The position numbers and the translations under genes were made by a program. A stretch of DNA of 63,782 nt, counting the filler, from Octopus bimaculoides (taxonomy: Eukaryota), in NCBI RefSeq assembly GCF_001194135.2. It is 5 parts of 5 records of this genome, joined end to end, with 100 filler letters (N's around TTAATTAATTAA, not from the genome) between each part and the next. Parts side by side here need not be neighbours in the genome. Positions count along the whole stretch, not along the records: positions 1 to 15,808 come from NC_068985.1; 4 more parts are not named here. One strand, written 5' to 3'. Positions 1 to 63,782 of this stretch are shown piece after piece (within the stretch, counting starts at the first letter, position 1; each line of letters begins with the position of its first letter). The notes under the pieces were generated by a model. That model was not told the origin of the DNA and searched no databases. It saw only the letters and a list, made by a program, of their open reading frames with translations.

Positions 1-246
1 GTATAGTTGCCCACCGCCATGGGTGTGCGTGCATATGGTTCTGCTAATTACAGCTTAATGGTAAAGTTCAAAAGTCTTCGTTTTGGCGCGCCAATTCCAG
101 GAATATATCCGCAGAAACTATTTACTGCGTCGAATATATTCAGAATGAGAACATGAGTAATGGGTAAATATTATTATAAGATCTGGTAATTAGTCATATA
201 TTAATATATTAATTAATATCAATTAATTATCAGGGGGCCGTGTGTG

Positions 247-289
<43 letters not shown>

Positions 290-297
290 GCGTGTGT

Positions 298-880
298 ATA
301 CTAGCTGAATAGCCCATCATTGCCGGGCAATTTTTACAATAGAATGTCTTATATATAAAGTTTTGTTTATTCTATGTCAGACCATGCCTTCCCCAATTGA
401 TAGGCCTCTTGATCAGGATAGATTTGTACAATTTTTCACAAAAGACTTTGTTGAGAATTTTTTTCCTTTTTAAATTATTTACATGTCTGTCTGACCATTT
501 CACATGACTTTATTCATTAAAACTTATTAAAACTTCAGAAATTCTTACAACTTTAGTTGTAATGCTTTGCATTTTTTTTGTTTAATAAAAATTCCTCCTC
601 CTAACGATTTTGTTTTCATTTTGTGATAGACAGCTATCATGCAGAAAATGCCAGTTTCCAGATCTTGTTTTCTGATTTGGTAAAATTTATTATACTTTAA
701 ACTACAGTACCATTTTTCTGCAAATTTTCCAGAACAAATAAATAACAAAATCAGATTTAACATGGGAAATTATTTCAATATAACAATTTTGAAAATTTTG
801 ATGTGATTTTAAAATCTCACAATATGTGACAGTGACAGGGAAGACCCTACAAAAGTAGACAGACAGACAGTTATAGGACG

Positions 881-936
<56 letters not shown>

Positions 937-1015
937 TTACAAACATACACACAGGTAATCACGAGTTGAAAATGGTGTATAGTAGACATATGTATATATA
1001 TGTATGTATGTGTGT
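298..1015 (+). mobile_element. Possible Helitron-like non-autonomous element with internal (CAGA)n/(CA)n
   Basis: Starts tactagctgaatagcccatcattgccgggc, resembling the 5' ends of invertebrate non-autonomous rolling-circle elements, with an internal microsatellite at 882-935. Pattern recall only. Confidence 0.25.
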
Positions 1016-1489
1016 AGAAAAGCAACCTAAAAAGTTACGTATTCCTCCCTTGGCATTTTAAAAGTTGTGTGTGTGTGTGTCTGTGTGTGTAGATATGTAT
1101 GCATGTATCTATGTATTTACGAAAGTATGTATGCAGTGTCACATGTATATGACATCCCATTGCCACTTCATATTTATCACTTACAGAATGCTGTACTCCC
1201 CTTCTCTGTTATCAATCACACTCATTCTGCTACTATGTTTCCCTCAGACTAATACTTTTTGCACCCTTCTCATATAATTCACTCAAACCCCGACTAGGGT
1301 TCACATTACAGATTTTTATTGACATCTAATTCACCTATTATTGAACTGAATGTTAGTGTAACACATAAATAAACTTTTCCCACTTTCAACCTGTGTATAT
1401 TGAAGTGAATCTTGTAGTGGCTGGACGTATAAAAAAAAAAAACAGGCAGTAAGTAAAAATATCCAAAAAACACAGTAGCCAAGCAAAAG

Positions 1490-1532
1490 AACACACTGAA
1501 TAAACCACATGCAGTTGAAAAATACATTTATT
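1490..1532 (-). terminator. Candidate polyadenylation site of the minus-strand repeat gene
   Basis: Minus-strand AATAAA (1532-1527) followed by a CA and a GU/U-rich tract (tgtggtttattcagtgtgttcttttg). AATAAA is common in AT-rich DNA. Confidence 0.25.
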
Positions 1533-2689
1533 AGAGATGACTCAGAAGTTGTTGCTCTTCCGCAAACAGCAGTACATTTCTTCAGCTAAATACATGCTGT
1601 TTCTAGCATATTCCAGGTGACATTTGTGCCTCCCCACTTATTTTTATCCTAAATTTCTTCTGATTCCTATGTTTTTGAGAGAGGAAATTAGGATTTCATC
1701 CAACAAACACATTCTCAATATTTTAATTTTCTCCCTCCCCAATTTCATCATTTCTTCATTTTGAAACATTGGGAGGTTTTAGCTTTTTGAAAGCAGTGAG
1801 GTGATGGGTGGGCAAGGTGGGGGAAGGGACATTGAGTGTTTCTTTCAGAAAAATTAAACTTTAGAAAAAAATATATTTCCTAGATTCGTAATCATTTCAA
1901 TCATTTTTGTATTCAATTCTTTATTTCTAGTTGTATTATATGTGCAAAGTATGTTTGCCATCATTTGTAACTGGTAAGAAGACCCTCATTGTAAATATGA
2001 CCTCTTGAAATTGTAGGGAAATTTGGTCTAAATAAGTCTTGGTTAAGATGAAATTCCTTAAATATTCTTTGTGGCACTTGAAGGACTTAGCACCACCAAA
2101 CATCTCAAAATTTAATTTTATGAAGGAGAAAGAAAATGTTTAATAAAGACGTATAATAATTTACATGTAGGAATTCTTTTGAGACATGGAATGCATTTCA
2201 TGGATTATCTAAGAATAAGATCATTGAGAAATATTGCCTTACAGCATCAGATGAAGAATTAAAAAAAAATATCCAGAGACGTGTTTAAAAAATGGAAAAG
2301 TATCCTAGTGCCCTGTTAATATCCTTATTTGAATTGAACTCAGTACCTATTTATTCACCAGTACTTTTTCAATAATTTGGTCACTGATTTACTATGCCTG
2401 TTCTATATCTCTTCTTTTTCTACAATAACAGTCACTGCTTCTTTTAACTTTATTTCCTCTCTACTGCTCCCACATAAACCTACTTATGCCACCTTTTTCT
2501 AAACCTCTCACCACACCTGCTTAGTTTCACCAGAACCTTGTACTAAATACTTCTCCAATCCTTCCTAACTAAAACTTTAACCTTTTTCCATTTAAATTTA
2601 TGCTAATCTAAAACCATTGCCTTCATTAGCCATATTGTACCCCATCAAATAAGCTCAGAAAAGCTTTTGGGCACTTTTCTCTTTTATTC

Positions 2690-3170
2690 ATCAATCAAAG
2701 AATCTTACCTAGGAGGGTTCTTCTTTGAAATCTGTTTTACCTTGGGCTTCTTGGTTGTAAATCCCAGTTTGATGTTCCTGGTGACTTGTCATATTCTTCT
2801 TTCTGTTGTGACGTTTCTTAGTTTCAGGTTTTTCTTGGTAGTCAGTCTTAGATTCCTGTTCTAAGGGATATCATAGTTTGGCCTTCTTGGTAGCCTGTCC
2901 CAGTTTGTTATTCTTCTTGGTGGCATCTTTTAGTTGCATGTTCTTGTGGGTATATATTAATTTGATCTTCTTGGTACTCTGTCTCAGTTTGGTATTCTTC
3001 CTGGTGGTATTTTGTTTTGCATGTTCTTGGGGTTATACCTTAGTTTGACCTACATGGCAGTCTGTCTCACTTTGGTGTTCTTGGTACTATATTTTTGTTG
3101 CATGTTCTTGGGGGTATAACTTAGTTTGACCTTCTTGTTACACTGTCTCAGTTTGATATTTTTCTGGACT
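2690..3170 (-). repeat. Degenerate outlying units of the 81-bp repeat
   Basis: Units such as taccaagaacaccaaagtgagacagac are recognisable on the minus strand, but carry in-frame stops and indels. Confidence 0.85.
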
Positions 3171-3289
3171 ACTGATACACTGCCATCTACTTCAGATCCC
3201 TTTAATGTCGAGTAGATAGGTCACACCTGATTTTAATCGAAATTTTTGGTTAAAAAAAGTGCAAACTATCCATGAATATATATGGTAAT

Positions 3290-3443
3290 CATGCCTTATC
3301 TTGTAGCTTTGAGATTTTAATGTGATTGCTTATTTTAGAATGAAATTGAAGATAGGTGTGAGAGACTGGATTTGGCTGGCTTGAATATAAAATAGGTAGA
3401 ATATCTAGGCCAGATATGGCTGGTTTAAAGGCTAAATGGTTAA
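3290..3443 (+). mobile_element. Partial piggyBac-like MITE (right half)
   Basis: Homologous to 50621-50848 and 51084-51292 (tagctttgagatttt...ggtgtgagagac...ggtttaaaggctaaatggttaa); ends in TTAA. Confidence 0.6.
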
Positions 3444-3959
3444 TTCTGATCCTTGTAGAATCTTATTTATTATCAATATATGTTGATATATGAATGAAAT
3501 CAATAAAGTGCAAAGTGTGATTTATCATTCAATAGCTTGGCAGTAGCTGATATGCACACCAAAAATCAGTGATAATGCGGTGGTGCTGGAGGTGGGGAGG
3601 GTGGCAATATGAGGTGCATTATTTTCAACAATAGCATAGAAGCATTTCAGGATACAAATTTCACCATCCCAACAACCCAGTGGCCCTCTTGTTATTAGTC
3701 AAAATGAAAATTTGTGGTGCACAAAATTGGATATATTGATTTCCATGATTGAGCCAATTCTTCTAATATGCACAAGAGTCTTACCTAGCAGCATTGGAGG
3801 CCCTGGCTGAGTCAGTGTTTTGGTTCTACAGAATTTACTTATTGACAGCAAAGCACAACATAACATACATCAGAATTGGGACCCTAAGCAGTCCTAGTTA
3901 GGACTCTTCATTTGAAGTTCTTGGTGAAAGGTCTTAATCTTCTTTGTTTTAGCAAAGTA

Positions 3960-6900
3960 TCTTAGTTTTAGGTTTTTTTGTTTTTTTTTTGGTAGCAACA
4001 TTTAGAATCTTGTTCTGGATGGTATATCTAAGTGTAGCCTCCTTGGCAGTCCGTCTCACTTTGGTGTTTTCATGGCATATTTTTATTGCATGTTCCTGTA
4101 AGTATATCTTACTTTTACTTTCTTAGAGCTCTGTCTCACTTTGGTGACTTAGTGGCATATTTTTGTTGCCTATCTTGGGGGTATATCTTAGTTTGGCGTT
4201 CATGGTAGTCTGCTTATTTTGATGTTCTTGGTGGCATATTTTTGTTGCATGTGCTTTTGGGTATATTGTACTTTGACCTTCTTGGTACCCTGTCTCGGTT
4301 TGGTATTCTTCTTGGGGGCATATTTTTGTTGTATGTTCTTGGTGTTATATATTAATTTAGTCTTCTTGATAGTCTGTCTCACTTCAGCGTTCTTTGTGGG
4401 ATATTTATGTTGTATGGTCTTAGGAGTATATCTTAATTTGGACTTCTTAGTAATCTGTTTCCCTTTGATGTTCTTGGTAGTATAATTTTGTTGCATGTGC
4501 TTGGTGGTATCTTAATTTGGCCTTCTTTGTAGTCTGCCTCACTTGGGGACATACTTTTGCTGCATATTCATGGGGATATATCTTAATCTGACCCTCTTGG
4601 TGGTCTATATGACTTCGGTGTCCTTATAAGTAAATATTTGTAGCATGTGCTTGGGGGTATATCATAGTTTGACCCTCGTGGTACTCTGTCTCAGTTTGGT
4701 ATTCTTCCTGGTGGGATATTTTAATTGCATGTGCTTGAAGGTATATCTTAATTTGGCCTTTATCGAAGTCTGTCTCAGTTTGGTGTTCTTGGTGGCATAT
4801 TTTTGTTGCATGTCCATGGGCGTATATCTTAACTTGATCTTCTTGGTAGTCTATCCCACTTTGGAGTTCTTGGTAGTATATATTTGTTGGTGTGTTTGGG
4901 GGAATATCGTAGTTTGAACCTCATAGTACTCTGTCGCAGTTCAGTATTCTCTTTGGTTGCATATCTTTGTTCCTCATTCTTGGTGGTATATCTTAGTTTG
5001 GCCTTCTTCATAGTCTGACTGATATTGGTGTTCTTTATGGAATACTTTTGTTGCATGTGCTTCGGGGTATACCTTAATTTGGTCTTCTTGGTAGTCTGTT
5101 TCACTCTGGTATTACCGGTGACATATTTTTGTTGCATGTGATTAGGAGTATATCTTAATTTGGCCTTCTCAGTAGTCTGTCTCCTTTTGGTGTTCTTGGT
5201 GACATATTTTTGTTGCACATGCTTGTGGGTATATCTTAATTTGGCCGTCTTAGAAGTCTGTCTCATTTTTGAGTTCCCAGTGACATATTTTTGCTGCATG
5301 TGCTTGGTTTTATATTGTAGTTTGACACTATTTGTACTATGTCCCAGTTTGGTATTTTCTTCTTGGCATACTTTTGTTCCATGTCTCTGGAAGTATGTGG
5401 AAATTTGGTTTTCTTGAGAGTCTGTCTCACTTTGGTGTTCTTGGGGGCATATTTTTGTTCCACGTGCTGGGGCGTGTGTCTTAATATGGCCTTCTTGGTA
5501 GTCAGTCTCACTTTGGTGTTCTTTGTAGTATACTTTTGTTGCACGTGCTTGGGGATATATCTTATTATGGCCTTCTTGGTAGTCTGTCTCACTTTGATGT
5601 TCTTGATTGTATATTTTTGTTGCATGTGCATGGGGGTATATCTTAATGTGGCCTTCTTCATAGTCTGTCTCACTCTGGTGTTCTTGGTGGAATGTTTTTG
5701 TTGCATGTTCTTGTAGGTATATCTTAATTTGGCCTTCATTGTAGTCTGTCTCACTTTGGGGTTCTTCATCCAATATTTTTGTTGCATGTGCTTCGAAGTG
5801 TACCCTAGTTTGATGTTCTTGAGACTCTGTCTCTGATTGGTGTTCTTGGTGACACCGTTTTGTTGCATGTTCTTGGGTGTACATCTTAATTTGTTCTTCT
5901 TGGTAGTCTTTTTCCCTTTGGGGTTCTTGGTGGCATTTTTTTCTTGCATGTGCATAGGGGCCTCTCTTAATATGGCCTTTTGGATAGTCTGTCTCAGTTT
6001 GGTGCTCTTGGTGGCATATTTTTGTTGCACGTGCTTTGGGGTATATCTTATTATGGCCCACTTGGTAGTCTGTCTCACTTTGATGTTCTTGGTAGTATAT
6101 TTTGGTTGCAGGTGCTGCTGGATATATCTTAATATGTCCTTCTTGGTAGTCTGTCTCACTTTGGTCTTCTTGGTGGCTTACTTTTGTTGTACGTTCTTGG
6201 GGGTATATCTTATAATGGCCTTCTTGGTAGTCTGTCTCACTTTGATGTTCTTGGTAGTATATTTTTGTTGCATGTGCTTGGGGGTATATCTTAATATGGC
6301 CTTCTTGGTAGTCTGTCTCACTTTGGTGTTCTTGGTGGCATATTTTAGTTGCTCGTGCTTGGGGGTATACCTTAATATGGCCTTCTTGGTAGTCAGTCTC
6401 ACTTTGGTATTCTTGGTAGTATATTTTTGTTGCATGTGTATGGGGGTATATCTTAATATGACCTGCTTGGTAGTCTGTCTCACTTTGATGTTCTTGATGG
6501 CTTACTTTTGTTGTACGTTCTTGGGGGTGTCTCTTATTATGGCCTTCTTGGTAGTCTGTCTCACTTTGGTGTTCTTGGTGGTTTACTTTTGTTGTAGGTG
6601 CTTGGGGGTATATCTTAATATGGCCTTCTACATAGTCTGTCTCACTTTGGTGTTCTTTGTGGTATATTTTTGTAGCACATGCTTGGGGGCGTATCTTAAT
6701 ATGGCCTTCTTGGTAGTCAGTCTCACTTTGGTGTTCTCGGTAGTATATTTTCATTGCATTTGCATAGGGGTATATCTTAATATGGCCTTCTTGATAGTCT
6801 GTCTCACTTTGATGTTCTTTGTAGTATACTTTTGTTGCACGTGCGTGGGGGTATATCTTATTATGGCCTGCTTGGTAGTCTGTCTCACTTTGATGTTCTT

Positions 6901-8960
6901 GATAGTATATTTTTGTTGCATGTGCATGGGGGTATATCATGATATGGCCCGCTTTGTAGTCTGTCTCACTCTGGTGTTCTTGGTGGAATGTTTTTGTTGC
7001 ATGTACTTGAGAGTATGACTTAATTTGGCCTTTTGGGTAGTCTGTCTCACTTTGATGTTCTTGGTAGTATATTTTTGTTGCAGGTGCTGCTGGATATATC
7101 TTATTATGGCCTTCTTGATAGTCTGTCTCACTTTGGTGTTCTTGGTGGCTTAATTTTGTTGCATTTGCACGGGGGTATATCTTAATATGGCCCTCTTGGT
7201 AGTCTGTCTCACTTTGATGTTCTTGGTAGTATATTTTTGTTGCATTTGCACGGGGGTATATCTTTATATGGCCCGCTTGGTAATCTGTCTCACTTTGATG
7301 TTCTTGGTAGTATATTTTTGTTGCAGGTGCACGGGGGTATATCGTAATATGACCTTCATGGTAGTCTGCTTCACTTTGATGTTCTTGGTAGAAACTTTTC
7401 GTCGCATGTGCACGGGGGTATATCTTAATATGGCCCTCTTGGTAGTCTGTCTCACTTTGATATTCTTGGTAGTATATTTTTGTTGCATTTGCACGGGGGT
7501 ATATCTTAATATGGTCCTCTTGGTAGTCTGTCTCACTTTGATGTTCTTGGTAGTATATTTTTGTTGCATTTGCACGGGGGTTTATCTTAATTTGGCCTTC
7601 ATTGTAGTCTGTCTCACTTTGGGGTTCTTCATCCAATATTTTTGTTGCATGTGCTTCGGNNNNNNNNNNNNNNNNNNNNNNNNNNNNNNNNNNNNNNNNN
7701 NNNNNNNNNNNNNNNNNNNNNNNNNNNNNNNNNNNNNNNNNNNNNNNNNNNNNNNNNNNNNNNNNNNNNNNNNNNNNNNNNNNNNNNNNNNNNNNNNNNN
7801 NNNNNNNNNNNNNNNNNNNNNNNNNNNNNNNNNNNNNNNNNNNNNNNNNNNNNNNNNNNNNNNNNNNNNNNNNNNNNNNNNNNNNNNNNNNNNNNNNNNN
7901 NNNNNNNNNNNNNNNNNNNNNNNNNNNNNNNNNNNNNNNNNNNNNNNNNNNNNNNNNNNNNNNNNNNNNNGGTCCTCTTGGTAGTCTGTCTCACTTTGAT
8001 GTTCTTGGTAGTATATTTTTGTTGCATTTGCACGGGGGTATATCTTAATATGGCCCTCTTGGTAGTCTGTCTCACTTTGATGTTCTTGGTAGTATATTTT
8101 TGTTGCAGGTGCACGGGGGTATATCTTAATATGGCCCGCTTGGTAGTCTGTCTCACTTTGATGTTCTTGGTAGTATATATTTGTTGCAGGTGCACGGGGG
8201 TATATCTTAATATGGTCCTCTTGGTAGTCTGTCTCACTTTGATGTTCTTGGTAGTATATTTTTGTTGCATTTGCACGGGGGTTTATCTTAATTTGGCCTT
8301 CATTGTAGTCTGTCTCACTTTGGGGTTCTTCATCCAATATTTTTGTTGCATGTGCTTCGGGATGTACCCTAGTTTGATATTCTTGGCACTCTGTCTCTGT
8401 TTGGTGTTCTTGGTGACACTTTATTATTGCATGCTCTTGGGTGTATATCTTAGTTTGGCCTTTTGGGTAGTCTGTCTCTGTTTGTTGTGGTTGGTAGTAT
8501 ATTTTTGTTGCATGTGCTTGTGGGTATATCTTAATCTGGTCTTCTTGGTAGTCTGTCTCACTTTGGGGTTCTTGGGTGCATTTTTTTCTTCCATGTGCTT
8601 GAGAGTATATCTGAATTTGACCTTCTCGGTAATCTGTCTCCCTTTGGTGTTCTTGGTGACACCTTTTTGTTGCACGTTCTGGAGTGTATATCTTAATTTG
8701 GTCTTCTCGGTAGTCTGTCTCACTTTGGTGTTCTTGGTGGCATATTTTTTTTGCATGTGCTTGGCGATATATTGTAGTTTGATCTTCTTGGTGCTCTGTC
8801 TCACTTTGGTATTCTTGGTGACATCTTTTTGTTGCACGTTCTTGAGTGTATGTCTTAATGTGGCCTTTTAGGTAGTCTGCCTCATTTTGATGTTCTTGGT
8901 GAAATATTTTTGCTGCATGTGCTTGTGGATATATCTTAGATTGACCTTCTTGGTAGTCTA
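3960..8960 (-). repeat. 81-bp (27-codon) tandem repeat array
   Basis: Clear 81-nt periodicity, for example gtagtctgtctcactttgatgttcttggtagtatatttttgttgcatttgcacgggggtatatcttaatatggccctcttg. Interrupted by an N gap at 7660-7970. Confidence 0.97.
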
Positions 8961-9324
8961 TCCGAGTTTGGTAGCAGTTTTTAATTTTACATTTTTCTTC
9001 GTAGTCAGTCCCAGATTCTTTTCCTTGGTAACACCTCTTAGTTTGGTCTCGGTACCTTAGCTCATTTACACCTTCAACATATTCTATCTTAGTTTTGTCC
9101 TCTTCAGGGTATTTTATGCCAAATTGGTGTCCTCGTTGGTATTTTACCTCAGTTTTGTTTTGTCCCTGTCTTATATCAATTTGATCTTTTGAGTGTCTTA
9201 TCTCAGTTTGGCCTTTTACATGTGGTCTAATCTTAGTTTGGGCTTCTTTTACCACTTGGTGATCTACCATAGTGTGGCCTTCTTGATGGTCTGTCTTCGT
9301 TGAAGTTTGTAATGGACAACAAGC
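4829..9324 (-). CDS. Large terminal coding exon of an unidentified His/Tyr/Gln/Glu-rich 27-aa repeat protein
   Basis: Acceptor tttttttttaag|GCT at 9324 (phase 0). The HQSETDY frame has no stop over 9324-7971 and 7659-5359, despite many CAA/CAG/TAC codons one substitution from a stop. The ORF shifts frame near 5356 and stops at 4829. Frame across the N gap cannot be verified, and upstream exons were not found. Confidence 0.65.
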
Positions 9325-10300
9325 CTTAAAAAAAAATAATATATCATATGCATACATTTCTCATTATCTAATTTCATCTTCTTCATCATCATAATCATCA
9401 TTATTATTTAGATTGTACAGGCATCTCCCATATTACAGAAGTATTACAATACTGAAAATCTTACTATAATGTAAAATTCCATAATACCACATCGTTGTGG
9501 TTGAAAGGCTAACGTATGAAAGGTGGACAAGAACCAGTGTCTTGACATGCAGGAGCTACATGGCTATCCCACATTATACTGGGCCGGGAGTAATTGAGAA
9601 GGAGACAAAAGAAGGTAATGATGGAGTGCTAGAGAAAATTCTGAAGGTACAAGAAAGGTGAGCATAAAAGAGGAGACAGGCTGTGGGTCATAGGATGGAA
9701 AGTAAGAGAGAGTAAATACTTCATAAGAGTGTGTAGGGAAACTAAGAGATGGTTAGAGACGAAGGTAGAGGTGAATGTAGAACATGATGAACAAGGGTAG
9801 AAATGCAGTTAATAGAAAATGCATGTATAAAGAAAGGTAACAGTGGGGAGTGGGTGTAGAAGAGACTCAGGAAGGATAGATCAGAAGGTAGGGGAATGAT
9901 GTGCACAGAGTAGGAATGATGAGAATATTTAAGTGGGTGCTGAAAAGTTCCTGGCTTTAAGTGCATTGCAAAGAGCCTGGTTGAAGTCCCAACCTTCTGA
10001 GTTTTTTTTACAAGGCTTTTAAAGACTGAAGGACGGCTGCAACAGTGTGTGCGTCTGAGAGGGAAATATATTGCATAAAATTATACTTAACTGATCCTCC
10101 TGTGTTTTCTGTTCCTCAAAGTTAGGAACTTTTCAGCATCCCCTTGTATATCTATCTATCTATCTATCTGTCTGTATGCCTGTTTGTCTGTCTATCCATC
10201 TATCTATTCATCTTTGTATGTATGTATGTTTGCATGCATGTATGTTTGTATGTATGTATACATACGTGTATGTATATACATATATCTGTCTATATATGTG

Positions 10301-12044
10301 TGTAGTAACGCTGTGCGCATGCGTAGTCTCACGCATGCGTGGAATTAAACATCCAAGCTTTCCCGCTTTGATCGATCTCTTTCTTGCTGGCCAGCGATTG
10401 AGCATGGATGTGTCTAGCTGTCTCTCCATCTTTCGAACTCACGCTAGACAGCTCACATCAATATACCAACGTCCCAACAACCATGTTCTCACACACCGAA
10501 GACGTCTCAACAAACAAGATTAAAGCTGTATATTTTCCACCTTGAATAAATGTTGTTTGTGTTGATAGTTTGGAGTTCAGCGTTCCGTTCAATTCCTAAT
10601 TTAATATAGGAAAGTCAGGTGTACATCTAATGATGTATAACCTACTTTCCTANNNNNNNNNNNNNNNNNNNNNNNNNNNNNNNNNNNNNNNNNNNNNNNN
10701 NNNNNNNNNNNNNNNNNNNNNNNNNNNNNNNNNNNNNNNNNNNNNNNNNNNNNNNNNNNNNNNNNNNNNNNNNNNNNNNNNNNNNNNNNNNNNNNNNNNN
10801 NNNNNNNNNNNNNNNNNNNNNNNNNNNNNNNNNNNNNNNNNNNNNNNNNNNNNNNNNNNNNNNNNNNNNNNNNNNNNNNNNNNNNNNNNNNNNNNNNNNN
10901 NNNNNNNNNNNNNNNNNNNNNNNNNNNNNNNNNNNNNNNNNNNNNNNNNNNNNNNNNNNNNNNNNNNNNNNNNNNNNNNNNNNNNNNNNNNNNNNNNNNN
11001 NNNNNNNNNNNNNNNNNNNNNNNNNNNNNNNNNNNNNNNNNNNNNNNNNNNNNNNNNNNNCACGTGTACTGACCTTCTATCTGCTGTAATATCTCACATA
11101 CATATAGACGGCCTGTCTTTTATCATGTTCTTATATGTCGCATTCACACTATCACATACATCTTTTATACCACACTAAATATCTCTTGTTATTCATTTTA
11201 TACGGTTGTGTTTATCATCTTCTATCTTCTATCGTCGACGCTAATGGTCGTACAGAGATTATCTCTGTACGACCATCTGTAAAAGCGTACCTCTTCAAAC
11301 ACCATCATCACCAAGCAGCTTTTTCGCCACCAGCTTCGTTCAACCAAGATTACCACCGCGACGACAACAACTACTACTACCAACTACAAGCATTCCCCCG
11401 ACGCCGCCAACAGTTTCAACTGGACATCATTACCACCGTCAACATCATTACCACCACACATACAGAACAGCTCAATGTACTGTCTACCACAATGTCGTGC
11501 GCCAACAACCCCACCACCAGGGACACACCATATTGCATGTTTTTCTTTCATTCCTTCAATTTGTACATTGCATGCATGTATCACACGAGTGTACATTTCA
11601 TTTCTTTCATTTTCTTTGTGTGTGTTTGTGCTACATCTTGTGGGTGGTTTTCAGTGGCCATCCTGCCTCAGGCGTTCCAACAGAATTATATTATCGTGCG
11701 TTCCGCACTGGCAAGAGAGCCCTGTAGTAACGCTGTGCGCATGCGTAGTCTCACGCATGAGTTGAATTAAACATCCAAGCTTTCCCACTTTGATCGATCT
11801 CTTTCTTGCTGGCCAGCGATTGAGCAAGGACGTGTCTAGCTGTCTCTCCATCTTTCGAACTTACGCTAGACAGCTCACATCAATATACCAACGTCCCAAC
11901 AACCAAGATTAAAGCTGTATATTTTCCACCATAAATAAATATTGTTATGTTGATCAGTTTGGAGTTTCTGCGTTCCGTTCAATACCTAATTTAATATAGG
12001 AAAGTCAGGTGTACATCTAATGATGTATAACCCACTTTCCTAAA
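10301..12044 (+). mobile_element. Gypsy-type LTR retrotransposon remnant with two LTRs
   Basis: Direct repeats at 10301-10652+ and 11723-12044 both start TGTAG; the 3' LTR ends CTAAA (approximately CTACA). TGTG flanks both sides (10297-10300, 12045-12048). A PPT-like cactggcaagagagccc precedes the 3' LTR. The internal peptide IVDANGRTEIISV..KAYL resembles the Gypsy integrase C-terminal NG..E.VS.DRLKPAY motif. Confidence 0.8.
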
Positions 12045-12569
12045 TGTGTATATGCATACATATATATATATATGTCTTTATACAAATACATATATATCGG
12101 TGATGCATTTTTGTTCCTTTTTTATATTTATTATTTGCTATTTCTATATAAACACNNNNNNNNNNNNNNNNNNNNNNNNNNNNNNNNNNNNNNNNNNNNN
12201 NNNNNNNNNNNNNNNNNNNNNNNNNNNNNNNNNNNNNNNNNNNNNNNNNNNNNNNNNNNNNNNNNNNNNNNNNNNNNNNNNNNNNNNNNNNNNNNNNNNN
12301 NNNNNNNNNNNNNNNNNNNNNNNNNNNNNNNNNNNNNNNNNNNNNNNNNNNNNNNNNNNNNNNNNNNNNNNNNNNNNNNNNNNNNNNNNNNNNNNNNNNN
12401 NNNNNNNNNNNNNNNNNNNNNNNNNNNNNNNNNNNNNNNNNNNNNNNNNNNNNNNNNNNNNNNNNNNNNNNNNNNNNNNNNNNNNNNNNNNNNNNNNNNN
12501 NNNATTCGAAAAAAAGTGAAAAATTAAAAGAATTGGCCTCTACATTGCATATATATATATATATATATA

Positions 12570-13362
12570 TGTAGTGGATCTTGCATGCATGAAGTGGATT
12601 CGATCCACCATAGCCAAATTTAAATCAACACTCCAACAGAACTTTTCCCACGGTGGAACAATAGTTTTTCTCTGACAGCAGTTTAATATTTTCCAGATGC
12701 CTTTAGCTATGCGGAAACAATGTCTTCACCACTTGACCCTTTCTAACCTCTTCTACATCACCAAAATCTAGAATAGAGATAAAAAGACCACCAGCTAAAT
12801 CCATTGTTCTCAATAATATATCTATCCTTCTAGATAGTTATAAAAACAGGAGACCCCAAGCAAAAACGGCAGTAGTCACTTGGGGACAACCTAGAGAAGC
12901 AACTAGTGACAACTCAATTAGTTAGTAAACGGTCATCTTCAGATATAGTCACAAGCAGGCAGCCACTAAAGACAAAACGACCAGAGGGAGAAAGAAGATT
13001 ATAACCAGCCAACTATGAGACACAACGTCCCACACTATACAACTTTGACTAGCTCGTTTCCTTTGCTCGGTAACCTTACCCTATCTTTATCTGTTTACTA
13101 CTACAAGATCGTGTACACACACATACAGGCCGAAATTAACTTTCTTTACCTTGCATGCTTTACGAACTGTGTTATACTATTACTCTAACCTACCCGTCGT
13201 GGTATGGCATTTATTAAAGTAACGGTAAATAAATATTTCTTTACAACTTCGATCACTGTTCATCATTCAACTACACACAATTATCATTGCTACACAAAAA
13301 TATAACAGCACAAAATTATCATCACTACAACAACCAGACTTTTACAATTGGTAACCTCCGAC
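12570..13362 (+). mobile_element. Second LTR family: probable 5' LTR plus primer-binding site
   Basis: Starts TGTAGTG; AATAAA near 13228; CACTACA at 13323-13329 and ...TTTACA at 13346; followed by PBS-like TGGTAACCTCCGAC (13349-13362). No second copy in the window. Confidence 0.4.
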
Positions 13363-13409
13363 TCTAACATAAAATTGTGATATATATATATATATATATA
13401 TGTATGTAT

Positions 13410-13455
<46 letters not shown>

Positions 13456-13464
13456 ATACATACA

Positions 13465-13674
13465 TAAAGTTAGATGAGGCCGACTTATGGGAATACCTTA
13501 AGTTTCATGTTCATAAAGCGCTTAGCTTTATGGCGTACATCATATTCCATAATTTGTTGGCTTAAAGCCTCTCTAAGCCAATAGGTTTTGGGATCTGATG
13601 ATACGCCATAAAGCGAAGCCCATTATGGGCATGAAACCTAAGGTAATCCCATAAATCGGCCTTATCCAACTTTA
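13465..13674. mobile_element. Fold-back MITE (whole-length palindrome, 210 bp)
   Basis: Arm aaagttagatgaggccgacttatgggaataccttaagtttcatg pairs with catgaaacctaaggtaatcccataaatcggccttatccaacttt, and pairing continues to the centre. TA at both ends. Confidence 0.8.
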
Positions 13675-14718
13675 ATATATGCTGCTCCATAACTTAGAGT
13701 GTGCTTCTTGGCGGGGGGGGGGACATTAATGTTTTTACAGATTATATACATATAGACTAAACTACCCGTGACCCATTGGGTCACCGAGAAAGTCTGAGTT
13801 TCAGAACAACAGAGTTTTGTTTATTGGTTGTTTATCTTTTCCAGGTTATTTCACATGTTTTCACAGGTTATTTCATGTTTTGTTTATTGGTTGTTTTTCT
13901 TTTCCATGTTATTTCACATGTTTTCAATAAATGTGACATCAAAATCACGTGTAAACGACTCCTTTCCCCAGAAAAGGAGAGATTTGGCTACTATTTCTCG
14001 CACGCCCTGCTACCACATAACAGGTATTTCGGGTCTTTTAACGCAAACAGCTGTTACGTCGTAGCGGGACGTGCTAGAAATTGCAGCCAAACCTTTGGAG
14101 GTGAGACACGTTGAATGCACTCGAAAAAATCCTGTGGAAAGAAATTATTTCACACGGAGGTTACGAAATATTTACCGTATTTTTAAAATCATTTTCACTT
14201 TAAGATATTTATGAAATATGTCAAAAAAAGTTTTTGTAATGGTATTCATTTGAAAATAATTTTAAAACACATTAAAATATTGTCTGTTTAAAAAAATCTG
14301 AAATATAAATACTTACTGTACAAACAACATACATTTTTGAAATCACATTCACTTAAAAATATTTCTAAATGGTTAAAATATTGTGGTTAACGATAGTGAA
14401 ATTAGAAACATTTACTGTAAAAAACAAATCGTATATTTTCGTTGTCAATCACTGTCCAATCGAAAGGTAAAAGTTTCTTCCCTTTCAGGATGAAGATTAT
14501 TTTCGGAATATTTTCCCATTATGCACCGTTTTGAGTATTTATACCTCGAAAACCCCTATATCTCAAAAACCACTTGTCTGATTTACGCGAGGCTTGTTTT
14601 ATTCCGTTCGTATTAACATTTCAGGGGAAACTTAATTCATAGCTTCGTTTTGGGATTTGGTTTGTAAGATTCTTTATGTGAGTTCGTGTGTTGAAAGCGT
14701 ATTCTGTTGTGCTTGGGG

Positions 14719-14895
14719 AGAGTCATTCTCTTTTAGTGCTTTATAATTTAACACACTCACCTATTCAATAGTTGTCAACAACTATTGAAAAGGCTACAAG
14801 ACGCAACGAAAATTTTAGAAAAATAAATAATTAAATGAGTGGGAACTTTACCAGCGAGTGTGTTAAATTATAAGGCACTAAAAGAGAATGACTCT
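14719..14895. mobile_element. MITE with 40-bp inverted repeats
   Basis: 14719-14758 and 14856-14895 are reverse complements with one mismatch (agagtcattctcttttagtgc[t/c]ttataatttaacacactc). Confidence 0.75.
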
Positions 14896-15069
14896 AGCCA
14901 GACACAATTTAATTCATAGTATTTGCCCATTATGCGCCAGTTTGGCTGGGTAACATTGCGAGGAAGCAAGATTCAAGCTGACTTTTAATCTATTNNNNNN
15001 NNNNNNNNNNNNNNNNNNNNNNNNNNNNNNNNNNNNNNNNNNNNNNNNNNNNNNNTATATATATATATA

Positions 15070-15448
15070 TTCATTCTTTTATTCTCTTGCTTGTTTCAGC
15101 CATTTGACAACAACCATGCTGGAGCACCGCCTTTAGTCGAACAAATCGACCCCAGGACTTATTCTTTTGTAAGCCTAGTACTAATACTATCGGCTTCTTT
15201 GGCCGAACTGCTAAGTTACGGGGATATAAACACATCAACATCGGTTGTCAAGTGATGATGGGGAGACACACACACACACACACATATGATAGGCTTCTTC
15301 AGTGTCCATCTACCAAATCCACTCACAAGGCTCTGGTCAACTTGAGGCTATTATAGAAGACACCTGCCGAAGGTGTCGCGCAGTGGGGACTGAACCCAGA
15401 ATCGTGTGGTTGGGAAGCAAGCTTCTTACCACATAGCCATTCCTGCGC
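15070..15448 (-). mobile_element. tRNA-derived SINE family 1 (bipartite, internal microsatellite)
   Basis: Head gcgcaggaatggctatgtggtaag...ggttcagtccc with A/B-box-like motifs, internal (CA/TG)n, 3' module ending gaaacaag..gaataaaagaat; many copies in the window. Confidence 0.9.
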
Positions 15449-15477
15449 ACACACAGATAGATAGATAGATAGATATA

Positions 15478-15808
15478 GGCGCAGGCATAACTGTATGATA
15501 AGAAGCTTGCTTCCCAACCATATGGTCCCGAGTTTAGTCTCATTTTGTAGCACCTTAGGCAAGTGTCTTCTACTATGGCCTCGGGCCGACCAAAGCCTTG
15601 TGAATGGATTTGGTTGAAAGAAGCTGGTAGTGTGTGTGGGTGTGTCAGTGCTTGTCCCCCACTACCATCTGACGACCGGTGTTAGTGTGTTTACGCCCCC
15701 ATAATCTAGCGGTTCAGCATAAATAACCGATAGAATAAATACCAGGCTTCAAAAAAAAAGTATTGGGTTCCATTCATTTGACTAAAAATTCAAGGTGATG
15801 CCCCAGCA
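15478..15808 (+). mobile_element. tRNA-derived SINE family 1
   Basis: Diverged plus-strand copy, head-to-head with 15070-15448; cut off by the scaffold spacer. Confidence 0.85.
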
Positions 15809-15908
15809 NNNNNNNNNNNNNNNNNNNNNNNNNNNNNNNNNNNNNNNNNNNNTTAATTAATTAANNNNNNNNNNNNNNNNNNNNNNNNNNNNNNNNNNNN
15901 NNNNNNNN
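15809..15908. other. Artificial scaffold spacer
   Basis: 44 N + TTAATTAATTAA + 44 N = 100 bp. Confidence 0.95.
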
Positions 15909-16252
15909 CCAGACAAAAAACAAAAAGGCAAAAGAGAGTCACTTACTGTTATAGTTTCTGCAATGACAATATTGACCAAGGTTACCGTGGTCTTTTCCGT
16001 AGGCTTTCCACGGCTAAACCTAAACTGTCCTCCCCTCTTTTTACACGAGAACATTGATCGCTATTGATCGCTTTTTTTTTTCTCTCGGTCCCTTTTGATC
16101 GAACTCCCCCCTTTTTTCCTTCCTACGGTCCCTTTTGATCGACACCCACCCCTACTTTTTTTTCTTCTCTTTCTTCCCCCTCCTAAAAAGAAAAGCTCTA
16201 CATTGTATTCGTCCCATCTTTCTTGAGCCCTGTGTGGCTAATAAAAGAAATG
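15909..16252 (+). mobile_element. Probable Tx1/L1-like LINE 3' UTR
   Basis: Pyrimidine-rich tract ending gagccctgtgtggctaataaaagaaat, similar to the end of the 33103-33990 element (agcccttgtggccaataaaa); runs into (TATC)n. Confidence 0.45.
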
Positions 16253-16267
16253 TATCTATCTATCTAC

Positions 16268-16343
<76 letters not shown>

Positions 16344-16350
16344 CTATCTA
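16253..16350. repeat. (TATC)n microsatellite
   Basis: Direct reading. Confidence 0.95.
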
Positions 16351-16574
16351 GATCCACATAAACCAAGGTAGTATGATTTTAGTTCATTTGAGATATTTAA
16401 TAACTGGAGTGCACACAAGTACTAAGCAGGTAATCAGTGCTAAAATCTATGTCTATTCGAAGGAAAAAGATGAGAAGAATAGGCCTCAAATATCATTTAA
16501 AGATGATATGCCGCATTTATCACTATCTGTATCTTATGTGTATATATGTATATAAACCTATATGCATGTACTCG

Positions 16575-16699
<125 letters not shown>

Positions 16700-16811
16700 T
16701 ACACACGTACGTACGTGAACATAATCATACATTTATGTCTCTGAAGTATTTCTTTCTATTGCTTTCTCTTATACGTCTATACATACACGCATACATACAC
16801 GCATACATACA

Positions 16812-16844
<33 letters not shown>

Positions 16845-18473
16845 GCATACATATATATATATACATACATGTATGTATGTGTGTGTGTGTACGAGTGCGT
16901 GCGTGTTGCATTAATATATCGGTCCCTTTAATGTATATATGTGAGTTTGTATAGACGTACATATGTATGTGCGGCCAAGCTTGTCACATGCTTTTCACAT
17001 GGTCGGATGATCGGCGACTAAAAGATTTTGAACTTGCCCTTCTGTAGCAAAATGCTGTTTGTAATGATGAGATTGTGTCCAGTGCATTTGGTGAGAAGCA
17101 GAAGTCTGCTAGTGTTACATTTTCTGAAATAGTTTGTTCCGATAAATCTCTTCCAGAGTCTTCTGAATCATTCCACATTCACAATTGATGTCATAAAGAA
17201 ACATAACTTTGTCTGTTCTTGGTCTGGTAGAAAGAATGGAATTCAAATTTAGATCATTAAGCACTGATGACAGTTGCATATTAACTCTACTAGGTGAAGA
17301 TGAAGTGACATTTGTCGTTTATTGAAGCCACCTGAGAATTCTGATAACTTCAGAAGAACATTCTAGTTGGAAAAGCTCATACTATGTATTCTTCCATTTT
17401 ATTTTCCTAATCTCTTCCAGAAGACGACGTATCTTCGATGTTCTTATCTCCTTTCTCACTCTCCTGCATTCCTGGTCTCATTGTCAAACATTAGGCGTTC
17501 AAAGTAACCTAAGTAATTGTTTTTTATGATCTTTCAGATCTTTCAGGGTGTCGCGGTTCGGGTATTCCATATACCAATTTTCTTGATTTATGTTTTTTTG
17601 AACGTAAGAAATCGTGGACCCTCGATTTCGTGAACCTTCTGAACAATTTTCTATGCAAATTATATATCCTCTTTCTAATTAAGAGTCTTCTGAATCATTC
17701 CACATTCACATAGACGTCATAAAGAAACATAATTTTGTCTGTTCTTTGTGTGGTAGAAAGAATGGAATTCAGCTGTGCATAGACACTTTCAGAAGAGATC
17801 CCCCAAAGTACTGTTCAGTCATAGATACAGCTGAGGAAAATTCTTTCTGCTTCGATCCGTAGAAATTTATCAACTAAATCAAACATCTATCACTTACATA
17901 CCGGGCACGAACTAAGGGCCTTAGATTCACAAACTTGTCTTCCCCACTCCTCGCCAATCGCCGTCAGGTTTTGGGCTTGGTGAAAGTGCAAAGGCGTGTG
18001 ATCACAAAGGTCACAGAGTCACTTGCGTTTAGCTTCGTTTCATTTAGAGATGTCGTTGACTTCGACAAACACATAGTCCTTGACAGCTCTTCAAACTGGT
18101 CCCAGTCAGATAGATGTAAACAAATTAGAGCTTGGGAAAATTTGCCAATTTCATTTGCTTCAACACACTTTATACGGCTTTGTCCACTTCCTCTGCTTGC
18201 GCTTTAAGTGGTTGATTAGTGGATTACGTTTAATTTGGAACCTTCCCGCAGACGTACCGCTATGGAAGGGTAACAGGAGAGGAAAGATCTCGACGGCGTA
18301 GCTTGTGGAGTCATCGGCAAACACAAGCCCTTTCTCCCAGCAGCAAGTGGACGACCTCAAGAGTATGAATATTCAAGTAAAGAACACAAGAAAATAGACA
18401 TATGTACATATAAATGAATGCAAATACAGATATACAAACATGTACATGTGCGGAAACACATAAATACATATAT

Positions 18474-18533
<60 letters not shown>

Positions 18534-18563
18534 NNNNNNNNNNNNNNNNNNNNNNNNNNNATG

Positions 18564-18605
<42 letters not shown>

Positions 18606-19051
18606 TACGTGTGTTAGTGTGTCTGAGTCTATCTATTTATCTATTATACACCAACATAACCAGCTCCCCATTTTACCCCTCTTTTTGCTTGCTTCGTCAA
18701 TTCGTTATCATTTTCTCTCTTCTCATATATTTCCAAATCCAATTACATACCTTATGCCATCTTTCTTGAATCTTCTCCTAACCTATGTTCTCTTTTCTTT
18801 TACCTTCAAACTTCAATGTTTTTCTCCTGTCCAATTATAATCTTGCATTATATTTCAGCTATCTTTTCACATGAAGTATATCTACAAACGCTCACAAATA
18901 GAAGCACGATCAGCCATACAGATATTCATGGCTCCAAACGCCACTATAAATTTAATTGCCTGATTTATATAAAGATTATGCATACATATATACATACCTA
19001 TATTCATGCAAACAAACATGCGTATATATCTCTCTCTTGCTGTCTCTCACT

Positions 19052-19134
<83 letters not shown>

Positions 19135-19896
19135 NNNNNNNNNNNNNNNNNNCCAATTATAATCTTGCATTATATTTCAGCTATCTTTTCACATGAAGTA
19201 TATCTACAAACGCTCACAAATAGAAGCACGATCAGCCATACAGATATTCATGGCTCCAAACGCCACTATAAATTTAATTGCCTGATTTATATAAAGATTA
19301 TGCATACATATATACATACCTATATTCATGCAAACAAACATGCGTATATATCTCTCTCTTGCTGTCTCTCACTTTATATATATATACACACATACACATA
19401 CGCACACACATGTATATATATATGTATAACAAATAATGTTGGGAGTCGTATTGCTTTACAGTAAATAGCAATGTCTAAATCACGTTGTTTGGAGCACATC
19501 CTTACCAACATTTATTGTACTGTTCCGGCTGTACCGCACATCAGTACATCTACACCTGGCATGTTCCCTAGTGATTTGGGGCGTTTTTTTTGTTGTAGAG
19601 ATCTAAATGAAAAGAGTTTACTAGTCCCTAGTTCAACTTTCCTCCATTTCTAGACGCAAAAGACACTGGAATTAGTGATCCCCACCACTCTTCTAACTCT
19701 ATTATTCGAACGTGTACACACACGTGTATGTGTGTGTGTAAGTATGTGTGTATGTGTGTGTGTGTGTGTGTGTGGCTGTCTGTGTATATGCAGGAGAAAG
19801 GGAGAGAGCGAAAAAGAAGGAGAGAGCGAAAAAGAAGGAGAGAGCGAAAAAAAGGAGAGAGCGAAAAAGAACTGTATGTGTATATGCAGGAGAAAG

Positions 19897-19948
<52 letters not shown>

Positions 19949-20159
19949 ATCAACTTGACTGGTACTTTATTTATCGTCCGCGGAAGGATGATATTGAATA
20001 AATCATGCTTTGTAACCGAATTAAACATATTTCAAGGCATATATCTTAAAGTAAAGGGGAAAGAAATCTTTAGGCATGGCTATAAGGCTATAAGGGTTAA
20101 GAAACTTACTTTACTATCTTATGGTTTCGGATTCAGATTCAGAGCAATTATCGACCCCT

Positions 20160-20515
20160 GCTTTGTGAATAAATTTGGTAGACGGAAAATATGTTGAAGC
20201 CCGTCGTACGCGAGCGCGCACACACACACATACACACACACACACACGTACACACGCACACACGTACACACGCACACGCACACACACACATGTATGTATA
20301 TATTCATATGTATATGTGTGTTCGTGTATCTTTGTGTATGTCCCCACCACCGCTTGACAACCGGTGCTGGTTTGTTCACGTTTACGTAACTTAGCACTGT
20401 CGTCAAAAAGACTCATAAAATAACTACCAAATTTAAAGAGACTAAGTACTAATGTCGATTTAGCGGAACTCCATCATGGCCACAGTATAATGACTGAAAC
20501 AAGTGAAAGATTAAA
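20160..20515 (+). mobile_element. SINE family 1, 5'-truncated
   Basis: tttggtagacggaaa...gaagcccgtcg, internal (CA)n, then cttgacaaccggtgctgg...atgactgaaacaagtgaaaga. Confidence 0.8.
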
Positions 20516-20672
20516 TATACAGAGGATGTCGACCTCTGGGAATCCTCTCGTGACTCAAATTATTTCCTGTAATCATCGATATGTAATTGACTGAGAAGAG
20601 TGTCAATTGCTTCGATCTCTTCGGCCTTGGAGGTCAGTCCCTTTATTCCAGACCAAACCATTTGTAATAATG

Positions 20673-20718
<46 letters not shown>

Positions 20719-21785
20719 TAATAATAATAATGATGATGATGATGATGATAATGATGATAATAATAATCGCACAACAACAACAAAGAACACTAACAACTCA
20801 ACTCAATGCATCGGCTACTCTTCCTTCCACTCGCCCGCCAATCCTTCAACTCACCAAACTGCATATTAAACACTAATTAGAAGACATAGATGGTTAGCAA
20901 CAAACAACATTAGCGCCAAGAAAACATCGATAATGGTTGCATAAGCAATAATATTTAATTGGCGATTTATGGCGATATCTCAGTACAGAAACTAATTTTA
21001 TACCGAGTTAAAATATTTATTTATATAATTATTCATTCATTTATTAAACTGTGAAGAATTTATGCGGTTAGATATTAAATTATTTTATGTTTCAGTAAAG
21101 AATCAATAAATTTTATCTATATCCACTGCATTTGAAAAGAAACTTGTTAAATAAGACTGAATCCAAGTTGTAAACGTTCTTCTCCTTTCTCTATTCCCGG
21201 CAACGTGAAGTCTGTACTGACTAAAACATTATCTTGTGATGCAATTGTAAATTTTCTTTGCTATAAAATGTTTTCTCGTAATTGTTGGAGTCGGCAATAA
21301 TTTACATATTCTTCTTTTTCGACAGCCTAAACCGGACTTTTATGGTAGGTTTTAGTTCCGGCAACAAATAATACATTGAATAAATCAACGAGGGATTCAC
21401 TATATGGACGTTCGGCGAGCTAGAAATTGCAAACAAATTCTTCTTAAAACACACCCAGTCAGTTACTGAACATAAAAGACACGATTTAAATAACAGTCCT
21501 GATGTACTGTCTGAAAATAACATGAGCTGGTCATGGGTGGGACGATTTAATCACAGGTATCCTCATCCAGAATTGATCTGAGATTTAAAACAACATACGA
21601 TTAATTAAATCCAACGGTGTTCCTTCGTTTAGATTACAATCGGCTATTTTGATGTTGTTTCCTCCATTGCTGTTGATCCTTCTGGTTCGGTTGTATGCGA
21701 AAACTGGGCTTAAGATGAGATATTTCTCAAAGTTAGAGCTTGAAATTAATGTCGTTTATTAAGTCCTCCTGGATCTTGGAAGTTC

Positions 21786-21787
<2 letters not shown>

Positions 21788-21874
<87 letters not shown>

Positions 21875-21889
21875 ATGTATGTATGTATG

Positions 21890-21928
<39 letters not shown>

Positions 21929-21940
21929 TTACCTATCTAT
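21788..21940. repeat. Compound (TG)n(TATG)n(TATC)n microsatellite
   Basis: Direct reading. Confidence 0.95.
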
Positions 21941-23253
21941 ATGTTTCTAACAAAATAAAATGATTAGGAAATTGTTTCAATTGCAAACGTTGGTGCGATA
22001 TTGAAAACTTGTCCACCAATACTAAATATAAATCTGCCAGAGTAAAAATAAAATTGTTTGTCCGTGGACAAGTATAAGAAGATATTTATATCTTAATCGA
22101 TTCCATTCACTGTAATCCTAAAATACTGTCTACAAAATGATCGATGAAAAATTCCACATTTGATATAAAGAAAATGTCTTAGCCAATTTCTGGTTAAGGA
22201 TTAGATAACAAGAAAAATAATAATTCATTTCTCTGAATTTCGAATGCGTCGGCAAATATTTGTTAAATATAGCTTCCATTTCTCTCGCTGAATAAAACTT
22301 TTCAAATATCTTTGTTCACTGATGTAGAAAATGGTATTTTTGATATCTCAAAAGAAGCAGGACTTTCCTGGGTACAAAATATTTAATATCGATTTTATAA
22401 TAACTACTTCAAAGGTTTCCAAGACAAAATTTTCGATTAGTCTTTGAGAATATGACATCAATCATAAGAGAATAGGCCCTACAAGTGGAAATGTAATTAC
22501 TTCCTTCTCGTTTAGTCAACTAAATTAGTAAAGCTAAAAATAGGTTTGCCGTTTGGATGTAGTTGAATTATTATAGCCTACAGCCATATCTCTGAGATAA
22601 TATAGTTCTTAGTTTGTAAATTAAAGGAAACATTGGAAATACGCTAAATTACCACTTTACATGGAATTACATAGAGGTAATGGTGTTAAGTTCATCTGCT
22701 TGACTTGGCACTATTTGTGTTTGCTTTCGAAGATGGCGAAATAGCATTCATATTATGTTTCAGATATAACTAGCTTGGTAAATGGGGATTGTTGCTGTCG
22801 CTTAGTCCAAACCATGCCTGATCGAGTAGACATGTGATCAAATTCTTTTCAGTCTTGCCATTAAGACAAGTGGTTAGGTAGGTTTTATAACATTCCTTGT
22901 ATCTCCAAGTAATCTCAGGCTCTGAGTACATGGTTTGTTGTATTTGAAAACCAGGACACTAGTACATGAAAAATCACGCGAAAAACGAGTAGGTTGATGC
23001 AAAAAGTGGAGTGAGAAGACAAATGGTGAATAAAAACGGGAAAAAAAAGACAAAAGGAAAATTAGATTTTCGCATCCTTTGACCATAGGAGTTACGAGGA
23101 GTCCAAACTCTGCAAGGAAGCTACTCAATCCGGAAAGGGTGATGTTCTCCTGCTCGCTAAAAGAAATTTGTTTATATCCTTGCACTTACTGAAAAGTTCA
23201 GATCTGGAACAAAGTAGTCTGGTAGAATTCTAATTTGGTACAGTCGAAAGAGA

Positions 23254-23333
<80 letters not shown>

Positions 23334-23334
<1 letters not shown>

Positions 23335-23640
23335 CGAAAACTCACAGCTTATTTTGCTGGGTATGATGGAAACTGTCAGCTGTCCACAGCCAGCAGATTA
23401 AGGTGACACTTGTTTACTGGTCATGCTTCAAGAACCTTGCGAAGGATTCTTGCAGCTACAAGCAATGTCGATTTTTGTAGCTGCAAGAATCTTCACACTT
23501 GCACGAATCATTTTTGAGCCATGCTGGTAGCTGAGCGCTGATACTTCCAAGTGCACCAATTACTTTTGGTATCACGTCTACTCTCTTCATTGGTCACAAC
23601 CTTCGTATTTCCCGCTTTAAATCGTCATAGTTGTGTTCTT
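23334..23640 (-). mobile_element. Dong/R4-clade LINE 3' end, subfamily A
   Basis: Minus strand reads YDDLKREIRRL*PMKRVDVIPKVIGALG...LQKSTLLVAARILRKVLEA* (C-terminus of an RLE-type ORF, with a frameshift), then a 3' UTR; bounded by (TAA)n. Confidence 0.85.
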
Positions 23641-23644
23641 CTTC

Positions 23645-23711
<67 letters not shown>

Positions 23712-23717
<6 letters not shown>

Positions 23718-24546
23718 ATTTCTTTTTATCACAGGTTTTTCTGGAACTCATGGAGTCTTGCATGCGTAGCGGGCTTGTTATCTGCAGCCTACGGTATCAT
23801 GCTATCTGTTCTTTTCAACTATCTAATACTTTCCTGATTAATCTGGCCGTACCAAGGAGGCAAACCTTTTCTTAACAGTTCAGCTGGACACTCTATTCCG
23901 ATTTCCTTTGTATTCCTCTGTAATTGGCACTATCTTCACCTTCTTCATTTTCCATAGCTGGGCTATTTCGTACTTAAGAAGGTTGTACTTATCTATTTTT
24001 TCGCCTTCTTTCTTGGCTATTCGAGGGTCAAAGGGACATGCAACATCCACTATATAGCTCATGTGGTGCATCTTTTCTACCACCACTAGGTCCGGTCTGT
24101 TATGCTCTTGCACCTGATTTGTTTAAATTGAGAAATCACAGAGGATTTTTCTAGTCTCCGACTCCGCTACTTTCTGCAGTTTATGCTCATACCATATCTT
24201 GCCTCTCTCTAACCTCCACTTTTCGCACGGTTTCCAATCTAGCACTTTCGCTACCTGATCGTGTCGTTAGAAGTCTAGGGCATTCGTTCATGATATGGAC
24301 AATGGTTTCGTCCACTCTATGCCACAGCGGAGACACTTGCTCATTCCTAAAGTTGACCCTCAAATTCGTAGCCAAAGCTTGGTCTTGTGCTGCCGCTGTA
24401 GTGCTCTCAGTCTCTCTTTTTAGTGTTCCCTTCTTCAGTCAATCCCATCTATATTTTCCAGCAACTTCTGTTGTGACTACAGGGATTTGACTGTGTAGTC
24501 CTTTGTTGCGTAATGCTTTTTCATGTCCTTTTTGTACTTCTTCCTT
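23712..24546 (-). pseudogene. Dong/R4-clade LINE 3' fragment, subfamily B (Zn knuckle + restriction-like endonuclease)
   Basis: LKRETEST.AAAQDQALATN; degenerate CCHC (SPLWHRVDETIVHIMNECP); RHDQVAKVLDWKLCEKW; HNRPDLVVV...IVDVACP (PD..D motif); VCLLGTARLIRKVLDS*. Several stops and frameshifts. Confidence 0.92.
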
Positions 24547-24588
24547 TGTTGTTGTTGTTGTGTTGTTGTTGTTATTATTATTATTATT

Positions 24589-24869
24589 GTTCAGTAGTTT
24601 TATTTTTATAACGTGCTTTCACTTCACTACCGAGCGCAGCTCTGTGCGCCTTGGGTATGTGCTGTAGTTTGCTGTGGTGCTCTTATGTTTACTGTATTGA
24701 AAGTGTTTTGCGTAGAATGTGTGCAGTACCCAGTAGTGCAATTTTCTGTATGTTATATATATTTGTAAGTCCTGGTGTTTTTGTTATGTATTTGTCTGAA
24801 TATTTTTTTATTATACCTAAGGCACCTACTATGATAGGAATTGTTTCTGTTTTTGAATTCCACATTCGA

Positions 24870-24870
<1 letters not shown>
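24589..24870 (-). mobile_element. Dong/R4-clade LINE 3' end, subfamily C
   Basis: RMWNSKTETIPIIVGALGIIKK...IQKIALLGTAHILRKTLSIQ* plus 3' UTR; (TAA)n on both sides. Confidence 0.9.
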
Positions 24871-24930
<60 letters not shown>

Positions 24931-25147
24931 GGATATTTTATTAGTTGAACGATATTTCAACAGTACGTCTGTCTTTGTCAAGTTCAAAATAAGAAGTGAT
25001 AAAAATTCAAAATTACGGAAATTTAAACGTAATGTATGAACGAGAGCAACCAGCGTCCACACGTTGATGGAATGACATCATCAGTTTTTAAGTTACAATT
25101 TTATAACAGGCGAAAAGAAAAGGACAGAGAAAAAATAGAAAAAATTA

Positions 25148-25182
<35 letters not shown>

Positions 25183-25877
25183 TAACAATAGCAACATTAA
25201 CAACTTCAGTAAGAAGAACAATGGTAACTTAATATGAAATGCAGTAAAAATAACAGCAAATAGCAAAATATCAACAAGAGATTTCCATTAACCGTGCCAA
25301 AATAACTTAAATCTCTACCAATGTTATCAGATTTGGGAGGAGGAAAGACAGTGTTGTGTTTGATGTTGGAATATTACGGGTTCTGATTTGCTTTAAGATA
25401 AATAGTGAATTCTAACAACTGTTGTTCTCAGGATATCATCGAGTAACGGTATCTTGACGCCTGAACAACATTTGCGTCTATACGGAACGATGTAAAATAT
25501 TTTTTAAATATATTGTTGGATTCCTTTTTATAATCTCTTTTGATAATTATAATGTCTTCGTTTAGATATAGAAATTGATGCCATGTCACGTAACTTATAT
25601 TTCCAATGAGACCAGGATGAAATTCATTTCTATGAATATTTCTATTTTGGTCAAATCGACAAACAACAATATCTTAGGACTCCATTAACAGTAAAGCGAA
25701 CATCATTGGATGCTATATTGAAGAACGGCGCTCAATTAGCAAAGCTTATTTGCTTCAGATATAAATGAAAGAGACTTTTAATTCAGTTTCATGATACTGA
25801 TCAAGTATGCAAACAATCATTGAGATTAAACAATACTAGTTATCAACAACAAAAGAATAATAATAATAATAATAATC

Positions 25878-25934
<57 letters not shown>

Positions 25935-26896
25935 TAATGATAGAAAAATGTAGGCGAGAGGAAAATCGTGATTGTGTGAAGGAAATACTGTGGCTTTGTG
26001 TCGTTTACATTTGGTTCGCTACTTTAAAAGTCCCTAAATGAGCTAATGTAATGTTTAACATATTAATTTCTTCTGAGTATAAAATTCTTAAAGAAAAATC
26101 CTTTCCTTTAGAAACTATAATGGTTAAGATTTGCTATAGTTCTTTCGTCAGTATCTTGACAAGTGAGTTAATTATGAAGATAAATGAATCCTAGGTTTGC
26201 AAAGGGATTTAATTGTAAGCATGCACAAATGGTATTTTTTGTATGTTTATATAGCTATAACTATTCATATCTTCGACTGATACCTCAAGGGTAACTGGGA
26301 ATATAGTAAGGAAATAGAGAAAAAACAAACAAACAAAAAAAAAACAGGAGGCGATAATAAGTTAGGACAAGAGTTCTAAGATGGAATGGAATAATTATGT
26401 TAGAGAGTCATCCCATTATTCGAAGATAAATTTAAATTTCCAAAGAAAATAACCGAGGAGAGAATCAAGAAACGCGAATAAAGGTCCATCAAATCGCATA
26501 TGAAGTTGGTCGAGGAAGATTTAGTATCTGCTCGTTGATTGTCTTGAAAAAATATATTTAGCTTTATATAGTTTTGATTTCTAAAGGGGCAAATAAAGGT
26601 ATGAATGAAATCACGTAGAAGGATTATATATTGTGCTAGCATTTTCCCCAGAATATTAATTGTATAAGTGAAGAGAGATGCTTGTAAACAAGATATAAAA
26701 TTGACTGACATCAACGTTCAATGGAATTTTAATCCTCTTACTCTCAATAACTCATCGCTGTCAATATTCGAATTCAAATGTAAATCTCAACCTCTCACTT
26801 CATCTGTTGCAGTCTTTATATTGTCTCTACATCTATGCAAAGTCTCCCTCTCTCTTTCTCTGTCTCTCCTTTTTGTATTATATTCTATATAACATA

Positions 26897-26979
<83 letters not shown>

Positions 26980-27394
26980 ATCAAAGTTGACCTCGGAGAT
27001 ATTTGAGCTCAGAATGTAATGATAAATACTGCAAGGAACGTCCTTCAAATCTATCGTAATTTTACTAATCACTGCCCTTACAATAATAATTCTAATAATT
27101 GTATCTAATTCAGGTACAACGTTAGCAATTTTGTGAAGAAGCGGAGTAGTCGATTACATTGATCCCAGTGTTTGAATGTTGCTTTATTTTATCGATCTCC
27201 GTAGGATGAAAGGCAAAATTAATCTTGGCGGGATCTGAACTTAGGAATTAAAGAACAGGAACAAATATTTTTCTAACGATGGTCCTAATCGCACCATCAT
27301 CCGGCCGGGCCACTTGCCCGAACCAATAGGAATCTTCCACTGCAGATGTCCTTTTTGGGGAAAGGATAAGTCGATCACATTGACTCCAGGAGGC

Positions 27395-28178
<784 letters not shown>

Positions 28179-28629
28179 TGCTGCCAACCAGACATTTTTA
28201 CATATTGTTTTACATTATGAATATGTATATAATGCAGTTACAAGCTTGAAAATAAGTAACTGCAACTAGTTCTCATTGGCATTTACGATGGAAACAAATA
28301 ATTGTTATATAATAACCGAGTGAATGTTTGCTTTGTTGATTTTTATTTACTTTCGGTTTGTTTGAGTCTATTTTAATCAACTACATCCACAGGACCATAA
28401 CTTATCAGACAGTGTATCAGTATAGATAGTTGATACCTGTCCAACAAAGATGTGTAATTCGATTAAGAACGATACACAGGGAATGTATCATATTTTTGTG
28501 AGGTTATTTATGAAAAAAAACTTAGTTTGGAAGAGCTGTTGGGAAGATAATGGCAATTATTTTCCAGCTGTACACTTACAAGGTCACATGAACACGCATA
28601 CATTCACGGGCATATGTGAGCACGTATAA

Positions 28630-28668
<39 letters not shown>

Positions 28669-30504
28669 AATGTATGCGTAATAAATTAAACAATGTAGGG
28701 NNNNNNNNNNNNNNNNNNNNNNNNNNNNNNNNNNNNNNNNNNNNNNNNNNNNNNNNNNNNNNNNNNNNNNNNNNNNNNNNNNNNNNNNNNNNNNNNNNNN
28801 NNNNNNNNNNNNNNNNNNNNNNNNNNNNNNNNNNNNNNNNNNNNNNNNNNNNNNNNNNNNNNNNNNNNNNNNNNNNNNNNNNNNNNNNNNNNNNNNNNNN
28901 NNNNNNNNNNNNNNNNNNNNNNNNNNNNNNNNNNNNNNNNNNNNNNNNNNNNNNNNNNNNNNNNNNNNNNNNNNNNNNNNNNNNNNNNNNNNNNNNNNNN
29001 NNNNNNNNNNNTGTACACATATAAATGTACACACACGCACGCGCGCGCGCGAACACACATGCACATACATACACTCACACATATTGGTACGCACGCACTT
29101 GGAAGGTGTATATACAGGTGAACGCATTTAAAAACAGTTATTTACGCCCGAACATGCAGGCATAAGCACACGCAACACGCGCGCATGCACACACACACAC
29201 ACACACACACACACGCAAACACACATGCAGTTAGTCCTTTCATGTCTTGCTCTCTGTCTTCCTTTCTCGCTGTCTTTCATTCTTTCTTTGTTTCTCTCTA
29301 ACCCTCTTTCTCCTCTCTCTTTCACACACAAAGATGGTCCTACGCGAAACGTCGAACTGCTCTGCTTCCTCCCGACTTTGCATTTATTCTATTGTTTGAA
29401 TTATTCTATTACTGGATGCTGACGCACACATCAGAGACTCCTCAAATTCTACTAAATTCTACTTGACATAAAATACGTTTGTAGACTTGTCACATGCTGA
29501 AATATGGAAATACATTGACACTTCAAACCATGTACGTAAAGCGCAATACCCAACACATACTTATAAAAATCCATACATATATAACCTGAAAACATGAAAG
29601 AAAAAAAAAACATCTAGAAAGCCCGCGCCCAATCGAGAGATTAGAGCTTCAAGCTATCAAAACCACTGAATATATATGTAAAACATTCAAATAGTTTAAC
29701 ATGTAATATGATCCACATATGCAATGATATACATGTCTGCAACAGTGAGTGCGGGTGCTCATACATATGCATGTGGATACACGTATACATGCATACATAT
29801 GTGCATACATACATACATACATACATACATGATGGCTGCAACTCGATCTCTAGCAATGCCGTCGCCTGATCATTCTCTTAAATGTGAACCAGAAAGGACG
29901 CCTTAGGCAAGTTTTTCTCCTCTAGCCCCAGGTCGACCAATCAATGCCCTGTGAGTGTATTCGGTAGATGGAAATTATATGGACTTCCATATAGTCCGTC
30001 GTAAATATATATANNNNNNNNNNNNNNNNNNNNNNNNNNNNNNNNNNNNNNNNNNNNNNNNNNNNNNNNNNNNNNNNNNNTTTAGCCCCAGGAGGACATC
30101 TCCTCCAGCTGGCTTATCGACACACGACTGTGTCCTGTTTGCCAAGGGAGTTATCCCTCTCACCGCGACCAGTGTGTATATACATACACACACATAATTA
30201 CATACATGTGTGTGTATCTTTATGTCTGTGTTTGTTGCCGCCCCTCCACACCACTTGACAACTGGTGCTGGTGTGTTTGCGTCTCCGTAACCTAGCGGGC
30301 AGGCAATAAAGAACGACGGAATAAGTACCAAACTTAAAACTAAAAAATAAGTACTAGGGATGATTTTGTTCGAGTAAAACTCTTCAAGGCGGTGTCCCGA
30401 CAAAGACGCAGTCGAATGATAGAAACAAGAAAGAATATAGGAAGAAGGTGACGAAAAATAATTTCATTTATATAATAATCTCTCAATATCAGTGAAAGAC
30501 TTAT

Positions 30505-31346
30505 AGCGGCGATCTGGCGGAACCGTTAGCACGCCGGGTAAAATGCTTAGCAGCATTTGGTCTGTTTTTGCGTTCGGAGTTCAAATTCCGCCGAGGTCGA
30601 CTTTGCTTTTCATCCTTTCTGGGTCGATAAATTAAGCACCAGTTGCGTACTTGGGGTCGATCTAATCAACCGGCCCCCCTCTCCCAAAATTTCGGGCCCT
30701 GTGCCTAGAATAGAAAAGAATATTAGTGAAGGCATTAAGGCGGCGATCTGGCTGAACCGTTAGCACGCCTGGCAAAATGCTTAGCGTCATTTGATCCTGT
30801 TTTTACGCTCTGAGTTCAAATTCTGCCGAGGTCGACTTAGCCTTTCATCCACTCGAGGTCGATAAAATAAGTGCTAGTAGAGCACTGAGGTCGATGTAAT
30901 CGACTTACACCCACTCCTGAAATTTGTGGCATTGTGCCAACATTTGGAAGCAATATTAGTGAAAGCATTTTGATGGTAGCCGGGGCAGTGTCATAGAATG
31001 ATAGTCATGAGCCACCCATGACGATAAATTCCATTGTCACGATAGATTGATTAAGAGTAATTATTAGTTCGCATTACAAACAGTAATCTTCCTGTCAGAA
31101 TAGTAGCGTCGTGATAGTAATGGATGAGGTTTACCAACAAGCTAATTGCCTTCGAGTTTCTGTCATAATTTATTACTTCGGCGAAGGCGAATCAACGCGG
31201 TAAAAATCTGTGGGGTGCTGCCTGTAAGAGATAACAGCTAAATTTTTATTAGGGTTTCGATAAAAATAAGAACTAGTTGAACACTGGTGTCGATGTAATC
31301 ACGTTGCCACCCACCTAAAGTTGCTGGCCTTCAGTCAAAAATTTGA

Positions 31347-31377
<31 letters not shown>

Positions 31378-31422
31378 CTTCTTCTTCTTCTTCTTCTTCT
31401 TCTTCTTCTTCTTCTTCTTCTT

Positions 31423-31453
<31 letters not shown>

Positions 31454-31905
31454 TTATTATTATTATTATTATTANNNNNNNNNNTCAGCTGGACAAAATG
31501 TTTAACTGCATTTTATCCCTTTTTATGTTCTGTGTTCAAATTCCGCCGGGGTCGACTTCGCCTTTCATCTTTTCGGGATCGATAAAATAAGTACTAGTTG
31601 AGCACTAGGGTCGATATAATCAACTAGCTCCCTCCCTCATCCAAAACTTCAGGTCGTGCGCTTATAGCAAGGAGGATTATCATTATTAAGGCAGCGAGTT
31701 GGCCGAATCGCCAGCCCGCCGGACAAAATACAGTATTTCGTCCGTCTTCACGTTCTGAGTTCAAATTCCGCCGGGATCGACTTTGCCTTTCAATCTTTCG
31801 CGATCGATATAATAAGTACCAGTTTCATACTGGGATTGATGTACTCGTCTAGCTCTTTCCTCAAAATTTCAGGCCATCTGCCAAAAGTAGAAATGGTTAT
31901 TATTA
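30505..31905 (+). mobile_element. Tandem cluster of SINE family 2 (about four copies, with fragments)
   Basis: Copies at about 30505-30722, 30738-30960, 31483-31680 and 31688-31905, all on the plus strand with ATT-type tails. Confidence 0.88.
31348..31473. repeat. (CTT)n followed by (ATT)n
   Basis: Direct reading. Confidence 0.95.
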
Positions 31906-32257
31906 TTGTGAATATATCAACAAACTTTTCCATTATTTCTCAAATCAAGGGCGGTGGATTGACAGGATCGCTAGCACTCAAACAAAATGCCTTGCTGTAT
32001 CTGGTTATGGCTGCTTACGTTGTGAGTTCAATTTACAAAGAGGTCAACGTTGCCTATCAAAACAAGACAGTCAAGTTCTTGGGTCATTTTAATCGAATAC
32101 AACATATATACATATATACAAACATACGTGTATACATACATACACGTTTATAACCGGCATCTATACTAATTTGCCAGATAATACAGTATCCGCCTGGATA
32201 ATTTATTCTTTTCAGACCCCTCTCTCTCTCCCTCCCTCTCTCTCCCTCCCTCTCTCT

Positions 32258-32357
32258 NNNNNNNNNNNNNNNNNNNNNNNNNNNNNNNNNNNNNNNNNNN
32301 NTTAATTAATTAANNNNNNNNNNNNNNNNNNNNNNNNNNNNNNNNNNNNNNNNNNNN
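32258..32357. other. Artificial scaffold spacer
   Basis: 44 N + TTAATTAATTAA + 44 N. Confidence 0.95.
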
Positions 32358-32620
32358 GTCTCTTTTGCCGAACCGCTAAGTTACGGGGACGTAAACACAC
32401 CAGCATCGATCAGTTGTCAAGCGATGTTGGGGGGTACAAACACACATATATATATATATATACATATATATGATGGGCTTCTTTCAGTTTCTGTCTACCA
32501 AATCCACTCACAAGGCTTTGGTCGGCCAGAGGCCATATTAGAAGGTGCCACACAGTGGGACTGAACCCGGAACCATGTGGCTGGTAAGCAAGCTACTTAC
32601 CACACAGCCACTTCTACGCC
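32358..32620 (-). mobile_element. SINE family 1
   Basis: Both modules and the internal (TA)n are present; head ...cacacagccacttctacgcc. Confidence 0.88.
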
Positions 32621-32659
32621 TTTATTGTTGTTGTTGTTGTTATCATCATCATCATTGCT

Positions 32660-32853
32660 TTTAAGTTAGCATTCCAGGAAAAATGCTTATCAGCATCTTG
32701 CCTATCCCCATGTTCTTAGTTCAAATTTTGCCCAGGTTGATTTGCCTTTCATTTTTTCAGGGTCAATAAAATCAACACCAGTTGACCCTGGGGTTTATGT
32801 AATCGACTTACCCTCTCCTCCAAAACTGCCGACCTTGAACCAATGTATGCGAC

Positions 32854-32928
<75 letters not shown>

Positions 32929-33065
32929 GGTGGTGAGTTGGCAGAGTCGTTAGCACTCTGGGCAAAATATTTAGCAGCATTTCTCCTTTTGAAACACTGG
33001 GGTTGACGTAATCGACTATTCTCCTCTCCCCAAATTTCAGGCCTTGTGCCTTTAGTAGAAAGGAT
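32660..33065 (+). mobile_element. Two degenerate SINE family 2 copies separated by (ATT)n
   Basis: agttcaaattttgcccaggttgatttgcctttc...; cggtggtgagttggcagagtcgttagcac...ccaaatttcaggccttgtgcctttagtagaaaggattatt. Confidence 0.8.
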
Positions 33066-33102
33066 TATTGTTATCATTATTATTATTATTATTATTATTA
33101 TT

Positions 33103-33990
33103 GCCTGTTCGAGATAAAGTCTACTGGCACGGAAGTGCCGTCAGCCAGGCCTGCCTGAGGTGCGATCAGAGCGACCAAACCGTTCTGCACGCACTCGTCC
33201 AGTGCCCGAGCATTGCTGACCTGTGGGTCTATATCGAACAGCTACTGTCACGTGTAGGACGGATCTGGCTATCAGCTGAACCCATAGTGAAGATTGCCCC
33301 GCCGACCTCTTTTAACCGGGAGGGCAAAGCAATTTTCCTTTGTCTAGTATCTGTAGCGAAAGAGGTGATATGGTGGACTTGTTTGAAAGGGCTAAAGTCA
33401 GACACTTTCCTCTTTGGCCAAGGCCTCATCAACTTTTTCAAGTTCCACTTGAAANNNNNNNNNNNNNNNNNNNNNNNNNNNNNNNNNNNNNNNNNNNNNN
33501 NNNNNNNNNNNNNNNNNNNNNNNNNNNNNNNNNNNNNNNNNNNNNNNNNNNNNNNNNNNNNNNNNNNNNNNNNNNNNNNNNNNNNNNNNNNNNNNNNNNN
33601 NNNNNNNNNNNNNNNNNNNNNNNNNNNNNNNNNNNNNNNNNNNNNNNNNNNNNNNNNNNNNNNNNNNNNNNNNNNNNNNNNNNNNNNNNNNNNNNNNNNN
33701 NNNNNNNNNNNNNNNNNNNNNNNNNNNNNNNNNNNNNNNNNNNNNNNNNNNNNNNNNNNNNNNNNNNNNNNNNNNNNNNNNNNNNNNNNNNNNNNNNNNN
33801 NNNNNNNNNNNNNNNNNNNNNNNNNNNNNNNNNNNNNNNNNNNNNNNNNNNNNNNNNNNNNCTGTTATCTAATGTTTACATGGACTTTTCCTTTTCACAA
33901 AACCTTTTGTACTTTTCGTCCTGTGTTTGTCCTTACATGTTTTTAATTTATGTTAGCCCTTGTGGCCAATAAAACCAGAATTAACTATTA
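33103..33990 (+). pseudogene. Tx1/L1-clade LINE ORF2 C-terminus (CCHC zinc knuckle) plus 3' UTR
   Basis: LPVRDKVYWHG...CLRCDQSDQTVLHALVQCP..ADLWVYIEQLL matches the C-x2-C-x8-H-x4-C motif; after an N gap it ends gtggccaataaaa. Confidence 0.82.
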
Positions 33991-33996
33991 TTATGA

Positions 33997-34205
33997 TAAG
34001 GCAGTAAGCTGGCAGAACTGTTAACACGCTAGGTAAAATAGGCATTTTGTCCATCTTTATGTTTTGAGTTCAAATTCTGCTGAGATTGACTTTGCCCTAC
34101 ATCCTTTCAGGGCTAATAAATTAAGTACCCGTGAAACACTTGGGTTGATGTAATTAAGTAGTCCCCTCTGCCAAAATTTCAGGCCTTGTGCTTGAAAGGG
34201 TTATT
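33997..34205 (+). mobile_element. SINE family 2 (CpG-decayed)
   Basis: aaggcagtaagctggcagaactgttaacac...gagttcaaattctgctgagattgactttgcc. Confidence 0.82.
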
Positions 34206-34234
34206 ATCAGTATCATAATATCTTCAAAATCAGT

Positions 34235-34420
34235 GGCACTTAAAAAGCACCCACTGCATTCTTGGAGTGGTTGACATTAGGAAGGACATCCAGCTGTAGA
34301 AACTCTGCCAGATCTGATTGGAGCCTGGTGCAGCCTCCTGGCTCACCAGTTCCCAGTCAAACCGTCCAACCCATGCCAGCATGGAAAACGGACGTTAAAC
34401 GATGATGATGATGGTGATGA
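34235..34420 (+). mobile_element. RTE LINE 3' end with (GAT)n tail
   Basis: Matches the 3' UTR of the element at 35372-37885 (taggaagg.catccagctgtagaaac...ccagcatggaaaacggacgttaaacgatgatgat). Confidence 0.85.
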
Positions 34421-34561
34421 TTGATCTGGGGCAGAAAGAAGACCGATATCTTTGGTTTTGTGTGTGAGGCTGGAGATTATAATGTCTAAAAATGGGTATC
34501 ATTTAAATAACTCGTAAAATTTTTTTTTTAAATGAAAAAGTCAACCGAAATTAAGAAAAAA

Positions 34562-34601
<40 letters not shown>

Positions 34602-35371
34602 TAATAATAATGATAATAATAGTTAATGTTAAACTAGTTCAGTGATACCTTAACCTTTGGAAGCTTGGCACCCTTTTTCACCAAGTGACATTTTACAAGA
34701 ACCCCCTTCTCCTTCTGTGTAGCTGGCACCCACCAAAAACGAGATAAATATACCCCAACAGATTGCTTTGATCAAAGAGAACCTAATTTTTGTGCAGTGG
34801 TTTATCTTTAATAAGCCTGGCTTTTATCTTCGACTTCTTTCTGTCTTTTGACTTGGACTGCAGCCATGCTGGAGCACCGCCTCAAAAGGTTTTAATCAAG
34901 CAAATCAACACCAGTACTTGCTTTTTTTTTGGTACTTATTCTTATTTCTTTATTGCCCGCAAAGGGCTAAACATAGAGGGGACAAACAAGGACAGACAAA
35001 GGGATTAAGTCGATTACATTGACCCCAGTGTTTCACTGGTACTTAATTTATTGACCCCAAAAGGATGAAAGGCAAAGTCAACCTCGGCGGAATTTGAACT
35101 TAGAATCACTCACAAGGCATTATTGAGCCAATGGCTATAATAAAAAACACTTGTCCAGGGCACCACACTGTGGGATTGAACCCCAATCCACATGGTTGCA
35201 AAGTGAGCTTCTTAGCCACACGAACATACCTCTATCTACATTCTCTTATATTATTCAATCCAGCACAAGTCTTTCCCTTTTTTTTTAAATTTTATAAATA
35301 TTTGCCTAGGTGCAAGAGTGGCTTTTTGGTAAGTAGCTTGCTTACCAAGCACATGGTTCTGGGTTCAGGAT

Positions 35372-37885
35372 GCATGGTTGCTCTTAAATATAAAGACCCT
35401 CCCTGGCGAAGAATGTATCCCACCCCAGCATAGACTAGTTATTAGTGACTTTAGACGCGAGGCCAGAAGGATGCCAAAAAGTAGACCAATCTGGAAAAGA
35501 AAGACTTGGAAGCTTAAGAACCGTTCACATGATCAGAGGTTTATGGATATTCTTACCGAGAAATTTGATGAAAGGGAGGAGGAGCTACAGTCCTGTGACA
35601 TAGAAGGCAGCTGGGAATTCCAGCGAGACAGCTTGCTGAGCACCACAGACCAAATCTGTGGCTGGTGCAAAGTCCCTTCCAGACCTAAGGTAACATGGTG
35701 GTGGAACAATACTGTAGACAGGGACACTAGAGCAAAGAAACAGGCCTGGAAGTTTGGGGGTAGCAGGAGAATGTATCAGATAGCCAAAAGGGAAGCTAGG
35801 AGACAGGTATATATAGCCAAGGGAGTAGCAGAAAAGAAGTTTGCCAATGTTCAGCGACGTGAGAACCAAAGGCCTGAAGTATTTTGGATTGCAAGACAGT
35901 ATATGAGAGAAAACCATGATGTCATAGGAGAGAAATGTGTCTGCATGGATGATGGTGCATTTGCTTTTAATGATTCTGCAAAGAAAGAGGCTTGGAGATA
36001 TCATTATGAAAGACTGCTGAATGTGGAGAATGAATGGGAGGAGAGTCTGCCAAAGGTTGACCCAATTGAGGGACCAGCTACCCGAATCGACAGTNNNNNN
36101 NNNNNNNNNNNNNNNNNNNNNNNNNNNNNNNNNNNNNNNNNNNNNNNNNNNNNNNNNNNNNNNNNNNNNNNNNNNNNNNNNNNNNNNNNNNNNNNNNNNN
36201 NNNNNNNNNNNNNNNNNNNNNNNNNNNNNNNNNNNNNNNNNNNNNNNNNNNNNNNNNNNNNNNNNNNNNNNNNNNNNNNNNNNNNNNNNNNNNNNNNNNN
36301 NNNNNNNNNNNNNNNNNNNNNNNNNNNNNNNNNNNNNNNNNNNNNNNNNNNNNNNNNNNNNNNNNNNNNNNNNNNNNNNNNNNNNNNNNNNNNNNNNNNN
36401 NNNNNNNNNNNNNNNNNAGGGTGATGCTTTAGATAGAAATAACTACAGGGGTGTCAAATTATTGGATCAAGAGATGAAAGTTACAGAGAGGGTCATAGCC
36501 CAACTAATTAGGGAGAGAGTTAGCCTAGATGAGATGTAGTTTGGTTTTGTGCCAGACACAAGCACCACTGATGCTATATTTCTGGTAAGGTAACTGCAGG
36601 AGAAATATCTAGCCAAAGATAAACCTCTGTACTTGGCTTTTGTTGACTTGGAGAAAGCCTTTGACAGGGTCTCCTGATCCCTTATTTGGTGGTCAATGTG
36701 TAAGCTATGGACACATAAAAGGTGCAGCAATATCAGTGGAAGGTTAACCGGGAAGATAGCTTTTGTGTGTCGCAGATGTACAGGGGCAATAAACACTGAA
36801 GATGTACAGAAAACAGATTCCATCACATGCCAGAGGGAAAAACTAAAAGTAGTTGAAAGCTTTCACCATCTAAGTAACTAGGTCTGCAGTGGGGATGATT
36901 GATTGCTCTGAGGGTGTAGTGGCTAGAATAAGAATAGCCTGGGCAAAGTTCAGAAAGCTCCTACCCCTACTGGCAACTAAGGGCCTCTCGCTCAGAGTGA
37001 AAGGTAGACTGTATGATGCATATGTGCTACACGGCAGTGAAACATGGGACATGACGGCTGAGGACTTGCATAAGTTTGAAAGAAATGAAGCTGGTATGAT
37101 CTGCTGGATGTGTAATGTCAGTGTGTATACCCAACAGAATGTAAGCACCCTGAGAGAAAAGTTGAACATAAGAAGTGTTGAATGTGGTGTGCAAGAGAGA
37201 TGACTGCACTGGTATGGTTATGTGTTATGTATGGATGAGGGCAGCTGTGTGAGGAAGTGCCACTCCCTAACTGTGGAAGGAACCTGTGGAAGAGGTAGAT
37301 CCAGGAAGACATGGGATGAGATGGTGAAGCATGACCTAATATTGGGCCTTACAGAGGCAATGACAGGAGACCGAGACCTTTGGAGATAAGCTGTGATTGA
37401 GAAGACCTGGCAACTAAAGTGAGATCGCAGCCATGGCCGATGCCAGTGTTGCATGTCCGGCCCATTTAAAAGTATCCCTGATGTGTCAGGTGATATGATA
37501 TGCTTGAGAAGATCTGTTGAGTCAAGTAAAACCAAAATCGCAGCTCTGGCTGGCCAGTGCCCCCTGACTGGTTCCCATTTCAGTGACATATAAAAAGCAC
37601 CATCCGAACCTGGCTGGTGCCAGTACCCACTGACTGGCTCCCACGCTGGTGGTTCGTAAAAAGCACTATCCAAATGTGATTGATGCCAGGCCTGTCTGAC
37701 TGGCCCTTGTGCCAGTGGCACGTAAAAAGCACCCATTACACTTTCGGAGTCGTTGGTGTTAGGAAGGGCATTCAGCTGTAGAAACATTGCCAGATCAGAT
37801 TTGAGCCTGGTGCAGCCATTGGCTTTCCAGACCTGTCAAATTGTCCAACTTATGCCAGCATGGAAAATAGACATTAAACGATATC
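35372..37885 (+). pseudogene. RTE-clade LINE, 5'-truncated and internally deleted
   Basis: End of the APE domain (QHRLVISDF); RT motifs *FGFVPDTSTTDAIFLVR*LQEKY...AFVDLEKAFDRV; thumb (ARIRIAWAKFRKLLPLL, LHWYG.V); C-terminal GR.RKTW; 3' UTR. Multiple stops, and the YADD region is deleted. Confidence 0.95.
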
Positions 37886-37964
37886 TGTGTGTATTTGCAT
37901 GTATGTATGTGCATACACGCACACATATATAAATATATATATATGTATGTATGCAAGAATAAGG

Positions 37965-38255
37965 GCAGGGAATCGTCAATTAGTAATAGAATTGATAATT
38001 AACAATGTTGCCAAGTAGTTCAGTATGAAAAAACCTTTATCGGTAAAACCATTTATCATCATAAATATACAGGGATTAGCATTGAGTTGCTTCTCCAACA
38101 TACTGAAAATTTAGAAATAGCAGTCAAAGAACTACTGATTCTAAACTACAAATTTTTCTCTAAACGGATGGCGATATTTATGGCACACATAGAACAAAAA
38201 ACCGGAGGGAAAATCAAAAACAAACCTGCCTTTAGTTAATTGGATACGACGTTAC
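37965..38255 (+). mobile_element. Unclassified dispersed repeat (copy 1)
   Basis: Reverse-complement homology to 62179-62448 (cttctccaacatactga.aatt.agaaatagcagtcaaagaactactgatt). Confidence 0.75.
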
Positions 38256-40069
38256 GCGGTTAAGAGAATGAAATTACTCTATTCCGCATTTTCTGCCCAA
38301 TATTCTGATAAATTTGAAAGTGTCTCTAAAAAATTCACGGTAATTTCTGGCCATGCGACACCAAAAACCAACGAGAATAAAGGCACTTACGAATTCATCG
38401 GCTAGCGAGTTCAGGCACCTCACCTCAAAGAAATCTATTCCATGTGCGTCACAAATAGTCCCGTATGAAAAAAAGTCCAGTGTGAAGGGATTACGGTTTA
38501 ACCATCTAACTTAGAGGTATCAAATATAAAATATAGTATGTATCTGTGTGTATGTGTGTGGACATGTACAAAATCATAACAAACGCAGTGGGCGCTTTCT
38601 GCGACTGCGCTTTTATTCTTGAATATATACACTAGATGTGAGTGTGTATATATAAGTGTATCTAGGGACAGTGATGATGATGATAAGGGGGTGGTTGTGA
38701 AATGGAACGTGCAGAAGAGTGGGTGGTGGGTGTTATATATTTACTATGAATCTTAAACAAAGTAGGCATTGATATCAATTTCTGAATTTCCACACATGAT
38801 CAACTTTATTGATTTCAAGTTAATTGATTAAAGTTATTGATTATCGTCAGTTTGAAAAAAAAAAAAAATTTTTTTCTTAAATTTAAATGAAAGGTTAGTT
38901 GTATGCATTTTGTAGTATTTTTGTTTAGTTTTTTTCTTCCTAATTTCATATTATTTTTCTTGTTGTTATTTCTTTGTTTTTTTTTTCTGAAATTCCGAAG
39001 CCTTACAATATTATTGATTTCCTTTGATTAAACACATGGCTACAGATGGAATTTCTAAGACTTTATGAAGGGAAACAAGAAATGGAATGATGCAATGCTC
39101 TTGTCTTACCATTCTATGTTCTCCAAGGCAACACATTAGCTGTAAATAGGGTGGGAGGGCAAGGGAGGAAGGAGTTTGCTTTGCAAATATATTTTTNNNN
39201 NNNNNNNNNNNNNNNNNNNNNNNNNNNNNNNNNNNNNNNNNNNNNNNNNNNNNNNNNNNNNNNNNNNNNNNNNNNNNNNNNNNNNNNNNNNNNNNNNNNN
39301 NNNNNNNNNNNNNNNNNNNNNNNNNNNNNNNNNNNNNNNNNNNNNNNNNNNNNNNNNNNNNNNNNNNNNNNNNNNNNNNNNNNNNNNNNNNNNNNNNNNN
39401 NNNNNNNNNNNNNNNNNNNNNNNNNNNNNNNNNNNNNNNNNNNNNNNNNNNNNNNNNNNNNNNNNNNNNNNNNNNNNNNNNNNNNNNNNNNNNNNNNNNN
39501 NNNNNNNNNNNNNNNNNNNNNNNNNNNNNNNNNNNNNNNNNNNNNNNNGCACGCATACGAACCTACCTCGTCCTGCTTCCTTCCAGTTCGTTGCTTCACA
39601 GCATTCAATATACACATAATTTTTCACGTCTGGCCGTATAGCCTTTTCCATTTGTTTTCCTGTCTTGCTTTCTTTTCCGTTTGTTTTCTTGTCTTGTTTT
39701 CTGTCCGCCACTACATTCCTCCATGGTACAAATTTAATTTGTGGTCCGTGGGAAGAGCCATTTTAATGATGCGTCCTGCCCTAACTCTTCAAAACGCTTA
39801 GTTTTAGAATGGTGGCAGCTGATGAAGGAAAATGTTCTCTATGTGGCCTGTGTGTTTTCTGTACTCTGGTTATTATTATTTTTTTGTCTACGTTTTGTCC
39901 TGTACCCAGATATGCACCTATATATACAGGTAGATGCAGGTATGCACATACTTGTACGTATATATGCATATACTCATTTATTATTTGTTTTACATATATA
40001 TATATACACACACACACACATATACATACACACACATATATACATACATACACACACACACATATATAT

Positions 40070-41232
40070 ATGATGGGCTTCTTTCAGTTTCCATCTACTA
40101 AATCTACTCACAAGGCTTTGGTCTGCCTGTGGCTATAGTAGGAGACACTTGCCCAAGGGACCATGCAGTGAGACTGAACCCAGAATCATGTGGTTGGGAA
40201 GCACGCCTGTGCCTATCTCTTTTTTACTCTTTTTACTTGTTTCAGTCTTTTGACTGCGGCCATGCTGGAGCACCGCCTTTTAGTCAAGCAAATCGACCCC
40301 AGGACTTATTCTTTGTAAGCCTAGTACTTATTCTATTGGTCTCTTTTGCCGAACTGCTAAGTTACAGGGACATAAACACATCAGCATCAGTTGTCATGCG
40401 ATGTTGTGGGGCCAGATACACAAACACACACACATCATCATCATCGTTTAACGTCCGCTTTCCATGCTAGCATGGGTTGGACGATTTGACTGAGGACTGG
40501 TGAAACCGGATGGCAACACCAGGCTCCAATCTAATTTGGCAGAGTTTCTACAGCTGGATGCCCTTCCTAACGCCAACCACTCAGAGAGTGTAGTGGGTGC
40601 TTTTACGTGTCACCCGCACAAAAACGGCCAGGCTCGAAATGGTGTCTTTTATGTGCCACCCGCACAAGAGCCAGTCCATATATATATATANNNNNNNNNN
40701 NNNNNNNNNNNNNNNNNNNNNNNNNNNNNNNNNNNNNNNNNNNNNNNNNNNNNNNNNNNNNNNNNNNNNNNNNNNNNNNNNNNNNNNNNNNNNNNNNNNN
40801 NNNNNNNNNNNNNNNNNNNNNNNNNNNNNNNNNNNNNNNNNNNNNNNNNNNNNNNNNNNNNNNNNNNNNNNNNNNNNNNNNNNNNNNNNNNNNNNNNNNN
40901 NNNNNNNNNNNNNNNNNNNNNNNNNNNNNNNNNNNCAGGGGCACTGGCAACGATCTCACTCGAAAATCCTACGGGAGCCAGTCAGGCGGTACTGGCAACG
41001 GCCACGCTCAAAATGGTGCATCTCATGTGCCACCCGCACAAGAGCCAGTCCATATATATATATATACATACGACGGGCTTCTTTCAGTTTCCGTCTACCA
41101 AATCCACTTACAAGGCTTTGGTCAGTCCGAGGCTATAGTAGAAGACACTTGCCCAAGGTGCCATGCAGTGGGACTGAACACGGAACAATGTAGTTCGTAA
41201 GCAAGCTACTTACCACACAGCCACTCCTACAC
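40070..41232 (-). mobile_element. SINE family 1 copies with an RTE 3' end nested inside
   Basis: 5' module at 40070-40200; 3' module at 40215-40430; RTE 3' UTR at 40431-41050 (minus strand); 5' module at 41068-41232. Confidence 0.82.
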
Positions 41233-41619
41233 CTGGATTTTTATTTGAATACCTGGTGAAGCTGGCTGCCAACCTTGAAATCTGAAATTCTTTCCAGCTT
41301 GTCATACTTCGATATTGGAAAAATTCACAACCTTCTGCACCAATAAACTACTATTGTACCCGAAAGTGGTTTTCATATTTCCTCTGGATTGCTTGAAGCT
41401 TACTTTCTTCCTACACTTTGATCCTTACATTTATTTATATATACCCTTTTATGTTTCAATCATTTGACTGCAGCTGAAAGAATAAGTACCAGGCTTAGAC
41501 ATATATAAATAGTGGTGTTGATTCATCTGACTACAAAATAAAGTCCCTCAAGGCAGTGCTCCAGCGTGGCCACAAGTGAAATGATAAACGATTTAAACAA
41601 TCATGACGATAGTGATAAT

Positions 41620-42371
41620 ATATTCTTTTACTTGTTTCAGTCATTCGACTGTGGCCATGCTGGAACACCACCTTTAGTCGAGCAAATCGACCCCAGGGCT
41701 TATTCTTTGTAAGCCTAGTACTTATTCTATTGGTCTCTTTTGCTGAACCGCTAAGTTACAGGGATGTAAACACACAAGCATTGGTTGTCAAGCAATGTTG
41801 GGGGGGGGGGACAAACACAACATGTGTGTGTGTGTGTATATATATATATATACATACATACACACACACACACGACGTGAAGGCGCATGGCTCAGTGGTA
41901 AGAGCGTCAAACTTATGACCATGAGGTTGAGTTCGAATCCCAGACCAGGCTGCGTGTTGTGTTCTTGAGCAAGACACTTTATTTCACGTTGCTCCAGTTC
42001 ACTCAGCTGTAGAAATGAGTTGAGACGTCACAGGTGCCANNNNNNNNNNNNNNNNNNNNNNNNNNNNNNNNNNNNNNNNNNNNNNNNNNNNNNNNNNNNN
42101 NNNNNNNNNNNNNNNNNNNNNNNNNNNNNNNNNNNNNNNNNNNNNNNNNNNNNNNNNNNNNNNNNNNNNNNNNNNNNNNNNNNNNNNNNNNNNNNNNNNN
42201 NNNNNNNNNNNNNNNNNNNNNNNNNNNNNNNNNNNNNNNNNNNNNNNNNNNNNNNNNNNNNNNNNNNNNNNNNNNNNNNNNNNNNNNNNNNNNNNNATAA
42301 ACAACCTCACCCGGACTTGTGCCTCGGAGGGCAACTTTCTCGGTGCAATCGTGACCGAAGGGGGTCTCTGA

Positions 42372-42416
<45 letters not shown>

Positions 42417-42575
42417 CATGACGGGATTCTTTCAGTTTCTAGCTATTGAATCCACTCACAAGGCTTTGGTCAGCCTGAGGCTATAGTAGAAGACACTTGC
42501 CCAAGGTGCCCCGCAGTGGGACTTAACCCGGAACTATGTGGCTGATAAACATGCTACTTACTACACAGCCACTCA
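41620..42575 (-). mobile_element. SINE family 1 split by a nested SINE family 3
   Basis: 3' module at 41620-41820 and 5' module at 42418-42575, either side of the 41878-42385 insertion. Confidence 0.82.
41878..42385 (+). mobile_element. tRNA-derived SINE family 3 with CORE-like central domain
   Basis: A box tggctcagtgg, B box gttcgaatccc, then gtgttcttgagcaagacactttatttcac...cagctgtagaaatgag resembling the CORE domain; partly in an N gap. A related fragment lies at 58084-58155. Confidence 0.75.
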
Positions 42576-44019
42576 TATATATACTTAGACAAAAAAGAAA
42601 ATTAAACACAGTAAAAATATATACATGGCAAAGTTTTCACAAGAAATAATTAAAAGCACAAACACCAAAAGATATGATAATTGAATTTATTCTTTAATAA
42701 CTGTATATATTTTTTAATTTTTTTTAATATTAGTTTAAATTTAATAACTGTACATCATTGAAATTTTACAGTTTGTAAGGAGGGGTGGGCGAGAGAGGGT
42801 TTAAATAGAAAGAATAATAAATTAATGTACAGTAACTGCATTTGTTATGTACTTTGAATGGGAAGTTTCGGGGGTGTTTTTTTTTTTTTTTGTAATTTTC
42901 ATTTATATATTTTTTTCATTGTAGGTACAGGAGCACAGTTTTTACAGATAGGACTGAAAAGGGGGTGGTGTGTGGTATGGAATCGGTGATAGTGTTGTTA
43001 AAGGGGATTTGGGGCTGTGCCACTCAGTGACACATACACATATATATATAGGTTTTAGAAAGAAATATCTAGAAATATTTATACATTTTATATTTTTTGA
43101 GTCTGCAAGTGGTAGGGACAGGTTGGTGGGCAATTAGAAATGAGGTTCAGCTAGCTACATACATGCTATATATACATATATATATATATACACACACACA
43201 TGTGAGCATCTGTCTGTGTATATAAACATATATACATGTGTATATAAAAGTATACATGAATCATCATATATATATGTATATATTATGTATGTACAATATA
43301 TTTATGATGGGGTGGCATTGATTACAAACTCTACTGGGTTAAGTGCATGTCTTTCTTTGTAACTGGTGAAACGATAGAGTTAATGTACAAACCACACAGA
43401 CAGACAGACTCAGAACAGAGTTTATCAAAGAAATTATCACCATTTATTTAATATTGATCACTTCAGGTATCGTAAATAACACACACATACAGACACAACA
43501 TAAAACAACACATCACATCATTAAAATTTTACTATTGTTTGTGTTGAAGATCTATTATTATTATTATTATTATTCATTTCTTTTTTCTTTGTTGAGACCG
43601 ATCCGAGGGATCAATGAGAGTCGGATCAAAGTGTTAGTGTCATTATCATTTCGTGTCTGTTATTATTATTATTATTATTATTATTTCAGTCCCCTGCAGG
43701 TGTGGATTTGACAGTGTCTCCCTGTGTCAAAGTGTAGGAGGTGGAGGGTGGGGTTACACTTTAGCAAAAAAAAAAAAAAAAGGAAAGAAAAAAGAAAGAA
43801 AGGATGAGGTGAATTTTTATAATTAAAAACATCTTACAAAGTCTCTTTGAATGGCAGGTACAATTAAAATGCTTGTCTTTCATTGTGTGTGTTTGTGCAC
43901 GTGTGTGTGTGTGTGCTTATATGCTAGTAACATTTGCCCTGCTTTAAACATGTACACAGAGACACACACACACTTACATGAAATAGAATGCATGAAATTT
44001 ACTTCAGTGAGATCTACGA

Positions 44020-44053
<34 letters not shown>

Positions 44054-45018
44054 TGTGTACATTATATATATATGTATATACATACGCACATATATATATG
44101 AGTACTGCAATTTCTTAAGCAAAGACTTGTTGCTGTTTAAAGAAAAATGAGTTGTGTGTGTGTGTGTGTGTGAGCAAACAAGATAATGAATATACATACA
44201 TTTTGTATATGTCATAGGACTTGCTCTTGTTTGCTGTCGCTCTCTCATCAAAATTGCAGCCATACTTGGAAAATGTTTCNNNNNNNNNNNNNNNNNNNNN
44301 NNNNNNNNNNNNNNNNNNNNNNNNNNNNNNNNNNNNNNNNNNNNNNNNNNNNNNNNNNNNNNNNNNNNNNNNNNNNNNNNNNNNAAGTTGGGGGTGGTAG
44401 TGGGGTGATGTGTCTAATTTGAGATGTGAATGGGGGGTGGAGTGAGTGAGTGAGTTTACAACACTCTGAAAAAAAATTGAATTATTTTTTGCTCAGATTC
44501 ACACACACACACAACACTACAGTAAGCTCCAAATATGGCTGAAATATTACATGGAGAAACAGGAAGGAATTGAGTAGCCTTGAGGGCCGCCAAGTCAGCA
44601 GTTTTAATTATATTTTTTAATGAGATTTCCATGAGTTTTAGTTTCTGATATCCTGGAATATAAGTGAAAGCAGAGAAAAAAAAAAAAGAGGAAAGCAAAG
44701 ACATGGGAGGGCTGAGTTGAGACCCTCTACTCTCCCTTTAATTATGAAAACATTGCCATTGACTTACCCGATCCCCACCCTTCCATCTTTACACCTTTTT
44801 AATTTTTTTGTTTCCCCCACCCCACTTGGAAGAAAAAGCAGCACCCAATGATTTGTTAACCTATCTACCCTTTATCCACCCTGATCCCCCCAGTTAGTCA
44901 TAAAATGAAGAGATCTTTAACACAAAGTTTAATCAAGGGGATTGTGATAAGTTTAAAAAAAGTTCTACCCCACCCATACTAGAAAGATCTCCCAGGTGAT
45001 AGGGTATCAGCAGACCCC

Positions 45019-45053
45019 TATAAATTGGAGGAGGGGGTTCACTTTCACCAGCA
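45019..45053 (+). promoter_or_regulatory. Candidate TATA box with downstream initiator-like motif
   Basis: cccTATAAAttgg followed by ttcactttcacc 22-28 nt downstream, in a TE-poor segment. Confidence 0.2.
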
Positions 45054-47227
45054 CTGTAGTTGCTGGCAGCGACAAAAGCAAAAAAACTTAACCCTCCAGG
45101 TTTGAGTCCACCTTGCTCTATCATTATTATTATTATTATTATAGCGGGGAGGGATACACTGTCAACCACCACAGGGAGCATAAAATTGATGAACGTTTTT
45201 GTGAGCTTAGTGCTGAGCTGAAGGAAATCCCATCATGGGCCACTGGGGGAAAAAAAGGCAACAGGAAACTCCACTGCAATGTATTATAAGGTATTCAGTC
45301 AGTGGTGCCCAATAATTGATGACATTTCTTCAGTAAAGGCACCCAAGGGTCTTTGGTTGTTTTTTTTTTTGTTTTTTTAGATGTTTGGAAAGAAGGTACT
45401 TTTAGTTTTGTTTATATTTTAGAGAAAGTCCTAAAATCACACATACATATATATACATGTGTGTATACATTCACATATTCATACATGCATTTGTAGCTTA
45501 GTTTTTGGTTCTTAGATTGTTGTTCTCTTCTGCCAGCTGATGTGCTGACATGGAAAACAATAAACTATTAAAAATATATTTGGGCACCTGCAAAAGGATT
45601 TCCCAAGAGAGTGTCCAGAGCAAACACTGATCTCAGGACATACTGAACTGGAGCTGATACTACAAGACAGCCTGTCCAATGACTCTGCCAGTTTGTTGCA
45701 TATATATANNNNNNNNNNNNNNNNNNNNNNNNNNNNNNNNNNNNNNNNNNNNNNNNNNNNNNNNNNNNNNNNNNNNNNNNNNNNNNNNNNNNNNNNNNNN
45801 NNNNNNNNNNNNNNNNNNNNNNNNNNNNNNNNNNNNNNNNNNNNNNNNNNNNNNNNNNNNNNNNNNNNNNNNNNNNNNNNNNNNNNNNNNNNNNNNNNNN
45901 NNNNNNNNNNNNNNNNNNNNNNNNNNNNNNNNNNNNNNNNNNNNNNNNNNNNNNNNNNNNNNNNNNNNNNNNNNNNNNNNNNNNNNNNNNNNNNNNNNNN
46001 NNNNNNNNNNNNNNNNNNNNNNNNNNNNNNNNNNNNNNNNNNNNNNNNNNNNNNNNNNNNNNNNNNNNNNNNNNNNNNNNNNNNNNNNNNNNNNNNNNNN
46101 NNNNNNNNNNNNNNNNNNNNNNNNNNNNNNNNNNNNNNNNNNNNNNNNNNNNNNNNNNNNNNNNNNNNNNNNNNNNNNNNNNNNNNNNNNNNNNNNNNNN
46201 NNNNNNNNNNNNNNNNNNNNNNNNNNNNNNNNNNNNNNNNNNNNNNNNNNNNNNNNNNNNNNNNNNNNNNNNNNNNNNNNNNNNNNNNNNNNNNNNNNNN
46301 NNNNNNNNNNNNNNNNNNNNNNNNNNNNNNNNNNNNNNNNNNNNNNNNNNNNNNNNNNNNATATATGTATAATCATATAAACCATGAAAATTAGGAGATA
46401 CAAGAGGTGAATATATTTATTTAACCTCTTGATTAGATCTAGATTTCAGCTGTATGGACACTCTACACTTCTCTGTATTGGATTACTAAGTGATCTGATA
46501 GCTGAGTCCATCAGAGGAGCTTATTGATAATCACATGAGTCTCTGAATCTATATCTTATATATATATTATATATATATACATAAACCACAAGTTTATATC
46601 ATCACATATATGTATGTATAATTATTATTAACTAGAAATTACAGAGTGACTTAAGGGACAAAATTTATAGGAATTACATTTATTATACAGACATAATCCT
46701 CTTGATTTTAAACCAGTATGAGAAGTGGCAATACATGAAACTCTTGACCATTGAGTCACTCTGACTCCTGCTGACTAACAATAAAAGAAATATAACATAT
46801 ACTCATGTATTGAGTTCTATTTTCCTGTTTGTATCACCAAACACATATGCATCTAATTTTTTTTTATCATTATTATTATTATTATTATTAATCTTACTTG
46901 CTTTAGTTACTATACTGAGGAGGCCATGTTGGGGCAACTCTGTTACTTTCTAGGAAGATACGGCATGAACTTGACTAGGATGACCCATAAGTACTTAATT
47001 CTATTGACATTGGAAGGCAGAAGGGTTAAGAGAGTCTGAGAGGGATACAAACTCCTCATATCGCAAAAAAAAAAGGTGGGGGATGAAGAACTATAACCAA
47101 AAGTGTTTTGTCCAACACATTCTGCTACAGATAAACATATAAATTATATATATGAACACAGAAAGCATGTTTATAAATACATTCATATAGATTATACACA
47201 TATCAATCTATCTATGATATATATATA

Positions 47228-47493
47228 TATTATTTAAAACAGCTTGATTCAGTTCCATGTAACTTTCACAGGCCTCTAACAGAACTCTGTCTCTTTCAGG
47301 CTTTAGATTACCAAACGGAAAGATACAAGGAGTCCAAGACAGCAGACCAATAGCAGCCTATCTTCCAGTAGCCATCTTGGACCTCCTGTATCTCTCCATT
47401 TGGCAATTTAAAACCTGAAAGAGAGTTTCTGTTAGGGGGTGGGTCTGTGAAACTTTATGTCACACAGACTGAACTAAACTGTTTTAAATAATA
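47228..47493. mobile_element. Fold-back MITE (266-bp palindrome)
   Basis: tattatttaaaacag...ctgttttaaataata ends; inner arm ctctttcaggctttagattaccaaacggaaagatacaaggagtccaagac pairs with tcttggacctcctgtatctctccatttggcaatttaaaacctgaaagag. Confidence 0.85.
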
Positions 47494-48925
47494 CATGGAA
47501 CTCCTACCAAATGTATCGATTACCTTCTTTTGTTTGTCAACTCATTTGTGTATATACATATACGTGAGTGTATACATAGAGCTAAATTTGAGCACTACTC
47601 TGTATTTAAGCATTATATCAGCTAAGAATTAATTTGAAACTCAACCAACCCCACACTAAATAAGTAGACTCAAACAATAATGCTAACGTCACCTACAGGA
47701 ATTGAACTGTGAATCTGTTAGTTACTAGGGGCCCTCATTAGCAACCAGACCTCTCTGAGTTTGTGTCATAATATTTATCAAAACTGGTGTGTGTATGTAT
47801 CACACGAAAATGTGTTTATAATTTTATTCATGGCAATTGTTCATTCAGTGGAGGGCACCTCCTCCAACAGTATTTTAGAATATATACATATATATATATA
47901 AACATACATATGTGTGTATGTATGTATATATAATGGGGTTGCAATCGATGTTAAGGTTGACATTGTTCATGTTTGTTGATGTGTAGTCAACCATATATAT
48001 ATGGTTGATGCATACTGTTGACCATATATTGATTGCACAGAAATTTCAGATCTGGGTGTGTAATTTGTGACAAACATTTAAGAAATTCTAGACATTTCTG
48101 CTGTTAACACAAGGTCGCAACGAGCACTTTTGATAAGAATTTGCACCACAAAATGAAACACAAAAAAAATAATATACTATATATATATATGTGTGTGTGT
48201 AGGTATGGTGATGCAAACAGGAAAAATAGAACTCAAAATTCGAGTGCATGTATATTTTTACCAATATTTAGCAGAAGCACCAGAGGGATTCGAAGACTGA
48301 GAGTTTTGTGTGTTAGCACTTATCAAACTGATAAATGCAAACACACACGAAGCTCTCAGCCTTTGAGTGACTCTGTTGCTTCTGTTAAATATTTATGTTT
48401 CTACCATCCCATACTCTGGGATATGCCAGAAACAGCTGTAAGACTGAATTTTTTCCAATAATAATAACACTGTATATGACTTGAGATGTTTGCCTTGCCT
48501 TAACATTTGTTGTCCTCTTTAACAATTATAAACATAGATGATGATATATATATATATATATATATATATATNNNNNNNNNNNNNNNNNNNNNNNNNNNNN
48601 NNNNNNNNNNNNNNNNNNNNNNNNNNNNNNNNNNNNNNNNNNNNNNNNNNNNNNNNNNNNNNNNNNNNNNNNNNNNNNNNNNNNNNNNNNNNNNNNNNNN
48701 NNNNNNNNNNNNNNNNNNNNNNNNNNNNNNNNNNNNNNNNNNNNNNNNNNNNNNNNNNNNNNNNNNNNNNNNNNNNNNNNNNNNNNNNNNNNNNNNNNNN
48801 NNNNNNNNNNNNNNNNNNNNNNNNNNNNNNNNNNNNNNNNNNNNNNNNNNNNNNNNNNNNNNNNNNNNNNNNNNNNNNNNNNNNNNNNNNNNNNNNNNNN
48901 NNNNNNNNNNNNNNNNNNNNNNNNN

Positions 48926-48965
<40 letters not shown>

Positions 48966-50620
48966 TCTATGTTCCTTATGCATGTTAGTGGAGAGAACGT
49001 GCCGAGGCCTTCGTCCCACAGTGGACTGAACATAGGTGATCTAACCCAACTCATGCATATAGATGTGGTGGGGGTCGGGGGTTGCAGTTTTGATGCATTA
49101 TCTGTTTCATGAGTCTTGGAGCGGCTTAAGCAAAGCATGACAGGACATATACAACAATACTGCCAACAACAGCAGGAACACAGTGAAGATGAGTGGGGGT
49201 GGGCATGGGGAGGAGTGTCAGAAACAAGTTCTTTAAGACACATTACAGCACCACAATTGTAATTAATCAATTCAGTAATTAATTAAGTCACTAACCATAT
49301 GTCAGCTGATAATAAGTAGCTAATTAGTACTTACATTATCACAGATTTAGTTTCACTGTTCAACAGAAATGGGATCAGCGACTGCGTTCTGCTGCTGCAA
49401 TTGAATGCAACCCATTGCTGCAAATGTAACGCCATGTGTGCTGCACAACTAAAATACTAAAATATTCACTGCAACAGTTAGAAAATTATCATCACAACCC
49501 TGTGCAAGCTTTAAGAGAAAGAGAGTGTGGGATGAGAAGATTGGCTGCAGCTGATGGGCGCTGATGAATTGACACAGCTGACTGGATATTCAACCTGTTT
49601 TTGGTGCTGGAGGTAAGCACATGCATGCAGGCATGCAAAGAAATATGCAGATGGAAAAAGGGCAAAAGAGAGACATAATAATTTATTAACTTAATGTGAT
49701 TAACATAAACACTTTTCCTATCCTCAGACTCAGAGAGAGAAATATGCCGAAAGAGAAAGAGACCTTACACATATATCCAAACATAACTAGATGCTCATAC
49801 ATATAGAGGGAAAGAGAGAAAGTGATATGATTTACTGATTGAACATGATTAACCAGCACTTTACCTTCTCAGATGCACAAAGAAAAATATATAAAGAGAG
49901 AGAAAGATAGAGAAACATTAAAATGTCTCATGTCAAATAAGTCAGTGTCAAATCAGTGCCACAAAATAAGCAATGTCAAAATGGCTGTGCCACAATGTCT
50001 CATACCCAAGAGACAGAAAGAGACAATAAAAGAGAGAGAGAGAGAGAAAGCTTGTGAGTGAGTGAGTGTAAGAAAGAGAGGGAAATAAAATCTGAGGCTA
50101 GCTTCCTGTGATTGAAAATAAATTAACTTTGGTTAGAGTTTAAGTACAAATGGTTAGGTTAAGTAACAAAAACATTAAAAAAAAAAATTAATGATGGATG
50201 CTATGTAGATCCTTTTGTAACTGTTTCATGAGAAATATTTTCATATTTATGATTAATTTTTGCTTGAAAATATTCATAATGTTGTTAATGAAAATTTGGA
50301 ACAACATAAAAAATAAAGAAAATAAAAATGTCATCTTCACAACAGTGTTAGCTTTGCTATTTAAGCACCAATGATAATAATAATAAAGATAATAATAATA
50401 ATAATAAACACAAACACCTGAAGGGTGCCATATGAGGTTCGATTTTGGCAATCAGGTAAAAAGGTCTTCAAACATACTCAGGTTTTAGGAATTAAAAAAC
50501 AAAATTACCATGTTGTCCAGTATACAAACTGAATTCTTCAGACCAAAATTTACAGCCAAAAGAAGTGGGGAAAAGGGAAAAAAAGGAGGAGGGGGGATCA
50601 ACTGATTCATGAAAATGATT

Positions 50621-50848
50621 TTAACCCTTTAGCATTCAGATTACTTTGTCAGATGTAATGTGCATGTATTCACATCATTTAAAATTAATCATGCATTATT
50701 TCGTAGTTTTGAGATTTCAATGATGTGATTGTTCATTTTTAAAGTGACACTATAGGGTAAGTGCGAAAGGCCAGATTTGACCAGTTTGAAGATAAAACAG
50801 ATTGAATATTTTGGTCAGATACGACCGGTTTAAATGTTAAAGCATTAA
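50621..50848 (+). mobile_element. piggyBac-like MITE
   Basis: TTAA-ccctttagcattca at the left end; degenerate ttaaatgttaaagca-TTAA at the right end. Confidence 0.72.
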
Positions 50849-51083
50849 AGAAAAAAAATTTCATGGGAAATGCAGCAGGATTTGGAAAGATAATAATGAT
50901 ACTTGAATATTTATACTTTAGACAAATCTGACTTGTAAAGCCAGAGTAAAAAAAAAAATTACAATTGAAATAAAACATTCATTTAAAATGTTGTCTGGGA
51001 GTCCAAGAAATTTGTCATATTTACCATTTATAATTGGTTAATTTAATTATTTAAGCATGGACAAAAATTTTTTTAAAAACTGC

Positions 51084-51292
51084 TCAACCCTTCAGCGTTC
51101 AGATTCCTCTCTCAAATGTAATGCTTATTTATTCACAGTGTTTTGGATTAATCAGGCGTTATTTTGTAGTTTTGAGATTTTGATCATGTGATTGTATGTT
51201 TTTAGAATATTATAGGGAAGGTGTGAGAGATCAGACCTGGCCAGGTAGAATATTTGGGCTGGATACAACCGGTTTGAATGCTGAAGGGTTAA
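51084..51292 (+). mobile_element. piggyBac-like MITE
   Basis: TIR aacccttcagcgttca / tgaatgctgaagggtt (15 of 16 match); TCAA and TTAA flanks; homologous to 50621-50848. Confidence 0.8.
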
Positions 51293-51654
51293 GGTAGTGC
51301 CATGGTGGTTTCATTGCAAGCACTGCAAAAGAAATGTGATAAATCTTTCATTTTTAAAAGAAATATGGGTGGGGGCGGGGAACCTAAAAATATTGCTAAT
51401 TAATATTCTGAGCCAAAGAAATTATCATCACAAATATTTAAGCACCCCACCCCATGTAAAAAAATATAAAATAATAAAAAAAGACTCAGAAAATTTGATG
51501 GTGTGCCATGTAGATAGATCTGGTGATGCCTATGATGCAAGAATATGTTTAGTTCTTCAGGTTAAGGAAGAAAAAATACATCCATCAACAAAAAAAAAAA
51601 AATAAAAAATGAATGTTTGGAACCATTCTCTGCTACATTTGCTATCAAGATGAT

Positions 51655-52087
51655 GATGATGATAATCGTTTCAAATTTTGGCACAAGGCCAGCAATCTTG
51701 GGATGGAGGGGCTTAAGTCGATTACATCAACCCCAGTGTTCAACTGGTACTTATTTTATTGACTCCGGAAAGGATGAAAGGTAAAGTCGACCTCAGCAGA
51801 GTTTGAACTCAGATCATAGACAGACGAAATACTGCAAAGTATTTTGCCCGGTGTGCTAACGATTCTGTCAGCTCACTGCCTTGATGATGATGATGATGAT
51901 TATAATCCTTTCTAATGTAAGCACAAGGCCTGAGATTTGGTGGGAGGCGGGGCAGTCAATTAGATCGACCCCGAAAGGATAAAAGGCAAAGTCAACCTCA
52001 GCAGAATTTGAACTCAGAATGTAAACACAGATGAAATACCACTAAGCATTTTGCCTGGTGTGCTAACGAGTCTGCTAGCTCACCGCC

Positions 52088-52157
<70 letters not shown>

Positions 52158-52694
52158 TTCTTTCTACTAAAAGCACAAGGCCTGAAATTTTGGGGAAGGG
52201 GACCAGTTGATTATATCGACCCCCAGTGTTTCTCTGGTACTTAATTTATCAACCCTGAAAGGATGAAAGGCAAAGTTGATCTTGGTGGTATTTGAACTTA
52301 GAGCATAAAGATGGAGAAAATGCTGAACATTTTGTCCAGGAAGGTAAAGATTTTGCCAGCTCGCTGCCTGAATAAAAATAATTCTTTCAAAAATGGTACA
52401 AGGCCTGGAATTATATGTGGAGAAGATTATATTAAGCTGAAGGCCAGGAATTTGGGGGAGGTGGTGGGTAGATGATTAAAATAACTCAAGTACTTTGTAC
52501 TTCAATAACAATAAGTTAAGAAAGGAATGAAGTGTGAATGAAGGACATACATGGTCATGTGATAGGGATGGTGACATACCATTGTATATCTGTACAAACC
52601 CCACACAGTTACCATTTGTCCCTCCTAAAAAAAAATTAAAAAATTAAATGTTATTCTAAACCCTGGTATATTGCCTATGTTGAGACAAAAATAA

Positions 52695-52735
<41 letters not shown>

Positions 52736-53170
52736 GATACTTGAAATGAGACAGATATTGGTTTCTAACATAGGCGCAAGGCCTCATATTTTAGTGTGGA
52801 AGAGAAGTACAGTCAATTAAATTGACTCCAGTATATGACTGGTACTTTATTTTATCAACCCTCAGAAGGATGAAAGACAAAATCAACCTCTACAGGATTT
52901 GAACTCAGAATGTAAAGAGCCATACCTAAATACACAGCAGGGCATATATTTTTTTATTATCCACTGTTCAAAACTGAAGCTGTGATAGAATTTTGTTATT
53001 TGGGCACAAAGCCCGAAAATTGAAGTAAGGGTAATTTGTGTTATTTTATGAACCCTCGGTAGGATGGAAGGTGAAGTTGACTGACCTTGGTAGGATTTGA
53101 AATCAGAAAATAAAGATTCAGAACTAAATAAACTGCAAGGCAATTTGTCAAACTCTCTGATGATTTTGGC
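51655..53170 (-). mobile_element. Tandem cluster of SINE family 2 (about five copies, CpG-decayed)
   Basis: Copies at about 51655-51880, 51905-52089, 52155-52370, 52770-52935 and 53040-53170, all on the minus strand and separated by (GAT)n/(AAT)n. Confidence 0.85.
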
Positions 53171-54165
53171 AATCTACTGCCATAGACCGAAATTCAACTT
53201 TATGATGTTCTTTGGTTTTCATTCAACCCCAAAATACCCAGGGTTGCGTAAATAGGGGTTTATATTTTTATCAAGACTTGATACAAAAAAATAAAAGTGT
53301 ATGTCGCATGCACATGTTTATGTGCATATCTATGCACAAATGTGTAGAACAGACACAGATGCACACATGCATGTTTGCATCTGTATATGCAGTATATGTG
53401 CAGGTGACACTATGCACAAATGTATGTTTGTTTATATGCATGAGTCCATGTGTATGCATGTATGCGAGTACGTGCTCATGTTTATGCATGCGAACATACA
53501 TCTATGCACAAATGTGTAAAACAGAGCACGTGCACATATGCATGTTTGCATCTGTATGTACATAGTGTATTTGCATATATATCTATGTGAAAATGTATGC
53601 GTTTGTCTATGTGCAAGAGACTATATGCACATGTATGTGCACAAATATCAATGCACATGTATGTGCACATGTGCTTATTAGGCCATGTATACATGCACGT
53701 GCATGTGTGTGTCTTTCTGTGTATATGCATATGAAAGCATGCATATGTGAAGCTAAATGCATGTTTGTCTCTACATCTATTTGCAGATGTACATGTGTGT
53801 GCACATGTCTTTATGGCATGACTGAATGCATCTTTCTGTATGTAGGTGTATATGTTTGTGTATAAGACAAAGACTGCATCTTTCTCTCTCAGATTCATTC
53901 GGTATGGTGTCTGTGAGTCAACAACATCAAGCGTTTTTATAGATGCATTTATACACCGACGGAAACTGAGAGAAAGAGAAGGAGGTGGGGGAGGTTTCTG
54001 TCTGTGCATCTGTATTTGACTGTCGGCTGTTTTGCAGAAGGATGAGGAGGGGCATAGAGCTTGAAGTGGGGAAAGATATGCCATCTGCTTAGAAGCTGTT
54101 TCATTTAGAGAAAAGCTAAATATACACATATGTATGTATGTGTGCGTGTTTATGCTTTTATATAT

Positions 54166-54219
<54 letters not shown>

Positions 54220-55182
54220 CACATATATATATGTATATATATATGTGTGCGCACACACATGCAGTGATTGTCACTGTGGCCTGTTGGTTAATGTTAAGCA
54301 ATGATATTTACATGAATGGCTAACCACGGACAACCAGAAAAACCTTTACCTTCGTTGATGTATGTGTATGTGTAAGTGTGTGTGTGTATATATATATATA
54401 TAAATGGTATTATATATGGGTGTCTGAGTGCTTATAATACCAAATACAATGGCTAACATTTTTTTTTAATTTGGGGTTTTATTGCATATGTGTGTGTGTA
54501 TATATATATATATATGTATGTATGTATGTATGTACATTCACACATGCANNNNNNNNNNNNNNNNNNNNNNNNNNNNNNNNNNNNNNNNNNNNNNNNNNNN
54601 NNNNNNNNNNNNNNNNNNNNNNNNNNNNNNNNNNNNNNNNNNNNNNNNNNNNNNNNNNNNNNNNNNNNNNNNNNNNNNNNNNNNNNNNNNNNNNNNNNNN
54701 NNNNNNNNNNNNNNNNNNNNNNNNNNNNNNNNNNNNNNNNNNNNNNNNNNNNNNNNNNNNNNNNNNNNNNNNNNNNNNNNNNNNNNNNNNNNNNNNNNNN
54801 NNNNNNNNNNNNNNNNNNNNNNNNNNNNNNNNNNNNNNNNNNNNNNNNNNNNNNNNNNNNNNNNNNNNNNNNNNNNNNNNNNNNNNNNNNNNNNNNNNNN
54901 NNNNNTGAACATACACGGTTTTGAAAAAAAGGAAAAGGAATAACTAGGATTCAAGAGGACAGGCAGAAATTATGCAGTGGAATTGGTGAATCTGGATAAA
55001 ATTGGATGCTGCATGCAAGAGGAAGCGGAAACTAATGTTTCTGGGTTGGCAATTCATCTGAACCAGCAATAAACGTTTCCTTCATCTTAGATGAAGCATG
55101 AGTTTTAAACCATCAAGATTTCTGCTTTTCTCCGCAGTATACAAACTCCTCCAGACTACCAAATCCACTCCACTTACATACA

Positions 55183-55256
<74 letters not shown>

Positions 55257-56694
55257 TATATATACACACACACACACATATATATAGACAAGCCTATATA
55301 GTATTTTATTGAAGCTGTGAAGTCTTCCCAAACTGTTACTCTGAGTATCATATCACTGGCCATCAGAGTATCTAGAACAATACAGTAATACTTGTAAATA
55401 CTCACAAACTATCATTGTTCTAAATAAGCACAGTTGTCTGATGATCAGTTGACATGAAACTCTGAGTAACAGTTTGCAAGGACTTTTCAGCTTCAATGAA
55501 ACAGTGAACTTTACTCTGCCTTTGGTAATCGAGTACTATTTTCTCCACATTGTTTTGCACCTATGTGCTTACGTGTATGTATATATGTACACACATACAT
55601 ATATATATATATTTATGTATATGTATATATGTGTGTGTGGATGTGTATCTGTGTGTGTGTGTGTGTGTGTGTATGTATGAATATATAATTATGTATATTT
55701 CATACTATATAAAATATATATATATGTATGGAAATAAATACTTTCTTTTATCATTTTTTTCTCTTTTGTATTTTTCTTTCCGACAATATAAATAATTATA
55801 ACAACATTGATATTGATATTGGGATGAACCATAGAGCGATATTATTTTTTTCTCTTCTTTTTGTTGTTTTTGGATGTTTTTTCTTTGTGATTCTCTTTTG
55901 AGAATGATGCAGTGTTGCCTCGTGTGTGCCTCCAGGCCATCCTTGTTCTTATTTCTCGCGCCCCCAGACAGGATTCTCAAATGTCGTTGATGCTGGGTGA
56001 TAAATAGGATTGCCTTGCTGTAAATTGAAGAAATATATATATGTTAATAAATTGGATGGATAGATGGATGGACAGATAGACAAATAGATGGACAGACGGA
56101 TAAATAGATAGACAGATAAACAGACAGACAGATAAATGCATAGACAGATAGATAGACAGAGAGACCAACAGATGCAAAGATAGACAGATGGTCAGATAGA
56201 TAGACTTAACTGATTAGATGTGTTGACATGTCTTGTCTTGGAGCAAATATTCTACTTAATACCACAGATTTTCTTGTCAGTTGCTTGACCTTAACTAGTT
56301 GAGCATGTCCCTTAGTGGCTGACGATATGTGCATCTCTGATCACAAGCAGAAATAATAGGGTAGCATCATAGTCACGTGTTGAAAGGAATTCTTTGGGGT
56401 TTGAATAATTCACCCCTGGAAACATGGGTGTTTTGTCCATCATCCTTAACCCCTATTCAAGGACCTTCTGAGTGGGATGAACTACTCAACCCAAAGACAA
56501 TTCTAACTGGGCCCCACCAGCAAGGCCATACGCTATTTGTCTTAATGTCACCATGTTGTCCACATATCACTGTGATATATGTGCTTGGTGTACCCTTATC
56601 AGACGGGTAGTTATGATGGGTATATTGGGCTTTTATATTTGTACCCTAATGTCACTTTGGTGGTATGTGCTGCTCTCTCACTCAATAATATTTA

Positions 56695-56915
56695 TTTCTT
56701 TATTGCCAACAGGGGACTAAACATAGAGGGGACAAACAAGGACAGACTAAGTCGATGACATTGACGCCAATGCATAACAGATACTTATTTAATTGACCCC
56801 GAAAGGATGAAAGGCTAAGTTAACCTCAGCAGAATTTGAACCCAGAACGTAACGGCAGACGAAATACCGCTGAGCATTTCACCTGGCGTGCTAACGATTC
56901 TGTCGGCTCGCCACC
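56695..56915 (-). mobile_element. SINE family 2 variant
   Basis: Same head; alternative 3' end (gtccttgtttgtcccctctatgtttag...caataaa) also seen at 34940-35105. Confidence 0.8.
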
Positions 56916-57139
56916 ATGTAAATAATAATAACAACAACAACAACAATAATTATAATAATAATCTTTGACTAATTGTATTCTAGTTTTAAAATAGGTTCAC
57001 TGTGTCTATGAATGTTGTAAAAATTGACTAAATTAGCTAAAAGGATTGGCATTTGAAATGGCACGTGGCTGGAAACAGTGCTTTCAAAAACTCCTCTAAT
57101 CCATGCCGGCATAGAAATGCAAACGTAAACTGATGAAGC

Positions 57140-57335
57140 TCCCCATCATCATCATCATCATTATCATCATCCTTTAACATCCATCTTCCATGTTTGCATG
57201 GACTTAGTGGTTCGACAGGAGCTGGAAGAATGTGACAGGCTCCATGACTACTCTGGCATGGTTCCTACAGCTGGATGCCCTTCATAATGCCAACCATCTC
57301 AGAGGGTATTGAGAGCATTTTACCATGGCACCCAC
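57140..57335 (-). mobile_element. Degenerate RTE 3' end
   Basis: (CAT)n tail then tttaacatccatcttccatg...ctacagctggatgcccttc. Confidence 0.7.
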
Positions 57336-57691
57336 ACAGAAAAAAGATAATGTTTTACAAGCTTTAAGCTGCTGTTAGCCAACCTAGAAGGTAAAACCTC
57401 TCACCACCCATCATCTATTTGTAAGGGTGTTACCCAGGTAAATGTAAGATGATGATGATGATGGTGGTGATGATGATGATGGCAAGTTATCAACAATAAT
57501 AGGTGTCCTGTCATCACATGCTATTTTTATACTAACACATGTGGTTAACTTGCAATCAGCTTGTATGAAGATCCAGATATATACACAGACATGTGTATAT
57601 GCATATATATATATATTTATGCACACATACATATAGATTTCACATTGTACATGTGTATGTATGTGTATATATAAATATGCATAAGTGTGTA

Positions 57692-57740
<49 letters not shown>

Positions 57741-57983
57741 AAGGGAGGGAGGAGGTCACGAAGTAAGTGTTGTTTATTCCTATTTTTTTTTCAAATAGTG
57801 TGAAGCTAAGTAAGTAATTATATGCTGATTATGACCGAGTGGTAATGAGTAAGACGACAACGATGATGGTGATGCTGCCAACCATTTTGAGGGGATGGGG
57901 GGAGGAGTAGCTGATATCATCAACTACAATACATGATGGGCACTTTACCAAAGCTCAGAGGAATGGAAGGTAAATTTGACCCC

Positions 57984-58083
57984 NNNNNNNNNNNNNNNNN
58001 NNNNNNNNNNNNNNNNNNNNNNNNNNNTTAATTAATTAANNNNNNNNNNNNNNNNNNNNNNNNNNNNNNNNNNNNNNNNNNNN
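57984..58083. other. Artificial scaffold spacer
   Basis: 44 N + TTAATTAATTAA + 44 N. Confidence 0.95.
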
Positions 58084-58259
58084 CTCACAATCATGATATA
58101 GTGAGTTCGATTCTCAGACGGTGGTGGATGTTGTGTTCTTGAGTAAGACAATTCTTACCAAACTCATAGAAGATGCAGGAACACTCTGACATATCTGAAA
58201 GGAAGTAAAATCAGGCCATGCTTAGCTGAAAAATGTATGTCTTCTTATACTTTCATAAG

Positions 58260-58390
58260 CTCAAAAAGCAAAATATCTGGAAGATGCCCTCAGAATCAAA
58301 AGTTCATTGGGCATCGTAGTCCGGTATATTTCTGAACTAGAGAATAATCGACACCCACAAGAAAGTTACAAGTTCATACTAAGTGAACAC
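58260..58390 (+). CDS. Candidate upstream exon of the adhesion GPCR
   Basis: Acceptor cttcttatactttcataag|; open phase-1 frame QKAKYLEDALRIKSSLGIVVRYISELENNRHPQE; no clear donor. Confidence 0.25.
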
Positions 58391-59239
58391 TAATTCAAAG
58401 AAAACACATCTACACAATGCCGAATAATGATATCAGGNNNNNNNNNNNNNNNNNNNNNNNNNNNNNNNNNNNNNNNNNNNNNNNNNNNNNNNNNNNNNNN
58501 NNNNNNNNNNNNNNNNNNNNNNNNNNNNNNNNNNNNNNNNNNNNNNNNNNNNNNNNNNNNNNNNNNNNNNNNNNNNNNNNNNNNNNNNNNNNNNNGCACA
58601 TACGCATGGCTATATGTGTATATAAACGTATGTTTATATGCCTATCTTTGTATTGAACAGAGAATCGGATGTTGTTATACATCAATTGTCAGAATGTAGT
58701 TCTTCGGCAGCTTTGGAATTGATGAGCCACTTTTGAGGGAATTAATTAAAAGTCTATTTAGGTTAAGCCTGGTTTTCCCTACAAGTATTACATAAAATTA
58801 TAAAGTGTGTTTCGTTATATATTCGGAGGTTTTCATCTTTGNNNNNNNNNNNNNNNNNNNNNNNNNNNNNNNNNNNNNNNNNNNNNNNNNNNNNNNNNNN
58901 NNNNNNNNNNNNNNNNNNNNNNNNNNNNNNNNNNNNNNNNNNNNNNNNNNNNNNNNNNNNNNNNNNNNNNNNNNNNNNNNNNNNNNNNNNNNNNNNNNNN
59001 NNNNNNNNNNNNNNNNNNNNNNNNNNNNNNNNNNNNNNNNNNNNNNNNNNNNNNNNNNNNNNNNNNNNNNNNNNNNNNNNNNNNNNNNNNNNNNNNNNNN
59101 NNNNNNNNNNNNNNNNNNNNNNNNNNNNNNNNNNNNNNNNNNNNNNNNNNNNNNNNNNNNNNNNNNNNNNNNNNNNNNNNNNNNNNNNNNNNNNNNNNNN
59201 NNNNNNNNNNNNNNNNNNNNNNNNNNNNNNNNNNNNNNN

Positions 59240-59319
59240 CATACTTTCTACTGGCCAATGACAAAAGTAGGAACTAATGTGACGATCCCATGTGGTGCAA
59301 ATATATCAACAAGACATTG
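59240..59319 (+). CDS. Adhesion-type GPCR exon, first half of the HRM (HormR) domain
   Basis: HTFYWPMTKVGTNVTIPCGANISTRH + TG|gttcgt (phase-2 donor); matches the W-P-x-T..G....C...TR.C pattern. The 5' end lies in an N gap. Confidence 0.82.
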
Positions 59320-60218
59320 GTTCGTTTGTATTGTGTACTTCTTTCCAAATTTCGATGTTTCAGTGAGAGAATGTTCTATGATATAATAAATAAAACATCT
59401 ACATAGATTAAGACGATAGCATTAATGTGCGTCTAATCAAAACATTTAANNNNNNNNNNTGCCATTTTATATTTTAGGCAGTATGTGACATACTTTTTGT
59501 CTTGGTTACACGAGCAACATTTGCTTTCTTCCCAATATTAGAAAAGGTTTTCAAACATTTGTTGTCTAGATTCNNNNNNNNNNNNNNNNNNNNNNNNNNN
59601 NNNNNNNNNNNNNNNNNNNNNNNNNNNNNNNNNNNNNNNNNNNNNNNNNNNNNNNNNNNNNNNNNNNNNNNNNNNNNNNNNNNNNNNNNTTTCTTACTGT
59701 AGAGCAACATGTTTTGTTACTATATGGTTACTATAGAGTGGAGACCGAAGAAAGAAAATCATCGTGGGGCCTGACTCAGCATTTTGACATTTCTGTCCCT
59801 TCGTCTACGCTATCCTATGTGCTAAGCATGTAAAATGTTCGTCATGGAGTCTGAATTTCATAAGTTTTCACTCACCTAGGATTAATATCATGGTGCTTTA
59901 ATACTTCCTCAGCCATACAGTTCCGACATCTTATATTAAAAATGTCTTAATAACGAAAAATAATAAATAAAAGCATATGTTGCAATTATTTACCCTAAAC
60001 CTTAGGTAGATCTTTTAAAAAGACTTTGAGGATAGGGAGTAGATTAAATAACAGATTACTGACAAAATGCTTTGAAGTTATCTTAGTTCTACTAAATTGT
60101 GAGTTTATACGACTAATCAGTTAATAGTTTTTCTGACGTTTCTANNNNNNNNNNGATTCATGAAATACAAATGCATAACCACGTCTGATATTTTATATTT
60201 ATTTTGTTGTTCCTCTAG

Positions 60219-60381
60219 CACGGCGGTAGACCTAGAAATGCAAAAGTGTTCCCCATTTACTGNNNNNNNNNNGACCTAGAAATGCAAAAGTGTTCCCCAT
60301 TTACTGGTATCTGGCAAGAACCAGATATGTCACAATGTTATACTTCAGGGGGCACCACTGAAAAACCGAATAACACTACAC
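60219..60381 (+). CDS. Adhesion-type GPCR exon, second half of the HRM domain
   Basis: Acceptor attttgttgttcctctag|C completes Cys (TG|C). With the 34-bp overlap and 10 N removed, it is 119 nt: TAVDLEMQKCSPFTGIWQEPDMSQCYTSGGTTEKPNNTT, donor C|gtgagt. GIWQEPDMSQC is the G-x-W-x2-PD-x-S-x-C end of HRM. Confidence 0.88.
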
Positions 60382-61600
60382 GTGAGTATCTCGAAGTACG
60401 CATACAATAGGAGTGGTAGCAGGAGGGATAATAGTAGGAGGAAGAATAGTAGCAGAGAGANNNNNNNNNNAGTGGTAGCAGGAGGGATAATAGTAGGAGG
60501 AAGAATAGTAGCAGAGAGAGTAGAAGGAGGAGACTTATATGTGGAATAAGTGCATGTTTTTGCATTTGAATTTCGTTCCGACCACTTTACGTGTGCGTGA
60601 GTTTGTATATCTGTGTAGTTATGTCAGGTCAGTGATCGGAGCACGTGCTTTGCATAGCGTCATCGCATCCACGATTTACACGTATAAGANNNNNNNNNNN
60701 NNNNNNNNNNNNNAATCAAACTAAGCTGATGATCGCGAATCATACAAGTAACAGATTGCATTCTAGTTTCTTAGTACAGTCTATAGTTCGATACGAAATC
60801 CTATGAATAATAGCGCATNNNNNNNNNNCTTAGTACAGTCTATAGTTCGATACGAAATCCTATGAATAATAGCGCATGTGAAGCATTCTGGTTCCAAAGA
60901 GCCCAGGTAGCTCCTAAGGGTAAGGTACAGTGACTAGATTTGTAAATGGAGAGCAAGGTACAGTAGACGAGAAACCTTTGTTCACCTACTCAAACTTTGT
61001 CACACGCCAAATACTATCATNNNNNNNNNNNNNNNNNNNNNNNNNNNNNNNNNNNNNNNNNNNNNNNNNNNNNNNNNNNNNNNNNNNNNNNNNNNNNNNN
61101 NNNNNNNNNNNNNNNNNNNNNNNNNNNNNNNNNNNNNNNNNNNNNNNNNNNNNNNNNNNNNNNNTTTTTTTATACATTACGTTCTGTCAGTGTTTATAAA
61201 ATATCATCAATGGTGCAGTGTACATCGCTTTATGAAACAGTCTGATGAACTAAGCAATAGAATATAAACAGACGGATTTTCCNNNNNNNNNNGAAACAGT
61301 CTGATGAACTAAGCAATAGAATATAAACAGACGGATTTTCCAGGCTTTTATCAACCCTATAATTTCTCTGATGCCATTAACAAAGGAAATGAAATTGCGT
61401 GGTGTTCATGCGTTTTCCAGATGGAAATGAACTGAATTAATGTAATGAAAGTTTCTCTCGCTTCAATACGAGTAACAACACTGCTATTAGAGAGATATTT
61501 ATGTTTATACCTAAATTTTAACACTCAGTACATCTGTGGCGTGTGTCTCCTTTATAATTGTAATGATTGATATTCTCTTCTATTTTGTATCTTTTTATAG

Positions 61601-61691
61601 GCTGGACGAATTCCTTTCAATTTCATCTGATTTACAATTCGACATTTAAGAATATCAAAGATGATATAAAAGCTGCTGAAAACGTATCTAG
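61601..61691 (+). CDS. Probable downstream extracellular exon of the same gene
   Basis: Strong acceptor ttctattttgtatctttttatag|; open phase-1 frame WTNSFQFHLIYNSTFKNIKDDIKAAENVS with two N-glycosylation sequons; cut off by the spacer. Confidence 0.5.
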
Positions 61692-61791
61692 NNNNNNNNN
61701 NNNNNNNNNNNNNNNNNNNNNNNNNNNNNNNNNNNTTAATTAATTAANNNNNNNNNNNNNNNNNNNNNNNNNNNNNNNNNNNNNNNNNNNN
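61692..61791. other. Artificial scaffold spacer
   Basis: 44 N + TTAATTAATTAA + 44 N. Confidence 0.95.
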
Positions 61792-62048
61792 CAATATTAT
61801 TGAACATTTATGGTGCATTTTAGAAAAACAAGTAGGGAGTCGATATCCTCGACCATCATCACAACAAGAACTGGAGATTGTTTCAACTGAAGAATGGACA
61901 TAAATTCTTTTGGAAACAATTCAAACTTTGTACGAGTCCATACCTCGTAGAATTAAAGCTGTAATTATTGCCAAAGCAAGTTCTACTCTATATTAAAATA
62001 AATTTGCTTGAAATTTTAAGGCGTTTCCATTATTTTGTCCAACACCTA
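61792..62048 (+). pseudogene. Tc1/mariner transposase C-terminus and right TIR
   Basis: NIIEHLWCILEKQV.SRYP.PSS.QELE...EEW*..LETIQTLYESIPRRIKAVIIAK...Y*, then gtttccattattttgtccaacacc followed by TA. Confidence 0.88.
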
Positions 62049-62178
62049 TATATATATATGTAACAATAGAGAAGAGTAAAAAACACTTGCCTTTAGTTAA
62101 GAGTACATAATTAGAATATTTAGCTGAAGATCAGAATAGAGTATTATGTACTCTTAACTGTGAAACAATTGTACTAAA

Positions 62179-62448
62179 TTAACTAAAGGCAAGTGTTTTT
62201 TACTCTTCTCTATTGTTTTTTGTTCTGTGTGTATCAAAAATATCGCTATCAATCTGGAGCAATAATTTGTAGTTTTGAAATCAGTAGTTCTTTGACTGCT
62301 ATTTCTGAATTCTCAGTATGTTGGAGAAGCAGGTTACTGCCAATCCCTATATATTTATGATTATAAATTATTTACCGAAGAAGGTTTTTTTCATACTGAG
62401 CTACCCGGCAGAATTGTTAATTATTAATTTTATTACTAATTGATGATT
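62179..62448 (-). mobile_element. Unclassified dispersed repeat (copy 2)
   Basis: Reverse complement of 37965-38255. Confidence 0.75.
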
Positions 62449-63334
62449 CNNNNNNNNNNNNNNNNNNNNNNNNNNNNNNNNNNNNNNNNNNNNNNNNNNN
62501 NNNNNNNNNNNNNNNNNNNNNNNNNNNNNNNNNNNNNNNNNNNNNNNNNNNNNNNNNNNNNNNNNNNNNNNNNNNNNNNNNNNNNNNNNNNNNNNNNNNN
62601 NNNNNNNNNNNNNNNNNNNNNNNNNNNNNNNNNNNNNNNNNNNNNNNNNNNNNNNNNNNNNNNNNNNNNNNNNNNNNNNNNNNNNNNNNNNNNNNNNNNN
62701 NNNNNNNNNNNNNNNNNNNNNNNNNNNNNNNNNNNNNNNNNNNNNNNNNNNNNNNNNNNNNNNNNNNNNNNNNNNNNNNNNNNNNNNNNNNNNNNNNNNN
62801 NNNNNNNNNNNNNNNNNNNNNNNNNNNNNNNNNNNNNNNNNNNNNNNNNNNNNNNNNNNNNNNNNNNNNNNNNNNNNNNNNNNNNNNNNNNNNNNNNNNN
62901 NNNNNNNNNNNNNNNNNNNNNNNNNNNNNNNNNNNNNNNNNNNNNNNNNNNNNNNNNNNNNNNNNNNNNNNNNNNNNNNNNNNNNNNNNNNNNNNNNNNN
63001 NNNNNNNNNNNNNNNNNNNNNNNNNNNNNNNNNNNNNNNNNNNNNNNNNNNNNNNNNNNNNNNNNNNNNNNNNNNNNNNNNNNNNNNNNNNNNNNNNNNN
63101 NNNNNNNNNNNNNNNNNNNNNNNNNNNNNNNNNNNNNNNNNNNNNNNNNNNNNNNNNNNNGCGCATTTGGACGGTTGTGTGTTTGGTGGTGGGGAGGGTG
63201 TGGCATGATGTGAAATATACATGGAAACGGATGTCAACTTGATGTCCATGTTATTGTTGTTGCTCTGGTGGTGATGTTGTTGGTGGGTAAAAATGTGTCC
63301 TAGAATGCTGATGTGGCTATGACTATGTGCGTCT

Positions 63335-63475
63335 ACATAAGTGCATGTATGTACGTGTGTATGGAAGTATATGTGTATGGAAGTATATGTGTATGTACGT
63401 GTGTATGGAAGTATATGTATATGTACGTGTGTATGGAAGTATATCTATATGTACGTATGTATGTACGTGTGTATG
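63335..63475. repeat. Degenerate minisatellite (gtgtgtatggaagtatat...)
   Basis: The motif gtatggaagtatat recurs four times. Confidence 0.75.
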
Positions 63476-63747
63476 ATGTGTATCAGGTAGGTGATTCCGT
63501 TGGTGTGTTCAACATAGAAAAGTGTTGTCAAGCGTAACGTGTGTGTGTGTGAGTAAAACTCTAAAATATATATGCATTCGGTATGTATATTTGTATAAAT
63601 GTTAAAACAAGGATCTCTTACTTTAAAACAGAAAATAACGAAAGTCGATTTAGGAAAAATGTTACTCTACATTGAGAGAAGAGGGCAATATACAGCGAAG
63701 TTGAATGGGTATATATATATATATATATACATACACACACACACACA

Positions 63748-63782
<35 letters not shown>

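What the first reader, a model, noticed from the sequence alone, without database searches (positions are those of the whole stretch)
4829..9324. Unidentified giant His/Tyr/Gln/Glu tandem-repeat protein
About 40 sequenced 27-aa units (HQSETDYQEGHIKIYPQAHATKIYYQE; 3 His and 4 Tyr each) are stop-free over about 3.7 kb behind a clean splice acceptor. The same repeat outside this interval is full of stops, which points to purifying selection. His- and Tyr-rich repeats are typical of metal-binding or oxidatively cross-linked structural, adhesive and coacervating proteins in molluscs. The motif differs from the GHG-type beak proteins, suckerins, reflectins and C2H2 fingers I know. It is a candidate lineage-specific biomaterial or gamete protein; function is inference.
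Basis: partly seen in the sequence, partly recalled or inferred. Interest (0 to 1): 0.85.

Follow-up and report, generated by a model that had tools for sequence, protein, structure and literature searches.

The report
Expanded orphan exon of OGFRL1-like gene
A stray duplicated exon of an octopus opioid-growth-factor-receptor-like gene has amplified its internal 27-amino-acid repeat into an array of more than 6 kb. The first 3.7 kb is still one open reading frame in which stop-creating mutations are strikingly absent, so it may be or recently was translated, but nothing shows it is a biomaterial or gamete protein.

Summary
On the minus strand, 40 complete 81-nt (27-aa) units sit behind an AG acceptor at 9326-9325: 12 before the gap and 28 after it. 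Their consensus is HQSETDYQEGHIKIYPQAHATKIY[H/Y]QE, with no stop or net frameshift over 3,657 sequenced bases. The 311-N gap is not in frame as written; register needs 15+81n bases.

The locus is not an unidentified gene. It is a roughly 3.7-kb partial duplicate (one exon plus flanking intron) of exon 2 of Octopus bimaculoides "opioid growth factor receptor-like protein 1" (XP_052823768.1), which lies 43 kb away. The copy has no exon 1 and no OGFr_N exons. The ancestral 3' end of the exon is wrecked.

The 81-mer occurs only at this locus, so it is not a dispersed satellite. Amino-acid changes look unconstrained: 27 synonymous variants against 24.6 expected. Stops are nonetheless absent from this frame alone (0 observed, 24±10 simulated), even among the youngest variants (P≈0.01).

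No database protein contains the repeat, and AlphaFold predicts disorder (pLDDT 31).

Best reading: an expanded orphan exon that is, or recently was, translated. The biomaterial or gamete idea is unsupported.

The parts
9325..9340 (-). T-rich tract plus AG splice acceptor (AG = 9326-9325); the exon starts at 9324
   Evidence: Sequence. The T-tract plus AG is conserved in all three paralogous copies. It is homologous to the exon-2 start of XP_052823768.1 (...HIYE|VFWPSK) and of the O. sinensis ortholog.
8974..9324 (-). Non-array 5' part of the exon (117 codons of degenerate 9-aa sub-repeats), homologous to the parental OGFRL1-like exon 2
   Evidence: 63% aa identity to paralogue P1 and 49% to P3. 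Most indels between copies are multiples of 3 (27, 42, 27, 3, 39 nt; the one 11-column gap is in the P3 row). dN/dS is 0.51-0.87.
7971..8973 (-). 12 complete 81-nt units plus 10 codons, open in the His/Tyr/Gln/Glu phase, upstream of the gap
   Evidence: identity to consensus 0.863; 0 stops in 330 codons.
7660..7970 (.). Assembly gap of 311 N. The frame is not continuous as written; the true length must be 15+81n bases for register.
5357..7659 (-). 11 codons plus 28 complete 81-nt units, open in the same repeat phase
   Evidence: identity to consensus 0.887; 0 stops in 753 codons; no net frameshift.
4829..5356 (-). End of the ORF. A frameshift inside the array puts translation into a second repeat phase (basic K/Q/T-rich tail, pI about 11). 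Stop codon at 4831-4829.
4021..4828 (-). Decayed continuation of the array, with stops and frameshifts in the His/Tyr phase
   Evidence: Over 4021-5356 the identity to consensus is 0.824, with 20 stops in 436 projected codons and 9 indels that are not multiples of 3.
3161..4020 (.). Non-array insertion splitting the decayed array; contains a high-copy SINE-like element at about 3286-3445
   Evidence: TRF gap between arrays. More than 5,000 first-look candidates genome-wide for query positions 126-285.
2914..3160 (-). Three further decayed 81-nt units
2706..2913 (-). Relic of the ancestral 3' end of the exon. TAG at 2710-2708 replaces the last codon (AAG), and the conserved GTAAG donor (GT = 2707-2706) follows. 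Upstream there are 1-nt and 25-nt indels and further stops.
   Evidence: Alignment with P1; translation.
1600..2705 (-). Copy of the intron downstream of the parental exon. Homology with P1 ends near 1600.
   Evidence: Window 1895-2460 is 96% identical to the P3 locus.
9341..10164 (-). Copy of the intron upstream of the parental exon (83% identical to P1, 89% to P3). 9925-10164 is a high-copy SINE.

Best explanation
The interval is an orphaned, partial duplicate of exon 2 of an Octopus bimaculoides opioid-growth-factor-receptor-like (OGFRL1-like) gene. Exon 2 is the N-terminal low-complexity exon built from 9-aa/27-nt sub-repeats.

Shown: a roughly 3.7-kb segment, consisting of the exon plus about 1 kb of upstream intron and about 1.8 kb of downstream intron, was copied into the space between two tandem OGFRL1-like genes. 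Inside the copied exon, a trimer of the 27-nt sub-repeat (81 nt, 27 aa) was amplified into an array of more than 6 kb. The copy carries no exon 1 or promoter and no OGFr_N-domain exons.

Shown: the 3' third of the array and the ancestral exon end have decayed, with stops, frameshifts and a SINE insertion. The 5' two-thirds, from the conserved acceptor for at least 1,219 sequenced codons plus a 175-codon shifted tail, has stayed free of stops and net frameshifts. Meanwhile its amino-acid sequence drifted almost freely.

Inferred: this pattern means the frame is, or was until recently, translated, and nonsense and frameshift mutations were removed by selection. The product would be a long, intrinsically disordered, near-neutral polypeptide (pI about 6) rich in Gln, Glu, Tyr and His, in which length, composition and frame integrity matter rather than exact sequence.

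Unknown: how the exon is transcribed. Possibilities are splicing through its acceptor from a neighbouring OGFRL1-like transcript or an unassembled upstream exon, or initiation at the in-frame ATG at 9357-9355.
For: Identity of the locus:
- The 5' part of the ORF matches a 248-aa ORF 43 kb away (63% aa identity, E=4e-19) and a third copy 42 kb the other way.
- That 248-aa ORF is exon 2 of XP_052823768.1/XP_052823769.1, "opioid growth factor receptor-like protein 1" of O. bimaculoides, on the same 127,476,059-bp contig. The protein carries OGFr_N (PF04664, E=2e-46).
- An O. sinensis ortholog has the same architecture.
- Flanks are colinear with the parent from window 1600 to 10164 only.
- The acceptor is conserved.
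- The parent exon has the same 27-nt periodicity.

ORF selection:
- 0 stops against 23.9±9.5 simulated with shared ancestry kept (minimum 2 in 2,000 runs), and 24.9±10.3 with re-placement restricted to each 27-nt block.
- The control frames behave neutrally: 14 and 5 stops.
- Of 15 possible stop-creating single changes, only 3 occur. Each sits in a codon with a second change that avoids the stop.
- The youngest variants (77 singletons and doubletons) give 0 stops against 4.9 expected (P=0.01), yet they added 10 and 4 stops to the control frames.
- The old 5' units are as diverged (0.843 identity to consensus) as the decayed 3' part (0.824). They have 0 stops in 210 codons, against 20 in 436 codons and 9 frameshifting indels in the 3' part.

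Disorder: AlphaFold2 gives mean pLDDT 31 and no secondary structure.
Against: - No promoter or exon-1 copy exists. Exon 1 is single-copy, at C5:78547929-78548367.
- No OGFr_N exons were found anywhere in the roughly 26 kb of assembled sequence downstream.
- No protein containing this repeat exists among 1.84 billion cluster representatives, or in the 5.8-billion-protein search. So neither the O. bimaculoides nor the O. sinensis annotation calls it a gene.
- There is no synonymous excess among units. dN/dS among paralogues is 0.5-0.9 and not significantly below 1.
- The ancestral exon end is destroyed.
- The frame across the assembly gap is unverified.
- No expression data could be consulted.
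- The parent gene itself evolves at dN/dS of about 0.9 between species, even in its OGFr_N domain. The whole family may therefore be under very weak constraint.
Confidence: 0.55

Rival explanations
1. It is a dead pseudo-exon. The duplicated exon fragment was never, or has long not been, expressed. Its internal repeat expanded as a locus-specific non-coding minisatellite by slippage and unequal exchange. The long open frame is a by-product of a T-poor strand and of descent from stop-free coding units.
For: - It is an orphan copy without exon 1, promoter or OGFr_N exons.
- The ancestral 3' end is broken and a SINE has inserted into the array.
- There is no gene model anywhere.
- Amino-acid change looks neutral.
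- Two other frames of the consensus unit are also stop-free, and one plus-strand frame runs 393-426 codons.
- The surroundings are transposon-rich.
Against: - The stop depletion is specific to one frame. It survives models that keep shared ancestry and regional coldness.
- It is also seen in the youngest variants (P=0.01), which cannot have been inherited from the parental exon.
- There are no net frameshifts in 40 units plus 117 codons, against 9 in the equally diverged 3' part.
Confidence: 0.33
2. It is an alternative exon of a neighbouring OGFRL1-like gene rather than a gene of its own. One possibility is a 3'-terminal exon reached from the upstream paralogue, whose last OGFr_N exon lies about 20 kb upstream. 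That would give an OGFr_N domain followed by C-terminal repeats. Another is an upstream alternative exon of the downstream gene.
For: - It has the same orientation as both neighbours and lies between them.
- Its acceptor is intact, conserved and phase 0, and exon junctions in the parent are phase 0.
- Selection on the frame needs some transcript context.
- From my own knowledge, vertebrate OGFR carries C-terminal imperfect repeats after OGFr_N.
Against: - No annotated isoform contains the repeat.
- The distances are 20-30 kb, through gaps and transposons.
- The idea is purely positional, with no transcript evidence.
Confidence: 0.12
3. One reading: a lineage-specific secreted structural, adhesive, metal-binding or gamete protein made of His/Tyr-rich repeats.
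For: Only composition (Y 10.5%, H 9.2%, Q 12.5%, E 11.7%), the long ORF, and predicted disorder compatible with coacervation.
Against: - It derives from the N-terminal exon of an OGFRL1-like gene. From my own knowledge, characterised vertebrate members of that family are intracellular.
- No signal peptide or first exon was found.
- There is no similarity to any beak, sucker, reflectin or other protein in Pfam or among 1.84 billion representatives.
- Sequence-level constraint on His and Tyr positions is weak.
Confidence: 0.04

Closest known systems
Octopus bimaculoides opioid growth factor receptor-like protein 1 (XP_052823768.1 / XP_052823769.1) and its O. sinensis ortholog, exon 2
   Same: - The 5' 117 codons and the first units are homologous (63% aa identity to the paralogous exon; HMMER E=3.8e-26).
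- They share the same acceptor, the same flanking intron sequence (82-83% identical), the same 9-aa/27-nt sub-repeat and the same E/Q/T/K/H/Y-rich composition.
- Both evolve nearly neutrally at the amino-acid level while staying in frame.
   Different: - The parental exon has only about 3 units (248 aa) and splices on to five OGFr_N exons.
- The window copy has at least 40 open units plus about 20 decayed ones.
- It has no exon 1 and no OGFr_N exons, and its ancestral donor end is broken.
Vertebrate OGFR with its imperfect C-terminal repeats (Pfam OGFr_III); comparison from my own knowledge, not tested here
   Same: Both belong to a gene family that combines an OGFr_N domain with a low-complexity tandem-repeat region of variable copy number.
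   Different: - The octopus repeats lie N-terminal to the domain.
- Pfam detected no similarity between them and OGFr_III.
- The window copy lacks the domain altogether.
Coding minisatellites (VNTR exons) such as those of mucins or involucrin; comparison from my own knowledge
   Same: - The unit length is a multiple of three.
- Expansion occurred inside an exon.
- The frame is preserved while residues drift.
- The product is disordered.
   Different: In this locus the expanded exon is detached from the rest of its gene, part of the array has already decayed, and expression is unproven.
Cephalopod His-rich beak proteins, suckerins and reflectins
   Same: Only a His/Tyr-rich repetitive composition and predicted disorder.
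   Different: - No sequence relationship was detected. Pfam gave no hit above cut-off, and HMMER against 1.84 billion representatives hit only the OGFRL1-like cluster and three spurious repeat proteins.
- No secretory leader was found.
- The genomic origin is different.

Membership tests
OGFR / OGFRL1 protein family | Presence of the OGFr_N conserved domain (PF04664) | tested here: not met
   Pfam finds no OGFr_N in the window ORF. No OGFr_N exons lie between the array and the next gene's exon 1. The paralogue P0001 scores E=2e-46.
OGFR / OGFRL1 protein family | Homology to the N-terminal repeat exon of the octopus OGFRL1-like genes | tested here: met
   63% and 49% aa identity; E=3.8e-26; O. 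sinensis, E=9.7e-24; colinear flanks and a shared acceptor.
Satellite DNA (dispersed or multi-locus non-coding tandem repeat) | The same unit present in many arrays or loci of the genome | tested here: not met
   DNA and protein searches of the whole 2.34-Gb genome find the unit only in this window, with a weak match in the paralogous exon. The tool scores only the best candidates, so these counts are lower bounds.
Satellite DNA (dispersed or multi-locus non-coding tandem repeat) | No frame-specific constraint | tested here: not met
   Stops are depleted in one frame only.
Coding minisatellite / VNTR exon | Unit length a multiple of 3, and array open in one frame between splice or start and stop signals | tested here: met
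   81-nt units; 3,657 sequenced bases open behind a conserved acceptor. Frame continuity across the gap is unknown.
Coding minisatellite / VNTR exon | Transcribed and translated | not testable with these tools
   No transcript, ribosome-profiling or proteome data are reachable. No gene model exists in the protein collections.
Protein-coding sequence under purifying selection on residues | Excess of synonymous over non-synonymous change | tested here: not met
   Variability by codon position is 0.102/0.138/0.132. There are 27 synonymous variants against 24.6 expected (P=0.25). Only the HQSETDYQE block shows a weak, non-significant trend. Paralogue dN/dS is 0.51-0.87.
Unprocessed pseudogene / gene fragment | Partial copy lacking the promoter and other exons, with disabling mutations | tested here: inconclusive
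   It is a partial copy with a disabled 3' end. The 5' 3.7 kb carries no disablement, and stops there are selectively absent.
Cephalopod His-rich beak proteins / suckerins / reflectins | Sequence similarity to family members; secretory leader | tested here: not met
   No Pfam or HMMER hit to any such protein. No first exon or leader was found.

The most novel reading that the evidence does not exclude
A new protein-coding gene is being born, or has been born, from an orphaned exon. A single duplicated exon of an OGFRL1-like gene is detached from its catalytic or binding domain. It has amplified a 27-aa unit to at least 40-45 copies and is kept open by selection. It would encode a stand-alone disordered Gln/Glu/Tyr/His-rich polypeptide of at least 1,400 residues, specific to the Octopus lineage, possibly acting as a multivalent, phase-separating or metal-binding scaffold.
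Probability: 0.25. Interest if true: 0.6.

Novelty: new variant of a known kind. Interest (0 to 1): 0.35.

Why it matters
If the frame is really translated, this would be a datable example of gene birth by exon orphaning plus repeat expansion. A low-complexity exon would have escaped its parent gene and grown about 15-fold, while being policed only for stops and frameshifts. It would also add a very large Tyr/His/Gln-rich disordered protein to the cephalopod repertoire.

If it is not translated, the locus is a useful caution. A 1,400-codon open frame with a good acceptor can sit in a dead gene fragment. The frame-specific absence of stops would then need another explanation.

In both cases the finding no longer stands as an "unidentified" protein, because its origin is now known.

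Tried and rejected
- Dispersed satellite: rejected. Whole-genome DNA and protein searches find the unit only at this locus.
- Higher-order 243-nt repeat suggested by TRF: rejected. Unit identity is flat (0.81-0.83) at all lags from 1 to 15.
- Plus-strand hydrophobic ORFs (LVVCLTL..., 393-426 codons): rejected. They carry 5 stops against about 11±6 simulated in the core, which fits neutrality. They are a by-product of the unit.
- Stop-free state inherited from parental coding units: weakened. The youngest variants also avoid stops.
- Regional mutational coldness as the cause: rejected. Within-block re-placement gives the same result.
- Hunt for downstream OGFr_N exons and an upstream exon 1 near the window: none found. 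The flanking 2.2-kb and 8.6-kb N runs could hide one small exon each.
- Homologue searches with the array found nothing. With the 5' part plus array they found only the OGFRL1-like proteins. The other three HMMER hits are unrelated repeat proteins, one of them rich in IQ-type repeats.
- Pfam: only sub-threshold noise (DUF6470, 26.4 bits against a cut-off of 28.9).
- Structure prediction gave no fold (pLDDT 31), so no fold search was run.
- Positive control for purifying selection, using OGFr_N exons of O. bimaculoides against O. sinensis: it unexpectedly gave dN/dS 0.90. It therefore cannot serve as a contrast.
- Possible compensated +1/-1 indel in the "DYPKG" units: equally explained by three substitutions, so not used.
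- Literature searches found nothing on this locus.

Full report
**1. What is in the sequence**

The window is G000:C5:78571506-78587369 of a 2.34-Gb genome. A protein look-up later identified the organism as Octopus bimaculoides.

Tandem Repeats Finder reports an 81-nt array at 4074-7656 and 7976-8959. It has a 27-nt sub-period, and three further copies lie at 2914-3160.

On the minus strand one phase reads HQSETDYQEGHIKIYPQAHATKIY(H/Y)QE. This 27-aa unit is itself three 9-aa sub-repeats. I counted:
- 12 in-register units at 8973-8002, plus 10 codons up to the gap;
- 11 codons and then 28 in-register units at 7624-5357 after the gap.

That makes 40 complete units with no stop and no net indel. 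The phase is open from the exon start at 9324 to 7971 and from 7659 to 5357, which is 3,657 sequenced bases.

At about 5357 a frameshift inside the array moves the ORF into a second repeat phase (TPKHMQQKY..., basic). It runs 175 more codons to the stop at 4831-4829. The array itself continues to about 2914, but there it is full of stops and frameshifts.

**2. The gap**

7660-7970 is 311 N, which is not a multiple of 3. The open phase differs on the two sides.

From the partial codons at both edges, the true gap must be 15+81n bases (258 or 339) for frame and register to hold. Both edges belong to the same array on the same strand. The unit four before the gap and the first full unit after it are identical. 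Continuity is plausible but not shown.

**3. Is the open frame more than chance?**

Three frames of the consensus unit lack stops: the His/Tyr phase, the K/Q phase, and one plus-strand hydrophobic phase. So openness alone proves little.

I therefore asked whether the 128 distinct variants (402 occurrences) among the 40 units avoid stops in a frame-specific way.
- I re-placed each variant at a random site with the same consensus base, keeping the set of units that carry it so that shared ancestry is preserved. This gives 23.9±9.5 stops in the His/Tyr phase (minimum 2 in 2,000 runs) against 0 observed.
- The K/Q phase has 14 observed against 28±11 simulated. The plus-strand phase has 5 against 11±6.
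- Restricting re-placement to the same 27-nt block gives the same answer: 24.9±10.3, minimum 4 in 3,000 runs.
- Of the 15 single changes that would create a stop, only three occur. Each is in a codon with a second change that avoids the stop.
- The 77 youngest variants (singletons and doubletons) produce 0 stops against 4.9 expected (P=0.01). They added 10 and 4 stops to the two control frames.
- The eight oldest 5' units are as diverged from the consensus (0.843 identity) as the decayed 3' part (0.824). They have 0 stops in 210 codons. The 3' part has 20 stops in 436 projected codons and 9 indels that are not multiples of three.

I conclude that stops and frameshifts have been selectively removed from this one frame during the array's own history.

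**4. No constraint on residues**

- Variability by codon position is 0.102/0.138/0.132.
- Synonymous variants number 27 against 24.6 expected (P=0.25).
- Only the HQSETDYQE block shows a weak, non-significant excess of synonymous variants: 64% of possible synonymous variants are seen against 39% of non-synonymous ones.

**5. What the locus is**

The unit is not a dispersed satellite. Genome-wide DNA and protein searches find it only at this locus, with a weak match 43 kb away.

The 5' "unique" part of the ORF has two paralogues on the same strand of C5:
- P1 at 78537232-78537618 (63% identity, in a 248-aa ORF);
- P3 at 78622732-78622956 (49% identity).

An exhaustive HMMER search of 1.84 billion representatives with the 5' 451 residues returned one real hit (E=3.8e-26). 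That protein starts with the P1 ORF and continues into an OGFr_N domain (PF04664, E=2e-46). Its cluster holds XP_052823768.1 and XP_052823769.1, [quoted passage not shown], on a contig of exactly C5's length.

In that model, exon 1 (MLSITVNLYYLFVHIYE) joins the repeat exon at an acceptor homologous to window 9324. The repeat exon ends ...EELSK|GTAAG and is followed by five OGFr_N exons. O. sinensis has an ortholog with the same architecture. There is no 81-nt array within its 60-kb locus. The parental exon has the same 27-nt periodicity.

**6. The window copy is only a fragment**

- Homology with P1 is colinear from window 1600 to 10164 and stops there. That corresponds to about 3.7 kb of the parent: the exon plus flanking intron.
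- Exon 1 and its surroundings are single-copy, at C5:78547929-78548367, upstream of P1.
- OGFr_N exons exist downstream of P1 and P3. None exists in the assembled sequence between the array and P1's exon 1, even with a permissive tblastn. About 3.4 kb of N runs in that span (0.7, 0.5 and 2.2 kb) could hide small exons, and an 8.6-kb N run lies upstream of the window.
- The homologue of the parental exon's 3' end lies at window 2706-2913. Its last codon is TAG in front of the still-conserved GTAAG. Upstream are 1-nt and 25-nt indels and further stops.
- A high-copy SINE-like element sits inside the decayed array.

**7. Evolutionary context**

- Flanks of the window copy are 82-83% identical to P1 and 89% to P3.
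- Orthologous introns of P1 and O. sinensis are 89% identical. So the duplication probably predates that species split.
- Units differ pairwise by about 20% with no higher-order periodicity, so the array is old.
- dN/dS of the 5' part among paralogues is 0.51-0.87.
- The parental repeat exon has dN/dS 0.89 between the two species, with only in-frame indels.
- The OGFr_N exons also give 0.90. The whole gene is fast-evolving, and residue-level neutrality is a family trait rather than a mark of death.

**8. The putative product**

- Composition is Q 12.5%, E 11.7%, Y 10.5%, H 9.2%, T 8.7%, I 7.9% and K 7.8%.
- The pI is about 6, with a basic shifted tail.
- AlphaFold2 on six units, using the other units as the alignment, gives pLDDT 31 and no secondary structure.
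- Pfam finds nothing above threshold.

**9. Verdict**

This is not an unidentified biomaterial gene. It is an expanded orphan copy of the N-terminal repeat exon of an OGFRL1-like gene.

The frame-specific absence of stops and frameshifts argues that the frame is or recently was translated (confidence 0.55). The missing first exon, the missing domain exons, the missing gene model and the neutral residue evolution keep a dead pseudo-exon a serious rival (0.33).

Transcript data, a gap-free assembly and the orthologous locus in sister species would settle the question.

Noticed in passing
G000:C5 about 78517000-78623000 (loci L053, L059, window): There is a tandem cluster of OGFRL1-like sequence on one strand, with repeat-exon copies spaced about 43 kb apart. 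P1 is a complete annotated gene. P3 has a truncated 107-aa repeat exon and four detectable OGFr_N exons; the exon matching residues 75-129 of the query was not found. The window copy lies between them.
   Followed up: partly
L067-L072 and L053 versus L060 (O. sinensis): The annotated OGFRL1-like gene evolves at dN/dS of about 0.9 between O. bimaculoides and O. sinensis, even across its OGFr_N domain (dS 0.146, dN 0.132). This is unusually relaxed or diversifying for a conserved Pfam domain.
   Followed up: partly
window 1895-2460: This stretch is 96% identical to the P3 locus (L059 2905-3465), while neighbouring paralogous segments are only 74-89% identical. That suggests a recent gene conversion between copies, or a young shared insertion.
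   Followed up: no
window 9925-10164 (and an inverted partial copy near 10114-10151); window about 3286-3445: Two different high-copy SINE-like interspersed repeats are present, with 3,665 and 5,002 first-look candidates genome-wide at 80-86% identity.
   Followed up: partly
window 9355-9363: An in-frame ATG (9357-9355) lies 11 codons upstream of the acceptor, directly after a TGA (9363-9361). An unspliced transcript could therefore in principle start translation of the whole ORF without an upstream exon.
   Followed up: no
window 7971-8330 and 7300-7659: The units flanking the assembly gap repeat each other. Unit 8 equals unit 12 at 100%, and unit 9 matches unit 13 at 96%. This is either a local segmental duplication within the array or partial redundancy of the two contig ends.
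   Followed up: partly
L055 (C5:78561506-78571505) and L053 9121-9933: Retrotransposon debris fills the space where OGFr_N exons would be expected. It includes integrase-like and reverse-transcriptase-like ORFs and a LINE-type RT fragment.
   Followed up: no
window 240-297, 882-953, 10213-10259, 13380-13466; gaps at 10653-11060, 12156-12503, 14995-15055: There are ordinary microsatellites ((GT)n, (CA)n, (TGTA)n, (AT)n) and three further assembly gaps. Runs of N of 2.2 kb and 8.6 kb abut the window on either side.
   Followed up: no
units 6, 19 and 32 of the array (for example window about 5000-5100 for unit 32): The recurrent variant DYPKG (TAT CCA AAA GGC against TAC CAA GAA GGC) can be read as a +1/-1 compensated frameshift five bases apart, or as three substitutions.
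   Followed up: partly
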